From NCBI GenBank assembly GCA_016432625.1, contig CP066697.1, positions 215,363-279,362 on the forward strand: a DNA stretch of 64,000 nt, read 5' to 3'. The position numbers were made by a program, and so were the translations under genes. The stretch comes from Candidatus Berkelbacteria bacterium (GTDB lineage Bacteria; Patescibacteriota; UBA1384; 2-12-FULL-50-11). How positions within the stretch are numbered: the first letter of the stretch is position 1; each line of letters opens with the position of its first letter. Positions 1-64,000 of the stretch are shown here, piece by piece. The notes under the pieces are model-generated. The model worked only from the letters and a program-made list of their open reading frames with translations, had not been told where the DNA came from and did no database searches.

Positions 1-722
1 AAGGATACGGTAACCAACTAAGGGCCTTGCGCAACCAGCCGCAATTTATTATCGGTACGCCAGGACGCCTTAAGGACCACTTCCAGAGTCGAGCCATGCG
101 TTTGGACAACGTTGCCAACTTAGTACTCGACGAAGCTGATCGAATGGTTGAGATGGGTTTCATTAAAGACGTTAGAACACTAATTGCGGCTCTTCCAAAA
201 GCTCGTCAATCACTTTTCTTTTCCGCCACAATAACTTCAGAAGTTCAGCGGCTTATTCAGGAGTTCACTAATAACCCGGAGTCAGTTTCGGTTAAGAAGC
301 GAGAAACCAGCCAAAACGTTGACCAGGACATAATTCACTTTACCGACCCGCTGCATCGTATGACGTTACTACACGATTTACTAACAAAAGAGGAATGCAC
401 GAAAGTACTGGTCTTTGGTCGTACTAAGCACGGTGTGGAGAAATTGAGTCAAGCGTTAGTTGAGCGCGGTTTCAGCGCTGTTTCAATTCACGGCAACAAG
501 AACCAAGCTCAACGACAACGAGCTCTTGATGAATTCAAGGGCAATAAGTTTCAAGTCCTTGTGGCAACTGACGTCGCTGCCCGTGGATTAGATATTCCAG
601 ATGTCTCGCATGTAATAAATTTTGATGCGCCTGAAAGCTACTCCGACTATATCCACCGCATCGGCCGAACCGGCCGAGCTGATAAGACGGGCAAGGCGTT
701 TACTTTCGTCGGACTAGTCTAA
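1..722 (+). CDS. DEAD-box ATP-dependent RNA helicase, C-terminal part (gene starts upstream of window)
   Basis: Reading frame is open from nt 3. Motifs VLDEADRM (motif II), SAT (motif III) and HRIGRTGR (motif VI) are present. The listed ORF 27..722 begins at an internal TTG. Confidence 0.85.
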   Translation, partial: GYGNQLRALRNQPQFIIGTPGRLKDHFQSRAMRLDNVANLVLDEADRMVEMGFIKDVRTLIAALPKARQSLFFSATITSEVQRLIQEFTNNPESVSVKKRETSQNVDQDIIHFTDPLHRMTLLHDLLTKEECTKVLVFGRTKHGVEKLSQALVERGFSAVSIHGNKNQAQRQRALDEFKGNKFQVLVATDVAARGLDIPDVSHVINFDAPESYSDYIHRIGRTGRADKTGKAFTFVGLV

Positions 723-2539
723 TGAGCATCCGTAACGTCGCTATTATCGCTCACGTTGACCACGGCAAAACCACTCTTGTGGACGGCTTGCTTAAGCAGT
801 CTAAAGTTTTTCGCGACAACGAGGCGGTGATGCAGGAACACCTGATCATGGACTCCAACGATCAGGAGCGTGAACGCGGGATTACGATTATGGCTAAAAA
901 CACGGCTGTTACTTATAACGGCGTAAAGATTAATATAATCGACACTCCAGGACACGCCGATTTCGGCGGTGAAGTTGAGCGTACGCTCAACATGACCGAT
1001 AGCGCGCTGCTTATTATTGATGCTAAAGAAGGGCCAATGCCGCAGACTAAGTTCGTTTTGAAAAAAGCCTTAGAACTTGGCCTACGGCCGATCGTTATTA
1101 TTAACAAAATAGACAAGCCAGATTCTCAAATTGAGAAAGTAATCCGTGAAACTTCCGATTTATTTTTAGATTTAGCAACTGACGAATCTCAGCTCGAATT
1201 TCCGATTTTTTACGCGATTGGCCGCGAGGGCAAGGCGTGGTCCTACCAGCCTTCCACTAAAGAAGCCAACGAGGATGCCGATTTGACACCGATTTTTGAC
1301 GCCATTATTAATCACGCCCCCGCACCAAAAAAGGCTAACGCCGAGCCATTTCAAATGCTAGTTTCATCGCTCGACTGGGATCGTTTTCATGGTAAATACG
1401 CGATCGGTAAAGTCAGTTGCGGTGTCGCACGGCCTGGGCTAAGCGTAAGCATTGGGGCCGAGGGCGATTGGCGCGAAACCGTTAAAATTGACCAAGTGTT
1501 CGTTAGTCATGGCTTGAAACGACTTAAAGTTGATCAGGCCGAATCTGGCGAAATTGTTGCCCTAACGGGCTTAAATAATTGCCGCATTGGCGATACGATT
1601 GCCGATGCCGCCTCGCCAGTCGCGCTACCAAGTATGACTATCGCCGAACCGACGTTGAAAATGTCAGTTTCCGCCAATACCTCACCATTCGTTGGCAAAG
1701 AAGGCACGCAGCTCACTAGTCAGAAAATCTATGAGCGAATTATCAAAGAGCTCGAGGTCAATGTTTCTCTAAAAATGGAACCAGGTGAGAATAATGAATA
1801 TATTCTATCGGGCCGAGGCGAGCTTCATCTCTCAGTATTCATCGAGACACTTCGTCGCGAAGGCTTTGAATTACAAATCGGCAAGCCGCAAGTTATTACC
1901 AAAATTGTTGATGGGAAGGTTTATGAACCAATCGAAGAGCTAACCGTAGACGTTGCGAGTGAGTACGCTAGCGCCGTCACAGGTGAGGTTGGGCGGCGAA
2001 AGGGAATGCTGCTTAGCCAGAATGAGAATGAAGACCGGACAACCAGACTGATTTTTGAAATTCCAACCCGTGGCTTGCTTGGCTTGCGCAATGTCTTATT
2101 GACGCTCTCACGTGGCACGGCGGTGATGAACTCGCTATTTTTACACTCCGAGCCGATTGGCAGTGCCATTTCTAAAATGCGTAACGGCGTCCTGATCGCT
2201 TCGGAAGCTGGCACGGCGGTTTCTTACGGACTGAATAACGCTCAGCAACGCGGCACCACCTTCATCAATCCACAGACTCCGGTCTATGAGGGAATGATCA
2301 TCGGCCTAAACTCTCGCGAAACCGATCTGGAAATTAACGTCACCAAAGAAAAGAAGCAAACAAACGTTCGCTCAAGCGGCAACGACGACGCCATCACCTT
2401 GACCCCGCCAACGCTAATGAGCCTCGAGCAGTGCATCGACTTTTTAGAAGATGACGAACTCTTGGAAGCAACGCCAAAATCGTTACGATTACGCAAGAAA
2501 ATCTTAAACGGCTCGTTGCGCGCAAAATCGAAGAAGTGA
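722..2539 (+). CDS. typA: Translational GTPase TypA/BipA
   Basis: N-terminal [11 protein letters not shown]1 motif and DTPGHADF, with EF-G-like domains and length (605 aa) typical of BipA. Confidence 0.9.
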
Positions 2540-2571
2540 TTCTCTCTGGGTGGCACCGTCAGAGCTTTGTG

Positions 2572-4803
2572 TTAAATTTTAGCCCGTTTGAGCAACAGCG
2601 AGTTTAAAACTACCGAAATTGAGCTAGCGGCCATAGCCGCGGACGCAAAGATTGGGCTTAGCAAAATTCCCCAAATCGGGAATAAGACGCCGGCCGCAAC
2701 CGGAATAAGCAGGATATTATAGCCGAATGCCCAGACCAGATTCATCCTGATTGTCCCCATAGTCTTGCGGCTTAGGCGAATTGCGGCCGCGATACTACGT
2801 AGGTCCTTATTAATGAGCGTGATGTCGGCCGCTTCAATAGCAACATCGGTCCCTGAGCCCATGGCGATGCCGTTGTCGGCAGCAGCTAGGGCTGGTGCGT
2901 CGTTGATGCCGTCGCCGACCATGGCGACATGCAAGCCTTTTTGTTGTAGTTTGCGTACCTCGAGCTCTTTGTCTTGCGGCAATACTTCCGCTAAAACATT
3001 TTGCGCTTCAACGCCAGCCTCTCGGCCTATTGCCTCAGCAACCCGTCGGTTGTCCCCGGTAATCATGTAAACTTGCAGTCCTAGCTCCCGCAGCTCTTTA
3101 ATGGCGGCTGGTGAGGTTGGTCGAAGAGTATCGGCAACAGCCACAATTCCAGCTGCTTGAGAGTCGATGCCAACTAACATAGCGGTTTTGCCTTCATTCT
3201 CGAGTTGTTCCAAGGCCGTTTCTTGATCATTAGTCAGAGCTACTTTTTCTTGCGCGAAAAGTTTACGGTTGCCGACAACTACGGTCTTTTTCCCAACTTT
3301 GCCGCGAACGCCATGGCCAGAGATTGCCTCAAAATCGCTCACCTTTTCCAATAAAAGGTTTTTATCTTTAGCCGCTTTGACGATGGCCGTTGCTAAAGAG
3401 TGTTCAGACAACGCTTCAACGGCAGCTGTGAGAGCAAGCAGCTCATTCTCCTCACGATTCCACGCCACCACCTCCGTCAGGATTGGTTCACCATTGGTGA
3501 GTGTCCCGGTCTTATCAAAAACGATAGCGGTGACTTTATGGGCGGTCTCCAACGCCTCGGCGTTTTTAATAAGAATGCCGCGCTCGGCACCCCGACCAGT
3601 ACCGACCATGATAGCCGTCGGCGTTGCTAGCCCCATGGCGCACGGACAGGCGATAATTAACACCGTAACCATGCTGAGTAAGGCGTAAGTCATTGCCGGG
3701 TCGGGACCAACAACATACCAAACCACAAAAGTTGCGATCGCTACCATAATTACTATCGGCACGAAGTAGGAGGAGATGGTATCAACCAACCGCTGGATCG
3801 GTGCCTTTGAGCCCTGAGCTTCTTCAACAAGTTTGATGATCTGTGCCAGCATTGTTTCGCTCCCAACTTTCTCGGCTACGAAAGTAAAGCTGCCAGTTTT
3901 ATTGATTGTGGCGCCAATCACAGTGTCTCCGGCTTTTTTTGTCGCTGGTATGGATTCCCCGGTTACCATCGATTCGTCGATGCTTGAGGTGCCTTCTATT
4001 ATTTTTCCGTCAACGGGCACCTTTTCGCCAGGGCGAACGATAATTTTGTCACCATGGACAACCTGGTCGATCGGTAGGTCGATTCCCTTGCCGTCGCGAA
4101 TCACCCGGGCAGTTTTAGCTTGCAGGTTCATTAGTTTTTTTATCGCCTGGCTAGTTCGTTTCTTGGCGACAGCTTCTAGATAGCGTCCAAGCAAGATGAG
4201 CGTAATAACGATGACCGAGACGTCGAAATACGGCGCGATTTCCACCCCCAGCAACGACAAAGCGCCCGGGAAGAAAGTGATAAACGCAGAATAAATATAG
4301 GCGACAGTGGTTCCAAGCGCGATCAAAGTATCCATGTTGGCGCTACGGTGGACTAAGGCGGTTATAGTGCTCTTATAAAACTGCCATCCGGCCCAAAACT
4401 GAATTGGGGTAGCTAGTAATAGTTGAAAGTAAAAGTTTTTAACAATCTCCGGAGCAGTTTCCATCACCCCGGGTACGCTTCCCCACATAACGACTAATCC
4501 AACTAAAAATCCGGCAATGATTTTTGGCTTCAAAATTTTAAGTTCACGCTCCCGCATCATTTCCTGGTGGTCGTGCTGCTCGCTGCCGGCAGGGACTGCC
4601 TTATAGCCGACCCTATTTACCGCAGCTTCTAAGTCGTGACGCGTTGCATGTTTGTGATCGTAAGCAACGGTTGCTTTCCCCGTCACTAAGTTAACATTAG
4701 CTTCGTGGACGCCCGGAACCTTAGTGAGGGAGCGCTCGATTGTCCGGACGCAGCTAGCGCAGTGCATTCCCTCGATGTTGATGGTTTCTTTTTGATGGTT
4801 CAT
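2572..4803 (-). CDS. copA: Copper-translocating P1B-type ATPase CopA with N-terminal HMA domain
   Basis: GMHCASCV metal-binding motif, CPC ([10 protein letters not shown]) in the TM helix, DKTGTLT phosphorylation motif and [10 protein letters not shown] hinge. Confidence 0.9.
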
Positions 4804-4916
4804 CAGTGGTGATGCTCCTCATTTTTACTGCGATCGGCTTTGCCTAAGAAAAACCAATAAGTCAGGATTATTAGGATAATTCCGGCTACGATGACGATAA
4901 GTTTGTCGCTAGTCAT
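4803..4916 (-). CDS. Unannotated 37-aa single-TM peptide ending in HHH ([37 protein letters not shown]), translationally coupled between copZ and copA
   Basis: ATG at 4916 lies 4 nt inside the copZ stop, and its TGA overlaps the copA ATG (TGATG). Hydrophobic core followed by a basic/His3 tail. Below the 60-aa ORF-track cutoff. Confidence 0.45.
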
Positions 4917-5148
4917 GACTTACCTCGGCTTTGTAACCGCTCGTTTCTTCTATCGCTTTGATTACGTCTTCGACGCCCAATTTATTCTCGTCGAATACAA
5001 TTTCGGCGGACTTTTTACCTAAGTTAACCTCAACGCTGTTAATTGCGTCGTAATCCTCCTCCAAAGTTTCTAGCAGCATAACGCAGCTGGCACAGTGGAC
5101 ATCTGGTATATAGAATCTTTGTTTTGTCATCGTTGCCTCCTCATTCAA
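4909..5148 (-). CDS. copZ: Copper chaperone CopZ (HMA domain)
   Basis: HCASCV metal-binding motif in a ~70-aa ferredoxin-like HMA fold. The true start is probably M7 (MTKQRF). Confidence 0.8.
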   Translation of the reverse strand: MNEEATMTKQRFYIPDVHCASCVMLLETLEEDYDAINSVEVNLGKKSAEIVFDENKLGVEDVIKAIEETSGYKAEVSHD

Positions 5149-6298
5149 ACAATATTTGTCCGGTGTACATACCCATTGAGCAGCTGAAACGCAGCCGACC
5201 CTTATCTTGGGCGGGGATATTTATTGTCTCACGGCCAGTTTCCGGTAGAACCTTTTGGATCTTCAAGCTTGGAATTACAAAGGCCCTGCTACAACTGAAG
5301 GTGTCTTTGGTCACTAACGTCAGCCTTGTCGGTACGCCTGCTTTGGCTTTCAAGATGTTTGGCTCGTAACCATCTTCCTGAACGCTAATTGTTAACTTCT
5401 GTTCACTCTGGGCTGCGTCATTCACTTGCTCATTAGCTTTAGTTTGTTGGGCAATTTCGGTTGAGCCAATTGTATCGACCGGCGTATCGAGCCACTGTTT
5501 ATAGGCGGCATACGAGACTGGTGAGCCAACGAGATTAAGACCACTTTCAAGCGAATAGAGGCTGAAGATCAACACCAACACCGCTACTATTCTTACGAAG
5601 TATTTATTCAGGCTTTCGCCAAGACGAGTCGTGAAATAGGCAAGGATAAAGAACAGGGGAGAAGCGCCGAGCGTAAACGAGAATAGTATCAACGCTCCTG
5701 CAACGGGGCTACCCGTACCGAGCGCTAAGGCCATCATCGCCTGAGTAATACCGCACGGGATTAGTACCGTCAGAGCACCTAAAAAGATTGGTGTAGCGTA
5801 ATCTTCTTTGGCATTTTTACTAAAACGGCGGATAAAGCGGCGAATAAACTTTGGTGGTTGAATCTGGAAATAATTAAAGAACGGATGAACATTTAACAGC
5901 CGCAAGGCTGTTCCAAGCATAAAAATAGTAATAGCGAGCATTAGAACTCCGCGCATAACGGGCGTCAGTTGAAGCATTGTGCCGAGCCACCCTAAGCCAA
6001 GCCCTAATAATGTATAAGCAACAATTTTAGCGGCTAAGAATAGAACGATCGATAGAGTGATATCGCTGCGAAAACTTCTTGGCGCTCGCGGCTGTTCCTG
6101 ATGATGCTCGTAGAAGTTAATTAAGTCGTGTTTTGACATATGGGCCGGGTCAACTCGGTTCTCTTTAGGCTTATTTGGCTTAAACTCATCTTCGGCTTGT
6201 TTAGCGATCACATTAGCCAATAGCCCACCTTGAACGGCTAAACAACTAAGGCCGCCTGTAGTAAGGCCAGTCAAAAATATCACCCACAAATTTGGCAT
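5141..6298 (-). CDS. Polytopic membrane permease fused to a C-terminal cupredoxin-like domain (probable copper-handling protein)
   Basis: About 8 predicted TM helices with conserved Cys (GGLSCLA, LIPCGIT). The C-terminal ~90 aa resemble the cupredoxin_1-type fold, with two FSCS motifs and MGMY. Sits between arsR and copZ. Confidence 0.55.
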   Translation of the reverse strand: MPNLWVIFLTGLTTGGLSCLAVQGGLLANVIAKQAEDEFKPNKPKENRVDPAHMSKHDLINFYEHHQEQPRAPRSFRSDITLSIVLFLAAKIVAYTLLGLGLGWLGTMLQLTPVMRGVLMLAITIFMLGTALRLLNVHPFFNYFQIQPPKFIRRFIRRFSKNAKEDYATPIFLGALTVLIPCGITQAMMALALGTGSPVAGALILFSFTLGASPLFFILAYFTTRLGESLNKYFVRIVAVLVLIFSLYSLESGLNLVGSPVSYAAYKQWLDTPVDTIGSTEIAQQTKANEQVNDAAQSEQKLTISVQEDGYEPNILKAKAGVPTRLTLVTKDTFSCSRAFVIPSLKIQKVLPETGRETINIPAQDKGRLRFSCSMGMYTGQILFE

Positions 6299-6624
6299 TA
6301 TTTACTCACCCCTAATTCGTTCAGGAGGCTCTTGGTGAACTCGTTACTTTGCATGGTGTAGTAAACAGTTTGAGCATCCTTACTGGAACTTAGAATGTCT
6401 GCTTTCTTTAGCTTCTTTAACTGCCGGGATGCGGCTGAAATAGAAATACTGACGAGCTCTGCAATTTGGCCGACGGACAATTCCGGATAGTGTCGAAAGA
6501 GATAGCAAATCTTCATAGCCGTGGGGTCGCCAATAGTCCCGTGACGCCGCGCACACGCCTTAACGGCTTCACTGTCGGTAATCTCCCTCTTGATGTTGGC
6601 CAAGTTCTTACTGGCACGCATCAT
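6298..6624 (-). CDS. ArsR/SmtB-family metalloregulatory transcriptional repressor
   Basis: Winged HTH (LSVGQIAELVSISISAASRQLKKL) typical of ArsR/SmtB. First gene of the copper operon. Confidence 0.8.
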   Translation of the reverse strand: MMRASKNLANIKREITDSEAVKACARRHGTIGDPTAMKICYLFRHYPELSVGQIAELVSISISAASRQLKKLKKADILSSSKDAQTVYYTMQSNEFTKSLLNELGVSK

Positions 6625-6652
6625 GAATTGATTCTAATTAATGAGTAAGCAT

Positions 6653-6702
6653 GTATTTGCATGTATACGCAAATACTAACCTTGCCTGTAATTGCGTGTC
6701 AA
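6653..6702 (-). promoter_or_regulatory. Candidate arsR-copA operon promoter: -35 TTGACA (6702-6697), -10 TAGTAT (6678-6673), overlapped by the 8-8-8 inverted repeat GTATTTGC-ATGTATAC-GCAAATAC (6653-6676)
   Basis: Near-consensus sigma70-like hexamers are read on the minus strand. A perfect 8-bp inverted repeat overlapping -10/+1 fits ArsR/SmtB operator architecture. Confidence 0.4.
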
Positions 6703-6769
6703 GGAAACTACGTTACTGCCAGGAATTGACTTTGACTATGGTTCTTGATTAAATACGCCAATCGGAGGT

Positions 6770-7297
6770 GTGCGCTTGCAGCACTTTAAGAACATCGGGG
6801 CAGGACTGCTGATTTTAGCCGTCTTCTTCGCCCTTATCGTCGTCATGAAGCCGGCGGCGCGGGCAAAACGTCCGAACAACTCCTCGGGAGAGCCGGAGCT
6901 ACTCGTTCTCGACACCAAGGAAACGCCGGAGGTGAGCTACCTACCAACGGGCACGATCGAAGTTCGTTTCGACAAGCCGTTGACGATCAGTTCGGATTTC
7001 CTGGTGGGAATTGGCCAAACGAAGTCAGTTCGGGACATGGAGCTTAACAAGTCGACCGTAACGGTTCACGCCGAAGGGTCGAGTGTGAAGCTCAAGCAAA
7101 AGGGTGCCTACTTCGTTATGATCTTCACTCGCAACCTTGAAGGCAAACCCGACACCGGGACTGCTGTCCGTGTAATGATCATCATCGGCCCTTGGCCTCA
7201 CCCGGTTAACCGCAAGTTACTTCGCCCTGTTCCTGATTGGATCCGTCTCAGCAAAGCCCCACATCGGGGCTTTTCTTTTGGAGGTGGTTTGTTCTGA
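6770..7297 (+). CDS. Membrane-anchored secreted hypothetical protein (possible beta-sandwich, CopC-like; unproven)
   Basis: N-terminal TM/signal anchor; no recognisable catalytic motifs; transcribed divergently from the copper operon. Confidence 0.35.
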   Translation: MRLQHFKNIGAGLLILAVFFALIVVMKPAARAKRPNNSSGEPELLVLDTKETPEVSYLPTGTIEVRFDKPLTISSDFLVGIGQTKSVRDMELNKSTVTVHAEGSSVKLKQKGAYFVMIFTRNLEGKPDTGTAVRVMIIIGPWPHPVNRKLLRPVPDWIRLSKAPHRGFSFGGGLF

Positions 7298-7318
7298 GCT
7301 TGTCGAAGAGCGGCGAAC

Positions 7319-7882
7319 TTACTTCCAGACTAATATCGCTCTCCCTGTATAGCAGTCGTTGAACTTATCGTACGGGACTAAACCAGCTTTCCAATTCTGC
7401 TCAGCAACTTTAGAAGTGTGGTTAACGTAAAATCCTTCATCGTCGTATCCAACCACTACTGCTAAATGGCCACCGAACCTTTTCCAGAAAAGTATTTTTT
7501 CTATTAACAACTTGTTGTTCTTGAACGCCCACTTGATTGAAACGATTGGAAGCTTCTTTTCTTCAAGCGCTTTTTGCAATTCTTTAGTTGAAAGTGTTTT
7601 TCGCTCAGCGTGGAGACCCAATTTTTCAACCAGGCGAACTAAGCCCTCATGTTTCCATCCGTACTCCTCTGAGTAGCCGCCGAGTTCTTGGCCTTGTTTT
7701 ATTAGGCTCGACGTAGAATATTTTGTTTCGTTAAGAAACGAAGCAATCTCATTTACACAAAGGATCCCGCAGCACGAACGCTCCCAGTATTCCGCATCAT
7801 CTCGCGAACTAAATCCTAGCTTTTTCCATTCGTCCAAATTCCAATTTTGTGAATAAAGCGGAATTTCGTACAGAACTTTCAT
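7319..7882 (-). CDS. Stand-alone C39-like (papain-fold) cysteine peptidase domain protein
   Basis: Cys-rich SCCGILC motif and downstream GGHLAVVVGYDD, consistent with a Peptidase_C39_2-type catalytic Cys/His. Confidence 0.45.
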   Translation of the reverse strand: MKVLYEIPLYSQNWNLDEWKKLGFSSRDDAEYWERSCCGILCVNEIASFLNETKYSTSSLIKQGQELGGYSEEYGWKHEGLVRLVEKLGLHAERKTLSTKELQKALEEKKLPIVSIKWAFKNNKLLIEKILFWKRFGGHLAVVVGYDDEGFYVNHTSKVAEQNWKAGLVPYDKFNDCYTGRAILVWK

Positions 7883-7889
7883 TTTTTTG

Positions 7890-7961
7890 GGTGGCTAACG
7901 GGAATTGAACCCATATCAAGGGGACCACAACCCCACGTGTTACCATTACACCATAGCCACC
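7890..7961 (-). tRNA. tRNA-His (GTG) with encoded G-1
   Basis: Cloverleaf with acceptor GTGGCTA/TAGCCAC, G-1 pairing with discriminator C, and anticodon loop TTGTGGT. Confidence 0.85.
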
Positions 7962-7974
7962 ATGCTTTTAAGCT

Positions 7975-8005
7975 GGTGGTTATGCCCGAACGGGATATAG
8001 CCACC
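7975..8005. repeat. tRNA-His acceptor-stem-like minihelix hairpin (TGGTGGTTAT...ATAGCCACCA)
   Basis: Shares GGTGGCTAT/ATAGCCACC with the adjacent tRNA-His acceptor stem. Could be a tRNA remnant or a terminator. Confidence 0.4.
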
Positions 8006-8029
8006 ATGCTGCGTTATTATATAACGCCG

Positions 8030-8102
8030 CGCGCCCGGAGGGATTCGAACCCCCGACCCTCTGGTCCGAAGCCAGATACTCTATCCACTGAGCTACGGGC
8101 GC
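8030..8102 (-). tRNA. tRNA-Arg (TCG)
   Basis: Acceptor GCGCCCG/CGGGCGC, D-arm TAGCTCAGTGGATAGAG, anticodon loop CTTCGGA. Confidence 0.85.
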
Positions 8103-8161
8103 AAATCAACGAGCACAAACAAATGTACAGCGGCCGGAGCTAAGTGGAACGACACTCGGAG

Positions 8162-8182
8162 TATCCACTGAGCTACGGGCGC
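8162..8182. repeat. 21-bp exact duplicate of the tRNA-Arg(TCG) 5' end (TATCCACTGAGCTACGGGCGC), 80 bp from the gene
   Basis: Identical to 8082-8102; partial tRNA copy. Confidence 0.6.
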
Positions 8183-8282
8183 TTGTCGTCCAATTTTCCC
8201 ATAAATTGCCCTACTAATCTAGGAGATTAGGCCAAGTATCTAGATTTCGACTGCGAGCGATTGCGAGAAGTGAATTTCGTTT

Positions 8283-8705
8283 TTAGAATTCAATTTTTTG
8301 TTTTTTCCAGCCGAATAGCGGCTCGTAGATGATGTCGATGAATTTCGGTGAAAGTTTGTACCATTTGTGATTATCATCAATGTGATCGTCAGGTAAGTGG
8401 TATTTTGCTAGATAATTCTTAGCTAGTTGTTCGTCTTGATTGACTACCGTGACTGTCCCGGCAATCTGTAAGCCAGCTGCTTTGTGATCGGGCGTATCAA
8501 CCATGATTGCCGCTGCCGCTTGCGGCGCTAGGTCAACGGCCCTCGAGTGTCGTACTACCGGCATTGAGAGCCAATAGATATTCATCGCCTCGTCATGAAT
8601 GTAAATGAGCGGGCTGACCCAAACGCCACCGTCGTCGTTTGTGCCGAGATGGATCAAGCGGCCTTGTTCTAATAATTGCTGAGCTAGCTTCTTTAAATCT
8701 TCCAT
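8283..8705 (-). CDS. Pyridoxamine 5'-phosphate oxidase-like FMN-binding split-barrel protein
   Basis: Size (140 aa) and sequence pattern typical of the PNPOx-like family; weak call. Confidence 0.5.
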   Translation of the reverse strand: MEDLKKLAQQLLEQGRLIHLGTNDDGGVWVSPLIYIHDEAMNIYWLSMPVVRHSRAVDLAPQAAAAIMVDTPDHKAAGLQIAGTVTVVNQDEQLAKNYLAKYHLPDDHIDDNHKWYKLSPKFIDIIYEPLFGWKKQKIEF

Positions 8706-8766
8706 AGATTCAATAATACTCCCACGCCTGGAGGGCGGGAAGTATCCAGAGTAGAATTACGTCGTT

Positions 8767-8843
8767 GCCCTCGTAGCTCAGTGGATTAGAGCGTTGGTTT
8801 CCGGTACCAAAGGCCACAGGTTCAAGTCCTGTCGAGGGCGCCA
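8767..8843 (+). tRNA. tRNA-Arg (CCG), CCA encoded
   Basis: Acceptor GCCCTCG/CGAGGGC, anticodon loop TTCCGGT, 3' GCCA. Confidence 0.85.
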
Positions 8844-8880
8844 GTAGGGGGCGATACCACTTTAATTTTTCGCACAGCTA

Positions 8881-9582
8881 CTAGTGATTATGGTGTGGGC
8901 AGAATTTAGCGTGATCGCCGATCGCTTCGTTAGTTAGTTTACCGTCCTCGATTGTTACTACCCTGGTGGCGATATCCCGAAGGCGTTGGTCGTGGCTGAC
9001 GATCACGACCGACTTATGTTCCTGACAGGCTATTTCACACAGTAATAACATAACTGAATGGCCATTTTTCGAGTCGAGGTTAGCGGTCGGCTCATCGGCA
9101 AGAATGATTGGCGGATTGTTTATTAGCGATCGAGCGACGGCGACTCGTTGGCGTTCGCCACCCGAGAGTTCTTTAGGCTTGGCGTGAAGACGATTTTGCA
9201 AGCCCAGCCTGTTCAATAACTCTAAGGCGCGCTTGGTGTTGCGGTTTTTGCCAAACCCGGCAATGACGACGTTTTCAAAGGCGGTTAGATTGTCGAGTAA
9301 GTTAAAAGACTGAAAAATAAAGCCGATCTTTCCTCTGCGCAACATCGTCAGTTGTCCTTGGCTTAACTTTGAGATTGGTTGATCGGCAATAAATATCTCA
9401 CCGGCTGAGGGACTAAGTAGCCCGCCCAACATCGTCAGCAGCGTTGTCTTACCGCTGCCTGACGGCCCGATAATCAAGACAATTTCACCCGGTTCGATAC
9501 TAATACTAACGCTCTCGACGGCTTTCACCTCGGTGTGTTGCCGGGGATTAAACGTTTTAGATAATTCGGTGGCTTTGATCAT
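8881..9582 (-). CDS. ABC transporter ATP-binding protein (MacB/LolD-type)
   Basis: Walker A GPSGSGKTT, Q-loop, ABC signature LSGGERQRVAVAR, Walker B ILADEPT. Confidence 0.85.
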   Translation of the reverse strand: MIKATELSKTFNPRQHTEVKAVESVSISIEPGEIVLIIGPSGSGKTTLLTMLGGLLSPSAGEIFIADQPISKLSQGQLTMLRRGKIGFIFQSFNLLDNLTAFENVVIAGFGKNRNTKRALELLNRLGLQNRLHAKPKELSGGERQRVAVARSLINNPPIILADEPTANLDSKNGHSVMLLLCEIACQEHKSVVIVSHDQRLRDIATRVVTIEDGKLTNEAIGDHAKFCPHHNH

Positions 9583-9584
9583 CG

Positions 9585-10682
9585 TTAGGCTTTAAAGACT
9601 GAGGCGGGGTTAATCACCAGTAACCGCTTCAGTGGCATAAACGAGGCGATAATAGCCATCCCGACCACGGCGGCAAATACTAAAATGACCTGTCCGCCAC
9701 TAACTTCGTACAAAAATCCGCTAGCAATATTAGTGGCGGCGATCGCAAAAAGTGGCGCTAGTATCGCTCCCACAACAAAACCAATCGCTCCGGCTGTAAC
9801 TGATTGAATCAGTCCGATGCCGTATATTTGGGCGCCAGTGTAGCCGAGGGCTTTTAGGACCCCATACTCCCGACTTTTCTCGATGGTAGCGGTAAAGATA
9901 GTTAAGCCGATGACTGCTATGCCAATTAGAACAGCGATAATTAGCAGAACCTTAATGATGGGTAGGAATGTTTCAGTGAGAATAGATTTGTTGTTTTCCA
10001 GAAACTCAGTCTTCGTCATAACTTTGTAGTCGGGAAATTGCTTGGCGATATCAATCGTGGCCTGGTCGGGATCGGGTGTCTGTACGAGGTAGTAATTTAC
10101 TAGCCCATCTAGATCAAGGATGTTTTTAACGTCCGCCCGGTTAACCAGAGCGAAGGTGTAGGCGAGAATGTTACCGCCGCTAATAATCCCCGATACTTTG
10201 ACTGTGGTTTTGGCCACTTCAAAAGTGTCACCGATTTTAAGTCCGGTTTGACGGGCTAATACTTGATCGATAGCGATCTCGCCTAGTGCCGGGTCGTCTG
10301 TGCCTTCGACAAGCTCGTAACTCTTTATGAAGCGATCCTCGTCAACACCAACAACGAAAATATGAACGTCTTGGCCGTCAATTGTTGTCCCAACCTGGCG
10401 GCCGACAAATGTTGATACCCGAGTAACAGACCCTAGCTTAGAAACGTCTTCCGATCGGACCGCTTGGATAATTGAGATGCTATGGCTGAGATCACCACTG
10501 CCGGCCTGACCGACCCAGAGGTCGGCGGGGATATTGCCCGTGAACCTTGTCATTTGTTTTTCCCAACCGCTATATAACCCGAGTAGTATCAAGATCAGAA
10601 TCACCGAGAAGGTGACGCCACCTATAGTGATCAACAGCCGGCCTCTTTCGCCGAAAAGGTTCCTTAGCGCGATGAGAAACAT
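9585..10682 (-). CDS. ABC transporter permease, FtsX/MacB family
   Basis: N-terminal TM, large periplasmic MacB-like domain and C-terminal FtsX 3-TM bundle; 4-nt gap to the ATPase gene. Confidence 0.8.
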   Translation of the reverse strand: MFLIALRNLFGERGRLLITIGGVTFSVILILILLGLYSGWEKQMTRFTGNIPADLWVGQAGSGDLSHSISIIQAVRSEDVSKLGSVTRVSTFVGRQVGTTIDGQDVHIFVVGVDEDRFIKSYELVEGTDDPALGEIAIDQVLARQTGLKIGDTFEVAKTTVKVSGIISGGNILAYTFALVNRADVKNILDLDGLVNYYLVQTPDPDQATIDIAKQFPDYKVMTKTEFLENNKSILTETFLPIIKVLLIIAVLIGIAVIGLTIFTATIEKSREYGVLKALGYTGAQIYGIGLIQSVTAGAIGFVVGAILAPLFAIAATNIASGFLYEVSGGQVILVFAAVVGMAIIASFMPLKRLLVINPASVFKA

Positions 10683-10710
10683 ATGTTTACAGTAGTCCCC
10701 GAATAGTTAT

Positions 10711-10739
10711 TTGACAATCCCCCCAGGGGGGACTAGACT
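10711..10739 (+). promoter_or_regulatory. Promoter with embedded CsoR-like box: TTGACA - ATCCCCCCAGGGGGGAC (17 nt) - TAGACT
   Basis: Consensus -35 hexamer. The 17-nt spacer is a perfect C6-A-G6 inverted repeat. Oriented toward the DsbD-like gene at 10872. Confidence 0.45.
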
Positions 10740-10871
10740 CGGGTTGATGGAAATTTGCGACTGCCCAACAGTTTCGCAGGTTAGGACATACAGAGTCCTT
10801 GTTGGGCTGGCTATAATAGGATCCCTTCTGTCGTACCTCGGTAGTCAGGTCGCCGTATTATTGCTGGCGCA

Positions 10872-11747
10872 ATGACCCTGACTTTGTTTATCTTTTCGCT
10901 AACGAGTGCGTTTCTAAGTGGCTTATTGGCATTATTTGCCCCTTGCTGTATCACGTTTCTATTACCTTCCTACTTTGCTTCCGTTTTCCAGAGAAAGAGC
11001 AATATCATCTTTATGACCTTAATATTTTTCTTAGGGTTAACGACAATCCTTCTGCCGATTAGCCTAGGTGCAGCTTGGCTTTCTGGTCTATTCACTGGTT
11101 ATCACACTGCCATTTTTATCGTAGGTGGGTTACTTTTGATCGCCTATGGAATAATGTCCTTCTTCGGTAAGACGGTAATGATTCCACTTCATTACACTCC
11201 AGATTTGAAGCGATCCAGAGGTGTTTTCGGAACGTATCTTCTGGGTATATTCTCGGGCATAGCCAGCTCCTGCTGCGCGCCAGTTTTGGCTGGTTTGCTT
11301 ACCCTGTCGGCCTTATCGGCCACGCTACCGGTCGCTACACTAATCGGCCTCACTTACGTCTTAGGAATGACATTGCCGTTATTTATCCTGTCGCTCGTTT
11401 GGGATGCGAAAAAGATTGGGCAATCGAAATTTTTCAGGGGACGTCCAATCCGCTTCCAGCTTGGCGGTTGGCGGCATGTTGTTCATTCAACCCACCTATT
11501 GGTTAGCATTCTTTTTATCGCTATTGGCGGCTTCATTCTCTACAGCGCAGCAAACGGCGAATCGGCGGTTGCTGCGCCCTGGCAGATAAGACTTAATGCT
11601 AACTTCCAGGGGGCAATTCAAGACTTTGCCAACTTTGCCGCACGTTACCCGCTCCTTAGCTTGACGGCCTTTATATTGCTTATTACCGGCTGGGTGTTGT
11701 TAGTGCGAAAAGCCACAACGGCGTCAAAGGAGAAAAATGAAGCATAG
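10872..11747 (+). CDS. DsbD/CcdA-family thiol-disulfide transporter-like membrane protein (Cys doublets APCC and SSCC)
   Basis: Polytopic TM protein with Cys in TM1 and a mid-protein TM, as in CcdA/DsbD beta-domain proteins; overlaps the downstream TlpA-like gene. Confidence 0.5.
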   Translation: MTLTLFIFSLTSAFLSGLLALFAPCCITFLLPSYFASVFQRKSNIIFMTLIFFLGLTTILLPISLGAAWLSGLFTGYHTAIFIVGGLLLIAYGIMSFFGKTVMIPLHYTPDLKRSRGVFGTYLLGIFSGIASSCCAPVLAGLLTLSALSATLPVATLIGLTYVLGMTLPLFILSLVWDAKKIGQSKFFRGRPIRFQLGGWRHVVHSTHLLVSILFIAIGGFILYSAANGESAVAAPWQIRLNANFQGAIQDFANFAARYPLLSLTAFILLITGWVLLVRKATTASKEKNEA

Positions 11748-12330
11748 CGGAAAGAGTAGCGATCTCTTGTTTACTATTGGTGTAATCGTGGCGGTGGGCA
11801 TCGTCTTGACGGGGATCGTTATCTTTTCTAACGGCAGACCTTCTACCCCCCTTGCGAAGACTGGTTCGCTTAAGATAGGCGATTCGGCTCCAAGCTTTGA
11901 ACTTGCTTCGGCAACGGGTGGAAAGGTCACCTTGAATCAGTATGACGGCAAACCGGTGCTGTTGTACTTTAACGAAGGTGTTGGATGCCAGCCGTGCTGG
12001 AAACAGATTATCGACCTTGAAAACAATGAGAGCTTTAGCTCCCTCAAGATTCCAATGGTGGCAATTGCACCTAACGACCCGAGCGATTGGAGTCCGGTAG
12101 TCTCAAATAACCCTATGCAAACGCCGATCTTGGCCGACATTGAGAATGCCGTTTCAAAGTCCTATGGCATGTTGACCATGAAGTCGTCTATGCACAAGGG
12201 CGTCAACCCAGGCCACACCTTTATCCTGCTTGATGCAGAGCATAAGGTAACCTGGATCGGCGACTACCCGGGAATGAACATGACCGCTTCTGAAATAGTA
12301 ACTGTCATTAAGGACAAGATACGAGGTTGA
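11737..12330 (+). CDS. Membrane-anchored TlpA/ResA-like thioredoxin-fold oxidoreductase (CxxC = CQPC)
   Basis: N-terminal TM anchor, then redoxin domain with VGCQPCWKQ active site. Confidence 0.7.
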   Translation: MKHSGKSSDLLFTIGVIVAVGIVLTGIVIFSNGRPSTPLAKTGSLKIGDSAPSFELASATGGKVTLNQYDGKPVLLYFNEGVGCQPCWKQIIDLENNESFSSLKIPMVAIAPNDPSDWSPVVSNNPMQTPILADIENAVSKSYGMLTMKSSMHKGVNPGHTFILLDAEHKVTWIGDYPGMNMTASEIVTVIKDKIRG

Positions 12331-12404
12331 CGGTTTGGGGGCGACGGCTAATTTTAGTCAATGAATTAGTGTGACTCTGTTTAGGAGGAGGTAGCGCACT
12401 TCCA

Positions 12405-13577
12405 CTACGGGTAAATATATGTTGGAGTGCCGTAAAGCAACGCGTTAACATTGCGCCTTTCGCCATATCCACGTGGTACTAGCCAGTTGTATTCCGAAAC
12501 GTTAATTGTTCCGTCGCTATTAACTTTCTCTACCCAGGCTGTATGGCCGTAAGGGCGGTTCTCGCCAATTGGCCAGGAAACCACTGCCCCAACCCTGGGC
12601 GTTGAAGATGTTTTATAACCTTGGTCACGAGCGAGCGCTGGCCAGTTCCAACCACTGCCGGACCCAGGTCGCGTGTTCATAAACGGCTGACCGTAGGTAA
12701 CAAGCCACTTCCAGGCAGTATATGAAACGCATTGCCTTTTAATGAATAGCCACGGGTCAGCCGCCGCAGGGTTTGGTTCATCCGCGTACGGATAGGCGCT
12801 CGTCGCGCCCTGATTTATATTTTCCGAACCAGCCTGTCGTCGCCGAGCTTCATAAATGGACTGGCTTAGCGTTTCGTGTTCAGTGGCTAATTTTTTCAAT
12901 GAGTCTTCGTAGCGGTCTTGCTGCTCTTGGTTCAGGTTCAGCAGCAAACTTTGCTGTTGTTGCTGACTCGCTAATACGGCTTTATCATTTGATAATAGGC
13001 TCTCGACTTCTTCCAGCTGTTGTTGAAGAGCTACCTGCGAAGCTTTTTTGGCTAGTAGTTCCTGTTTAAGAGCACTTAACTTTTGTCCATCCTGCATTAA
13101 TTGCTGCTGTATAGATTCTAGATAGTTTATGCGCGTCGTGTATTCACCTATGCTTTCAGACGTCAACATAATCACTTTCGAGGTCGTCAGGGTCTCGTAA
13201 AGTAATATGTAAAGACGCCGAGTAGAGCCGTCGAGTTTGGCAATATCTTTCTCGGTTTTCTCGACCTCTCCGTCGATCCTTTCTATCTCTAATTTGGCAA
13301 TATTAAGTGTTCTCCTAGTCGTATCGAGTCGTCCTTGAGTGGAGGCGATGTCCTGCGTGAGCGCGTTTAGCGTCTGCTGCAACGTAAGTTCGACCTTCCG
13401 GCTCTGGTTAAGCCTTTGTTGGTTCTGCTGCTGTTGTTTCTCTACTTCTCTTTGTCGTTTCAAGAGCTCGTTTAATGAAACAGCTTGGGCAGATAGTGGA
13501 GCAGATAGTAAGGTGATTACTAACGCCAGAAAACCAACCGACTTAACAAATATTCGCTTCCCCCTCCTTGGAGGCAT
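12405..13577 (-). CDS. Secreted coiled-coil protein with C-terminal CHAP peptidoglycan-hydrolase domain (PcsB-like architecture)
   Basis: Signal peptide; ~230 aa of Q/E/L-rich heptads; C-terminal CHAP with catalytic Cys (CVSYTAWKW) and His (YGHTAWVE). Confidence 0.7.
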   Translation of the reverse strand: MPPRRGKRIFVKSVGFLALVITLLSAPLSAQAVSLNELLKRQREVEKQQQQNQQRLNQSRKVELTLQQTLNALTQDIASTQGRLDTTRRTLNIAKLEIERIDGEVEKTEKDIAKLDGSTRRLYILLYETLTTSKVIMLTSESIGEYTTRINYLESIQQQLMQDGQKLSALKQELLAKKASQVALQQQLEEVESLLSNDKAVLASQQQQQSLLLNLNQEQQDRYEDSLKKLATEHETLSQSIYEARRRQAGSENINQGATSAYPYADEPNPAAADPWLFIKRQCVSYTAWKWLVTYGQPFMNTRPGSGSGWNWPALARDQGYKTSSTPRVGAVVSWPIGENRPYGHTAWVEKVNSDGTINVSEYNWLVPRGYGERRNVNALLYGTPTYIYP

Positions 13578-13837
13578 TAGTTTTGAGAAAGGTGGTAGAG
13601 GTGTGATAGCTCATTAATAGCCTTGCTGTCCTCACCACTGACAAACTGATCTTTCACGCAGGTAGCCAGATGTTTCTTAAGCAACTCCTGGTTCAAGCTT
13701 TTAAGACTCTTCTGGATCGCTAGGCTTTGTGTCATAAGTTCGATGCAGTACCGGTCTTCCGCTACCATCTTCTGCAGTTTCAGGATATGCCCCTGAATAA
13801 TTTTTATTCGATGTCTAATTCGTTCGTCTTGTGTCAT
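13577..13837 (-). CDS. csoR: CsoR-family Cu(I)-sensing transcriptional repressor (Cys-His-Cys site)
   Basis: DUF156 helical-bundle family. The ligand pattern RYC ... H-x3-C (HLATC) matches Cu-sensing CsoR rather than RcnR. Start taken at M13 (MTQDER); the stop overlaps the CHAP gene ATG. Confidence 0.75.
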   Translation of the reverse strand: MTQDERIRHRIKIIQGHILKLQKMVAEDRYCIELMTQSLAIQKSLKSLNQELLKKHLATCVKDQFVSGEDSKAINELSHLYHLSQN

Positions 13838-13841
13838 GAGT

Positions 13842-13872
13842 ATATTTATAATCCCCCTATAGGGGATAGTCA
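13842..13872 (-). promoter_or_regulatory. csoR promoter with CsoR-like box: TTGACT (13872-13867) - ATCCCCTATAGGGGGAT (13867..13851; plus strand ATCCCCCTATAGGGGAT) - TATAAAT, ATG 6 nt later (near-leaderless)
   Basis: C-tract/G-tract pseudopalindrome forming the 17-nt spacer; same architecture as the 10711 promoter. Confidence 0.5.
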
Positions 13873-13919
13873 ATTCCTTTTTGTTGTGAGACTATGAGTT
13901 CAATAAGAAAGGGGCTTAG

Positions 13920-14060
13920 ATGATGGGAATGAACGCGGATATGATGAGCGGCGGGCTGGGGGGCGGCATGATGGTATTTGGGTGGCTTCTTTACCTACTG
14001 TTCGTTGTGGCTCTTGTTTTGTCGGCAATTGCGCTAGGCAAGTACATCGGCAAGAATTAG
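13920..14060 (+). CDS. Unannotated 46-aa Met/Gly-rich membrane peptide (MMGMNADMMSGGLGGGMMVFGWLLYLLFVVALVLSAIALGKYIGKN)
   Basis: RBS AAGAAAGGGG 6 nt upstream of ATG. N-terminal MxxM/MM motifs followed by one TM helix. Divergent from csoR, 53 nt from the CsoR-like box. Confidence 0.4.
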   Translation: MMGMNADMMSGGLGGGMMVFGWLLYLLFVVALVLSAIALGKYIGKN

Positions 14061-14122
14061 GGCAGCAAGGGGCCGTGGTTTCCCGGTAGGGGCAAGAGAG
14101 CCTCGCGTGTTAAAGTGAGTAT

Positions 14123-14671
14123 ATGCATCATCGGTGGAGATATCCGAACATCACCCTACTATTTATCAGCTTGGCCGTGACGGTTTTTCTGCTCAATAAC
14201 GGCTGGTTGGGGCATCTGAAAGATGGTTTTGAATCTATAGGCTATCTCGGCGTTTTTGTTGCTGGGTTCTTATTTGTCTCTACATTCACAATCGCGCCAG
14301 CGGCCGCTATTCTCTTTGAATTTGCGCAAAACCTCGAGCCAATATTCGTGGCTCTTATTGGTGGCGTTGGCGCGGCGATAGGCGATTACCTCGCCTACAG
14401 ATTCATTAGAGACCGACTGTTTGCCGAGCTTAACCCTCTTCTCAAAGCCCTTCATTTATATCGGCGGATCGACATCCTTCATACGAAGTATTTTGCTTGG
14501 TTGGCGCCGGTAATCGGCGCAGCGATAGTCGCCTCACCGTTACCTGACGAGATTGGTCTTAGCTTGCTTGGTTTGAAAAAGATCGCTTTCAGCCGCTTTA
14601 TCGCCTTGGCCTTCCTGCTCAACGCTTTAGGGATATATGTCATTGCGATTGCTGCTAATTCAGCCCCCTGA
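14123..14671 (+). CDS. Polytopic membrane protein, unknown function
   Basis: Four to five predicted TM helices; no confident family assignment. Confidence 0.35.
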   Translation: MHHRWRYPNITLLFISLAVTVFLLNNGWLGHLKDGFESIGYLGVFVAGFLFVSTFTIAPAAAILFEFAQNLEPIFVALIGGVGAAIGDYLAYRFIRDRLFAELNPLLKALHLYRRIDILHTKYFAWLAPVIGAAIVASPLPDEIGLSLLGLKKIAFSRFIALAFLLNALGIYVIAIAANSAP

Positions 14672-14692
14672 ACTTCGTGGTAGGATGTAACC

Positions 14693-15169
14693 ATGAAAAT
14701 ACTTGGGCAGGTCATTGTTGTCTTGTTGGTTGTCGGGGGAATAGTTATTTACAGCAATCGCTCTGGTGATAGCGGAGCTTCTCCAGGTCCGCAAACACAG
14801 TCCGAATCTTCGACGGCAGATCCGTCGCTCGGCGGGTCAACTGACCCTTCTGTAGCTAAAACTCCCGGCGCGTACGTCGATTACTCGGACTCGGTCATCG
14901 CAAGCACCAGTGGAACCAAGATACTTTTCTTTCATGCTCCTTGGTGTCCGCAATGCCGGACACTAGACGCTGATATTAGAAAGAGTAACGTTCCGGCGGG
15001 AGTGACAATAATTAAAACGGACTACGATACTAACCAGGCGCTTCGGCAAAAATACGGCGTGACGATCCAAACGACCTTAGTTAGGGTTGACGACGCCGGT
15101 AACCTGGTCAAGAAATATGTCGCTTACGATGAACCCACCTTTGCCGCCGTCAGTAGTAACCTGCTTTAG
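14693..15169 (+). CDS. Membrane-anchored thioredoxin-family protein (WCPQC)
   Basis: N-terminal TM, Ser/Thr/Pro linker, thioredoxin fold with the canonical WCPQC motif. Confidence 0.7.
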   Translation: MKILGQVIVVLLVVGGIVIYSNRSGDSGASPGPQTQSESSTADPSLGGSTDPSVAKTPGAYVDYSDSVIASTSGTKILFFHAPWCPQCRTLDADIRKSNVPAGVTIIKTDYDTNQALRQKYGVTIQTTLVRVDDAGNLVKKYVAYDEPTFAAVSSNLL

Positions 15170-15171
15170 AA

Positions 15172-15894
15172 ATGGTGTTACTTTATGCCTCGTTTGTCGC
15201 TGGTTTCCTTACCGTCTTGGCGCCGTGCATCTTGCCGGTTTTGCCGGTGGTTTTAGCCGGATCGGTAACAGAAAGCCGACGCACGAAACGTATTGTAACG
15301 ATTATTTTTGGCTTGACGATTTCAGTTGTTGTTTTCTCGTTACTCTTGAAAGCGACAACTAGCCTGCTCGGAATTCCACAAATTGTTTGGCAGCTAATTT
15401 CTGGCGGGATACTAATTCTCTTCGGAGTGGTCAGTCTCTATCCAGGGCTTTGGGAAAAAGTCTCGGCACCGCTCGGCGCTAAGGCGGGTGAGTCGTTGCA
15501 GACCAGTAGAACCAAATCTGGTCTTTGGGGGGATTTATTCCTTGGAGCAGCGCTGGGGCCGGTCTTCAACAGCTGTAGCCCGACATACGCCTTAATAGTC
15601 GCGGCGATTTTGCCTGTTTCGTTCGGGCGTGGACTTACTTATTTGGTATCTTACGCGATCGGTCTGGCCGTGGCGCTACTTTTAATCGCCTTCCTTGGCC
15701 GGGCACTAGTTAGCAAACTTGGCTGGGCTGCCAACCCAACAGGCTGGTTTCATAAAGTAATTGGCGTGTTACTAATAGTGATTGGGCTGGCTGTCATCTT
15801 TGGCGCCGACAAGAAGTTTCAAACCTATGTGCTTGATCGGGGCTACTATCAACCGATAATAAACTTAGAAGAACAACTTCGTTTACCGAAGTAA
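15172..15894 (+). CDS. ccdA: Cytochrome c-type biogenesis / thiol-disulfide transporter CcdA
   Basis: Six TM helices with conserved Cys in TM1 (APCILP) and TM4 (NSCSP); starts 3 nt after the thioredoxin gene. Confidence 0.75.
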   Translation: MVLLYASFVAGFLTVLAPCILPVLPVVLAGSVTESRRTKRIVTIIFGLTISVVVFSLLLKATTSLLGIPQIVWQLISGGILILFGVVSLYPGLWEKVSAPLGAKAGESLQTSRTKSGLWGDLFLGAALGPVFNSCSPTYALIVAAILPVSFGRGLTYLVSYAIGLAVALLLIAFLGRALVSKLGWAANPTGWFHKVIGVLLIVIGLAVIFGADKKFQTYVLDRGYYQPIINLEEQLRLPK

Positions 15895-16058
15895 TTCATT
15901 CTCTAAACTACCCCATCAAGCTTGGTCGTCTGAACGCTTACCTCAGTTATTTAAGATAACTATGTGTGCCCGAAATAAAGCACACTTAGGGCGATACTTG
16001 AAAAGTTAGTAGATCTAACGCACTCTGGGGCTACGGTTTTGTACCGAAGGAGGCTCAC

Positions 16059-16712
16059 GTGTATGTGAATCAAAGCGAGCGACGCATCATGATGCTTTGC
16101 GAGCAGCATGACATCATTTCGCGTGGCCACTTCAAGATTAAGGGGTTCCACAGCGACATTTTCATTGATCTTGAACGAGCGTTGTCACTTGCGCCCGTTC
16201 GCGACGAGTTCTGCGAAGCGATCACCCAAAACTGCTTGGATCGCAGCACCGACAACAGCGGTAGGCACGATACCAGTATCGATATCGTCATTGGTATCGG
16301 CAGGCGTGGGCTGACTATCGCCGATGCTGTCGCCAACCAGCTTAGGGCGTTGACGCATCGCCAGGTAATATCGCTTGAGGCGATAAAAGAAGACGGGATG
16401 GTTGCGTTGCCGATTAGCGGACGACGACTGATTCGTGGTCGGAACGTGTTGACAGTGATGGATATCGTCCGAACGGGGAGCACTGCTGCGAAGGCGGCCG
16501 ATTTGATTACGTCGAACGGTGGCAATAACTGTGGTTTGTCAGCCTTTTTCCGCCGAGGGGAATTGGCGGATTACGACGGCCACGGACGGCGGCCGTTCGT
16601 CATTTGCAACCCGAGCTTCGAGCTCTGGACGACCGCATGTCCCAAGTGTCAACAAGGAATTCCTTTGGACCCAATACCTAGATCTCGTGAGCAACTTGCT
16701 CTCGAGTTCTGA
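16059..16712 (+). CDS. Phosphoribosyltransferase-domain protein (orotate PRTase-like)
   Basis: PRPP-binding motif VLTVMDIVRTGSTA; GTG start 5 nt after SD AAGGAGG. Confidence 0.55.
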   Translation: MYVNQSERRIMMLCEQHDIISRGHFKIKGFHSDIFIDLERALSLAPVRDEFCEAITQNCLDRSTDNSGRHDTSIDIVIGIGRRGLTIADAVANQLRALTHRQVISLEAIKEDGMVALPISGRRLIRGRNVLTVMDIVRTGSTAAKAADLITSNGGNNCGLSAFFRRGELADYDGHGRRPFVICNPSFELWTTACPKCQQGIPLDPIPRSREQLALEF

Positions 16713-16716
16713 AACT

Positions 16717-16742
16717 GGCCCGCGCGCAAAAACGCGCGGGCC
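16717..16742 (+). terminator. Perfect GC-rich hairpin GGCCCGCGCG-caaaaa-CGCGCGGGCC downstream of the PRTase gene
   Basis: 10-bp stem with 6-nt loop directly after the stop codon; no U-tract. Confidence 0.4.
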
Positions 16743-16786
16743 AAATCTTATAAACACAGACAATGCCCTTCTGGTACTATTAAGTT

Positions 16787-17041
16787 ATGGCGCTCGACAA
16801 AACCGAAAAAGAGGGAATGGAGAATCTAGACCGGTTGGTTCGAGCGATCGATAAAGCCTATCACCACCCTGGCCCGCTCGTCTGGCGGGGTTTTATGATT
16901 GGTCTTGCGTCGGGATTAGGCGCGACAATCGGCGTTGCCGTGGTGCTAGCGATACTAGGTTTCTTGGTTAGAGAACTCGGCGGCCTGCCTTTTATCGGTG
17001 AGTGGATTCAAGGCGTTGGTAACACTATTAATCGTTACTAA
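16787..17041 (+). CDS. Small membrane protein, unknown function
   Basis: 84 aa, C-terminal TM hairpin. Confidence 0.35.
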   Translation: MALDKTEKEGMENLDRLVRAIDKAYHHPGPLVWRGFMIGLASGLGATIGVAVVLAILGFLVRELGGLPFIGEWIQGVGNTINRY

Positions 17042-17646
17042 CGTTTCTGGTGAGCTCTCAAGAGAGAAAGAGCGCCTGGTAGTACTGAAAGTAAGATAAC
17101 GATAATTATGAACGGCAGAATATATTTGTCGACGTTTGGTATAAGTCCGCCAATGTAATACGCCGACAAACCTAGGCCGAAAACCCAGAGCAACGCACCG
17201 ATAATATTGTAGGAGAAAAATGTTGTGTAGTTCATGTTACCGACACCGGCGAGAATTGGGGCAACGGTTCGTACCATCGGCACGAATCTGGCAAGCACGA
17301 TTGTCATCGGTCCGTATCGCGCATAGAATTTCTCGCTGCGTTCGATGTGTTTTCGGTCAAAGAGGAGAGACTTCTCTTTGTTAAATAATTGACGACCGTA
17401 GCGGCTACCAAGATAGTAGCCAAGATTATTACCGATAACAGCGGCTAGAAACATCAGTAACAAGAGAACCCAGATATTAAAAATACCTTGAGATGCAAGC
17501 AGGGCGGCAGCGATAATAAAACTATCGCCGGGAAGAAAGAATATTATGCTCGATTCAGCAAAAATGATTCCGAAAGCCAATAAGTACGCGACAACTGTCC
17601 CGGTGGTCGTAAATAGTGCCTTGACGTCGAAACCTAAAATATCCAT
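17038..17646 (-). CDS. DedA/SNARE-associated family membrane protein
   Basis: DedA-type core (FLPGDSF ... G..LG.YLG..G). The listed ORF's first 11 codons run into tRNA-Lys, so start is set at M12. Confidence 0.7.
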   Translation of the reverse strand: MDILGFDVKALFTTTGTVVAYLLAFGIIFAESSIIFFLPGDSFIIAAALLASQGIFNIWVLLLLMFLAAVIGNNLGYYLGSRYGRQLFNKEKSLLFDRKHIERSEKFYARYGPMTIVLARFVPMVRTVAPILAGVGNMNYTTFFSYNIIGALLWVFGLGLSAYYIGGLIPNVDKYILPFIIIVILLSVLPGALSLLRAHQKR

Positions 17647-17647
17647 G

Positions 17648-17719
17648 TGGGCCATGCTGGAATCGAACCAGCGACACACGGATTAAGAGTCCGTTGTTCT
17701 ACCGCTGAACTAATGGCCC
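17648..17719 (-). tRNA. tRNA-Lys (CTT)
   Basis: Acceptor GGGCCAT/ATGGCCC, anticodon stem ACGGA/TCCGT, loop CTCTTAA. Confidence 0.85.
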
Positions 17720-17813
17720 GGTGAGCTAAATTATATCTTATAACCGAGAAGCAAAATAGATTCCGGGTGGATGTTCTTTACCTTGAGAAGAAGCCCGGGG
17801 AGCTTCTTAAAGC

Positions 17814-18488
17814 CTAAATCTGTTTGTATTCGCCCGGCTTTAAGTCGCCCAGTTCGTACTGTCCGACCCTAATTCTGGTTAAATTGACCACTTCGATTCC
17901 GACGGCTGCACAAATTCGGCGCACCAGGTGATTACGGCCTTCGTGGATTGTAACCAAAAAACTTAAAGTATCCTTCTTCATCTTAATTAACTTCAGCTCA
18001 TCGAGGGTGACCGGGCCGTCCTTGAGGATAATCTTGTCTTGCTCGAGCTCGGTCAGTGCCGCTTTTGGTGTTTTAGTCGTGCCCTCAACGATATACTCCT
18101 TCTGGTGTTCAAACTTTGGGTGAGTCAGCTGGTAGCACAAATTGCCATCGTTTGTCAGGATAACGAGCCCCATAGTATCGTAGTCCAGCCGTCCGCATGG
18201 GAAGACCCGCGGGGTGTTTGGAACAAAATCCAAGACGGTTTTACGTCCTTCTGGGTCGTCGGCAGTTGTTACTACGCCCTTAGGTTTATTAAAAAGGTAG
18301 ATGACTTTCTTTGCAGAGGATTCAAGTCTCTGACCGTCGAGCGTAACCTTGTCTTTGTCTGGGTCTACCTTGGTGCCAAGCTCGCGAACTGTCTTGCCGT
18401 TGATCTGCACTTTACCGGCGGTTATGAGCTCATCTGCACCCCTTCGAGAACTGACGCCGCAGGAAGCTAGGAATTTATTTAATCTCAT
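17814..18488 (-). CDS. Pseudouridine synthase, RsuA/RluB family, with N-terminal S4 domain
   Basis: S4 RNA-binding motif (MRLNKFLA..GV.SRR) and PseudoU_synth_2 core with catalytic Asp (GRLD). Confidence 0.8.
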   Translation of the reverse strand: MRLNKFLASCGVSSRRGADELITAGKVQINGKTVRELGTKVDPDKDKVTLDGQRLESSAKKVIYLFNKPKGVVTTADDPEGRKTVLDFVPNTPRVFPCGRLDYDTMGLVILTNDGNLCYQLTHPKFEHQKEYIVEGTTKTPKAALTELEQDKIILKDGPVTLDELKLIKMKKDTLSFLVTIHEGRNHLVRRICAAVGIEVVNLTRIRVGQYELGDLKPGEYKQI

Positions 18489-18635
18489 TTGTGTGATCGA
18501 TTTATTTTTATTAAATGACACCAGCTAGAATCTGTTTGGAAAGCCGGTGGCTTATTGAGTCGCATGCGTGACAAAAGGATACCTTAAAAACCCACCAAGT
18601 GGTAAGATGCTTCCTAGCTTAAACCTTACCTAGAA

Positions 18636-19418
18636 TTGAGTCAGTTGATGCTACTTTCTGCTAAAGACTTAGTTACTGAAACTACTTCCCAACTTGTTAG
18701 GGATCGTCAAAAAATCAAAACCAGGCCTGGGCTGGCTTTAGTTTGGGTGGGAAATGACCCACAGACCAAAACCTTCATCCGCGTTAAACAACAAAAAGCC
18801 AAACAACTGGACTGCGATTTTTACCTTCACCACTTAGAACACGCAAAATTCGACCAACTCTCGGCGTTAATGCGCGGCCTGAATCGTAAGAAAGAAATCC
18901 ACGGTATTGTCTTACAACTACCACTGCCCCGCAAAGAAGAGACCCAAGCGTTGATTGATTTGATGGAACCGAAAAAAGACATCGACCACCTTCGTCCCGA
19001 CAGCCCGTTCGATGCCCCAACCCCCAGCGGAATCCTGGCGATTTTACGCCATCATAATATTGATCCAAAAGATGAGAAGACAGTGATTTTGGGTGCCGGA
19101 CGGCTTGTTGGTGCCCCGCTTGCTGAAACCTACAAGAGAAATAAGTGGGATTTTGTGCAGATTCCACGCAAAGCCCGTGAACACCTCGAAGAAATCCGTC
19201 AGTCTAGCCTGCTTATAAGCGGTACTGGCGTACGTCAATTAGTAACGCCGGAGTTTGTTCGTGGCAAAATGGTCGTTGTTGATGGCTCGGGTATAGATGT
19301 TGACGTACCGGCGGTCGAAAAAGTCGCAAAAGCGGTGACACCTTCCAAAGGTGCCGTTGGCCCGATGACCGTTTGCTACTTGTTTAAGAATTTACTTCTT
19401 GCCGCGAAGCAGGCTTAA
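18636..19418 (+). CDS. folD: Bifunctional methylenetetrahydrofolate dehydrogenase/cyclohydrolase FolD
   Basis: FolD N-terminal catalytic and C-terminal NAD(P)-binding domain pattern, 260 aa. Confidence 0.8.
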   Translation: MSQLMLLSAKDLVTETTSQLVRDRQKIKTRPGLALVWVGNDPQTKTFIRVKQQKAKQLDCDFYLHHLEHAKFDQLSALMRGLNRKKEIHGIVLQLPLPRKEETQALIDLMEPKKDIDHLRPDSPFDAPTPSGILAILRHHNIDPKDEKTVILGAGRLVGAPLAETYKRNKWDFVQIPRKAREHLEEIRQSSLLISGTGVRQLVTPEFVRGKMVVVDGSGIDVDVPAVEKVAKAVTPSKGAVGPMTVCYLFKNLLLAAKQA

Positions 19419-21131
19419 GAATTGTTCTACAGAAACGGTTGATTGCTCCGGCGTGTGACGCTCGCGGACGGCAACGGTTTTAGCGGTTTGTTCTTTTTCG
19501 CCAACCACTAGGATAAACGGTATTTTCTGGCCCTCGGCTTGGCGGATACGCTTACCGAGCGATTCATTAGAATCATCCGTCTCAACTCTAACGCCGCTCT
19601 GGTGCAATTCGTCGGACACTTTATCGGCATAGGTGACGAACTTTTCACTTAACGGCAAAACGACTACTTGTACTGGCGCAAGCCAAACTGGAAACTCACC
19701 GCCGAAGTGTTCGATCAGGATCGAGACGAAGCGCTCAATGGAACCCATGATTGCGGCGTGAATCATGACAACGTCCTCGTCTTTACCTGCAGGATTGACA
19801 AAAGTCAGCTCAAAGCGTTTCGGCAGGTTCATGTCTAACTGAATTGTCGCTACTTGCCACTGACGCTCCAGTGAGTCGTAGGCCATAAAGTCAATTTTTG
19901 GTCCGTAAAAGTTGGCCTCGCCAGGTGCGACCAAATATTTCGCCCCACGTTTCTTAGCGGTTTTTTCTAATTCAGCCTCAGAATTTTTCCAAATCTTCGG
20001 ATCACCAAGATATTTCTCGGGAGTCTTAGGGTCGTGAAAAGATAATCTCACTTCAAGTCGGAAACCGAACCGGCTATAAAACTCCTCGACGATATCCCAA
20101 ATAGCGTCTAGTTCCTCGCTGACTTGGTCTGGCCGGCAAAAAACATGGGCATCGTCCTGAGTGATACTAATAACCCGACTTAAACCGGCCAGCTCACCTG
20201 ATTGTTCGTCACGATAGACCATTGTGGTATTGGCGTAACGTTGAGGCATCTCGCGGTAACTCCACTTTTTCCGCGCAAAAATCTGAGTGTGGTGCGGGCA
20301 ATTCATCGGCTTGACGGCAAATTGCTTGCCCTCACGGGTTTCAATTACGAACAGGTCGTCTTTGAATTTATCCCAGTGGCCGCTTTTCTCATACAAGTCT
20401 TTCTTCGCTAGGTGTGGGATTTCGACTTTCTCGTAACCTTTTTTGCGTCGCAGCTCCCAGACGAAATCGTCGAGTAACTCGCGGATGACGGTACCTTTTG
20501 GCGTCCAGAGCGGCAGGCCGGGGCCCACCAGTGGCGAGAAAACAAATAGGTCGAGTGCCACCCCGAGCTTTTTGTGGTCACGTTTCTTGGCTTCCTCCAA
20601 CATCTTAAGATGTTCGTCAAGCTCTTTCTTGGATTCGAAGGCCGTGCCGTAAATACGCGTTAGCATCGGATTGTTCTCGCTACCGCGCCAGTAAGCACCA
20701 GCAATACCGAGCAGTTTGACAGCTTTAACCTCCCCGGTCGAAGCAACGTGCGGGCCCTTGCACAAATCCCAAAAGTCGCCGATGACGTAGTGGCTGAGCT
20801 CTTTGTCGGGCAAATCGTTAATCAGCTCTTCTTTGTAGGGCTGGTGTTCTTTTTTTGCCCTGCCTAACGCCTCACTACGGGTCAAAGTTTTATGCTCAAC
20901 GGGCAAGTTCTTAGCGATTAACTGGCCGATCGTTTTCTCCAGGTTTCGTAGGACCTCATCGTTGATCGGTTTCGTAAACTCAAAATCGTAATAGAAGCCG
21001 TGCTCGATTGGCGGGCCGATTGCAAGTTTAGCCTTGGGGTCGTACTCGAGTACTGCCATAGCCAAAAGATGGGCGGCTGTGTGCCTGATACGGTAGAGCC
21101 GTGAGTCTTCGTAGGGTTTTTGGCTTTTCAT
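19392..21131 (-). CDS. thrS: Threonyl-tRNA synthetase (short form lacking N-terminal TGS domain)
   Basis: Second additional domain, class II catalytic core motifs and C-terminal anticodon-binding domain; starts at the editing/SAD region. Confidence 0.9.
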   Translation of the reverse strand: MKSQKPYEDSRLYRIRHTAAHLLAMAVLEYDPKAKLAIGPPIEHGFYYDFEFTKPINDEVLRNLEKTIGQLIAKNLPVEHKTLTRSEALGRAKKEHQPYKEELINDLPDKELSHYVIGDFWDLCKGPHVASTGEVKAVKLLGIAGAYWRGSENNPMLTRIYGTAFESKKELDEHLKMLEEAKKRDHKKLGVALDLFVFSPLVGPGLPLWTPKGTVIRELLDDFVWELRRKKGYEKVEIPHLAKKDLYEKSGHWDKFKDDLFVIETREGKQFAVKPMNCPHHTQIFARKKWSYREMPQRYANTTMVYRDEQSGELAGLSRVISITQDDAHVFCRPDQVSEELDAIWDIVEEFYSRFGFRLEVRLSFHDPKTPEKYLGDPKIWKNSEAELEKTAKKRGAKYLVAPGEANFYGPKIDFMAYDSLERQWQVATIQLDMNLPKRFELTFVNPAGKDEDVVMIHAAIMGSIERFVSILIEHFGGEFPVWLAPVQVVVLPLSEKFVTYADKVSDELHQSGVRVETDDSNESLGKRIRQAEGQKIPFILVVGEKEQTAKTVAVRERHTPEQSTVSVEQFLSLLRGKK

Positions 21132-21186
21132 CTGTCACATCAGATTGTAACGGAACTTCTTAGGGTTTGAAACGCAACCGGTTGCC

Positions 21187-24100
21187 TTGCTGGCAATATC
21201 TTGCGATTATATTTTCGGAGGGAATATTTTTCGATCTAGCATTCCTAATAGAACAAAACACGCTCTGGCCAATTACCCATTGACCTTTTACTTTGGCCTA
21301 CTTGCTTTAGGCCTAGCCGCATTACTTGGTTGGCTGAAGTGGGCTTATAAGTGGGATATCGACTTCCAGCAGTTCTACTTATGGGCTAGCCGTAACGCGG
21401 AGATTTTACTGATCGGGGTAACTTTTTTGCTGAGCTTAACGCTGATTGCGAGCGCGATTGCATACAGGCAGACGTGCAAGATGAGCCAGGAAGATTACTA
21501 CCTGTGGCTTCAACAGCGGGCGACCAGAACACTCTTCCCGTTTTTTACGCCAATTCACGATTGGCTTAGACTACATGTCAGGCTCTATCGTTGGTGGCAC
21601 ACGCAGGTCTACTCAACGACATTACACGTGCTACTCTTTCTCTTTTTCCTTGTTTTGAGCGCCTCCTCCGTTAGAACGATTTATTCGCCGGCGCCGGGAG
21701 ACCCGGGTTGTACAGGCGACGAACCGCCAATCACGATTTCTAGCAACACAACCTGGTCGGGCAACAACTGTTACGACACCATAACAATTAATAATAACGC
21801 TACCCTAACTCTAAACGGGGGAGCTTCTGTTCAGGCTAACTCCCTCACTCTAGGGACGGGCGCCATACCGCCGGTGAATGGTCACATCACCTTCAAATAC
21901 GACACTCTTAATAACCTCGGTGTTTCGATCAAAATTTTGGGCGGCGTAACTGTGAATAGTGGTAGTACCATAAAGGGCAATGGCCAAGGCTACGCTGGTG
22001 GTACAGCCGGCTCAGTTAACGGCGCTGGAACCGGCGGTGGTCTTGGTAACGTTGGCGGCAACTCTGGCGGTGGTGGTTACGGCGGAGCCGGAGGAACGGT
22101 AGGTTCAGCGACAGGGGGTGCTACTTACGGCTCCGATACGGCGCCCGACGTCGCTGGTTCAGGCGGCGGGTACGTTTCTGTTAGTGGTGCGGCCAGTAAC
22201 GGCGGGGCTGGTGGTGCGGCGTTAAAAATTGAATCAACCGGTACTTTTACGTTTAATGGCAGTATTAATGCCGATGGTACTGTTAGTGTGCCAGCTTCGG
22301 GAATAGGCAGCGGTAAGGGGGGCGGGGGCTCTGGCGGTAGTGTTTGGATGATTGCTGACACTTTCACTGGTACCGGAACTGTTACGGCCAATGGTGCCAA
22401 CGGCGGGAGTAACGGTGGTGGTGGCGGTGGCGGTCGGATAGTTCGACGCTATACCTCAGCAATCGGTACGGGACTTACATTGAGCGCGACTAAAGGATCC
22501 GGAGGCACTGGCGGAGCCGATGGGACGATTAAAAATATCGGCCCGGTCACAACCTACGATGTTGCTGTTCCAGTCGGAGGCTCGACGACTAAAACAGCTG
22601 GGACGTCATTTTCTCTTGTGATTACGGCGAAGGATTCTCTTGGAGCAACGTACCCAACGTATAACGGTACGGTCACGTTTACTTCTAATGATACGCAAGC
22701 AATAATGCCTTCGAATTACACATTCGTCGCCGGTGATAATGGTATCAAAACCGTTAGTGGCTTCACGCTTAAGACGGCCGGCACCAAAACAATTACAGTA
22801 ACCGAGGTTGGTAATAGTACAGTTATCGGCACGATCAACTTAACGGTTATCGCCGGTACCGCCACCAACTTAACGGTGACGGGCATTACTTCAACGGTTA
22901 GCGCCGGTAATGCCGTATCTCCGACGGTGACGATCTTTGACCAGTACGGAAACGTCGCGACCACTTTTACGGGGGTGGTAAGTTTCTCGTCGAATGATGC
23001 TCAGGCGACGTTGCCGGCAAATTATACTTTCGGGAATCCAGACCAAGGAGTGAAAGTTTTCACCAACCAGTTTGTTGTCAAAACGGCCGGCACGAGAACG
23101 CTCACGGCGACAGCCACGTCGTCCAGTTCCCCGGGCCTTTCCTCGACCTTCCAGGGGTCCCACAGTAATTTCACTGTCGTACCAAATACAGCGACGCAGA
23201 TAATTCTGACCAACATTAATGACTCGGTCTTAGCTGGCGAAAAGCTGACCCCAATCGTAACGATGAAAGACGCCTACGGTAACGTTGCCACTGGCTACAC
23301 AGGAACAGTTCGCTTCACAGCGACAGATACTAGCGCCGTTTTGCCGGGCGATTACACCTATGTCGCGAACGATGCTGGGATTAAGACGTTCACAAACCTA
23401 CTAGAATTTAGAACCCTAGGTTCAATTACATTGACTATTGCCGAAATCGGGGGGTCGAGCGGAGGAATCATTTCAAGCGAACGGAGTCTATCCACTAAGC
23501 TGACTTTAACGGTTAACCCTGGTGCTCATTCTACGTACAGTCTAACTACCACCTCACCGCAAAAAGTTGGTGTTGGCTGGCAGGAAACGGTAACGCCGAA
23601 GGACGCTTTTGGTAATACCGTAACAATCTCGGAGAAAACCGTCATAACTCCTACCGCTTCGGGTTCGGTAAAGTTCTACACTAGCAATACTTACCTGACG
23701 GAAACAAGCGAGTATGTGATGGCGACTCAGTCGTTAACTATCTATCTCAAGGCAACCGCTGCTGGGACAACTACAATCACCGTTAATGACGGCACTCGTC
23801 AGGCCACTTCGGGAAGCATCAAGATCAATCCGGCGGATACCGCCACGGAAACACCGCCCGTGACTGGTACTACCGAAGAGACGCCGCCCACAACAGCTCC
23901 GCCAGTAACCACGCCGACTGTCTCTACACCACAGGCCACGTCCCAACCGTCAACTGGCATAACGCGAGTGTTCGAGACGATACAGGAAACTGTCGAGAAT
24001 AACCAAGCGTTGGTGAACGCTGCTAACACCGCTGCGGTGGCCGTCTCGCCCGTTGCTACGGTCGTTGCCCTGGGGCCACTTAGCACCGCGTTAGTAACGG

Positions 24101-24906
24101 CGATAATTGACACCTTTGTTAAGGGTGCCTCATTCCTTGGTGGGTTCTTCGGAGTTACGCCAACACGCTTACGCGGTAGGCGTTGGGGCATTGTTCGTAA
24201 CCGACGAAGCGGCATGCCAATTGGCGGCGTGTTTATCGAGTTATTGGACGCTACTGGAGAGGCGATCGACCGGGTCTTGACCGACCGAACCGGACATTAT
24301 GCCTTCCTTGTGGATAAGCCCGGACGTTACTGGATCCAAGTGAGAAATCCGCTCTATGAACGATTTTTGAGCCGTCCGCTAACTGTCAATAATCCTGCCG
24401 ACGATTTAATCAATGAAGACATAACGCTTGAGTTGATTGAGGAGAAATTGAAGAGTCGCATGATGATGGTTGGCTGGCTCTTTGGTCTCATGAGGGTACT
24501 TAACTTCATCCACTGGCCGCTCTTAATCTTCGGTAGCGTGTTAGCCGTTTATATCTACTCGATCGATCAGACTTTGCTTAAAGCGCTCGTGGTATCGCTC
24601 TATGTCCTGTTGTGGGGAACAAAGGTACTTGAACTTGATTACAAGCGACCGTTCGGAGTGGTAGTGGATGCGCAAACCGGTAAGCCCCAGCCTTCATCCG
24701 TGGTTCAGATTGTTCAGCGCTCCAAAAACGAAGGCCCGGCGAGTGTCCGTTCAACTATCACAGACCATGCGGGACGTTTCCTATTTGTCATCAAGCCTGG
24801 GCGATATCACCTAATTGCCGGGAAAGAAGGGTACGAACCAGTTGAGATGGAAATTCAGGGCGACACCGTTAACCTAACGATCAAGTTGAAGCAGGATAAG
24901 CGCTAG
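21187..24906 (+). CDS. Giant (1239 aa) multi-domain surface protein: N-terminal TM helices, Gly-rich beta-helix-like region, four Ig-like (Big) repeats, Thr/Pro linker, C-terminal TMs with two carboxypeptidase-regulatory-like domains
   Basis: About 100-aa repeats (TYDVAVPVGG..., TATNLTVTG..., SHSNFTVVPN..., TYSLTTTSPQ...); GGxGG-rich tract; PT-rich linker TETPPVTGTTEETPPTTAPPVTTPT. Exact start uncertain. Confidence 0.6.
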   Translation: MLAISCDYIFGGNIFRSSIPNRTKHALANYPLTFYFGLLALGLAALLGWLKWAYKWDIDFQQFYLWASRNAEILLIGVTFLLSLTLIASAIAYRQTCKMSQEDYYLWLQQRATRTLFPFFTPIHDWLRLHVRLYRWWHTQVYSTTLHVLLFLFFLVLSASSVRTIYSPAPGDPGCTGDEPPITISSNTTWSGNNCYDTITINNNATLTLNGGASVQANSLTLGTGAIPPVNGHITFKYDTLNNLGVSIKILGGVTVNSGSTIKGNGQGYAGGTAGSVNGAGTGGGLGNVGGNSGGGGYGGAGGTVGSATGGATYGSDTAPDVAGSGGGYVSVSGAASNGGAGGAALKIESTGTFTFNGSINADGTVSVPASGIGSGKGGGGSGGSVWMIADTFTGTGTVTANGANGGSNGGGGGGGRIVRRYTSAIGTGLTLSATKGSGGTGGADGTIKNIGPVTTYDVAVPVGGSTTKTAGTSFSLVITAKDSLGATYPTYNGTVTFTSNDTQAIMPSNYTFVAGDNGIKTVSGFTLKTAGTKTITVTEVGNSTVIGTINLTVIAGTATNLTVTGITSTVSAGNAVSPTVTIFDQYGNVATTFTGVVSFSSNDAQATLPANYTFGNPDQGVKVFTNQFVVKTAGTRTLTATATSSSSPGLSSTFQGSHSNFTVVPNTATQIILTNINDSVLAGEKLTPIVTMKDAYGNVATGYTGTVRFTATDTSAVLPGDYTYVANDAGIKTFTNLLEFRTLGSITLTIAEIGGSSGGIISSERSLSTKLTLTVNPGAHSTYSLTTTSPQKVGVGWQETVTPKDAFGNTVTISEKTVITPTASGSVKFYTSNTYLTETSEYVMATQSLTIYLKATAAGTTTITVNDGTRQATSGSIKINPADTATETPPVTGTTEETPPTTAPPVTTPTVSTPQATSQPSTGITRVFETIQETVENNQALVNAANTAAVAVSPVATVVALGPLSTALVTAIIDTFVKGASFLGGFFGVTPTRLRGRRWGIVRNRRSGMPIGGVFIELLDATGEAIDRVLTDRTGHYAFLVDKPGRYWIQVRNPLYERFLSRPLTVNNPADDLINEDITLELIEEKLKSRMMMVGWLFGLMRVLNFIHWPLLIFGSVLAVYIYSIDQTLLKALVVSLYVLLWGTKVLELDYKRPFGVVVDAQTGKPQPSSVVQIVQRSKNEGPASVRSTITDHAGRFLFVIKPGRYHLIAGKEGYEPVEMEIQGDTVNLTIKLKQDKR

Positions 24907-26042
24907 CGCTTAAGTATCGAGGCGATTTTTTTGGCAAGTGACGGCATGTCTTTCGTTGTCATGCCCTTGGTGGTAATTGCCGGTGTACCAAGCCTAATAC
25001 CGTTGGGGTTCATCGGTGAAGCGTCGTCGTAAGGGATAGTATTTTTGTTAACGACTATCTTTTCTTTTTCCAGGCGACTCTGGGCCTCAGTGCCGTCGAT
25101 TCCAAGTGGGCGTAAGTCTATAAGCATTAAGTGGTTGTCGGTGCCGTCGGTTAAGATCGTGATTCCTTCTTTTTGCAGGGATTGTGATAACTCGCGCGCG
25201 TTATCCAGTACGGCCTGGCAGTACTCAACGTATTTTGGGGATGATGCTTCTTCTAGCGCGACGCCAATTGAGGCAATGGCATTTTCATGCGGACCACCCT
25301 GGATGCCAGGGAAAACCGCTTTATCGATTTGTTTTGCTAGATCTTCCCTGCAAAAAATTAACGCTCCTCGCGGTCCACGTAGCAGTTTATGGGTTGTTGT
25401 TGTCACAATATCGGCGTTACCAAATGGCGTTGGATGAAGGCCGGTTGCCACCAGTCCAGAGATGTGGGAAATGTCCGCCAAATGATAGGCTCCAACACTT
25501 TTAGCGATAGCACTAAGGCGTGCAAAGTCGATTGTGCGTGGGTAGGCCGAGGCGCCAGAGATAATCAGTTTTGGTTTTGAAGCCTTAGCGGCCTTAGCGA
25601 TTTCGCCATAGTCGAGCCGGTAACCTTTCTGGCTTACAACGTATGAAGTCCGGTTGTAAGTTTTGCCAGAAATCGTAATAGGATGGCCGTGCGTTAAGTG
25701 ACCACCGTGGCTAAGCTCGAGTCCCATAATTGGGTCCCCCGGCTGGAGGAGTGCGAAGTACACCGCTAAGTTCGCAATTGAACCCGAATAGGCTTGGGTA
25801 TTGACGTGATAATCGGTTTTAAAAACTTTCTGCGCCAAGCCAATCACTAGGTTCTCCATCTCGTCGACTACTTCATTACCGGCGTAATAACGCTTACCGG
25901 GGTAGCCTTCGGCGTATTTGTTAGTGAAATCAGATGCAAGGGCTGCTTTAACCGCATCGGAGGCGTAGTTTTCAGAAGCAATTAGATCAATACATTCGGC
26001 TTGTCGTGCCGTCTCCCGCTTCACTAAATCGACGATCTTCAT
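24903..26042 (-). CDS. glyA: Serine hydroxymethyltransferase
   Basis: PLP-binding Lys region (TTTTHKLLRGPRGA), N-terminal ASENY motif, overall SHMT pattern. Confidence 0.9.
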   Translation of the reverse strand: MKIVDLVKRETARQAECIDLIASENYASDAVKAALASDFTNKYAEGYPGKRYYAGNEVVDEMENLVIGLAQKVFKTDYHVNTQAYSGSIANLAVYFALLQPGDPIMGLELSHGGHLTHGHPITISGKTYNRTSYVVSQKGYRLDYGEIAKAAKASKPKLIISGASAYPRTIDFARLSAIAKSVGAYHLADISHISGLVATGLHPTPFGNADIVTTTTHKLLRGPRGALIFCREDLAKQIDKAVFPGIQGGPHENAIASIGVALEEASSPKYVEYCQAVLDNARELSQSLQKEGITILTDGTDNHLMLIDLRPLGIDGTEAQSRLEKEKIVVNKNTIPYDDASPMNPNGIRLGTPAITTKGMTTKDMPSLAKKIASILKR

Positions 26043-26124
26043 GAGAGCATGTTAGCAGTAAGATGATTTGGTTCCAAGCGACGCGCCATCGGGGTAGCGG
26101 CATAATCCAAGCGGCTCGTTTTAC

Positions 26125-26153
26125 ATGACAAATTCAGACTCAGACCCTACAAT
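26125..26153 (+). promoter_or_regulatory. Candidate promoter for the smpB unit: -35 ATGACA / 17 nt / -10 TACAAT, 11 nt before the first ATG
   Basis: Hexamer match and spacing. Confidence 0.35.
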
Positions 26154-26164
26154 ACGGAAGAACG

Positions 26165-26310
26165 ATGACTGTTATTGCCCGAAATACCCAAGCTTTGCTT
26201 TCGTTGCTCACAATGCGGATTATTGGTGGTGGCAAATGACAATCATAGCTCGCAATACTCAAGCTTCGCTTTCATTGCTCGCTTTGCCGATTATTATAAT
26301 TAGCCAATGA
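26165..26310 (+). repeat. Two tandem 71-nt paralogous copies of the smpB 5' end, each a 24-codon uORF (MTVIARNTQALLSLLTMRIIGGGK; MTIIARNTQASLSLLALPIIIISQ) joined by ATGA overlaps to the real smpB ATG at 26307
   Basis: Units at 26165-26239 and 26236-26310. Unit 2 and smpB share 21/22 nt at the start; unit 1 vs unit 2 about 73% identical. Confidence 0.6.
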
Positions 26311-26756
26311 CAACCATAGCTCGCAATAAAAAGGCCTTCTTTGACTATGAAATCGAGGACAGCGTAGAGGCTGGTCTCGTATTACTTGGAGCAGAAATTA
26401 AAGCCATCCGCGCTAAAGACGTTAATATCACCGGTAGTTACATTAAGCCGTTTGCTGATAAATCAGGACGGGTTGAGCTATGGTGGGTTGGCAGCCATTT
26501 TGGCGTCGCTGAGGGTGATCAGACAAGGACGAAAAAGTTGCTGCTTAACCGTCGGGAGATTGATCATATCACTGGCCGACAGAGCGCCAAGGGTCAGACA
26601 ATTTTGCCCTTGGAGCTCTTTATCAACCGTGGTCGTGCCAAGCTAAAAATAGGTTTAGGTACTCACAAGAAGCCTCATGACCGTCGAGAAGAGCTGCGCG
26701 AGCGTGCTGTTCAGCGCGATGCTGAACGTGACTGGCGCGAACGTTCGAAGCGCTAG
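26307..26756 (+). CDS. smpB: SsrA-binding protein SmpB
   Basis: IARNKKAFFDYEIED...G.EIKAIR N-terminal signature and basic C-terminal tail. Confidence 0.9.
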   Translation: MTTIARNKKAFFDYEIEDSVEAGLVLLGAEIKAIRAKDVNITGSYIKPFADKSGRVELWWVGSHFGVAEGDQTRTKKLLLNRREIDHITGRQSAKGQTILPLELFINRGRAKLKIGLGTHKKPHDRREELRERAVQRDAERDWRERSKR

Positions 26757-27629
26757 TTACCTACTAGTTGGCGTGGAACTCTCGTCCTCAGACGAAGTTA
26801 ATTCCTTGAGTTTGTCGATCTCGTCTCGGGCGGCGCTCAGGCTTGTTTTTGCTTCTTTAAGCTTGGCCTTCGCTGCTGCCAGGTCAGTTTTATAACTGGA
26901 CGCACCCGGGTCGTTAGCAATTTTCTTGTAGGCGTCGTATGCAGCCTGCGCGCTAGTTTTTGCCTGGGCCAGCAAGCCCTCCAACGTCGTAGTATCGAGG
27001 CCGTCGGCCTTTAGACGATCAACTAAAGTTTTTAGCTTACCGTCAATCAGTCCGATTATTCTGTCTGAAGCGCACATGCCGCGCACTGCTGGTAGCAGGG
27101 CGACGTAAACGTGATTCTTGCCGATGATGCCGTTCTTTATCTGTGAACGAACTTGGTCGACGGTTGTATTACTCGGCACAGCTGCGAGATCTTGTTCCAA
27201 TCGGGCAATTACAGCGTTAATCGCGGTCGTTGCTTCAGCCTTAGCCGCAGCGCGACATTTTTTGGTATATTCGCCATCGCGCAACTTCTTTAAGAGTTCC
27301 AAGCGTTCCTCGGTCAATTTCTCAGCTAGCTCTTTTGAGGATTCTAACTTTTTATCTTCTCGGGCATTTTTCGCTGTCTCGAGTGCGGCCTTGCGCGCTT
27401 CTCGCTCTTTCTTTACTTGCTCACGCAAGTTCTCGGCGGTTGTCTTCTTCAATTCAGCTTCTTTCTTCTGGGCCTCAGTTTGCTCAGTAGTACTGGATGA
27501 TTCAGTGTCCTCGGCAAGGACTCTCACTGTAGTCGGGTAGGCTAGTAGGCCGAAGGCTAGAACTAACCCCAGGCTCACGCTTCCAACGGTCTTAAAAATC
27601 GATCGTGTCATCGTCGCTCCCTTCATCAC
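26757..27629 (-). CDS. Secreted coiled-coil protein, unknown function
   Basis: Signal peptide; K/E/A-rich heptad repeats. Confidence 0.4.
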   Translation of the reverse strand: MMKGATMTRSIFKTVGSVSLGLVLAFGLLAYPTTVRVLAEDTESSSTTEQTEAQKKEAELKKTTAENLREQVKKEREARKAALETAKNAREDKKLESSKELAEKLTEERLELLKKLRDGEYTKKCRAAAKAEATTAINAVIARLEQDLAAVPSNTTVDQVRSQIKNGIIGKNHVYVALLPAVRGMCASDRIIGLIDGKLKTLVDRLKADGLDTTTLEGLLAQAKTSAQAAYDAYKKIANDPGASSYKTDLAAAKAKLKEAKTSLSAARDEIDKLKELTSSEDESSTPTSR

Positions 27630-27870
27630 TTGCGATTTGTGTTAGCTCTGTATCAACTTCATCCAAGGTCGAGGAAATTTCAGTTTTCGCCTCTGCTTTT
27701 GGATCGGTTGCAGTTGGCGTTTCGGTCGTTGTCGTCGTCGCTGTCGTGTCGGCGGTTTTTGAGGCACCGGTCAGATAGAACCACGCCGAAGCGCCGATTA
27801 TCAGCGCCACAAAAACTACTGCCAAAATTACGTAAATTACTTTTGAGCCCCCAGTACTTTCTTCACCCAT
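27592..27870 (-). CDS. Small N-terminally anchored Thr-rich acidic protein, unknown function
   Basis: One TM followed by TTATTTTTETPTATDP and an acidic tail. Confidence 0.3.
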   Translation of the reverse strand: MGEESTGGSKVIYVILAVVFVALIIGASAWFYLTGASKTADTTATTTTTETPTATDPKAEAKTEISSTLDEVDTELTQIASDEGSDDDTIDF

Positions 27871-27933
27871 GATTATATAACCCCCTTATTACAATACGCT
27901 CTCAAAGAGAGAGCCAAGAGTCAAGGACAATTT

Positions 27934-28419
27934 TTACTGAGCGTTTTCGTATTTCCAGGTTAGGACGTCGGTAGCTTTAGTTATATAAGTACTTGCGCCC
28001 ACTTCAGCAGGAGCACCGTTAATGTAGAACACCCAGAACTGATTTTCTGTCGAGGCTTTACCGTTGATAGCGATCACTAATTCACCGAGCCCTTCGTAAG
28101 TCTTGGTCTCTATCACAGCTCGTTCTCTGAGTAGCTCCACAGCGTTTTTACCCTCAACGCCTTGATAACTAATTTCGTTCTCAGTCTGCGTTACGGCCGT
28201 TGCGGCACCATCGGTCGTCTGTGGTTTATGGATAATTAGGTAAAGTCCGAAAGCTAGAATAAGTGCCATAAGCACGAGTACTAGACCTGTCCAGCGGGCT
28301 AGCGTTGTATGTGCTGTTTGGACTGTAACTGTCGAGCGGCTCTGATCTTCGGACTTGCGAGTAGAACGGGTTACGGTTGCAGACTTGCGGGGAGTTCGTT
28401 TGATTCTTCGTGTTGCCAT
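27934..28419 (-). CDS. Membrane-anchored DUF4430-like (transcobalamin-like fold) protein
   Basis: Basic N-terminus, one TM, C-terminal domain with YQGVEGKNA...FWVFYINGAPA...DVLTWKYE. Confidence 0.4.
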   Translation of the reverse strand: MATRRIKRTPRKSATVTRSTRKSEDQSRSTVTVQTAHTTLARWTGLVLVLMALILAFGLYLIIHKPQTTDGAATAVTQTENEISYQGVEGKNAVELLRERAVIETKTYEGLGELVIAINGKASTENQFWVFYINGAPAEVGASTYITKATDVLTWKYENAQ

Positions 28420-28494
28420 TGTTGTTCACTTGTACGGTAAAACAAATCCGGCGTCAAGTGTAGCTTTGGAAGTTGTTACAGATATAATACCGAT

Positions 28495-29556
28495 ATGGAG
28501 ATTGGAATCGTTGGTTTGCCGAACGTTGGTAAATCATCATTATTTAATGCGCTCACAAAAGCCGGCGCCGAGGCGCAGAACTTTCCGTTCACTACTATCG
28601 AACCAAATGTCGGCATCGTCGAGGTGCCCGACGAGCGGCTGAGCTTTTTAACAGAAAAATTTAAGGCAGCAAAAACCGTCCCGGCAACAATTAAGTTTGT
28701 TGATATCGCGGGACTTGTTAAAGGCGCGTCGCAGGGTGAGGGACTGGGCAATAAGTTCCTGAGCCATATTCGCTCCGTTGATGCGATTGCGGAGGTGGTG
28801 CGGGTTTTCGACGATCCGCAAGTAACGCATGTTCATGGCGGCGTCGACCCTGGTAATGATATCTCAACGATTAACACTGAACTCTTGCTAGCTGACTTAG
28901 AACAAGCTGACCGAGCGTTAACGGCCAACCAAGACAAAATCAAACGCGGCGAGAAGGAAGCTGTTAGGCTGGGCACTTTACTTGAGCAAGCCGTCGCCTT
29001 ATTCAACGACAACAAACCGCTTCGAACTAACCCCGAACTCGCAAAGTCGCTACGCGATTTTCAATTCCTCAGCGCTAAGCCGCTATTATACGTCGCAAAC
29101 ACTGACGAAAAATCAGCTGACGTTAGCGCCGTCGAAACACACGCCCAAAACGAGCAGGCAAAAGTCGTGGCGATTAATGTTAAAGCCGAGCAAGAAATAG
29201 TTGAACTTCCTAGTGGAGAGCAGCTCGAATATCGTGAGGGGCTAGGTCTGAAGTCTGGGTTAGAAGAGGTAATTAAAGCCGGCTACGAGCTACTAGGATT
29301 AATTACTTTCTTTACCGCTGGACCAGACGAATCTCGTGCTTGGACGATCGCGAAAGGTACTAAGGCACCGCAGGCCGCCGGCAAAATTCACACCGATTTT
29401 GAGCATGGCTTTATACGCGCCCAAGTTTATACCTTTGAAGACATAAAAAAATTCGGCAGTGAGAAGGCGATTCGCGACGCCGGCAAACTACGTAGTGAGG
29501 GCAAGGAATATGTGATGCGCGACGGTGATGTAGTGGAGTTCCTGTTTAACGTGTAG
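28495..29556 (+). CDS. ychF: Ribosome-binding ATPase YchF (Obg-family)
   Basis: GLPNVGKSSLFNAL G1 motif, TGS domain at the C-terminus, 353 aa. Confidence 0.9.
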   Translation: MEIGIVGLPNVGKSSLFNALTKAGAEAQNFPFTTIEPNVGIVEVPDERLSFLTEKFKAAKTVPATIKFVDIAGLVKGASQGEGLGNKFLSHIRSVDAIAEVVRVFDDPQVTHVHGGVDPGNDISTINTELLLADLEQADRALTANQDKIKRGEKEAVRLGTLLEQAVALFNDNKPLRTNPELAKSLRDFQFLSAKPLLYVANTDEKSADVSAVETHAQNEQAKVVAINVKAEQEIVELPSGEQLEYREGLGLKSGLEEVIKAGYELLGLITFFTAGPDESRAWTIAKGTKAPQAAGKIHTDFEHGFIRAQVYTFEDIKKFGSEKAIRDAGKLRSEGKEYVMRDGDVVEFLFNV

Positions 29557-29565
29557 ATTTAGGTT

Positions 29566-30237
29566 ATGGTTATCGCAAGAGTTAGCCGTTTCTGTGAAGC
29601 GGTTCGCGATGTTGGCATCGCCCAACCTGTAAACTCTTGGACTTCGATTATTTTCTTTTGGGCGGTGGCGATTTTCCTTTGGCAGCACGCTGCGCGCAAT
29701 CAGCAATTTATTAATGGCAGTAAGCTCGTTAGCGTCTTATTTATTACGGTGGTTTTCCTGATCGGGGCAAGCTCGTTCTGGGGACACGCGACATTGAGTT
29801 TTTGGGGCGGAGTGGCGGATTTTTCTAGTATGTACCTGCTCGTGACATTGGCGGCGTTGCTTGGAATAAGCTGGTTCAAGCCGTGGCGAAATTCAACGTT
29901 AATTACCTGGTGGATTATCGTCAATATTCCGCTTTTTTACGTCGCTGGGCTCTCAGATGGGATAACCGACTATACATTTATGGCTTTAGTTTTTGTGGTT
30001 GTGATCTTGGAAGTTGTGGCGCTAAGCCGATTAAAGAAAATCGGCAGCCCTTATTTCTGGCTATCATTGACATCACTCGCCGTTGGCTACGGGGTCTGGC
30101 AACTGGATAGGCGAGGTATTTGGTGCAACCCGGAGAGCCTTTGGCAGGGTCACGGCCTCTGGCATCTTCTAACGGCTCTTGCTGCGGGCTTCCTTTATCT
30201 GTATTTGGCTGGAAAACCTGCAAATGAGTCGCGGTAA
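29566..30237 (+). CDS. Polytopic membrane protein (possible ceramidase/PAQR-like hydrolase fold; weak)
   Basis: Seven predicted TM helices with conserved His/Ser/Asp in helices. Confidence 0.3.
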   Translation: MVIARVSRFCEAVRDVGIAQPVNSWTSIIFFWAVAIFLWQHAARNQQFINGSKLVSVLFITVVFLIGASSFWGHATLSFWGGVADFSSMYLLVTLAALLGISWFKPWRNSTLITWWIIVNIPLFYVAGLSDGITDYTFMALVFVVVILEVVALSRLKKIGSPYFWLSLTSLAVGYGVWQLDRRGIWCNPESLWQGHGLWHLLTALAAGFLYLYLAGKPANESR

Positions 30238-30937
30238 ATTTTGGGTTAGTGTTGCCGTTCTCGTTCTAGTTAACCTAATACCTCTCGCTGGAGTGAAGTA
30301 TTATGACTGGGATCTTGCGACGTTAATGTTTGGTTATTGGTTGGAGACGTTGGTGCTTTGCTTTTTCTCTGTAATAAAAATCCTTTGTTCTAAATCGCAG
30401 GACAGGAGGCCGGAGATCAAGGTCGAGGTTAATCCTCGCACTCTCCACTTCCGCTTGCGACCGATCGGGCGCTTCGAACACGCCGTGACGTTTCTTGCCT
30501 GGTCGGCGATATTCTTGCTAGTTCATCTGACGTTGATTTTCACCCTACTTTCTAACCAAACAGCGGGGCAATTTGGCTTCATTGAGGTGCGCACAATTGC
30601 GGAGTTCTTCTACCGAACTGACGCAAAATTCTTTCTGCTGGCCGTGTTCTTAAGCCATTTATTCTCTTTTGGAGTGAACTACATCGGCAAACAAGAAAAT
30701 TTGATCTTTTCTCCGAAAGAGCTAATGGTCCAGCCAATTCGACGAGTTATGGCACTGCATTTAGCGATATTAGGCGGCGCACTTATTCTGGCTCGTCTTG
30801 ATACATTGACGGGATTTCTGTGGATCCTGGTTATTCTCAAAATAATCCTAGACATTATCGCCCATCTCGAAGAGCACCGAATTGTGCCGCGCAGCACAGG
30901 CGACGATTTGGTGACAGATATCGGTCGCAATATGTAA
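30224..30937 (+). CDS. Polytopic membrane protein, unknown function
   Basis: Start set at MSRGKFWVSV; the listed ORF start overlaps the upstream gene. Confidence 0.35.
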   Translation: MSRGKFWVSVAVLVLVNLIPLAGVKYYDWDLATLMFGYWLETLVLCFFSVIKILCSKSQDRRPEIKVEVNPRTLHFRLRPIGRFEHAVTFLAWSAIFLLVHLTLIFTLLSNQTAGQFGFIEVRTIAEFFYRTDAKFFLLAVFLSHLFSFGVNYIGKQENLIFSPKELMVQPIRRVMALHLAILGGALILARLDTLTGFLWILVILKIILDIIAHLEEHRIVPRSTGDDLVTDIGRNM

Positions 30938-30950
30938 GCTCGCCGCGCTG

Positions 30951-31631
30951 TTAGAAATGAAGGAGGTTGTGGTGTTTTTTGAGCCACCGCTCTGAGGCTT
31001 TGTAGTTTTTGTCGTAGCTCTCGACTAACGCCCAAAACCGCTCTGAGTGATTCATATGGGTTAAGTGTGATAGCTCGTGGTAGATAACGTAGTCGCTGAC
31101 GCTGTCCGGTGCCATAATCAGTCGCCAGTTGAGCGATAACGTGTTGCGACTTGAGCACGAGCCCCATCGTGTTCGTTGGTCACGGATCGTGACTTTAACT
31201 ACGTCTCGACCAACTAAATCTGCTAGCAGCGGTACGCGTTCACGAAACCGTTTTTCCGCCTCACGACGGTAAAATTTTTCTAAAATTTTCCGGACGGTAT
31301 CATGATCCTCAGCTAGACTTGAAACGATGAAAGATCGCCCGTCTATTTTTACCCCGGATTTAACGTCGTTCGAAACGTTGAGGCGAAAATCATATTCCTG
31401 ACCACGAAAGAAAAGTTTCTCTTGCTCGGCGGTTAGTTTATTTAACCTAGTCGTGGCCTCAGACAATTTTTCTTCAATCCAGTTTTCGTGCTCTAAAATG
31501 AAGTCTTCAATCAACTTTTGAGGCGCCCTTAAGGGTGCGGTCACTACTACTGAGCCGTCGTGAAAAACCTTTAGGCGTAAGTGACGGGACCGGCGTAGGC
31601 GTTTAACTTTAATCCGGTCTGGCATCTTCAT
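30951..31631 (-). CDS. DUF45/YgjP-type zinc metallopeptidase (HExxH = HELSH)
   Basis: YVIYHELSHLTHMNHS motif in a ~220-aa soluble protein. Confidence 0.65.
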   Translation of the reverse strand: MKMPDRIKVKRLRRSRHLRLKVFHDGSVVVTAPLRAPQKLIEDFILEHENWIEEKLSEATTRLNKLTAEQEKLFFRGQEYDFRLNVSNDVKSGVKIDGRSFIVSSLAEDHDTVRKILEKFYRREAEKRFRERVPLLADLVGRDVVKVTIRDQRTRWGSCSSRNTLSLNWRLIMAPDSVSDYVIYHELSHLTHMNHSERFWALVESYDKNYKASERWLKKHHNLLHF

Positions 31632-32928
31632 TTTGTAGTTTTAGCGCATTCGCTTGTCGACGCCAAAATAAAATCCGCTGAATAACAATCGCTAAGCCCA
31701 TCATTCCCACGCCGAATAACGACAAGAGGAGGTAAGCAACTGTTTCTTTTTGTTCGCCCAGCATCACAAAAGCCGGCAGGTTTAGGATTTGCTCAATCTT
31801 ACTCTCGGTCTTTTCGCCGTTACTGTTCGTGGTGCGTGATGAGACTGGGTTACTGGCGTACTCTGGTTGGTTTTTAGGGCTATCGGTCGTTGGCGAGGTG
31901 GTTGCTGAACTGCTATTAGCGTTCTCGCTGGTCTTAGTAGTAGTTTCGGTGGAGCCTGAGCTACTCTGCCCGCCACCGTTGCTCCCAGAGTTACTGTTCG
32001 CGCCCTTTACAGAAGAAGCGAACTGATCTTGTGAGGCAGGGCTAGAATTAATTCTCATATCAAACTGCGGATAAGCGACGCTCCACCAAGTTAAGCCCTT
32101 TATTTTAGGAAACCCTGTTTCTAGATCGTCAAACATTTCTTTTATCCACTGCGCCTTACTTCCCCCTTGTTCAACCGAGCCAATTTCCATAATCAACATG
32201 TCTTTGTTGGTGACAGCAAGCATCTCATTGTAGGAACTCTCAAAAAGCTGACGGAAACTGAGCCAAGGGGCGCCATTGGTGCTACTAAAGTTGTAACCAT
32301 CAAAGCCGGTGAAATCGACGTAATCGTCGCCCGGGTACATTGAAGCATAGGTTGCGGCGCCGCCAAACGGACGAATATTGGGCGACCAGACCCATTTAAC
32401 ATTATTTGTCCCAGCCTCACGGAACTTGTTGATGACGTATCGCCAGAAAGTCTTGTGGTTCTCGGTGTTATTGCCAACTTTGCCGATTCCCCACGGATTC
32501 CAATCACCGTTCATCTCTGCGGCAAGCGAGATGCGAACTTCGAAACCTAACGACTTAATGACTTGGGCGTAAGAATTGATGTAGTTGTCGTACTGACCGC
32601 TTGTGACGTCGTCGTACGAGACACCAACGTAATCAGAGCCGACTTTATACATGGGTTGCCAACTGAGTTCTGGCAGGTAACCGTTGCTGTGGTAATTTCT
32701 GGCGATATTTTGGTTAAGTTCCTGGTCCCAGTTTTGATACCACTTTAATGAGTAGAACTTAATTCCCATTTGTGCCTCGAAACTTGTCACCGGAGTAATG
32801 TCTGGGGCGCCATGCATCCAAAGGTTGACCTCAACCCTAGTTGGCTGGTGACTCGCGAGCACCCTTTTAGGGTTGGGCGACCAACACAATATTGCGAGGA
32901 GACATAAGAATACTGCGATTACTCTCAT
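31609..32928 (-). CDS. Secreted glycoside hydrolase-like protein (TIM-barrel cellulase superfamily, GH26-like) with Ser/Thr-rich linker and C-terminal TM anchor
   Basis: Signal peptide; LAAEMNGDWNPWG and DYVDFTGFDGYNF motifs; S/T-rich tract; C-terminal hydrophobic helix. Listed ORF's first 36 codons cross tRNA-Asp, so start set at M37. Confidence 0.5.
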   Translation of the reverse strand: MRVIAVFLCLLAILCWSPNPKRVLASHQPTRVEVNLWMHGAPDITPVTSFEAQMGIKFYSLKWYQNWDQELNQNIARNYHSNGYLPELSWQPMYKVGSDYVGVSYDDVTSGQYDNYINSYAQVIKSLGFEVRISLAAEMNGDWNPWGIGKVGNNTENHKTFWRYVINKFREAGTNNVKWVWSPNIRPFGGAATYASMYPGDDYVDFTGFDGYNFSSTNGAPWLSFRQLFESSYNEMLAVTNKDMLIMEIGSVEQGGSKAQWIKEMFDDLETGFPKIKGLTWWSVAYPQFDMRINSSPASQDQFASSVKGANSNSGSNGGGQSSSGSTETTTKTSENANSSSATTSPTTDSPKNQPEYASNPVSSRTTNSNGEKTESKIEQILNLPAFVMLGEQKETVAYLLLSLFGVGMMGLAIVIQRILFWRRQANALKLQNEDARPD

Positions 32929-32965
32929 CCTCTGATGATAGCTGCTTTTGAGATTGGCTGCGCTG

Positions 32966-33039
32966 CGCAGTGGACGGGACTTGAACCCGCGACCCCCGCC
33001 GTGACAGGGCGGTGCTCTAACCAACTGAGCTACCACTGC
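32966..33039 (-). tRNA. tRNA-Asp (GTC)
   Basis: Acceptor GCAGTGG/CCACTGC, anticodon stem CCGCC/GGCGG, loop CTGTCAC, discriminator G. Confidence 0.85.
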
Positions 33040-33085
33040 AAGCTTTGTTATTTTCCCAAAATTTACTTACAAAATCCAGGAGAGA

Positions 33086-34108
33086 TCAGGTTTTGACGTA
33101 GCGCTTAAGGCGGTATTTGCTGAGCTGTTGCTTGTACCATTCTTCGTACGTTTGCAGGTTATCGCCGGACCTTTCCGTGACTTGAAGAATGTGAAAGCCA
33201 AAAGGCGATTGGATGAGCCCAGAAATTTGGTTGACCTGTTGGGCAAAAGCGGCTTCCTCAAATCCGGGCGAGATCTGAGCCGATAGCTCGCCCTTGCGCC
33301 AGTACCCTAGGTCCCCGCCAGAGTCTTTCGACTTGGCGTCCTGGCTGAACTCTTTGGCAACTTCGGCAAAATCACGTCCGGTGTCGAGCTGTTTCTTAGC
33401 TTCGTTGGCAACAGGTTGGGTAGAGATTAGGATGTGTCGCACTCGAACTTTGGTAAGCACGGCGTTCTTTACTTTTTCTTTAAGAAGTTGCTCGGCAATT
33501 ATTTCTTTAAAGTCGGCCAGATTCATGCCGTATAGCTCATCAATCTTCTTAGCGACATCTTCCGCCTTGCCCTGTTTCTCGAGCGCTTTAGTCAGCTCCT
33601 CCTCGGTCACCCGCAGCCCTCGTTGTTTTGCCTCCAGGACGATAACGCGGTCTTCAATCAGCCCTTCTAGCACCCGAGTTCGAAGCTCGGCGTCGGTCGG
33701 GGGCTTGAGGGCGGTGTCCTTTGGCACCTGATGGTTAAAGGTATTTAAAAAGCGCAGGCGTTCGAGAAACTTATGGCTCCAGATGAAGGAATTATTTACT
33801 TTTGCTGCTGGCAGAGGATAGAGGATAGCTAGTGTTTCCGTGAACGAGGTTTCGGATTTCTTCGGATAAATCAGAATGTAACCCAACAGGCCAAAAGCGG
33901 TATAAAGCACCAAAACAGCAATCGCGATGTCAACGAATAGGGTCGAGGGGTTGTTAGTATGCCGGCGTACAAGTGCCTTGACGAATGGGAGGCGAACTTT
34001 CGCCCAACCCCAAACGATCACGTAAATGCGCTTCAGGAAGTCCCAAAAGAGCGCCAAGACGGCCTTGACTCTCTCTAGAAAAATCTGAACTGAGGAAAAT
34101 TTACCCAC
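33086..34108 (-). CDS. PpiC-type (parvulin) peptidyl-prolyl isomerase, PrsA/SurA-like, membrane-anchored
   Basis: N-terminal TM; parvulin domain with VRVRHILIS ... GGDLGYW ... GFHIL. Confidence 0.7.
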   Translation of the reverse strand: MGKFSSVQIFLERVKAVLALFWDFLKRIYVIVWGWAKVRLPFVKALVRRHTNNPSTLFVDIAIAVLVLYTAFGLLGYILIYPKKSETSFTETLAILYPLPAAKVNNSFIWSHKFLERLRFLNTFNHQVPKDTALKPPTDAELRTRVLEGLIEDRVIVLEAKQRGLRVTEEELTKALEKQGKAEDVAKKIDELYGMNLADFKEIIAEQLLKEKVKNAVLTKVRVRHILISTQPVANEAKKQLDTGRDFAEVAKEFSQDAKSKDSGGDLGYWRKGELSAQISPGFEEAAFAQQVNQISGLIQSPFGFHILQVTERSGDNLQTYEEWYKQQLSKYRLKRYVKT

Positions 34109-34662
34109 AGTACTGCCCCCAGCACTACGATAACAGTGACCAGGGTGAAAACAAAGTGAGCGATCAGCGATCGCCGCTCACTTGTGGAAAAAAGCTGAAT
34201 CAACTGCCAAAAAGTATAGTAAATAATGAAACTTATCAGGCTATTTTCGAAGTAGGAGAACGGCCAATAGAGCAGCAAGCTATTTACCTGAGCAGTCAGG
34301 AACGCCAATACCAGCCAGTGGACAACATTGTCGCGCTCGATGGGCATTCGGTTTAGCCGCCGCAGAACCAGTCCCGAAGTGGTGATAAGGATAAAGACAA
34401 CCAAGGTTACGATTAATGGATGTAATAGCACGTAGGCTTGCCAGTAGTTTGCCAAAAGCAAAATGAAGAACGGGGTACCGATTAGCGGGTAGCTAGTTTG
34501 TCTGACGGCAGCGCTAAGAGCAATCACAGCTGCAGCAATGGATAGAGCGAACCGAGTTGAAGTTTGCGGTATAGTGTCCCAAACAACGGCGAGCGTTATA
34601 AAAGGCACGAGCCAGAAAAAAAGCGAGGCGTAGGGCGGATGAGCGGCTCTCATGTGAGACAC
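34075..34662 (-). CDS. Polytopic membrane protein, unknown function
   Basis: Five to six predicted TM helices. Confidence 0.3.
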   Translation of the reverse strand: MSHMRAAHPPYASLFFWLVPFITLAVVWDTIPQTSTRFALSIAAAVIALSAAVRQTSYPLIGTPFFILLLANYWQAYVLLHPLIVTLVVFILITTSGLVLRRLNRMPIERDNVVHWLVLAFLTAQVNSLLLYWPFSYFENSLISFIIYYTFWQLIQLFSTSERRSLIAHFVFTLVTVIVVLGAVLWVNFPQFRFF

Positions 34663-34692
34663 ATTACAGTAATTTACTGGTTGGTAGTAGAA

Positions 34693-36099
34693 CTATTTTG
34701 CTTTGTAGTTTGAGCCGACGGTTATAACAACCTTGGCCTGGCCGGGTCGCTCATCGGCCTTTCCTTTGGTCGGATTAATGCCGAACCGTTTTTTAAGCAA
34801 CGCAGTAGCGTATGGCGCGTCCTCGAAGTATTTAATAGTTGTCGTAAGCGAGACACTGCTTGCAACCTGGGTACTAGTGACGTTGTAGCCTAAGCTCTTA
34901 AGCTTAGTGGCGACGGCTTGTCCGGTACCAGTTTTGCCACTGGCGTCGATAATAACGACGCTGGCGTTTTCCTTAACGAGGTAAGGTTCAGGCAGGTAAG
35001 AATTAACGAATTCGATTACCTCAGTCCAGTCATTGTCGCCCTTCTTCGGCACCAGCACATAAGCGCCGCCTATTGTGGTACTTCGCAACACTCCGTCATT
35101 ACCATTTTCTAGAACAGCGGATTTAATTCTATCGCTTTTAGTATCTTTGATTAGTTTGTAGAGCTGGGATATCTGGTCGACAGTTAGATCGGTTCGCAAC
35201 CCCTTGCCAACGGCGGTGATGATTGAAGTAATTTTCTGCGGGTTTATAAATAGATTGGAGCTAACTATCTTATCTCTTAAAGCAATTACGACCTGCTGTT
35301 GTCGACGTGCCCGGCCAAAATCGCCACCGCAATTTCCACCGCGGCACCGAGCGTACTTGAGCGCGGTCTCGCCGTTTAAAGTCTTCATTCCCGCGCCGAT
35401 ACTAAACGGATCGTAGCCAGAATATGATCTATTCGGGAAATTGGGGTCACTGAGCGGCTTTTCGACGTAGACTTGGATGCCGCCGACCGTGTCGACGATT
35501 CGCTTCAAGCCGTCAAAGTCAATTTTGACAAAGTAACTCGTTTTAACGCCGACTAAGTCCTCGATCAGCTCGCTCAGACTCTCGGCGCCGTAGTCGATCT
35601 CCGGATCGCAAGTGGAAGTTTTACGCGGGCAATTTTTTGACGAATCTCGGTAGACTTCGTTAATGCGCGTTTTACGGTTCTTTGCTGGATTTGTGACATA
35701 TAAATCACGTGGGATGGAGAGCATGGCGATAGAATTATTGATTGGGTCGATAGAGGCGATTTGAATTGAGTCCGTCAAGCCGGCGGCGCTATCGACTCCG
35801 AGTAGTAGAATGTTAATGCGGCTCTCGCCTTCAGCTAGTACCTTGTCCGGGTCGATGTTACTGCCAAACTTAAAGAATGATGGTGTCTCGTCAGTGTTTT
35901 TGGCGGTAATGTTCTTGAGCGCTAATGCCCCAGTTACTCCAACCCACCCAGCGATGCCAATAATAATAATAACGACTCCCCAAAAAAATCGTTTCCAAAC
36001 TTTGCGCCGCCTGTTAGCGGGCTCGTCAACAGGGTTGATTACACGTCTGATTAACATGATGCTGCCTCCTACTGTAACACAGCCTGCGCCTAAGAGCAC
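34693..36099 (-). CDS. LytR-CpsA-Psr (LCP) family cell-envelope phosphotransferase with C-terminal LytR_C domain
   Basis: N-terminal TM; LLLGVDS...IASIDP...LSIPRDLYV LCP core motifs. Confidence 0.75.
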   Translation of the reverse strand: MLLGAGCVTVGGSIMLIRRVINPVDEPANRRRKVWKRFFWGVVIIIIGIAGWVGVTGALALKNITAKNTDETPSFFKFGSNIDPDKVLAEGESRINILLLGVDSAAGLTDSIQIASIDPINNSIAMLSIPRDLYVTNPAKNRKTRINEVYRDSSKNCPRKTSTCDPEIDYGAESLSELIEDLVGVKTSYFVKIDFDGLKRIVDTVGGIQVYVEKPLSDPNFPNRSYSGYDPFSIGAGMKTLNGETALKYARCRGGNCGGDFGRARRQQQVVIALRDKIVSSNLFINPQKITSIITAVGKGLRTDLTVDQISQLYKLIKDTKSDRIKSAVLENGNDGVLRSTTIGGAYVLVPKKGDNDWTEVIEFVNSYLPEPYLVKENASVVIIDASGKTGTGQAVATKLKSLGYNVTSTQVASSVSLTTTIKYFEDAPYATALLKKRFGINPTKGKADERPGQAKVVITVGSNYKAK

Positions 36100-36104
36100 T
36101 CCTG

Positions 36105-36491
36105 TTAATCGCGAGGCGAGAAGTAGGTTGTGACGTCAAATTCTTCGCCCGACATTAGCCGTTCGGCGGCCTCGGAAATATCGGTTCCGGGTATGACGAT
36201 GACCGGCATGCGATAAAGCCAGTGCAGGGTATTTCCCGTCGTGGCGCCGATTCTAATTCCCGTGTACGAACCTGGCCCCTCAAGAACGGCGACGGCTTTT
36301 ATTTCGCCAATCTCAATATGGTTGTTATCAATTAGTTCTTCGACGATCGACTGTAACTCTTGGGCGCGGCGAGATTTTTCGCTAATTTTTACGGAACCAT
36401 TTTTTATCAACGCCACCGACGTTTTATCCTTTTCGGTAGTATTAAAAACCAAAATTGTTGGAAAATGTGATACGTCGTGTTTTATCATCAA
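36105..36491 (-). CDS. tsaB: tRNA t6A protein TsaB (YeaZ), N-terminal domain only (128 aa)
   Basis: GPGSYTGIRIG motif; overlaps tsaE by 50 nt; lacks the usual C-terminal half. Confidence 0.65.
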   Translation of the reverse strand: MMIKHDVSHFPTILVFNTTEKDKTSVALIKNGSVKISEKSRRAQELQSIVEELIDNNHIEIGEIKAVAVLEGPGSYTGIRIGATTGNTLHWLYRMPVIVIPGTDISEAAERLMSGEEFDVTTYFSPRD

Positions 36492-36867
36492 TTATTTCTA
36501 GCGATATAGTCTTAGCTTTTTTCGGAAGGTGTGCGGCGGCTATTTCTGGCCATTCAATAAAGGCGATCGTTCCTCGGTCGCCGATATGGTCCTGCCAGTC
36601 GAAGCTCTCTATTTCCTCTGCTGTCAGTCGGTAAAAATCGAGATGCAATACTTCCTTCACGCCTTGCCATTCGACGGGGTAGCGGCGCTCCAGCACGAAA
36701 GTTGGGCTACTAACCCTACCCGCGTAACCCATCGCTGCGACGAGGTGCTTAACTAAGCTTGTTTTCCCAGAAGCAAGTGGGCCCGAAAGAGCGATAACGT
36801 CGCCATCGTGCAGTGACCCAACTACCTTTTTTGCCACCGTCAAAAGGCCTTCCTCGTTAATTTCCAT
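36442..36867 (-). CDS. tsaE: tRNA t6A ATPase TsaE (YjeE)
   Basis: Walker A GPLASGKTSL, 141 aa. Confidence 0.8.
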   Translation of the reverse strand: MEINEEGLLTVAKKVVGSLHDGDVIALSGPLASGKTSLVKHLVAAMGYAGRVSSPTFVLERRYPVEWQGVKEVLHLDFYRLTAEEIESFDWQDHIGDRGTIAFIEWPEIAAAHLPKKAKTISLEIIDDKTRRITFSNNFGF

Positions 36868-36919
36868 AGCCGTATTTTACTTTAGGGCTATCGTCTTACC
36901 AAATTAACCAAATTCAAGC

Positions 36920-37324
36920 TTGACCTATACTGCTAAAATCAACCAGATGGCGAATAAGGTTACTTTGCACGACTCTTTTATAGAACTAGTTTTTATAGGA
37001 GATCAGACAGAGAAGACTGTCCGTTCGATTTCAGAAAAAGCACGTCGATTGAGCGAGAAGCAGTGGAAAGGCGATCCGACACTTGTCCTTGTGAATTTAT
37101 ACAAAATGGGCAAATCTAGTTTCACTTCCCGCAGCGCGGCTTTGGAGGCGTTAAATGCCGCTCCATTTATTCGTATGGCAGTCTACGCAAACAGTGTTTT
37201 CTTACGACACGTCGCCGAGCTGATCATCCGAGCTGCACGCATGGGCGAAAAGATAAGAATCTTTACTGCCCGTGAGGAAGCAGTTCGTTGGTTAACTGGA
37301 GGCAACCATTTCAAAACAGAGTGA
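36920..37324 (+). CDS. Hypothetical protein (possible STAS/SpoIIAA-like fold), first gene of a signalling cluster
   Basis: 134 aa; alpha/beta pattern; context with the PAS histidine kinase. Confidence 0.3.
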   Translation: MTYTAKINQMANKVTLHDSFIELVFIGDQTEKTVRSISEKARRLSEKQWKGDPTLVLVNLYKMGKSSFTSRSAALEALNAAPFIRMAVYANSVFLRHVAELIIRAARMGEKIRIFTAREEAVRWLTGGNHFKTE

Positions 37325-37388
37325 CCGACAATCTAACGGTAAGTTAAAGGCTAAGTCTGATGCGCTGAAGCTTGAAAAGTATCGAGCG

Positions 37389-38732
37389 ATGACTCGCCGT
37401 CGCCTCGACGAGCTCACTGATGTGTTAGCTCAAATTTCTGTCGGTGACCTATCGGCCAACGTGCGAATTCCTAAAAAGGAAGATGAGTTTACTGATTTAT
37501 ACGTCGGCGTTCAGCTTATTCTCGAAGTTTTTCGCGAGAACATTAAGTATTTTGAAGCAGCCAACGAGGACCTTGCCAGGAATATCGAAAAAGTGGAGGC
37601 GTCTAGTTTAGTTATCGAGCAGGAAAAGGTAATCGACGAAGCGATTTTAGAAAGTATTGGTGAAGGATTAGTGGTGACCGATATCTCTGGCAAGATAATG
37701 GTAGTTAATCGACAAGCAGAGGAGATGTTCGGCATACCTTCGCGGGAGATGATCGGCAAGAAGTGGTCGAAGACCGTAAAGGCACGTTACCCGGATGGGG
37801 CGGAGCTAACCGATGAACAACGTCCGAGCCTACTGTCGATAACTAGACACCGCAAAGTAAACCATCCCCACCTTATTTTTTCGACTCGTCGTGTTAAAGA
37901 GCTCGCAGTGGCTATTACCTCGACGCCGATACTGATAGGTAAGACAGTCATCGGATCGGTCTCGGTTTTCCGCGATATCAAAGAAGAGCGCGAGATTGAT
38001 CTGGCTAAAACCGAGGTTATCTCATTTACTTCGCACCAGCTGCGCACCCCGCTCTCGGTTATCAACTGGTATAGCGAGGTGTTGCTGAAGGGTAATCGTG
38101 GCAAACTGACTCGTCCACAACACGAGTATCTAAAAGTTATTCATTTTACGACACGTAGAATGATTGAGCTGGTGAATACTTTCCTTAGTATTTCGCGGAT
38201 TCAGCTTGGGAAATTAGTTGTAGAGTATGCGCCAGTTGACGTACGAAAGGTTGTCACCGAAGTTTACAAGGAATTAATCCCTCAAGTGACGCAGCGTGAC
38301 CTTAAATTTACTACGCAGTTTGACGAAAAACTGCCAAAAATCATCTCCGACGCCAAGTTGTTACGGATTGTTTTCCAGAACCTATTTGGTAACGCGGTCA
38401 AGTACACTCCGGACAAGGGAAGCATTAGTGTCGAAGTTTCCGTGATTAGGCCGAAGGATAATTTGCCAATTAGTGAGGGAGTTTTGGTGGTTATCAGAGA
38501 CACTGGGTACGGCATTCCGAGAAAACAGCAAGACAAAGTATTTACTAAACTTTTCCGCGCCGAGAACGCCAAAATTATTGACACAGAAGGTGCGGGGCTA
38601 GGACTCTATATGGTCAAATCAATCCTAAATCATACGGGCGGCGATATTTGGTTACGCTCGCGGATTAATCGGGGGACGGTTTTCTTTGTGGTGTTGCCTC
38701 ATCAACCAAAAATTGAGGAGAAATCCCGTTGA
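37389..38732 (+). CDS. Cytoplasmic PAS-domain sensor histidine kinase
   Basis: PAS (EAILESIGEGLVVTD), HisKA H-box (SHQLRTPLSVI), HATPase_c G-boxes (DTGYGIP, GLGLYMV); no TM. Confidence 0.8.
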   Translation: MTRRRLDELTDVLAQISVGDLSANVRIPKKEDEFTDLYVGVQLILEVFRENIKYFEAANEDLARNIEKVEASSLVIEQEKVIDEAILESIGEGLVVTDISGKIMVVNRQAEEMFGIPSREMIGKKWSKTVKARYPDGAELTDEQRPSLLSITRHRKVNHPHLIFSTRRVKELAVAITSTPILIGKTVIGSVSVFRDIKEEREIDLAKTEVISFTSHQLRTPLSVINWYSEVLLKGNRGKLTRPQHEYLKVIHFTTRRMIELVNTFLSISRIQLGKLVVEYAPVDVRKVVTEVYKELIPQVTQRDLKFTTQFDEKLPKIISDAKLLRIVFQNLFGNAVKYTPDKGSISVEVSVIRPKDNLPISEGVLVVIRDTGYGIPRKQQDKVFTKLFRAENAKIIDTEGAGLGLYMVKSILNHTGGDIWLRSRINRGTVFFVVLPHQPKIEEKSR

Positions 38733-38763
38733 CAGGCCACAAGCTGAACGGTTGAATATCCAC

Positions 38764-39150
38764 ATGAACCAATCAAAGAAGCAAATCTTAATTATTGAGG
38801 ACGACAGTCTGCTGCGCGGCGTTCTTCGTGACGAGCTTGAACGAGACGGCTTCGGTGTTTCCGAGGCCAAGGACGGCAAAGTTGGCTTAGAAATGGTCTC
38901 AGAGACGTGTTACGACCTCATTTTGCTTGACATTGTCATGCCTAACCGCGATGGCCTATCTGTTTTGCGTCAAATGCGCAAATTCGATAAATGCGCCAAG
39001 GTACCGGTTATTTTACTTTCAAATCTCAACGACCCAGAAAAAGTCGCCGAAGCGATGATGGATGATTATGTTCACGACTACCTAGTCAAATCCGACTGGT
39101 CGCTCGCAGACGTATCGAAGAAAGTTAAAAACCTCCTAGGGGTTCTTTAA
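38764..39150 (+). CDS. Single-domain (CheY-like) response regulator
   Basis: ILIIEDD, phospho-acceptor D in LILLDIVMP, conserved K; no output domain. Confidence 0.75.
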   Translation: MNQSKKQILIIEDDSLLRGVLRDELERDGFGVSEAKDGKVGLEMVSETCYDLILLDIVMPNRDGLSVLRQMRKFDKCAKVPVILLSNLNDPEKVAEAMMDDYVHDYLVKSDWSLADVSKKVKNLLGVL

Positions 39151-39881
39151 CGAAATAGATCTTCCCGGGTCCGGGAGCAGAAAAGCTGACCGGCGCTTGA
39201 GCGGTAGAACCGACCTTTTGAATCGAGTTGTCTGTATGAATTAAGCTCTTCGCTAGTATTGCTGAGCCAAGCGTAGTTTTCGTTGAAAACAGTCGTTGGA
39301 CAACGTCCCGCCAAATAAAAACCATCGCTTATTAGCGATTTGATAATAAATAACGCCGAGATAGCAATTATCGTCAAAGCGCCAGCAGTAAGCGTTATCT
39401 TTGCCCGACCGAAGACGAGGATAATTATCCCTCCAGCAAAAAACGCGTAGTCGGCCACTGTGCGCCACGGGGAGATTTGCAGTTCAGCTAGTGCCTCTTG
39501 GGCTGTAAATACTCCGAATAAGAAGAGTAAGGGGAAAATTGACGGCGCAACCATCCACAAAAAGAAGATAAGACCGGGAATTTGCCAATTAGTCTCGCCC
39601 GGTTGGGAAAAACTTAGCGTCAGTATCCCGATAAATAAACTCGTCAAAATTCCGCCCGCTATCGCCAAGAATTCAACGTTAGTCGAAAACGGTGGAGTTA
39701 CCGAGTGTAGCCATAGGTAAAAGATTACCGTAAAGAAAAAGCCGCCAAATATTAGCCAAAAAAATAACCACGTTGAGAGTGCGGCACGAAAACTGTTCCG
39801 TGGCCTAATCTTCGCTAGTCGCCGTACTAGGCGCCGCTCAAGCGCGTAGAGGATTTCGTATTCTCGAGTTATGGTTAGCAT
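39147..39881 (-). CDS. Polytopic membrane protein, unknown function
   Basis: Five to six predicted TM helices. Confidence 0.3.
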   Translation of the reverse strand: MLTITREYEILYALERRLVRRLAKIRPRNSFRAALSTWLFFWLIFGGFFFTVIFYLWLHSVTPPFSTNVEFLAIAGGILTSLFIGILTLSFSQPGETNWQIPGLIFFLWMVAPSIFPLLFLFGVFTAQEALAELQISPWRTVADYAFFAGGIIILVFGRAKITLTAGALTIIAISALFIIKSLISDGFYLAGRCPTTVFNENYAWLSNTSEELNSYRQLDSKGRFYRSSAGQLFCSRTREDLFR

Positions 39882-39963
39882 GACAAGAGGTTACCACGAT
39901 TTTGTCAGATTCGGACTAGGCGTATTATTCTGAGGAAGAAGGACTACTCGTAAGCTTCGCTTG

Positions 39964-40010
39964 CTCCCGGGCTTGGAACCCGAGCTCGCAAGCTCGCTCA
40001 ATCCAAGCCC
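39964..40010. repeat. 15-nt duplicate of the tRNA-Gln 3' end (GCTCCCGGGCTTGGA) embedded in a 9-bp-arm hairpin (GGGCTTGGA...TCCAAGCCC)
   Basis: Exact match to 40034-40048, 70 bp downstream of the tRNA 3' end. Confidence 0.5.
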
Positions 40011-40035
40011 TCTAGCTCGTCGCTGACGCTTCTCG

Positions 40036-40106
40036 CTCCCGGGCTTGGATTCGAACCAAGATAGTCGCCTCCAAAGGGCGGTGTCCTACCATTAGACGAC
40101 CCGGGA
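40036..40106 (-). tRNA. tRNA-Gln (TTG)
   Basis: Self-complementary acceptor TCCCGGG/CCCGGGA, D-stem GTCT/GGAC, anticodon loop CTTTGGA (stem with one mismatch). Confidence 0.7.
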
Positions 40107-40181
40107 TTACCGCTATATTTTACCTTAAAACATCTTGATTTGCAGGTAGCGAGCAGGCGGCCATAAGGCCGCCTGGGTCGG

Positions 40182-40493
40182 TTAAACTGTTTCCTTATCT
40201 TCGATCCACTCTGTTTCGACTTTAAGCGGCCAGAAATGACCCTCATTGTTAATAACAAAAGCGATCTCGAAGCTGCGGTAACAGACAGTAGCGAAGCGTT
40301 TTTTGACCGGTCGACGCTCTGAAAGGTCAACGCGACCGATAACGAGGCGGCTCGTGCCGTTTGGCACGAAGACTTCGATGATACCGCTACCGCAGTTCTT
40401 GATCGAGGTGGCATGGTCGGGAAACACCAACCGAGCTGCCTCTTTCAATAGCCACTCGTTCGACGCGGTATAGGGACGTTTAAGGTGCTTCAT
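40182..40493 (-). CDS. Hypothetical 103-aa protein; GC hairpin (40154-40175) just downstream
   Basis: ORF with no recognisable motifs; hairpin CAGGCGGCC-ataa-GGCCGCCTG after the stop. Confidence 0.3.
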   Translation of the reverse strand: MKHLKRPYTASNEWLLKEAARLVFPDHATSIKNCGSGIIEVFVPNGTSRLVIGRVDLSERRPVKKRFATVCYRSFEIAFVINNEGHFWPLKVETEWIEDKETV

Positions 40494-40544
40494 GACACAC
40501 TCCTAACGGCGCCAATATACTCTTAAGCTCGGCAGTAACGCAAA

Positions 40545-41258
40545 AGCGCCTCCTTGCGGAAGCGCTTTTAGCGGAAACCTAATAAGCCGGGTTCTGTAAC
40601 TACCTTGCGGCAGCTCGCGAACATTAATCTAATGCGTTGAGACCAACTATTCTGTCTCGAGACCGAGACGGAGCTCGTTGTTCCTTTTGGGAACGATGAA
40701 CTTAATGAATAGCGGCCCGCTCAACTTGCACCACGCTGGGTTTAGCCACTCGCCTTATTACTAAGGACGATTGTGAGCTCTTACCTCACTCTTTTCACCT
40801 TTGCCTTTTCCGATTCAGTTAGGAAGGGGCGAACAAGTCGCCCAGATTAAGGGGACGGGTCGAATGAACTAGGTCTAGTTACAGGTCACGCTGACGATTG
40901 TTGCCTTGACTACACCAGCCTCGGCGTACATTCCTTGGCAACTGTTTTCGGCCCATCGTCTTGCTTTGCGATCGGCTTCTTGGCGGTTTTCGGCATCGAT
41001 CGACTTTTCCAAAGTTTTGATATAAGAACCATTCTCATTGATTGGTTCGAACACACCTGCCTTGGCTTTGCACGTGACTCGAATTTTAGCGGTTGCATTA
41101 AAGTACATGAATATCACCTCCTAACTGAACCGGACATTGGCTGTTTTGTTTCTGTGCCACTTTCCCTTGCCTTACGACAGCCAGCCGTTAGCTGGAGCGC
41201 GTCTCTATGGTGCCCGGACTTTCCTCACATTTTAAAATGCGCGATCGCGTTGATTTCA
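40545..41258 (-). ncRNA. rnpB: RNase P RNA (bacterial type A), interrupted by a ~290-nt insertion (40828-41116)
   Basis: P4 5' strand GAGGAAAGUCCGGGCACCAUAG (41235-41214); GGGAAAGUGGCACAGAAA; AAGGUGAAAAGAGUGAGGUAAGAGCUCAC (J11/12-P12); GGCUAAACCCA; P4 3' strand ACAGAACCCGGCUUAUU (40597-40581). Promoter TGGACT/17/TATAAT upstream and hairpin plus UUUUG terminator downstream. Confidence 0.75.
40875..41108 (-). CDS. 77-codon ORF embedded in the rnpB insertion (MYFNATAKIRVTCKAKAG...SVTCN), preceded by SD AGGAGG
   Basis: AGGAGGUG, then 8 nt, then AUG; basic soluble peptide with 3 Cys; the SD forms part of the helix closing the insertion. Confidence 0.4.
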   Translation of the reverse strand: MYFNATAKIRVTCKAKAGVFEPINENGSYIKTLEKSIDAENRQEADRKARRWAENSCQGMYAEAGVVKATIVSVTCN

Positions 41259-41326
41259 CGGAAATTATAGCCCAAATTATCGTGAAAGTCCACCGCTAGA
41301 GTGGCGATTTTCTCTTATTGTAAAGC

Positions 41327-41938
41327 TTAGAGAAACGATTGCCGGTGCAGCGTGCACGGTCCGATTTCACTGATTTTCTGGCGATGAAAAGCGGTGCCGT
41401 AGCCGGCGTTCTGGTGCCAGACGTATTCGGGGAAAAAGCGGTCGTAAACTTTCATCAGCTGATCGCGATAGACTTTTGCCACTATAGAAGCGGCCGCAAC
41501 GGGGTAGAACAAGGAATCACCGTGGGTGGCTCTAATGTATCGGCATTTGGTCGGCGGGTCGTAATGGTCCGTTAAGACCAGGTCGGCTTCAAATTCACTA
41601 AGAGCTCTTTGGTAGGCTAGTCGTAGGGCCTGGCTCAACCCGAGGCTATCAATTTCTAAGTGGCTAGCGTAGCCGAAACGGATTCTCACAACGGATCTAT
41701 GTATAATCTGAGCAACCTCTGCCCTGAAACGACGTTCCAGAAGTTTGGAATCGTTAACACCGGGAATCTCGGTTGCTATTTCAACTGCGGCAACAATCAC
41801 CGGCCCGGCTAATGCCCCGCGGCCAACCTCATCGACGCCGACGATTTCTTGATAACCTAAATCTTGAAGCTGTTTTAAAAGATGAAAATCAGGTGTGGAC
41901 GGGCTGAGCGGTCTTGGTCTTAGCTTTTTTGGGAGCAT
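41327..41938 (-). CDS. rnhB: Ribonuclease HII
   Basis: VGVDEVGRGALAGPV active-site motif (DEDD family), 203 aa. Confidence 0.85.
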   Translation of the reverse strand: MLPKKLRPRPLSPSTPDFHLLKQLQDLGYQEIVGVDEVGRGALAGPVIVAAVEIATEIPGVNDSKLLERRFRAEVAQIIHRSVVRIRFGYASHLEIDSLGLSQALRLAYQRALSEFEADLVLTDHYDPPTKCRYIRATHGDSLFYPVAAASIVAKVYRDQLMKVYDRFFPEYVWHQNAGYGTAFHRQKISEIGPCTLHRQSFL

Positions 41939-44759
41939 CTGCCTTTGACGATACCAGGAATTTGCCGGTTATCGACTGCGGGTTCTTGATAATTTCATCC
42001 GGCGTCCCAGTAGCCACGATGTTACCACCCTTTGTACCGCCATCCGGGCCAAGGTCAACAATCCAATCGGCACAGCGAATTACGTCGGTGTTATGTTCGA
42101 TGATGATCACCGTATTACCTCTATCGACGAGCTGATAGAGCACTGTTAGCAATTTCTGAATGTCCTCAAAATGTAGGCCGGTTGTAGGTTCATCCAAAAT
42201 ATAAAGCGTTTTGCCGGTCTCGCGTTTTGCGAGCTCAGTAGCGAGTTTAATGCGTTGTGCTTCACCGCCAGATAACGTCGTGGCTGGCTGTCCGAGTCGC
42301 ATATACTCTAGGCCGACTGACTGTAGGACGGAGAGTTTTTCCGTAACCTCAATTTCGCCATCGAAAAAGTTCAACGCTTCTTCAACCGACATTTCTAGGA
42401 CGTCGCTAATATCTTTGCCCTTGTACTTTATCTCAAGTGTCTCGGCGTTGTAGCGACGGCTGCGGCATTCAGGGCACTGGACGTAAACATCAGGCAGGAA
42501 ATTCATCTCAATTTTAATTTGGCCATCACCGCGACAGTGCTCGCAGCGACCACCGCGTAAATTGAAACTGAAACGAGATGGGTCGTAGCCGCGATTCATC
42601 GCTTCACTAGTGTTAGCAAAAAGTTCCCGAATTGGGCCTAGGGCACCGGTGTAAGTGGCGGGGTTACTGCGAGGTGTGCGGCCGATTGGTGACTGGTCGA
42701 TGTTGATAATGTTGTCTATCTCCTCCGTACCCTCGATACGTTCGTGCGGTGCTGGGTCGTCGCCTGATCCATGGAACTGATTTTCTAGAGCCCGGGCCAG
42801 AGTATCTTCTACGAGCGTTGATTTACCGCTGCCAGAGACGCCGGTGACGCAAATCAGGCGGTTGAGCGGGAACGAAGCAGTGACGTTTTTGAGGTTATTG
42901 CCTGTGGCGCCAACGACAGTTAGATAGCTCTCGGCATGTTCGTGACGGTGCTCGGGTAGTGAGATGGATTTTTTGCCTGACAAATAGGCACCCGTAACTG
43001 AATTTGGGTCGTTAAGGATCTCTTTCAAAGTTCCTTGGGAAATAATTTTTCCACCGTGCTCTCCTGCACCTGGTCCCATGTCGATAATCTCATCGGCACG
43101 CAGCATCGTTTCTTTATCGTGCTCGACGACAATTACCGTGTTACCGCGTTCTTTTAGCTCCTCGATAGTTTGCAGCAACTTGTCGTGATCGCGGGGGTGC
43201 AAACCAATTGACGGCTCATCAAGAATATAGATAACGCCAGTTAGCCCTGCCCCAAGTTGGGTGGCTAGGCGAACCCGCTGCGCTTCGCCGCCAGCTAACG
43301 TTGAAGTCGTTCGGTCGAGCGTGACATAGCTAAGGCCAACCTCAAGTAGATAGCTCAAGCGGGAGCGGATTTCTTTCAAAATAGGTACGGCGATAACCTG
43401 CTGTGAGGCGTGAACCGAAGCAGATAGTTCGGCGAAGAAATTATTCGCGTCCTCAATCGACATGGATGTGGCGTCAATAATGTTCTTATCTTTAATTCGG
43501 ACGCTGAGAACCTCTACTCTAAGTCGCTGGCCGTTACATGACTGACAGGTTTTCTCGACCATATATTTTTCAATCTCGTTTTTAAGATAATCGGAATCCG
43601 TTTCGCGGTAACGCCGTTCCAAGTTTGGAAGAATGCCTTCGAAAGCTTCCTCGTCGGAGTCGTTAGTGGTCTTTTCACCGTGGAGCAGGATATCTAAAGT
43701 TGCCTCTGGCAACTCTCCGACAGGGGTGTCGAGGCTGAAGCGGTATTTAGCACTTAAGTCGTTTAAGACCTTTTGATACCAATTGGCGTGGCTTGTCGTC
43801 CGACTCCAAGGGCGAACAGCACCTTCAGCGAGAGTTAGTCTAGGGTTAGGGATAACTAGGTCGCGATCAGCGACCATTTGCACGCCTAAGCCCTGGCAAA
43901 TCTGGCAAGCACCCTCGGGGTTATTAAACGAGAAGAGCCTCGGTTCAATATCAGGAAATTGCCAGCCACATTTGGTGCAGGCGAACTTCTGTGAGTAAAA
44001 TTCTTCTTTGTCGCCGTGGGAGGCGATTAATAGTCCGTTCCCTAACTTCAAGGCTCGGTCGACAAGTTTAAGTAGGTCTATTTGCGCCAATTGCTCTGAT
44101 TGGTCGTTACTAACGGGAAAATCGATAGAGCCAACTAGGAATTCGATGGTGTGTCGCTTGTTTTTATCAACCTCTAGACCGATTGCCTCGTTGATATCCA
44201 TTTCGACGCCATCAACACGTACACGTAAAATGCCCGACTTCTTGCCCTGCTTTAAGTGAAATTTGTGTTCTCCCTTACGAGCCTGGACGATCAGGGCATA
44301 CAAAGTAACTTTTAGAGTTTCTTCCAAACGGAAATGCTTTAGGATTGCTCGAGCGATTGATTCTGGTGACTGTTGGGTGATTGGGATATCGCACTTCGGG
44401 CAAAATGGCGTACCCACACGTGAAAATAGTAGACGCAAGAAGTCATAAATCTCGGTCGCTGTAGCAACCGTTGAACGTGGGTTACGGGCGGCAGTCTTTT
44501 GGTCAATAGCAATTGCCGGCGCTAAACCCTCGATGTAATCAAAGTCTGGTTTCTCAATTTCGCTTAAGAATTGACGGACAAATGAGCTCAGCGATTCGAT
44601 ATAGCGCCGTTGTCCTTCGGCGAAAATAGTATCAAAAGCAAGCGAAGATTTACCGGAGCCAGAGAGACCGGTCACTACCGTGATCTTGTTTTTGGGAATC
44701 TCTACCGTCAGATTCTTCAGGTTATGGGTTCTGGCGCCGACGACGCGAATGCTTTCCAT
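41889..44759 (-). CDS. uvrA: Excinuclease ABC subunit A
   Basis: Two ABC modules ([25 protein letters not shown]) and zinc-finger Cys clusters. Start set at M41 ([16 protein letters not shown]), the canonical UvrA N-terminus. Confidence 0.9.
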
Positions 44760-44879
44760 GTATGAACTGCCTGCAAGTCTAGCAAAAAAATATTGACACT
44801 TCAACCCCCTAGGGACTTGCAAATAGCCGTCTTTGGGATACAAAAGAAACAGTAATAAAAGGTAAGCACGAGGAGGCAT

Positions 44880-45344
44880 ATGCTAAAAGGCTCGAACATA
44901 ACAGGTGAAACTGACGGTCCGGGCACAACCGTCGGTGTCAACGTCGCCTTGTCCGGTACATTGCGAGACCAGAATGATATTCATATCTTCGGTCTGATTG
45001 ATGGTGAAGTGATTAGCGAGAAAACCGTCACAGTTGGCAAAACGGCCCAAGTAAAAGGACCTGTCCGTGGACAGATAGTATCAATCGCCGGTACAGTCCG
45101 CGGCTCGATTGATGCGTCAGATAAATTAGAGCTCCTAGATACAGCGAAAGTTTTCGGCAGTATTTCAACGAAGGATTTGGTTATCCATTCGGGTGCCGCC
45201 TTTGTTGGCAAATGCACTATGCCTTCCGAGGGTGCAGAAGAAGAGGCAGAAGAAGCGGCGAGCGAAGAGGCAAGCGAGCCAGAGGCCGAAGAGACTGAAG
45301 AACCAGCAGACGTAGAAGCGGAACTAACTCCGGAAGAGGAGTAA
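44880..45344 (+). CDS. Bactofilin-family cytoskeletal protein with acidic C-terminal tail
   Basis: DUF583 beta-helix repeats (G.V.G.V.G) and an E/A-rich tail. Confidence 0.75.
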   Translation: MLKGSNITGETDGPGTTVGVNVALSGTLRDQNDIHIFGLIDGEVISEKTVTVGKTAQVKGPVRGQIVSIAGTVRGSIDASDKLELLDTAKVFGSISTKDLVIHSGAAFVGKCTMPSEGAEEEAEEAASEEASEPEAEETEEPADVEAELTPEEE

Positions 45345-45378
45345 TGACACCGGGCGTTCTTCGCCCGCGCCTTAAGTA

Positions 45379-46104
45379 ATGTACTACTATATCCTCGAGG
45401 CACCGGCAAATCGTTCAGTGCGTCAAACCTACCAGCGTCTGCGGGATATTTTGACGAACCTTGGTATTGCCGGCGAGATGGTAGCGGCAAGTCCAGCCCG
45501 AACTCCCGAGGAACTTGCCGGAATGGGGATCGAGAAGGGATATTCAACCATTGTGGCAGTTGGAGGCGATCATCATATCAATCAAGTCGCCACGAACGTT
45601 ATGAACCGCGCCGTATTAGGGATTGTGCCGATCAACGCTTCCAACCAAGTTACGGATCTAGTCGGCGTCAACGACATCCGTGCTGCGGCTGAAACGCTTA
45701 AATTTAGACGCCTGACTATGGTCAGCACTGTTTTAATTGAACCTGACCTACCGTTATTTTTAGATGCCGAGATTCTTCCCGAACGCTTAGCGAAAGTCAG
45801 TCTGGTAATTGATAATCGAGTACGTGCGTTCGCTTACTTCAACCGAGCAGTAATTAATCGTTCTTTGGAAATTCATCTAGAGAGCACTCATGTCACCGAA
45901 CCAAAAAAAGTATTAGGTATTTTCTCTGTCGGCGGCAATATCGTAAAGTCTGAGAGCCTGCTTCACGGTCGATCGGTACGATTAGTTACCGATCCTGACC
46001 TGCCGTTACTGGTGGCGGGGCGGCCGGTCGCGACGTCGCCGTTGCAGCTTCGATTGCTCCCCGAATCCTTGAAAGTCATCACCAGGCGTGGTACAGTTTC
46101 CTAG
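45379..46104 (+). CDS. Diacylglycerol-kinase catalytic-domain family lipid kinase (YegS/DgkB-like)
   Basis: DAGK_cat pattern ending IVAVGGDHH (GGDG-motif variant). Confidence 0.55.
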   Translation: MYYYILEAPANRSVRQTYQRLRDILTNLGIAGEMVAASPARTPEELAGMGIEKGYSTIVAVGGDHHINQVATNVMNRAVLGIVPINASNQVTDLVGVNDIRAAAETLKFRRLTMVSTVLIEPDLPLFLDAEILPERLAKVSLVIDNRVRAFAYFNRAVINRSLEIHLESTHVTEPKKVLGIFSVGGNIVKSESLLHGRSVRLVTDPDLPLLVAGRPVATSPLQLRLLPESLKVITRRGTVS

Positions 46105-46188
46105 ATAACTCATGGGTCACAAACAGGCTCAGTTAGGGAATGTACATTAACCGAATTCAGTTCGGCATACTTTGCGTGGGAGACAACA

Positions 46189-46695
46189 ATTAACGACCGC
46201 GAACACCGCATCAATCACGAAATTCGTGTTCCCCAGGTTCATTTAGTTCTAAATGACGGGGAATCGCGCGGTATTGTCTCTACACAAGAAGCTCTGCGTT
46301 TAGCTCGCGAAAGCGGACTCGACTTGGTTGAGATTGCTCCAAAGGCAATGCCGCCGGTTGCCAAGATTCTTGATTACAATAAGTTCCGCTACGAACAAGA
46401 AAAGAAAGCTCGCGCTTCTGCCAAGTCAGCCAAGAACCCCCAGCTAAAAGAGGTTAGGTTGAGTTTTGGCATCGGGGCACATGATATCGAAACTAAAGCC
46501 AAACGGGCCAAGGAATTCTTGGACGAAGGACACTTCATCCGTGTTTTTATCACCTTGCGTGGCCGCGAAAATGTCTTTCCCGGCAAAGCTAAGCAGACCC
46601 TGGAAACTTTCCGAGATGCAACTGAATCAGCGGTTGAACAGCCTATCACCCAAGTTGGTAATAAGATCCAAGTTATACTAAAACCAAAAAAGTAA
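46189..46695 (+). CDS. infC: Translation initiation factor IF-3, initiating at AUU
   Basis: ATT at 46189 preceded by GGGAGA (5-nt spacing). N-terminal ...RINHEIRVPQVHLVLNDGESRGIVS... aligns with the IF-3 N-domain. The listed ORF 46324..46695 starts inside the gene. Confidence 0.85.
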   Translation: MNDREHRINHEIRVPQVHLVLNDGESRGIVSTQEALRLARESGLDLVEIAPKAMPPVAKILDYNKFRYEQEKKARASAKSAKNPQLKEVRLSFGIGAHDIETKAKRAKEFLDEGHFIRVFITLRGRENVFPGKAKQTLETFRDATESAVEQPITQVGNKIQVILKPKK

Positions 46696-46889
46696 TGCCA
46701 AAGATTAAGACAAGAAAAACTATCAAGAAACGTGTCATCGGTGTCACCGCCGACGGCTTGCTGCGTCTGCGCAAACAGTCAAACCAGCATCGAGCTCGCT
46801 TTAAATCTACTCGCAGCATGGCGAACGCCGCTAAGTCGCAAAAAGTAACCAGAACTCTATCTAAGAAAATCCGAAAGGTAACCAAGTAA
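46695..46889 (+). CDS. rpmI: 50S ribosomal protein L35
   Basis: [13 protein letters not shown]... signature, 64 aa, immediately after infC. Confidence 0.9.
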
Positions 46890-46890
46890 A

Positions 46891-47253
46891 ATGGCACGAG
46901 TTAAGCGCGGTTTACAGGCTCATAAGCGTCACAAAAAAATCCTCCAAGCGGCGAAGGGCTACAAGCTTGGTCGGAAGAATATTTTCCGTCTCGCTAAACA
47001 AGCTGTCTTGAAAGCCGGGCAGTACAGCTATCGTGATCGTCGCAATAAAAAGCGCGATTTCCGCAAGCTTTGGATTGTTCAGTTAAATGCTGCGGCACGA
47101 GCTCACGAGATGAGCTATAGCCAGTTTATTTACGGGCTCAATAAGGCAGAACTAAATATCAACCGCAAGGTCTTGGCCGAGATGTCAGTAAAAGCTCCGG
47201 ACAAGTTCGCATCAATCGCCGTCAGAGTTAAAGCAGCCCTTGCTAAAGACTAA
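46891..47253 (+). CDS. rplT: 50S ribosomal protein L20
   Basis: [15 protein letters not shown] signature; infC-rpmI-rplT order. Confidence 0.9.
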
Positions 47254-47254
47254 T

Positions 47255-48016
47255 TTACCGGCGCCTAAGCAGAATATTCTTGAAATTAGAGACAGCTCCT
47301 GAAGAGCTGACTTTTGGACCGTGCAAGAACCAGAAGATGGCGTACACGGCGACGATAAGCGTTAAATATGAAATTGCTTCGAATTGCGCGATTCCCTCGC
47401 CAAAATCAGCCTTGAGTGTTTTGATTAGAAACTCTGAGAGTAAGAAGCCCTCTATGGCCAGGAAGAAAATAACTCCCTCTCGTAATTTAGACTGAGCCCA
47501 AATAACGCTTAGCGCTGTTGCCAGTCCCATCGCGAGTAGGCTGCCGTATAAATCGACTGGATATGTACCGTTTAGTGCCAGGAAGTTGCCCGCTCGTCCA
47601 ACCGTACAGCTAGATAAGTGACAACCGAATTTACCGACGCCCCAACCATAAAGCAGGGATAAAAGCCCGATGTCTAACATGACCCAGTTTGAGAGTTTAT
47701 CTCGACGTAAGAAATAAAGATAAGCTGCGAAACCGGCGAGCAAACCTGTCAGCGAGACCAGTCCGCCCTGCCAAAAATAAAAAACTTGCCAGAAACTTTG
47801 GAACTGATCGTGATAGAGTGCGTAATAACCGATTCTAGCCCCTATTAGACCGGCAAGCAGGCTGTAAAGTACTATATCGAAAAGCTGTTGAGTGGGTAGT
47901 TTCTTATGTCTGGCGGCACGGTAAAGAAATACCCCAGCCACAATTGCCCCAAGGGCAATGAAGGAGCCGAAAGAATACAGCTTAAACTTTCCGATCGAAA
48001 AAAGTACCGGATACAT
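47255..48016 (-). CDS. lgt: Prolipoprotein diacylglyceryl transferase
   Basis: Lgt signature region GLLAGFAAYLYF...GKFGCH and 7-TM topology. Confidence 0.85.
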   Translation of the reverse strand: MYPVLFSIGKFKLYSFGSFIALGAIVAGVFLYRAARHKKLPTQQLFDIVLYSLLAGLIGARIGYYALYHDQFQSFWQVFYFWQGGLVSLTGLLAGFAAYLYFLRRDKLSNWVMLDIGLLSLLYGWGVGKFGCHLSSCTVGRAGNFLALNGTYPVDLYGSLLAMGLATALSVIWAQSKLREGVIFFLAIEGFLLSEFLIKTLKADFGEGIAQFEAISYLTLIVAVYAIFWFLHGPKVSSSGAVSNFKNILLRRR

Positions 48017-48141
48017 CTCGAATCGGCTTCAACTATCGCATTTCTGTCCTGATTGGTCAATCTAACCTGGTGACTTACGTGGGGTTGAAGGGTAAAATGA
48101 AGCAGTCCGTAATTTGGCGGGTGGTTCGGGTACGAAGTACC

Positions 48142-48255
48142 AAGAACGGCCGCAAGATGCGGGTGATTCTGAACACAAAGTGCGAGGAACGACCGTCGTA
48201 GACGGGTGATTCTGAACATGAAATGTAAAGAACGGCCGCAAGATGCGGGTGATTA
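48142..48255. repeat. Tandem partial duplications of the tRNA-Val 5' end and leader: a 27-nt exact repeat AAGAACGGCCGCAAGATGCGGGTGATT (48142-48168 and 48229-48255) and a third GGGTGATTCTGAACA copy (48204-48218)
   Basis: Direct sequence identity; period about 43-44 nt. Confidence 0.55.
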
Positions 48256-48318
48256 GCTCAGCGGTAGAGCATCGCGTTCACATCGCGAGGGTCGCTGGTT
48301 CAAGTCCAGCATCACCCA
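48247..48318 (+). tRNA. tRNA-Val (CAC)
   Basis: Acceptor GGGTGAT/ATCACCC, anticodon stem TCGCG/CGCGA, loop TTCACAT. Confidence 0.85.
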
Positions 48319-48372
48319 CTTCGTAAGAATAAATATTTCCAAGATCCAACCAATTGATTACAATAATGACCA

Positions 48373-48921
48373 ATGAGGAGATTCTCTAGTTTAGTTGAAG
48401 TTGTCAAAGTTGTAGCGATAGTTTTCTTGTCGGCGATTGTAATTCGCACCTTTGTTTTTCAACCCTTCGTTGTTGAGGGCTCGAGTATGGAAGGCAACTT
48501 TCACAACGGCGAATATCTGTTTATTGAAAAAATTTCTTATAAACTAAAAGTCCCCAAAAGGGGTGACGTTATAGTTTTTCGCTACCCACGCGACGTTCGA
48601 TACAACTATATCAAGCGTGTTATCGGTTTGCCTGGGGAGACCATTCAGATCAAAAATGGCCACGTTTATGTCGCCGGCGAACTGCTCAAGGAAGACTATC
48701 TGAAGAATGATGAGGGCACTTTCGTTGATAACAATCGCGACCTGGATTACGAAGTCACGTTGGAAAAAGGACAGTATTTTGTGATGGGGGATAATCGAGG
48801 ACACTCCTCGGATTCGAGAGAATGGGGGCCGCTTGATGAGCGATTTGTTATCGGTCGCTCGGCGCTAGTACTCTATCCGCACGCGAGTTTTCGGGCGATT
48901 GCCTCGCCTACTTACCGCTAG
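48373..48921 (+). CDS. lepB: Signal peptidase I
   Basis: Catalytic Ser (EGSSMEG) and Lys (YIKRVIGLPGE) boxes, GDNR box (MGDNRGHSSDSR). Confidence 0.85.
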   Translation: MRRFSSLVEVVKVVAIVFLSAIVIRTFVFQPFVVEGSSMEGNFHNGEYLFIEKISYKLKVPKRGDVIVFRYPRDVRYNYIKRVIGLPGETIQIKNGHVYVAGELLKEDYLKNDEGTFVDNNRDLDYEVTLEKGQYFVMGDNRGHSSDSREWGPLDERFVIGRSALVLYPHASFRAIASPTYR

Positions 48922-49948
48922 CGACGTTTTCTTTTAGCCAGGTTAGTACCTTGTCGGTATTCTCGCCCTTTAAGGCTGATACAGGGATATTCGGGAATTT
49001 ATGAAGATATCTATGAAAAGGCATACGGCCGGTTTCAATAAGATCCATTTTATTTATAACGATAAGTAAAGGTTTGCCGAGATCATGGGCGAAATAAATT
49101 AGGTGCAGATCACCTCTAGTTGTCCCTTCGCTGGCATCGATTACTACTAACACCGCGTCAGAACGAGAAATGGTTGTTAGGGCTCGTTTAACACTGAAAT
49201 CTTCGGTGCCTCGAGCGATTCTGCCACGCCGACGCACGCCCGCCGTATCGGCTAGCAAGAAGTCAGTGCCGTCAATAATTATTTTTTCAGTGACGATATC
49301 GCGTGTCGTCCCCGCCAGCGGACTCACTACCGCCCGATTAGATTTAGTTAAGCTATTTAGTAGGGTAGATTTACCAACATTTGGTCTGCCAACGATAGTT
49401 ATAACTGGCGCAGATGGATCGTTAATTTTTACCTTTGGCAGATCGTTACTGGCGGCTTCTAGCAAATCTCCGACGCCGTTTCCCTTGATGGCCGAAACGG
49501 CGAAAGTCTTTAGTCCGAGATAGTCATAGGTTGATAGCTCGGCCCGACGTTTCGGCGAATCCATTTTATTGGCTACCAGCCAGACGTTTTTCGTTTGACG
49601 CAGAGTTTTAATAAATTGCAGATTACTTGGAGTGAGGCCTGAGGTTGCATCGAATACAAACAGAACCAAGTCGGCTTCAGTCACCGCCTGCAGTGTTTGC
49701 GATTTTATTTTCTGGTACAGTTCCGACTCGTCTTCAGCCAGGCCACCGGTATCAACCAGATTAAAGCGCCAGCTTTGCCATTCAACTTCACCATAAATAC
49801 GGTCGCGCGTGGTGGACTCTTCACGGGCCGTTATTGCCTGCCACGAACCTGTCATACGATTAAATAACGTCGACTTACCCGCGTTGGTCGGACCAACGAG
49901 GGCAATAAGTGGCAAGTTGTCCTCAGATTTTTTGCGCATTGTATGCAT
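48908..49948 (-). CDS. der: Ribosome-biogenesis GTPase Der (EngA), two tandem G domains
   Basis: GPTNAGKSTL and GRPNVGKSTL Walker A motifs plus KH-like C-terminus. Start probably at M23/M26, so the gene does not overlap priA. Confidence 0.85.
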   Translation of the reverse strand: MHTMRKKSEDNLPLIALVGPTNAGKSTLFNRMTGSWQAITAREESTTRDRIYGEVEWQSWRFNLVDTGGLAEDESELYQKIKSQTLQAVTEADLVLFVFDATSGLTPSNLQFIKTLRQTKNVWLVANKMDSPKRRAELSTYDYLGLKTFAVSAIKGNGVGDLLEAASNDLPKVKINDPSAPVITIVGRPNVGKSTLLNSLTKSNRAVVSPLAGTTRDIVTEKIIIDGTDFLLADTAGVRRRGRIARGTEDFSVKRALTTISRSDAVLVVIDASEGTTRGDLHLIYFAHDLGKPLLIVINKMDLIETGRMPFHRYLHKFPNIPVSALKGENTDKVLTWLKENVASGK

Positions 49949-49969
49949 GACTGTTAGTTTGGTTTCGAG

Positions 49970-51700
49970 ATGCTTTACGCCCAAGTAGTCGTTAAACAGC
50001 GCACTAGCGCCCATGAGCTGACATACGAGATTCCTGCCTCAATGTTACCTTATATTAAGGTTGGCAGTCTAGTCACCGCCCCACTCCGGCGAAGGCAAGT
50101 GACGGGAATTGTTGTCGAACTTCAGCAACGCCTTGAGCATAAACTGCGTGGCAAGGTGCGCCCGATCGCTAAACTGGAACGAGACCAGCAGTTAAGTGAG
50201 CGGCAAATTGAGGTAATTAAAAAACTGGCGGCGCATTATGGTGCGAGTAACGCTGAAGTCGCCTTTCACGCCTTGAAATATTCGTTTATCCCCAAAGTTC
50301 AAACCGTCCGCTCAACCGAGAAGCCCACTTTTATCCAAGCAAAAACATCACGACGTTACGAGGAATATCTCAAGATCATTACTCGGGACGACGGAACGAC
50401 TTTCCTTGTATTGTTCGCCCAGAAGAATTTTGCTCAGGAATTTGCGAGAATAGCGGCGAAAGTAGTCGGCGAAGTTGTGCTTGATAACGACAAGTCCCAG
50501 GCGCGACGAATTATGCAAGACAGACTTGGTTCGGGTAAGCGAATAGTGCTTGTTGGTACTATTCAACAAGCCTTTTTCCCCTTGGATTCCGGCGACTGCA
50601 TCATCGTCGACCAACCAAGTCATATCGGCGCTAAACAGCAGCAGCGTCCCTTCATGCGCCTCGGACGCATCGCTGAAATTCGCGCTACAACGGAATCTTT
50701 GCGGCTAATTACTGGCGACATACTTCCCGAAGTCGGAATTCTGCCTAAATTCTTACGACATGAATGGCAGTTGCAGAGCCATCCGCCTACTGCCCAGCCA
50801 TTACTAATTTTTAGTCGTCAGGGTACACGTTCGTTCCTTGTACCAGGGGTGGAGGACGAGCTTAGGACTCGAGCTAGCGTGAAAGGCAAGGTGCTAATTA
50901 TTGTGCTTTCACGAGGCGTGGCGCCTGCTCTAGTATGTGCTGATTGCGCTCAGATTATCGATTGCGCTAATTGCGGCAGAACTATTTCGGTAACTCGCTC
51001 AAAACTGAAGTGTCGTTATTGTAGTCATGAACAAGCGATTCCCTCAAAATGTCCGAACTGCAACCGGAATAATTTGCGCCCGGTGGGTGAGGGGGTCGAG
51101 AGCGCTATGAGTTACGTTAGGCAGCTTGTGCCGAATGTCGAAGTCGAAGTTTTCAGTAGCGATCAACCTGTTTTTCCGCATCGAGCAAAAATAGTTATAT
51201 CCACTGAAAAGATCTTCAACGTGCCCCGAGCGGAATTCGACTCGGTTTTCTTTCTTAGCGTCGATCGTCTATTATCCGGCACGGAAATAGAAAGTGCCTG
51301 GGAATTGATGAACTACATATTGACGCTGCCGGGGGAGAAAATTATCCAGACATACCTTCCCGAGCATCGTCTGTGGGGTTATGCCGGCACGGGGAACATA
51401 AAAAAATTTTTCACTGAAGAGTTGACGCTTCGACGTCGTTATCGTTTACCACCGTACAGCGTTTTCTTTGCCGTTGTCGGTCAGTCAAGCGCCTTAGAGT
51501 CGTTACAGCGGCAAGCAAAAATAATTACCGACAACTTGGCAGAAATCCTTCCTGCGGCCGAAATAGGGCTAGCGGAGTATGAATTACTCACCGAGCATCA
51601 CGGTAAGATCGGTATCTTAACCTCGCGTCTGACAAATAGACAAAAAGAGACGATCCGCGAAACCTTGCCACCTAACTGGCACCTTGATATTGAGCCATAA
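49970..51700 (+). CDS. PriA-like primosomal protein N' homolog with degenerate helicase motifs
   Basis: PriA-type N-terminal 3'-DNA-binding domain (YAQVVV...VTAPLRRRQVTGIVV) and Cys4-type zinc cluster (CADCAQIIDCANCG...CRYCSH...CPNCN). Walker A absent; Walker B DEEH replaced by DQPSH. Confidence 0.65.
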   Translation: MLYAQVVVKQRTSAHELTYEIPASMLPYIKVGSLVTAPLRRRQVTGIVVELQQRLEHKLRGKVRPIAKLERDQQLSERQIEVIKKLAAHYGASNAEVAFHALKYSFIPKVQTVRSTEKPTFIQAKTSRRYEEYLKIITRDDGTTFLVLFAQKNFAQEFARIAAKVVGEVVLDNDKSQARRIMQDRLGSGKRIVLVGTIQQAFFPLDSGDCIIVDQPSHIGAKQQQRPFMRLGRIAEIRATTESLRLITGDILPEVGILPKFLRHEWQLQSHPPTAQPLLIFSRQGTRSFLVPGVEDELRTRASVKGKVLIIVLSRGVAPALVCADCAQIIDCANCGRTISVTRSKLKCRYCSHEQAIPSKCPNCNRNNLRPVGEGVESAMSYVRQLVPNVEVEVFSSDQPVFPHRAKIVISTEKIFNVPRAEFDSVFFLSVDRLLSGTEIESAWELMNYILTLPGEKIIQTYLPEHRLWGYAGTGNIKKFFTEELTLRRRYRLPPYSVFFAVVGQSSALESLQRQAKIITDNLAEILPAAEIGLAEYELLTEHHGKIGILTSRLTNRQKETIRETLPPNWHLDIEP

Positions 51701-51755
51701 ATACTGACGCATCGCCGGATGACAAATTAAACCTGTTAGAGTACAATTACCAAGC

Positions 51756-53135
51756 ATGAAATCGCCAAAGGCCGGCAAATTAGAACTCAAGGTGATTTAT
51801 CACCCCGCTTTGCGACGTCAAGCTCGCCCTGTCGTGGACTTCGGCCCAGATTTAAAGAACGAAGCCGAACAAATGATAAGAGTGATGAAGGAACATCACG
51901 GTCTCGGTTTGGCAGCGCCACAGGTTGACCTTGATAAGCGGCTAATCGTTTACGGCTACGAGCCAAAAAACAAAGATGATAAATTGCCGGCGATCCCTTT
52001 CACGGCCCTAATGAACCCAAAAGTAGTTAAGTTCAGTCAAGAAAAAGAGACCATGACTGAGGGATGCTTATCGCTACCCGGGCTAGAGCTTCCTGTGACC
52101 CGTAGTGCCGGGGTGACGGTCAACGCTCAGAACCTTGATGGGCAACCGGTAGTGATTAGAGCTAAGGGTCTGGCGGCACGAGTTTTGCAGCACGAGATTG
52201 ACCATCTTGACGGTATCTTATTCACTGATCGAGCCGATAATTTCCGCGATCTTGCCGATTACAGGTTTGCGAAAATTGTTTTCTTTGGTAGTGATGATTT
52301 TTCCTTACCGGTCTTGCGAGCACTCGTCGCCGCTAAATTAAGCATTATCGCGGCAATAACCGAGACGGATAAACCAGCTGGTCGGGGCGGGAAGTTACTG
52401 CCGACGCCAATAAAAACTGAGGCCGATAAGTTGGGTATCGCCATAATTCAGCCCGAGTCTAAGGAAGAAATCACCGCAGTTATCCGACAGCTCAAGCCGG
52501 ATCTAGTCGTTTTGGCGTCCTACGGCAAAATTTTGTTACCGGAAACACTGAGTACGCCGACCTTCGGGGCGCTCAACGTTCACCCTTCACTCCTACCGAA
52601 GTACCGCGGCGCCACGCCAATTCAAAGCGCTATTTTAAGCGGGGAGGACAAGACTGGCGTGACGATAATGACGATGGCACCAGAGGTGGACGCCGGCTTG
52701 ATGATCGCTCAGGAAACTCACCGCATCGAGTCAAGTGACACTGCCGCAACACTACGCCATAAACTCGCCCAACTAGGCGCGACGCTTCTTGTTAACGCTA
52801 TACCGCCGTACTTAGCCGGACAGGCAAAGTTGGCTCACCAGATGGAAAATCAGGTTACAAAAACGCAGAAACTGAGTAAGGAAATGGGCCAGATCGACTG
52901 GTCGAAGCCGTTACAACAAATTGACCGGGAAATTCGGGCGTTCTACCCATGGCCAGGGGCGTACACCGACCTTGCCGGGAAACGGCTTAAGTTTCTTGGT
53001 AGCCGGTTTGAAGCTGGTAGGTTGATACTGGAGACAGTTCAGCTTGAAGGGAAAAAGCCGGCTGCTTGGAGTGACTTTGAGCGGGGCTATCTTCAGGTAT
53101 TGAAGAAAACTGACTGGTACGGTAAGATTTCCTAG
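51756..53135 (+). CDS. def-fmt: Fusion protein: peptide deformylase (N-terminal) + methionyl-tRNA formyltransferase (C-terminal)
   Basis: PDF motifs GLGLAAPQ, EGCLS, QHEIDH in aa 1-165. Fmt domains from IVFFGSDDFSLPVL with NVHPSLLPKYRG through the C-terminal domain. Single uninterrupted 459-codon frame. Confidence 0.8.
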   Translation: MKSPKAGKLELKVIYHPALRRQARPVVDFGPDLKNEAEQMIRVMKEHHGLGLAAPQVDLDKRLIVYGYEPKNKDDKLPAIPFTALMNPKVVKFSQEKETMTEGCLSLPGLELPVTRSAGVTVNAQNLDGQPVVIRAKGLAARVLQHEIDHLDGILFTDRADNFRDLADYRFAKIVFFGSDDFSLPVLRALVAAKLSIIAAITETDKPAGRGGKLLPTPIKTEADKLGIAIIQPESKEEITAVIRQLKPDLVVLASYGKILLPETLSTPTFGALNVHPSLLPKYRGATPIQSAILSGEDKTGVTIMTMAPEVDAGLMIAQETHRIESSDTAATLRHKLAQLGATLLVNAIPPYLAGQAKLAHQMENQVTKTQKLSKEMGQIDWSKPLQQIDREIRAFYPWPGAYTDLAGKRLKFLGSRFEAGRLILETVQLEGKKPAAWSDFERGYLQVLKKTDWYGKIS

Positions 53136-53582
53136 ATGTTAGTTATACGACTCCGCCGAATTGGTAAGAAAAATAAACCGACGTATCGCGTCGTTGTTGC
53201 TGAGCATTCCTACCCGATTGACGGCAAGTTTACGGCTGATTTAGGGTTCTATAACCCTCACACGAAAAAAGTTGGCCTCGAACTCAAAGAGGTCTCCCTA
53301 TGGCTCGACAAGGGTGCTAAGCCTTCGAATACCGTCGCCAAAATCCTGCAGCATGAAAAACTCAAGCATAAATCTGTAGTTATCCACACCCGTAACCGCA
53401 AGCCGAAAGCGGAGCTTAAACCAGCTAAGGAGAGCTCTAAGCCTGCTGCCGCTCCGACAGAAGAAGCCCAAACCCCGGCTGCAAATGATACAGAGAACTC
53501 CGCCGAAACACCGTCTGCTGAAGTCGAAGAGTCAGTTGTTGAAGAAAGTACACCAGAAGAAGAGCCTGTTGCCCAAGCGTAA
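53136..53582 (+). CDS. rpsP: 30S ribosomal protein S16 with acidic/Ala-rich C-terminal extension
   Basis: MLVIRLRRIGKKNKPTYRVVV signature. Confidence 0.9.
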   Translation: MLVIRLRRIGKKNKPTYRVVVAEHSYPIDGKFTADLGFYNPHTKKVGLELKEVSLWLDKGAKPSNTVAKILQHEKLKHKSVVIHTRNRKPKAELKPAKESSKPAAAPTEEAQTPAANDTENSAETPSAEVEESVVEESTPEEEPVAQA

Positions 53583-53642
53583 GGTCGCTTGAGGGCTAAC
53601 CGAGCCTTTTAGGCTAAGCTCGGGTATTATGTTTGAGGAGGG

Positions 53643-54017
53643 ATGGTTTTAACTGGATTTTTTGTTTGGTGGTACGGCGAGGGGCTTACTCAGAGCTTCC
53701 AGATTATTCTTGCAACCGCCGAAAAAATTATTGATTTTTTCTCGCTGGAGATTCTTTTTAAGACCTGGGTATCGCCCTGGAAAAACGACGTCCTTTCCGC
53801 AGAGAACATTTCCCTATCAGATCAAATCCATCTCTGGCAGATGAACTTAGTCAGTCGTTTCGTTGGCTTTGTCGTTCGAACGATGATAATTATCGTCGCG
53901 ATAATTTGCCTCGGAGTTAGCGGCGTACTTGGCGGTCTGGCCTTAGCGTTCTGGATCGCGCTGCCTCTTGCAGCGGTGTTGTTTCCGATCCTTGGAGTGA
54001 GGATGTTGTTCACATGA
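53643..54017 (+). CDS. Small membrane protein, unknown function
   Basis: Two to three TM helices; its end overlaps the start of the AAA+ gene. Confidence 0.3.
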   Translation: MVLTGFFVWWYGEGLTQSFQIILATAEKIIDFFSLEILFKTWVSPWKNDVLSAENISLSDQIHLWQMNLVSRFVGFVVRTMIIIVAIICLGVSGVLGGLALAFWIALPLAAVLFPILGVRMLFT

Positions 54018-56428
54018 AAACGCGAGTCTTGCAAACCGAACGGGCGAATTTTCTGCAGCTCTACCAGTCGCTGCCTATTACCGTATTCCGCGCAACAGTA
54101 TTAGGAATTGGGGTTCTAGCAATCTTTGGTAGCGTCCTGCCACTCATTAACATTGAGTCGCCAAATATTACCGGGATTTCACTTATCTTATTGGGGCCGT
54201 GTTTAGCGGTTTGGGCTTTTCATTTTTACATAATTTACTTACGCGATAATCCAGAATTTTTAATTGGTGAAAGGGAGCGCAAGGAGCTATTAAATAACTT
54301 TGATTACGTCGGCGCCCAGGCTTTGTCTTCACTTGAAAGTAGAAAAAGCTACCAACCGTTATGGCAGGCGTTATTTACTAAACCAGCGATTGAATCAATC
54401 TTTTTCCGTTTAGGCCTTAGTAAAGAATTATTAATCGAAGGTTTCGCCTCCGCCCCGTCGGGTGACGCTGAGCGTTTGGCCAAAACCGCCCAATCCCTAG
54501 CTGCCGGCAAAACGGCTGACTGTTTCGATTTGGCTCGCACCCTCTTACGGGAACCAGGGTTGCAAGCGTTCCTAAAGCAGCAGAAATTGCCTCCCGATAC
54601 CGTTGAGGACTTAGTCAGTTTTTATCAGGCACGTTACAAGCTCTCGCAGCATGATCATTTTTGGCTACCGGAAGGCTCGAGTCGCGACGGCGGCGTTGCT
54701 CGTTCCTGGTCTATCAGCTACACCAATTTACTTGATCAGTTCACGGAGAAAATACCGCCGCAAATTTCGCGCCGTGTTAAGTATTTCCCCTTTTACGGGC
54801 GTGAGAAGCTCGTCGAACAGGTAGTAACGAGTCTTAACAAAATTGAGGGCCAAAATATCTTACTTGTCGGAGAGCCAGGAATTGGCAAGAAAGAGCTGTT
54901 CTACTCCATCGCTTCTCGAGTGACGAACTACCAGACGAAAACTGGAATAGATGGTTATGAGGTGCGAATTCTCGACCTTCAGTCAATGCTGGCCGCGGCA
55001 CCAACTGTTGAACAGCTTGGCCCACTTTTTCAGGGCCTCTTTCGCGACTTAACCAGTGCCGGCAACGTAATCCTACTCGTACCAGGTATTGATTTGCTTC
55101 TAGCTACAGAGGGTGCTGGCTCGGCTGACGTTGGTAATTTGCTAACCGAATACCTCTCGCACGATAAAATCCATATCATCGGCACGATTACGCCGGCTCA
55201 TTACGTAACCATGGTTCAGTCAAAATCGATCTTAGCCTCAAAGTTTGTGGCGATTGAGGTTGGCGCTCCGAAGGGCAGGGATTTGGAGAAAATTCTCCTT
55301 AACAGCTTGCCACCAATTGAGAGCCGGTACGGCGTATTTTTCCAGCTTCAGTCATTACTAACCACCGTTCAGCTGTCGGATAGGTACATCAAAGATAAAG
55401 TCTCGCCTAAGCGCGAGATTGACCTTCTAGAGGAAATTGCCGCTTCAGCCCACGCCAAGAACACTGTCTTCGTGCTCCCGGAGGACGTAATGTTGGTTGT
55501 TGAGCAGCGGACCAAGGTGCCGCTACAGGTTAACGAAAAGGAACAGAAGACCTTACTGAATCTAGAAGAAGCCCTTCACCAGAGGATTATCGGGCAAAAT
55601 CGCGCCATCAAGCTTGTGAGTGACGCGCTACTTAGAGCTAGAGCCGGCTTAAGTACCGGCAAGAAGCCAATCGGTTCGTTTCTGTTCTTAGGGCCAACGG
55701 GCGTTGGTAAAACCGAAACCGCCAAGGCCTTAGCGCAAATATATTTTGGGAGCGAAGAAAAGATTATCCGCCTGGATATGACCGAGTACGCTGACGAAAA
55801 TGCGCTATCCAAATTACTCGGAACTGACGAGCTAAGGCATCCGGGCAGCTTGACTGTCGCGATCATGCAGAGCCCCTCAACCGTTCTACTACTGGACGAA
55901 ATCGAGAAAGCTTCTGATACAGTGAAAAATGTTCTGCTCCAATTACTCGACGAAGGTCGTCTAACCACTAATTTCGGCAAAGTCCTAGATTTCACCAACA
56001 CGATTGTCATCGCCACAAGTAACGCCGGATCAAGTTTTATAAAGAGTCAGGTCGAGCGCGGTGCCGAGGCGGCGACTACGGAGAAACAGCTACTTGATCA
56101 GCTCATAAGCGAGAGAACCTACCTTCCCGAGTTCCTTAATCGTTTCGATGGCGTTGTGGTCTTTTTACCGCTAACTAAAGCTGAAGTGAAACAAGTGGTG
56201 CTCTTGCAGCTTGAGCAGCTGAAAGCCCTAGTCAAACAGGAAAAAGGACTCGAGCTGGAGATCGCGCCAAGCGTAATAGAAACTCTGGCGGCCAAGGGCT
56301 ATGACCCAGTGTTTGGGGCGCGAGCATTGCAGCGAGTCATGAAGCAAGAGCTGGAGACGGCGATCGCGCGTGAGATTATCGCCCAGAACCCAGACCCCGG
56401 GACGAAGCTAGTTATCTCTTCCCTGTAG
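54014..56428 (+). CDS. Membrane-anchored ClpB/ClpC-like AAA+ ATPase with degenerate first nucleotide-binding domain
   Basis: N-terminal TM helices; D1 Walker A GEPGIGKK (K replaces T/S) with no DE Walker B; D2 intact (GPTGVGKTE, LLLDEIEKA, sensor-2 region). Confidence 0.7.
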   Translation: MKTRVLQTERANFLQLYQSLPITVFRATVLGIGVLAIFGSVLPLINIESPNITGISLILLGPCLAVWAFHFYIIYLRDNPEFLIGERERKELLNNFDYVGAQALSSLESRKSYQPLWQALFTKPAIESIFFRLGLSKELLIEGFASAPSGDAERLAKTAQSLAAGKTADCFDLARTLLREPGLQAFLKQQKLPPDTVEDLVSFYQARYKLSQHDHFWLPEGSSRDGGVARSWSISYTNLLDQFTEKIPPQISRRVKYFPFYGREKLVEQVVTSLNKIEGQNILLVGEPGIGKKELFYSIASRVTNYQTKTGIDGYEVRILDLQSMLAAAPTVEQLGPLFQGLFRDLTSAGNVILLVPGIDLLLATEGAGSADVGNLLTEYLSHDKIHIIGTITPAHYVTMVQSKSILASKFVAIEVGAPKGRDLEKILLNSLPPIESRYGVFFQLQSLLTTVQLSDRYIKDKVSPKREIDLLEEIAASAHAKNTVFVLPEDVMLVVEQRTKVPLQVNEKEQKTLLNLEEALHQRIIGQNRAIKLVSDALLRARAGLSTGKKPIGSFLFLGPTGVGKTETAKALAQIYFGSEEKIIRLDMTEYADENALSKLLGTDELRHPGSLTVAIMQSPSTVLLLDEIEKASDTVKNVLLQLLDEGRLTTNFGKVLDFTNTIVIATSNAGSSFIKSQVERGAEAATTEKQLLDQLISERTYLPEFLNRFDGVVVFLPLTKAEVKQVVLLQLEQLKALVKQEKGLELEIAPSVIETLAAKGYDPVFGARALQRVMKQELETAIAREIIAQNPDPGTKLVISSL

Positions 56429-56519
56429 AGCTTTACAAGCGTAAACCGCTCTGTTACAACTTGTTAAATCGCAGTGGTGTAGGTCGAGGCTGCGTTACTC
56501 GCGTAAGACAAAGGACAGC

Positions 56520-56867
56520 ATGGCAGAAATTACAGATCAAGAATACGTCGAAAGTATCGTAAAGCCTCTGGTAGAAAATCCCGAGGAAGTTGTCACTAGC
56601 CGAACCGTCGATGAGATGGGTGTTTTAATCCAGCTCACTTTGAACCGCTCTGATATGGGTAAGGTTATCGGTCGTGACGGACGAACCGCTAAAGCGATCC
56701 GCTCGCTTTTGCGCGTCTTCGGTTCAAAATCGAATGCCCGCATTAATCTGAAGATCGTTGAGCCTGAAGGTGGCGAACCGGCTCCGGAAAAAGTAAAGAA
56801 GGAAGAAACTGAATCAATTCCGGAAGAGAAGCCAACCTCAGAAGAAAAAGCTACTAGCGTTATCTAG
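56520..56867 (+). CDS. KH-domain RNA-binding protein (YlqC/UPF0109-like) with charged C-terminal tail
   Basis: GKVIGRDGRTAKAIR KH GxxG loop; position between rpsP and trmD as in many bacteria. Confidence 0.75.
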   Translation: MAEITDQEYVESIVKPLVENPEEVVTSRTVDEMGVLIQLTLNRSDMGKVIGRDGRTAKAIRSLLRVFGSKSNARINLKIVEPEGGEPAPEKVKKEETESIPEEKPTSEEKATSVI

Positions 56868-56944
56868 ATAAAACAGAATTGTTAGAATTGTGGCCGCGCC
56901 CGAGTGGGCGCGGCCACTACGTTGTCTTGAGGTACAATTGAAAG

Positions 56945-57583
56945 ATGAAGGTTGATGTTCTAACGCTATTTCCGGATCTAATTGAGCAGGTTTTGACTCA
57001 CTCTATACCTGGTAGAGCTCAACGTAGCGGAGTTGTTGACCTCAACGCGCATCAGTTACGCACTTGGGCGATAGATAAACGAGGTACTGTCGACGATTCG
57101 CCGTACGGCGGCGGCCCGGGAATGGTTCTGCGCGTTGACGTGGCACACGCAGCGCTCGAAGGAGTCGATCACGGACATAGAGCACATCGCATTATGCTCT
57201 CGCCGGACGGCGAACAGTTTACGCAAGAAATTGCCGAAAAATTAAGCCATGAAAAAAGGTTGGTGCTACTTTGTGGGCGTTACGAGGGTTTCGACGCCCG
57301 GATTGAAAAATACGTCGACCAGAAACTCTCGATCGGACCGTACGTTATCAGCGGTGGCGAGCTAGCCGCGGCGGTTGTGATCGACGCTGTCACTCGCCTT
57401 CTATCAGGAGTTCTAGGAAATGCCGCTTCTCTAGAATCCGAAACCTTCGTCGAGGGGCAAACTGATTTTCCGCAATATACTCGACCAGAGGTTTACAAAG
57501 GAAAGAAAGTCCCCGAGGTACTACTTGGCGGGCACCACGCCGAGATCCAGAAATGGCGCGACACCCAACGTCGGCAGGTTTGA
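56945..57583 (+). CDS. trmD: tRNA (guanine37-N1)-methyltransferase
   Basis: SPOUT fold motifs (LLCGRYEGFD, ISIGPYVISGGELAA). Confidence 0.9.
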   Translation: MKVDVLTLFPDLIEQVLTHSIPGRAQRSGVVDLNAHQLRTWAIDKRGTVDDSPYGGGPGMVLRVDVAHAALEGVDHGHRAHRIMLSPDGEQFTQEIAEKLSHEKRLVLLCGRYEGFDARIEKYVDQKLSIGPYVISGGELAAAVVIDAVTRLLSGVLGNAASLESETFVEGQTDFPQYTRPEVYKGKKVPEVLLGGHHAEIQKWRDTQRRQV

Positions 57584-57632
57584 CGTTCTTGGTTGACGAG
57601 TTGCCGATTTATCAGGTATCATCTAGGTAGAA

Positions 57633-57917
57633 ATGCGTTCCCTACAGGACGAAATTGCCGAAATGCAGCGCGAGCTTTCCTGCCCGGTCTGTAACCGGAC
57701 TTTTTCGCTACGAGATATTCAACTTAAAGCGTTTAACGACGAGCATAACGTTGAGCTCTCCGTTATCTGTAACCGGGGCCATTTTCCGGTCATCTTGCTA
57801 GTGCCAGTCAACCTGAAAGAGGTTGCCAAGGCCGGCCTGATTACCAAAACCGAGCTGCAACGCACCGTAAAGGCGCTTGACAGTTTCGAAGGCAGTTTCG
57901 AAAACATCTTGAAATAA
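57633..57917 (+). CDS. Small hypothetical protein with CPVC...C motif
   Basis: 94 aa; possible zinc-ribbon-like N-terminus. Confidence 0.3.
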   Translation: MRSLQDEIAEMQRELSCPVCNRTFSLRDIQLKAFNDEHNVELSVICNRGHFPVILLVPVNLKEVAKAGLITKTELQRTVKALDSFEGSFENILK

Positions 57918-58639
57918 TGGTCAACAAAACGATTGCTCTACACGCCGAAGGGCGTGAAATTACTGGGAAAAAAGTAAAAAAGCTGCGCCAACGCGCGGTG
58001 ATGCCTGCTGTAGTTTATGGTCGCGACCTTGAACCAAGTCCTATCTCAATTGACCTCAAGGAGTTCAAGAAAGTTTTTGCTGAGGCTGGAACGAGCGCTT
58101 TGGTGGACTTAACTATTAATGACGCTAAGCCGATCAAAGTGCTTCTTCACGAACCGCAAACCCATTATCTTAACGGTGAGCCGATTCACGTCGATTTTTA
58201 TGCCGTTAAAATGACCGAAAAAATTGAGACAGCCATTCCGATTACTTTCGTTGGCGTTTCGCCAGCCGTGGAAGAAATGGAAGGCAACTTTATCTCTAAC
58301 AAAGACGAACTTAATATCCGTTGTCTGCCGGGCGATCTCATTCCAGGAGTTGAGGTTGATTTAACCGTACTCAAGACATTTGACGATCAAGTACGCGTTA
58401 AAGATATCCAGGTGCCGGAAACAGTTGAGGTTACCGACGATCCTGAAGACGTGGTTTGCCTCGTCGCCGCGCCAATCAGTGAAGAGGAGCTCGAAGCTGA
58501 GCTAACTGAAGACACCGCTGCTGAAGAAGCTGCCGTTGCTGAGCTCGGTGCTGAAGAAGCTGCCGAAGGTGAAGAAAAAGCCGAAGGCGAAACCGCTGAA
58601 GCCGAAGCCTCACCAGAGCCAGAAACAAAAGACGCCTAA
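57917..58639 (+). CDS. rplY: 50S ribosomal protein L25 / general stress protein Ctc, with acidic C-terminal extension
   Basis: L25 beta-barrel N-terminus (RQRAVMPAVVYG) plus Ctc-type C-domain and E/A-rich tail. Confidence 0.85.
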   Translation: MVNKTIALHAEGREITGKKVKKLRQRAVMPAVVYGRDLEPSPISIDLKEFKKVFAEAGTSALVDLTINDAKPIKVLLHEPQTHYLNGEPIHVDFYAVKMTEKIETAIPITFVGVSPAVEEMEGNFISNKDELNIRCLPGDLIPGVEVDLTVLKTFDDQVRVKDIQVPETVEVTDDPEDVVCLVAAPISEEELEAELTEDTAAEEAAVAELGAEEAAEGEEKAEGETAEAEASPEPETKDA

Positions 58640-58652
58640 GGTGATCAATCTG

Positions 58653-58724
58653 AGCCACCTCGGGGATTTGAACCCCGGACCCACGGTTTACGATACCGTT
58701 GCTCTACCACTGAGCTAAGGTGGC
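58653..58724 (-). tRNA. tRNA-Thr (CGT)
   Basis: Acceptor GCCACCT/AGGTGGC, anticodon stem ACGGT/ACCGT, loop ATCGTAA. Confidence 0.85.
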
Positions 58725-58765
58725 GACTGAAGTATTCTACCCTAAAATTAACCTTGAATTAAGGC

Positions 58766-59533
58766 TTACTTTATTGCCTTGCGGAACGACATGACGGTTA
58801 ACGTCACGAGGACGATGAACATCCCGGCGGCGGCATAAAAACCGTAGGCAATATCCGGATTACCCCAACCGTCAAGGACGAGGGCGCGGATCCCCTCAAT
58901 AATGTAGGTGACAGGGTTGTAATCAGTAATTTGGGCGAAAGTCGATGGCAGAAGCTCACGCGGTGATTGTGACGTTGTTAGGTAAAGCAGCGGGAAGACC
59001 AGGATAAACAACGACTGAACTAGGCGAGCATTCTGAGTTCTAAGGGCGGAGATCATGCCGATACAGCTCCATGCCATCGCGAATAGAATCAGCATCCCAA
59101 ACATCGCCAATACCCCGAAGAAACCGGTTTTAATAGTCACGCCCCAAACCAAAAGTAAAATCAGCATAACCACGCCCTGTAAAATGGACTGAACGGCGAT
59201 CTCAGTGAGTTTTGCTAAGACGATGCTCAGGCGGTTAATCGGCATTATGACCAATTTCTTGAAATAACCACTTTGAATATCTTGGACTAACTCAATACCG
59301 GCGTTACCAGCCGAGAAGAAGATCGCCGTAAAAATTGCCACAGGGGCGATGAAGTCTTTATAAGAAACGTCAGGGAAACCAGGGACTTTAGCGAACGACG
59401 ACAATGAGAGCGAGTTTACCGCAAAGAAAAAGATCGGCATAAAAAACGGTGGCAATAGCGCCATGAGCGGTCGCCAAATCAGTTTAATGTTACGGATCGA
59501 CAGATAATACCAATCAGAAAAGAAAGTCGTCAT
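58766..59533 (-). CDS. ABC-2 type transporter permease
   Basis: Six TM helices with ABC-2 pattern; starts 2 nt after the ATPase gene. Confidence 0.7.
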   Translation of the reverse strand: MTTFFSDWYYLSIRNIKLIWRPLMALLPPFFMPIFFFAVNSLSLSSFAKVPGFPDVSYKDFIAPVAIFTAIFFSAGNAGIELVQDIQSGYFKKLVIMPINRLSIVLAKLTEIAVQSILQGVVMLILLLVWGVTIKTGFFGVLAMFGMLILFAMAWSCIGMISALRTQNARLVQSLFILVFPLLYLTTSQSPRELLPSTFAQITDYNPVTYIIEGIRALVLDGWGNPDIAYGFYAAAGMFIVLVTLTVMSFRKAIK

Positions 59534-59534
59534 G

Positions 59535-60341
59535 CTAGCTCCTCATCCTCACGAATGGGTCAGCGGCGTTCTTATTAACATCCTCCTCGCCGATATTGTG
59601 TCCGGTGGTTTTAAGGAAAACTTCTTCGATATTTTTGGCGTTATGTTTCTTGATTAATTCTTGCGGTGAACCCATTTCAACGATCTGGCCTTTGTCCATA
59701 ATCGCTAAACGTTCACAAAGCTCCTCGGCCTCTTCCATAAAGTGAGTAGTCAGGAAAATCGTCATACCCTCTTTATTGAGCTTGCGCAGGTGACTCCAGA
59801 TCAGTTGCCTGGCATGTGGATCGAGGCCTTGGGTCGGTTCATCAAGGAACAAGACCTTTGGCTCGTGCATCAAGGACAGGGCTAAGTCGAAGCGACGACG
59901 CATGCCGCCAGAGTACGTTGAAGTAAATTTGTCGGCAACTTTCTCAAGCTCAACTAGTTTGAGGAGCATGCTGACTCGCTGCTGGATTTTTTCGTTATCC
60001 ATGTGATAAAGCTTGCCGTGCAATTGCAGCATTTCTCGAGCTGTCGCCACCTCATCAAGGCCAACTTCTTGCATGGCAAAGCCGACACGCTTATATATTT
60101 CGTCTAGGTTATCTTCGAGCCTCAGGCCGTCAATCTTAATTTCGCCCGAAGTTTTCTTGACCAAATTGACGAGCATATTGATGGTAGTTGTTTTACCAGC
60201 CCCATTGGGCCCTAAAAAGCCAAAGAATTCGCCCTGACGCACGTCGAAACTAACCCCCCGCACCGCCTCGGTACCGCCCGGATAGGTTTTCCTGATATCT
60301 TTGACGCTGATGATATTTTTTGACACGACAGTAGAACTCAT
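59535..60341 (-). CDS. ABC transporter ATP-binding protein
   Basis: Walker A GPNGAGKTT, signature YSGGMRRRFDLALSL, Walker B LFLDEPT. Confidence 0.85.
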   Translation of the reverse strand: MSSTVVSKNIISVKDIRKTYPGGTEAVRGVSFDVRQGEFFGFLGPNGAGKTTTINMLVNLVKKTSGEIKIDGLRLEDNLDEIYKRVGFAMQEVGLDEVATAREMLQLHGKLYHMDNEKIQQRVSMLLKLVELEKVADKFTSTYSGGMRRRFDLALSLMHEPKVLFLDEPTQGLDPHARQLIWSHLRKLNKEGMTIFLTTHFMEEAEELCERLAIMDKGQIVEMGSPQELIKKHNAKNIEEVFLKTTGHNIGEEDVNKNAADPFVRMRS

Positions 60342-60650
60342 GAGTCAACAGTATGCCAAACGAAAAGTTGCCTGTAAAGTATGCCAACAGCAGATCATCC
60401 AAAACATTTTCCACGGCCAGCGTTACCTTAATTCAAAGACTAGAGAAACTACTAAAGCTCTTTTGGCCAAGTGTGACTAGGGTAAGTACATGCAACGACT
60501 CGTGTTGGTGAGAACCGATTACGAGAAGCATCGCGACGACCACCCGGTTTGAGGCGATGGCGTTGTGACAATTAGTCCACCTCGACTCTAGCAAACTTCC
60601 CGGCCCCCTCCGGGATTTTTGCTATTTTGTTGAGGCAATTTCCTTGTTCG

Positions 60651-60721
60651 AGCGGGTGAGGGGAATTGAACCCCCTTCTCAACCTTGGGAAGGTTACGTC
60701 ATGCCGTTAGACCACACCCGC
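60651..60721 (-). tRNA. tRNA-Gly (CCC)
   Basis: Acceptor GCGGGTG/CACCCGC, anticodon loop TTCCCAA. Confidence 0.8.
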
Positions 60722-60769
60722 GTTTTTAACAGGGTTAGCTTACCTGATGCGGTGTGGTACAGTAAAGGT

Positions 60770-61777
60770 ATGGAGGGGAAGCGTGTAGTCTTTTTTGAGG
60801 TAGAAAAATGGGAAGAAGAGTTCTTTCGTGAGCGATTACACGGCACGGAACTTGTCTTTTATCCGCATCGTTTGACGCCGCATAACGTCCCCGAGGCCGA
60901 GGGGGCGGATTTCCTGGTCTGTTTTGTTTACTCTGACCTGAAGGCTCATGTCCTCGATCAGTTGCGCGACATCAGGGGGATTGCCACGATGTCAGTGGGT
61001 ACTAATCATATTGATATGAAACTAGCCCACGAGCGTAATATCACGGTTTGCAACGTCCCGGCGTACGGCCCAAACACCGTCGCGGAACACGCGATCGCTC
61101 TCTTACTGGCACTGTCTCGTAATATCGTCCCCTCTGTCGAGCGAACCCGCGACGGTGACTTTGACTATCGCGGTCTGACAGGTTGGGACTTGATGGGCAA
61201 AACGCTCGGCGTTGTCGGCACTGGCAAAATTGGTGCTCACGTTGCCCGGATCGCAAGCGGCTTGGGTATGCGCCTTATGGCCTTCGATCCCAAACCAAAT
61301 GACGAACTAGTAGAGAAATACGGTGTTGAATTTGTTTCATTGCCGCAACTGCTCCACGCCAGCGATGTTATTACCCTCCATTGTCCGTTACTTGCTAACA
61401 ACACCCACGTCGTCGGGCGCGACGAGTTCAAACAAATGAAAAGAGGAGTGGTATTAATTAACACCGCACGTGGCGGCTTAGTCGACACGAGAGCCTTGCT
61501 CGAGGCGATCGATGATGGGATCGTCTCCCAAGCGGCTGTCGATGTGTTGGAGGACGAGGAGCTTCTACAAGAAGAAAAAGAGTTTTTCTCACCGTATTTC
61601 CAGCTTAAAGACTACCAAACAGCGCTCGCCGATCACGCCCTAATGCGTCACCCGAAAGTTTTAGTCACGCCGCACAACGCGTTCAATAGTCGAGAAGCGC
61701 TCGACAATATTTTAGAAACTACCGCTAAGAATATCGAAGGAATGCTGACGAGCGATCTAGTTAATGTAGTGAGCTGA
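60770..61777 (+). CDS. D-isomer-specific 2-hydroxyacid dehydrogenase (D-lactate dehydrogenase-like)
   Basis: NAD-binding GxGxxG (VVGTGKIGAHVA), catalytic R/E/H arrangement. Listed ORF's first 42 codons cross tRNA-Gly, so start set at MEGKRVVFF. Confidence 0.8.
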   Translation: MEGKRVVFFEVEKWEEEFFRERLHGTELVFYPHRLTPHNVPEAEGADFLVCFVYSDLKAHVLDQLRDIRGIATMSVGTNHIDMKLAHERNITVCNVPAYGPNTVAEHAIALLLALSRNIVPSVERTRDGDFDYRGLTGWDLMGKTLGVVGTGKIGAHVARIASGLGMRLMAFDPKPNDELVEKYGVEFVSLPQLLHASDVITLHCPLLANNTHVVGRDEFKQMKRGVVLINTARGGLVDTRALLEAIDDGIVSQAAVDVLEDEELLQEEKEFFSPYFQLKDYQTALADHALMRHPKVLVTPHNAFNSREALDNILETTAKNIEGMLTSDLVNVVS

Positions 61778-61779
61778 CG

Positions 61780-62208
61780 ATGCTCTACCTTGCCGCCGAC
61801 CATGCGGGGTTTGAGCAGAAAGAATTTGTGGCCCATAAGTTGGCAATCGATGGCGTCGCTTTTGAAGATCTAGGGACGTTTTCCAAGGAGATGGATGACT
61901 ATCCCGTACACGCCAGGCGTGTTGCTAAGGAAGTCATAAAGCACGGCGGCACTGGGTTGCTTTTCTGCGGCACCGGCGTAGGAATGTCGATTGTGGCCAA
62001 TAGAACCAAAGGTATCCGGGCGGCGGTGGTTTGGAACGAAGAGGTCGCTCAACGTTCACGCGATGAGGACGATGCCAATATCGCCTGCTTGCCGGCCCGA
62101 CTTGTAAGTAACGAAACGGCTTGGGAGATAGTTCGGATGTTTCTGGCTACGACATTTGGCCATGAAGAGAGATATAAACGCCGAGTCAAGGAGATCGATC
62201 GAATATGA
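61780..62208 (+). CDS. rpiB: Ribose-5-phosphate isomerase B
   Basis: RpiB/LacAB fold motifs (LLFCGTGVGMSIVANR), 142 aa. Confidence 0.85.
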   Translation: MLYLAADHAGFEQKEFVAHKLAIDGVAFEDLGTFSKEMDDYPVHARRVAKEVIKHGGTGLLFCGTGVGMSIVANRTKGIRAAVVWNEEVAQRSRDEDDANIACLPARLVSNETAWEIVRMFLATTFGHEERYKRRVKEIDRI

Positions 62209-62852
62209 AGGCTAAGGGACCGATCTTGCCTGGAAACTTAACGAATACTGCAGAAGATTTCCTGCGCCATTTAGAGTTCGCTCGTGAGAATGCTAACGCC
62301 ATTCATATCGACGTCGCCGACGGTGAGTTTGTCCCTCCAACTACGCTCCCAATCAAAAAATGGCCGACGCTGGCGATTGACTACGCCGAAGCACATTTGA
62401 TGGTGAAAAACCCGATACCTTATTTGGACGATCTTAAAAAAGCTGGAGTGACGCGCAGTATTGTTCATATTGAGTCGTTTTTCGACCCGGATGAATTGGT
62501 CTCGTACGCCAGGGAAATCGATATGTTGCTCGGTTTTGCTGTTAGCCCAGAAACTGACCTGGAGTATCTCAGACCCTTTTTAGAACTGAGTAACTACGTT
62601 CAAGTAATGGGTATTGAACCAGGCAAGACGGGGCAGACCATGTTGCCTCAGACGCCAACGGCCGTAAGTTACCTTCATCGATTACCCAACCGCCGACTGG
62701 TGATAAGTGTCGATGGCGGTGTACACGAGAACACTATCCTACAGCTACGTAAAAATGGGGCGAGTTATTTTGTCGCCTCTTCGGCAATTTTCGATAGCAC
62801 CGATTGGCAAGCTAGCTACTCGCGACTTTTAGAACTAGCGGAGATGTCATGA
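62205..62852 (+). CDS. rpe: Ribulose-phosphate 3-epimerase
   Basis: TIM-barrel with HIDVADG and MGIEPGKTGQ / VDGGV motifs. Confidence 0.8.
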   Translation: MKAKGPILPGNLTNTAEDFLRHLEFARENANAIHIDVADGEFVPPTTLPIKKWPTLAIDYAEAHLMVKNPIPYLDDLKKAGVTRSIVHIESFFDPDELVSYAREIDMLLGFAVSPETDLEYLRPFLELSNYVQVMGIEPGKTGQTMLPQTPTAVSYLHRLPNRRLVISVDGGVHENTILQLRKNGASYFVASSAIFDSTDWQASYSRLLELAEMS

Positions 62853-63691
62853 ACAGCAAGCAGCTTGCACTTAAAGCCAACGAAATTCGTCAAGAAATAA
62901 TCGCTATGTTACTTGAGGCTGGTTCAGGTCATTCGGCGGGGCCGCTTGGTATGGCCGACGTCTTCACGGCGCTATATTTTGAAATTCTTAAAATTAAAAA
63001 CGAAGATCCCGATTGGTCAGAGCGCGACCGTTTAGTTCTGTCTTGTGGCCACATTTGTCCAGTGCTTTACGCGACGCTGGCGTTGCGCGGCTTTTTCCCA
63101 CGAGCCGAGTTAAAGACGTTGCGACAAATTGGTAGTCGCCTGCAAGGACACCCGCATAATCTATCACTCCCAGGCGTAGAGACGTCCTCAGGACCGCTAG
63201 GCCAGGGCGTTAGCCAAGCTATTGGCATGGCCTTAGCGGCTAAATTAAAGGACGAGGATTGGCGGACCTACCTTGTGATGAGTGACGGCGAGCACAACGA
63301 AGGGCAGAGTTGGGAAGGAATTATGTATGCGGGTGCAAGGCGCCTTCATAATCTAACGGCAATTGTTGACCGCAATAATATCCAGATCGACGGCCATACC
63401 GAAGACGTTTTGCCGCTAGAGCCACTACTCGAAAAATACCAAGCTTTTAACTGGCACGTGATCGAGGCTGACGGCCACAATTTTGACGACATTATTAGCT
63501 CTTTCCGTCACGCCCGAGCAGTTTTTGAAAAGCCGACCGCGATAATTTTTCATACTATCCCCGGTAAGGGCGTTGACTTCATGGAACAAGATTATAAATG
63601 GCACGGTACGCCACCCGATAAAGAGCAAGCTCACCAGGCATTAAATGAGCTCCGGACACTGCGCGGAAAAATTCAGGGAGAACACGAGTGA
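62849..63691 (+). CDS. Transketolase, N-terminal (TPP-binding) subunit
   Basis: GHSAGPLGMADV and GDGE.NEGQSWE TPP-binding motifs in a 280-aa protein; the stop overlaps the next ATG. Confidence 0.9.
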   Translation: MNSKQLALKANEIRQEIIAMLLEAGSGHSAGPLGMADVFTALYFEILKIKNEDPDWSERDRLVLSCGHICPVLYATLALRGFFPRAELKTLRQIGSRLQGHPHNLSLPGVETSSGPLGQGVSQAIGMALAAKLKDEDWRTYLVMSDGEHNEGQSWEGIMYAGARRLHNLTAIVDRNNIQIDGHTEDVLPLEPLLEKYQAFNWHVIEADGHNFDDIISSFRHARAVFEKPTAIIFHTIPGKGVDFMEQDYKWHGTPPDKEQAHQALNELRTLRGKIQGEHE

Positions 63692-64000
63692 TGCAACTCT
63701 TGAACGGCGTTGGCGTAGGTGAGTTGGAACAAGCGGCGATTCGTGACGGCTTTGGTGAAGCGCTTCTTCAGCTTGGTAAGCACAACGAGAGTATTGTCGC
63801 CCTAACGGCCGACTTGACAGAGAGCACTAGGGTTCAGCAATTTGCCAAGAGTTTTCCGGAGCGGTTTTTTGAAATTGGCGTCGCGGAACAAAATTTAATT
63901 GGTATCGCTGCCGGACTTTCTCATGAAGGCTTTATTCCGTTCGCCGCGTCTTACGCCGTCTTCTCGCCAGGACGAACTTGGGATCAAATCAGAGTCTCAG
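63691..64000 (+). CDS. Transketolase, C-terminal (pyrimidine-binding) subunit, truncated by window end
   Basis: FGEALLQLGKHNESIVALTADL...FFEIGVAEQNLIGIAAGLS pattern. Confidence 0.85.
   Translation, partial: MQLLNGVGVGELEQAAIRDGFGEALLQLGKHNESIVALTADLTESTRVQQFAKSFPERFFEIGVAEQNLIGIAAGLSHEGFIPFAASYAVFSPGRTWDQIRVS

Follow-up and report, generated by a model that had tools for sequence, protein, structure and literature searches.

A probable intervening-sequence-like small-gene cassette in the P12 loop of an RNase P RNA gene, with its ribosome-binding site in a predicted closing helix

How can the gene of an essential structural RNA also hold what looks like a small protein-coding gene, and on what terms might the two coexist? 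The question is raised by a 64,000-nt stretch of DNA (the window, here always the whole stretch that was analysed), in which an RNase P RNA gene (rnpB) is interrupted by an insertion with its own ribosome-binding site and open reading frame (ORF). A preliminary description had proposed that this insertion is closed by a long helix, one strand of which ends in that ribosome-binding site. The features under discussion are as follows.

41264-41292, minus strand: sigma-70-like promoter (TGGACT, 17-nt spacer, TATAAT), immediately before the 5′ end of rnpB
40568-41260, minus strand: RNase P RNA gene, bacterial class A, a full match to Rfam RNaseP_bact_a at 157.2 bits
40809-41134, minus strand: entire 326-nt cassette, closing helix included, delimited by Rfam, fold and repeat search
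41117-41134, minus strand: 5′ strand of the closing helix, ending in AGGAGG (41122-41117), from fold, repeats and cross-locus comparison
40875-41108, minus strand: 77-codon ORF, AUG at 41108-41106 and UAG stop at 40877-40875
40827-40843, minus strand: GC hairpin GGGCGA-CUUGU-UCGCCC, adjoining the 3′ strand of the closing helix with zero spacer
40809-40826, minus strand: 3′ strand of the closing helix, CUUCCUAACUGAAUCGGA, which holds the complement of the ribosome-binding site

The host gene matched the RNaseP_bact_a covariance model (RF00010; 157.2 bits, E 9e-49, model positions 1-367) above its curated gathering threshold of 100 bits, conserved core included. The core is complete, P18 is missing, and the P15-P17 region contains one additional hairpin; in the Rfam alignment, the P12 loop (between model positions 136 and 137) is interrupted by approximately 300 extra nt. 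The host belongs to the Saccharimonadia (Patescibacteria, or CPR) and is an uncultured bacterium of the Saccharibacteria type; the window and its relatives share the order uvrA-rnhB-rnpB-tRNA. When the minus strand was scanned from 40400 to 41500, the promoter-like site upstream of rnpB was the sole one, with none inside the insert, and no motifs for RNase III, Rho or RnpA were found within the 64-kb window.

In the minimum-free-energy fold of 40800-41145, UCCGGUUCAGUUAGGAGG (41134-41117) pairs with CUUCCUAACUGAAUCGGA (40826-40809) through 16 Watson-Crick and 2 G-U pairs. This fold confirms the 18-bp closing helix that had been proposed, with one correction: the 3′ strand had been given as 40827-40809, of which 40826-40809 stands, whereas the C at 40827 closes the neighboring hairpin GGGCGACUUGUUCGCCC (40843-40827) instead. 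The segment as a whole had a z-score of -4.2, a fold that was not equaled by any of 100 shuffles; the same two arms were also recovered independently by a repeat search. The arm duplex has an energy of -29.9 kcal/mol in the window, and across the cassette loci that we compared (introduced below), the closing helices measure 18 to 21 bp and -29.9 to -32.9 kcal/mol. The inner 13 nt of the 5′ strand, TTCAGTTAGGAGG (41129-41117), correspond to a conserved cassette module that combines a TAG stop in one frame with the ribosome-binding site. In computed folds of complete cassettes this site is >99% paired (the probability of AGGAGG being unpaired is 0.003 to 0.006, versus 0.24 to 0.60 without the 3′ arm), which agrees with the earlier proposal that the helix reconnecting the ribozyme also sequesters the site. 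Covariation, to which the preliminary description had pointed as a check on the helix, was seen as three compensatory pairs, with 89% of cells paired versus at most 55% when the register was slid; the sample is small (seven loci with four distinct helix sequences), and four of the loci were picked by an exact 3′-arm match, which enforces arm identity in those four. Folds and comparison together show a closing helix that would restore the continuity of its host helix (P12 here and helix 45 in a 23S rRNA) and bury the ribosome-binding site.

The remaining parts of the insertion were largely found as first described. The AGGAGG at the end of the helix strand is followed 8 nt later by an AUG that opens the 77-codon ORF, with coordinates and translation as originally reported. 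The mechanical ORF list starts this frame at a GUG that overlaps the ribosome-binding site, giving 80 amino acids, but the AUG is favored, as the preliminary description had preferred, because the spacers in the other cassettes are all 5 to 12 nt. A hairpin had been noted after the ORF, and we found it at 40843-40827; a hairpin occupies the same place in 7/7 loci, immediately before the 3′ arm, although the stem sequences differ. It is not an intrinsic terminator, since no U-tract comes after it; termination at this point would also remove the 3′ half of rnpB. Nor is the insertion an artifact of assembly, because two independent Logan assemblies (L001 and L002) are identical to the window and the same architecture recurs at six other loci. 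The central reading, namely, that a ribosome-binding site and an ORF lie in a P12 insertion and that the site is predicted to be buried in the reconnecting helix, is therefore supported.

The same termini (YTCAGYTAGGAGG ... hairpin-CCTTYCTAACTGAR) recur in five other rnpB genes of Saccharimonadia (L186, L188, L189, L199, and L005), where they occupy the same P12 site, and in helix 45 of the 23S rRNA of L083-L086 (identical within the cassette, and represented below by L083), a classical intervening-sequence site. These loci were reached by different routes. L186, L188, L189, and L199 came from a metagenome scan that used an 18-mer of the 3′ arm only, and therefore a start codon and ORF were not imposed on them; L005, a variant of the kind that exact-arm matching misses, was found independently via rnhB synteny; and L083-L086 were found via protein homology only. 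The scan gave 20 matches to the 18-mer, 16 of them without a 5′ arm (15 representing an unrelated conserved coding repeat and 1, L183, standing alone). AGGAGG, a start codon 5 to 12 nt downstream, and one or more ORFs of 60 to 91 codons are found in all seven cassette loci; an insert lacking the ORF or the ribosome-binding site, which had been named as the finding that would speak against the original proposal, was seen in none of the loci carrying the same termini. By chance, a ribosome-binding site, spacer, start codon, and long ORF arise together in 0.7 to 2.3% of shuffles per interior, and the product over six interiors is 6.5e-12.

The 13-nt 5′ module, YTCAGYTAGGAGG, consists of a stop codon and a ribosome-binding site, and the 3′ arm, CCTTYCTAACTGAR, is complementary to it, such that the termini form 13/14-nt inverted repeats that are identical across loci. 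In L005, three ORFs lie in tandem, each behind its own copy of the module, and tile an 850-nt insert with gaps of no more than 68 nt. ORFs cover 72 to 96% of each cassette interior, leaving untranslated tails that are either short or entirely structured (in L189, 83 nt that fold at -42 kcal/mol). This frame does not vary between hosts that share only approximately 70 to 78% DNA identity in their housekeeping genes, whereas the cargo ORFs are mostly unrelated, and the interiors are unalignable (41 to 50% identity) even where the rnpB flanks are 91 to 95% identical. Since synonymous sites are saturated at this host divergence, such interiors could partly reflect very fast vertical divergence instead of exchange of cargo. 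The distribution is sporadic among relatives, with three noncarriers to set against the five rnpB carriers: L003 has a minimal P12 and no cassette, and L004 and L006 have P12 extensions without an ORF, that of L006 being different in spite of an rnpB 5′ block that matches the one in carrier L189 exactly. The carriers (L005, L186, L188, L189, and L199) and the noncarriers (L003, L004, and L006) are alike in RnhB identity to the window, at 54 to 62%. In no locus examined was there a copy of the cassette termini outside structural-RNA loops; the 64-kb window contains them once, and viral contigs scanned with the window protein and a 14-mer of the arm gave chance matches only. We saw no recombinase, transposase, or target-site duplication that might explain mobility. 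Judged by its termini and architecture, the cassette is a member of a family rather than a peculiarity of one rnpB, and the family also occupies 23S rRNA helix 45. Because the frame recurs in the rnpB genes of relatives and in a 23S rRNA, it appears that essential structural RNA genes here also host small genes.

A search for homologues of the 77-amino-acid product had been suggested with other rnpB genes in mind. It did yield one clear homologue, P0002, but this is the ORF of the 23S copy rather than of another rnpB. Word-indexed searches with the window ORF and with a P0001+P0002 profile returned only those two proteins, a chimeric query of four metagenomic ORFs had no match, and overall, only two of the nine cassette ORFs were found when a collection of 15 billion proteins was searched. 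Between the window ORF and P0002, identity at codon positions 1, 2, and 3 is 0.47, 0.58, and 0.23, the last being at the random level, and the BLOSUM sum is 107, compared with -2 ± 22 in a neutral simulation, where that value was reached in 0 of 2,000 runs; this is the one homologous pair among the nine ORFs on which selection could be tested. The AlphaFold (AF2) model of the window protein has a pLDDT of 86.7 and a predicted strand-strand-helix-strand fold. The codon comparison shows the window cargo to be a real gene under purifying selection, and because that selection acts at the amino acid level and the predicted fold is confident, we regard the window cargo at least as a real protein. 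Its codon usage fits the range spanned by the genes of the window (22nd percentile), a score that just 10% of spurious ORFs reach. Genes of the window rarely have a perfect AGGAGG, GGAGG being found upstream of the first ATG in only 2 of 49 long ORFs.

As had been described, the window protein is basic (pI 8.9) and contains three Cys residues; the Cys/VTC pattern is not kept in P0002, and pI values across the cargo span 4.2 to 9.4. We found no known family or fold for the window protein. None of the nine cassette ORFs had a significant match in Pfam, and eight had no match at an E value of ≤1; the L199 ORF had only a subthreshold match, to an unrelated family. PHROGs (window ORF only) and PADLOC (six of the nine ORFs) gave no significant match, a PDB sequence profile search found nothing, and the cargo bears no similarity to RnpA or any RNA-binding family. 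Among the cassette ORFs themselves, that of L188 is weakly similar to the window ORF (z 5.4), and when the two-sequence profile was compared with the other ORFs by hhalign, P was about 0.02 for L188 and L199, again weak, with nothing for L186 and L189. These weak similarities hint that very fast vertical divergence may have played some part in making the interiors so different.

What kind of element is this? We think it probable that it represents an exchangeable small-gene cassette resembling an intervening sequence, with a closing helix that both insulates the ribozyme fold and controls translation. In the cassette family the frame is fixed (module, spacer of 5 to 12 nt, start codon, one or more small ORFs, GC hairpin, and complementary 3′ arm), and the interior varies. 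The cassette would be transcribed from the rnpB promoter within the RNase P RNA precursor, and the ORF presumably would be translatable only while the ribosome-binding site is free. One possibility is that it is translated cotranscriptionally, during the roughly 300 nt that precede the synthesis of the 3′ arm. Alternatively, RNase III may cut the stalk, as in 23S rRNA intervening sequences, freeing the ribosome-binding site; such a cut would yield a two-piece RNase P RNA. The closed helix then would shield the ribozyme fold from any cargo, and recombination at the conserved frame may exchange or stack cargo. A bolder and more tentative proposal, to which we give somewhat less than an even chance, is that Saccharimonadia may use the terminal loops of stable RNAs (P12 of RNase P RNA and helix 45 of 23S rRNA) as a dedicated, modular platform for the expression of small genes. 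Swappable and stackable promoterless genes would be expressed through the portable 13-nt module, the 3′ arm would serve as a one-shot switch from mRNA to ribozyme or rRNA, and the dosage of the small proteins would be tied to stable-RNA synthesis.

It is conceivable, albeit rather unlikely, that selection maintains translation itself and leaves the peptide largely free to drift, with a ribosome behind the polymerase protecting an unstructured insertion of 250 to 850 nt (from Rho-type termination, nuclease, or misfolding) until the 3′ arm has been made. The extent to which ORFs span the interiors (72 to 96%), the short or structured tails (83 nt and -42 kcal/mol in L189), and the tiling of 850 nt by the three ORFs of L005 with gaps of ≤68 nt are all consistent with such a role, as are the contrast between mostly unrelated ORF sequences and an invariant ribosome-binding site, spacer, and start codon, and the perfect AGGAGG, which is unusual in this window (2/49 long ORFs with GGAGG). 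However, this is difficult to reconcile with the window ORF and P0002, in which codon positions 1 and 2 are conserved and the third is random, as expected of purifying selection at the amino acid level, or with the confident AF2 fold, and the 64-kb window has no Rho motif. The notion that the insertion is a noncoding P12 expansion segment, as is common in CPR RNase P RNAs, and the ORF a chance frame is strongly disfavored, to the point that we give it next to no credence. Extended helices are indeed frequent in CPR RNase P RNAs (PMC8172020), L004 and L006 do have P12 extensions without an ORF, and about 10% of spurious window ORFs match the window ORF on codon usage; nevertheless, a full set of signals with a long ORF in 7/7 cassettes (chance product, 6.5e-12), purifying selection on the window ORF/P0002 pair, and a confident predicted fold all argue for coding.

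Descent from a nonautonomous DNA transposon (MITE-like or IS-derived) that survives only in tolerant structural-RNA loops, with the helix as a by-product of its inverted repeats and the ORF as a passenger, seems improbable to us. Such an origin would account for 13/14-nt inverted-repeat termini that are identical across distant hosts and two host genes, for the patchy distribution, and for the variable cargo. Yet a target-site duplication is absent (the flanks complement each other and are not direct repeats), as is any transposase-like ORF; the 64 kb contain one copy, the loci examined contain none outside structural-RNA loops, and we rejected a MITE identity on the missing duplication and the single copy in the window, the inverted repeats notwithstanding. 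Moreover, the arm doubles as a functional-looking stop codon and ribosome-binding site, and in L005 the module recurs ahead of the inner ORFs with no partner arm; a translation module therefore fits better than a transposase binding site. Very unlikely, in our estimation, is that the ORF encodes a lineage-specific RNase P accessory protein that is coexpressed from the ribozyme gene and binds the extended P12. The position of the ORF inside rnpB, at the same P12 site in six rnpB genes, and the basic character of the window protein (pI 8.9) are what one might expect of such a protein. However, closely related rnpB genes carry unrelated cargo with pI values from 4.2 to 9.4, the only clear homologue of the window ORF is in a 23S rRNA gene and not in rnpB, L003, L004, and L006 have no such ORF, and there is no resemblance to RnpA or RNA-binding families. 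More generally, a dedicated RNase P function of the cargo is unlikely because the cargo ORFs differ between hosts.

The small-gene cassette that we favor has much in common with the 23S rRNA intervening sequences (IVS) of helix 25 or 45 (Salmonella, Leptospira, Coxiella, and others): like them, it occupies the terminal loop of a peripheral helix in an essential stable RNA, is bounded by termini whose pairing into a long stalk leaves the host fold intact, has a sporadic distribution suggestive of horizontal spread, and can contain an ORF. Intervening sequences that RNase III excises, some with ORFs, classically reside in helix 45 (PMC4990558), and the L083 cassette sits exactly there; rnpB, in contrast, lies outside the classical definition of an IVS, and its P12 was not found as a host of such an element in the searched literature. 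Some IVS ORFs belong to PF05635 (23S_rRNA_IVP/S23p), to which the cassette ORFs are unrelated, none of the nine giving a match. The Coxiella IVS ORF apparently is not translated and is decaying (PMC4990558), whereas the cassette ORFs all have a canonical ribosome-binding site built into the stalk, and cassette cargo, unlike that of IVS, varies between hosts and stacks up to three deep. Excision by RNase III is the defining behavior of IVS and is for the cassette a hypothesis.

Insertion sequences in CPR rRNA genes were reportedly described by Brown et al. in 2015. Short non-intron insertions at such sites have been reported in CPR 23S rRNA, those of Saccharibacteria being mostly of this type (PMC11270868). 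The CPR insertions of Tsurumaki et al. 2024 (PMC11270868) share with the cassettes the same radiation, structural RNA genes as hosts, and some ORFs, but they are mainly group I/II introns with LAGLIDADG or GIY-YIG homing endonucleases, and their ORFs were classified only through Pfam. The cassettes, unlike those insertions, match no intron model and no Pfam domain and occur in rnpB as well as in 23S; neither the insert nor L083-L086 had an Rfam intron match at permissive E values, and the ORFs have no endonuclease domains, so that we rejected a group I/II intron. P12 length variation via short tandem repeats in heterocystous cyanobacteria was reportedly described by Vioque in 1997. Diverged and extended CPR RNase P RNAs were described by Lui et al. 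2021 (PMC8172020). These extended CPR and cyanobacterial RNAs resemble ours in that P12 and other peripheral helices tolerate large natural extensions, and the CPR genes drop below Rfam thresholds, as those of L005, L188, and L199 do; they differ in that the extensions are noncoding, with no ORF or ribosome-binding site reported.

Dual-function RNAs (SgrS/SgrT, RNAIII/hld, AzuCR, and VcdRP; PMC12612679) likewise combine in one transcript a noncoding role and the translation of a small ORF, the latter being a prediction here. They are, however, regulatory base-pairing small RNAs with one fixed protein of <50 amino acids, whereas here the noncoding role is that of a ribozyme, the ORF belongs to an insertion that is separable and exchangeable, and the ribosome-binding site appears to be clamped by the helix that restores the ribozyme. 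In the E. coli adhE mRNA and in phage mRNAs, a ribosome-binding site is sequestered in a helix and released by RNase III. The cassette resembles these (by analogy only) in that a long intramolecular duplex, plausible as a substrate of RNase III, occludes its ribosome-binding site, but the duplex is in this case also part of a ribozyme helix. Finally, as in integron cassette arrays, a conserved junction is followed by small ORFs that are variable, lack promoters and can be stacked (L005), and the arm core GTTAGGA/TCCTAAC resembles the integron core sites GTTRRRY/RYYYAAC, with a mismatch at the terminal position. In the cassette, however, inverted repeats enclose the ORF, and no attC-like imperfect palindrome comes after each ORF. 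We rejected an integron attC identity on the terminal mismatch, the absence of a palindrome after the inner ORFs of L005, and the absence of an integrase from the loci examined.

We found no report in the searched literature of a bacterial rnpB that carries a protein-coding gene. Translation of the cassette would make the RNase P precursor an mRNA as well, and cutting of the stalk, as happens to rRNA intervening sequences, would mean that these bacteria rely on an RNase P RNA in two pieces. The occurrence of the same frame in 23S rRNA, together with exchangeable and stackable cargo, points to an undescribed type of element that exploits insertion-tolerant loops and strong stable-RNA promoters in tiny CPR genomes. 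Should the platform proposal be true, such cassettes would be genetic elements of a new class, and they would provide a natural example of an RNase P RNA that either serves as mRNA as well as ribozyme or consists of two pieces. The helix that clamps the ribosome-binding site may also offer a natural model for designing RNAs that undergo translation before they fold. Two practical consequences follow for annotation. The cargo proteins are nearly invisible to gene catalogues (2 of 9 ORFs found), and insertions of this type push rnpB under Rfam thresholds, which may contribute to the "missing" RNase P RNA of CPR bacteria and affects completeness checks; among the carriers, the rnpB genes of L005, L188, and L199 score below the Rfam gathering threshold.

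The preliminary description had placed within rnpB, the gene for RNase P RNA, an insertion closed by an 18-bp helix. The fold of 40800-41145 (whole-segment z-score, -4.2) reproduced this helix exactly: UCCGGUUCAGUUAGGAGG (41134-41117) pairs with CUUCCUAACUGAAUCGGA (40826-40809) through 18 base pairs, 2 of them G-U, and the two strands (arms) were found independently as an inverted repeat by a separate repeat search. The AGGAGG of the 5' arm, the AUG and the 77-codon ORF (W) that it opens also read as had been claimed. By the Rfam model, ca. 300 nt are inserted in the P12 loop, between model positions 136 and 137; we refer to the insertion with its closing helix as the cassette and to its interior ORFs as cargo. 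The features of the locus are as follows:

40568-41260, - strand: complete class A RNase P RNA gene (Rfam, 157.2 bits)
Immediately 5' of rnpB: promoter-like site (TGGACT and TATAAT separated by 17 nt)
AUG at 41108 to UAG at 40877-40875, - strand: W, 77 codons, the AUG lying 8 nt past AGGAGG
40843-40827, - strand: 6-bp GC hairpin, stacked in the fold directly on the 3' strand of the closing helix
40542-40569: GC-rich inverted repeat AAAAGCGCCTCC/GGAAGCGCTTTT, then a T-run on the - strand, immediately past the rnpB 3' end

From its sequence, the last of these is likely the rnpB terminator; on the - strand it went unflagged in a simple terminator scan. A promoter search of the region found no promoter-like site inside the insert. 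The identical sequence is present in two independent public assemblies, the order uvrA-rnhB-rnpB-tRNA is conserved in relatives, and by the sequence of its flanking RNase HII gene the host falls among the Saccharibacteria/Saccharimonadales of the Patescibacteria (CPR). Two further departures of the window rnpB from the Rfam model, at 40671-40702 (- strand) and at model positions 284-303, are an extra 32-nt hairpin in the P15-P17 region and the complete absence of P18.

Word-indexed searches with W returned only the ORF itself, and P0002 (83 aa, 32% identity, E = 1e-3) was the sole distant relative recovered when 1.84 billion representative proteins were scanned in full with HMMER. Thus, the homologue search suggested in the preliminary description did find one homologue, but in 23S rRNA rather than in another rnpB. 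The four contigs encoding P0002 (L083 to L086) are 23S rRNA fragments in which the ORF occupies a ca. 370-nt insertion in the loop of helix 45, a classical intervening-sequence site (PMC4990558). This insertion begins like that of the window (...RTTCAGTTAGGAGG, then 7 nt and a GUG start) and ends like it (...GGGCAACUCCUGUUGCCC hairpin, then CCUUCCUAACUGAAUC...). The 13/14-nt arms are identical between the two copies, although at third codon positions the ORFs match no better than chance (identity, 0.23); beyond the arms, the stalk sequences differ, yet the strands remain mutually complementary. The ungapped alignment of W with P0002 spans 74 codons (identity of 0.47, 0.58, and 0.23 by codon position), with a BLOSUM sum of 107 against -2 ± 22 under neutral divergence of equal magnitude, a value reached in 0 of 2,000 simulations. 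In this one ORF pair, the codon pattern is the sequence signature of purifying selection on the protein. W is predicted to form a strand-strand-helix-strand domain (AlphaFold2 with a two-sequence alignment; pLDDT, 86.7), and its codon usage falls inside the range of window genes (22nd percentile), a level that ca. 10% of spurious ORFs also attain.

Further cassettes were sought in metagenomes with an 18-mer of the 3' arm, a query in which no start codon or ORF was imposed. Four of the 20 matches (L186, L188, L189, and L199) were real, and each interrupts P12 of rnpB at the position used in the window, between the same flanks; L186 and L189 reach the Rfam score for RNase P RNA, and L188 and L199 fall below threshold, with further expansions of 50 to 90 nt in other rnpB helices, as are also seen in L006, a relative without a cassette. 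The remaining 16 matches lacked the 5' arm. One (L183) stands alone, and 15 (L182, L184, L185, L187, L190 to L198, L200, and L201, from a few related metagenome series) belong to a conserved, repeated coding sequence, duplicated in tandem in two contigs and resembling a multicopy mobile-element gene, which, having no 5' arm, we regard as unrelated.

One carrier, L005, was obtained through rnhB synteny alone. Its rnpB is ca. 1.25 kb long and gives two subthreshold partial Rfam matches (65 and 39 bits), offering a concrete route by which RNase P RNA can go "missing" in CPR annotation: the gathering threshold misses the gene. Its P12 holds an array (4946-5794) of three tandem ORFs (87, 61, and ca. 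83 codons) within one closing helix, each preceded by its own copy of CTCAG(T/C)TAGGAGG; the stop codon of the first is the TAG within the second copy. The array ends in a single hairpin and a single 3' arm, CCTTTCTAACTGAG, and the arms differ from the main family by compensatory or wobble-compatible changes (U-A to C-G, G-C to G-U). Repeated as it is without a partner arm, the 5' module behaves as a portable unit of stop codon and ribosome-binding site. Three relatives lack the cassette:

L003: minimal P12; rnpB of 372 nt
L004: P12 extension of ca. 90 nt, without an ORF or arm-like termini
L006: P12 extension of ca. 85 nt, without an ORF or arm-like termini

P12 is thus an expansion hot spot in this clade, and the insert is not universal. 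In the close relative L006, short degenerate repeats (GGCTTCTGGCTCCTAGCTACTGGCCTCTGGC...) make up the extension (ca. 4914-5035), which recalls the tandem-repeat insertions described in P12 of cyanobacterial RNase P RNA.

What is constant in the family is the frame. All seven loci, four of which were ascertained by exact arm match, have a hairpin ahead of the 3' arm, with differing stems. Among four distinct sequences, the closing helix shows three compensatory pairs and two one-sided changes, and 89% of cells are paired, a share that drops to 55% or less with the register slid, so that the covariation check proposed earlier came out in favor of the helix. In every cassette, AGGAGG is followed after 5 to 12 nt by an ATG or GTG start codon that opens a frame of 60 to 91 codons, ending at the hairpin or shortly before it. 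Shuffled interiors give this layout in 0.7 to 2.3% of cases (product over six cassettes, 6.5e-12); together with purifying selection on W/P0002, this effectively excludes a chance ORF in a noncoding expansion.

The cargo, by contrast with this fixed frame, is variable. Cassette interiors are 41 to 50% identical, the level of random alignment, even where the rnpB flanks are 91 to 95% identical (L186 versus L189). Among nine ORFs, homology is clear in W/P0002 alone (z, 17.7) and marginal in W/L188 (z, 5.4), with no similarity detected in the remaining pairs; the pIs of the products range from 4.2 to 9.4. Fast vertical divergence could erase such similarity, given that housekeeping DNA is merely 68 to 78% identical among the carriers. 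At least some exchange or horizontal movement is nevertheless required, since the window cargo is closest to the 23S copy and not to any rnpB copy, and since L006 has no cassette despite an rnpB 5' block identical to that of L189.

The closest known kind of element is the rRNA intervening sequence, which the cassette matches in position, stalk, and sporadic distribution. The known intervening-sequence protein family is absent from it, and the RNase III excision that defines intervening sequences is, for the cassette, a putative step. Among the CPR rRNA insertions described to date, introns encoding homing endonucleases predominate, and ORFs lacking a Pfam domain were left uncharacterized (PMC11270868); diverged and extended RNase P RNAs are on record for CPR, with no mention of any ORF (PMC8172020). 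No precedent emerged from a full-text literature search on insertions, intervening sequences, ORFs, or dual-function RNA in connection with rnpB or RNase P RNA, and searches with the cassette ORFs found no function-giving family, defense-system, phage, or structural match. We rate the cassette as a putative intervening-sequence-like element that occupies a new host RNA, carries modular cargo, and has a ribosome-binding site as part of its stalk. A stronger reading, in which such cassettes form a dedicated platform in structural RNAs, is one we entertain only tentatively.

How might such an element work? The rnpB promoter presumably drives its transcription. Computed ensembles have the ribosome-binding site 99.4 to 99.7% paired in the complete cassette and 24 to 60% unpaired without the 3' arm; ribosomes could gain access only until the 3' arm has been made, or once the stalk has been cut. 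On closing, the helix would then restore P12 and isolate the ribozyme from the cargo. In the modeled fold, the stalk with its coaxially stacked hairpin exceeds two helical turns, which, with the classical position of the 23S member, makes RNase III excision plausible by analogy; such excision has been shown for the Coxiella intervening sequence (PMC4990558), and short CPR insertions have been proposed to undergo it (PMC11270868). It would leave a two-piece RNase P RNA.

Other readings fit parts of these data. It may be that translation itself is selected, shielding or timing the transcript of a long insertion; near-complete ORF coverage, structured tails, and freely drifting sequences agree with this, but it leaves the amino acid constraint on W/P0002 unexplained, and we consider it unlikely. 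Somewhat less probable still is a MITE-type transposon: the inverted repeats fit, but neither a target duplication, a dispersed copy, nor a transposase was found in the window and the loci examined. That the ORF is a dedicated RNase P subunit is very improbable, as both the variable cargo and the homologue in 23S rRNA contradict it.

Several minor observations concern the surroundings. Any Shine-Dalgarno-like motif precedes only ca. 10 of the 49 long ORFs of the window (first-ATG starts), so the perfect AGGAGG of the cassette is unusual for this genome; a TAnAAT-like box 5 to 12 nt before several ATGs suggests that many mRNAs are leaderless or have short leaders. A 103-codon ORF (40182-40493, - strand) with an AGGAG ribosome-binding site, gene-like codon usage (score, 0.167), and no Pfam match separates the rnpB terminator from the tRNA (40036-40106); in L003 the tRNA directly adjoins rnpB, so this ORF is a lineage-specific addition at the shared locus. 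The uvrA ORF (41889-44879) shares 50 nt (41889-41938, - strand) with rnhB if the latter begins at its first ATG (41938); the actual rnhB start may lie further downstream, because homology to relatives starts at about residue 15. Finally, the 23S fragment L083 carries two more insertions, of 61 and 158 nt (ca. 40-100 and 740-900); the otherwise near-identical L084 lacks the 158-nt one, so these 23S rRNA genes are polymorphic for other insertions.
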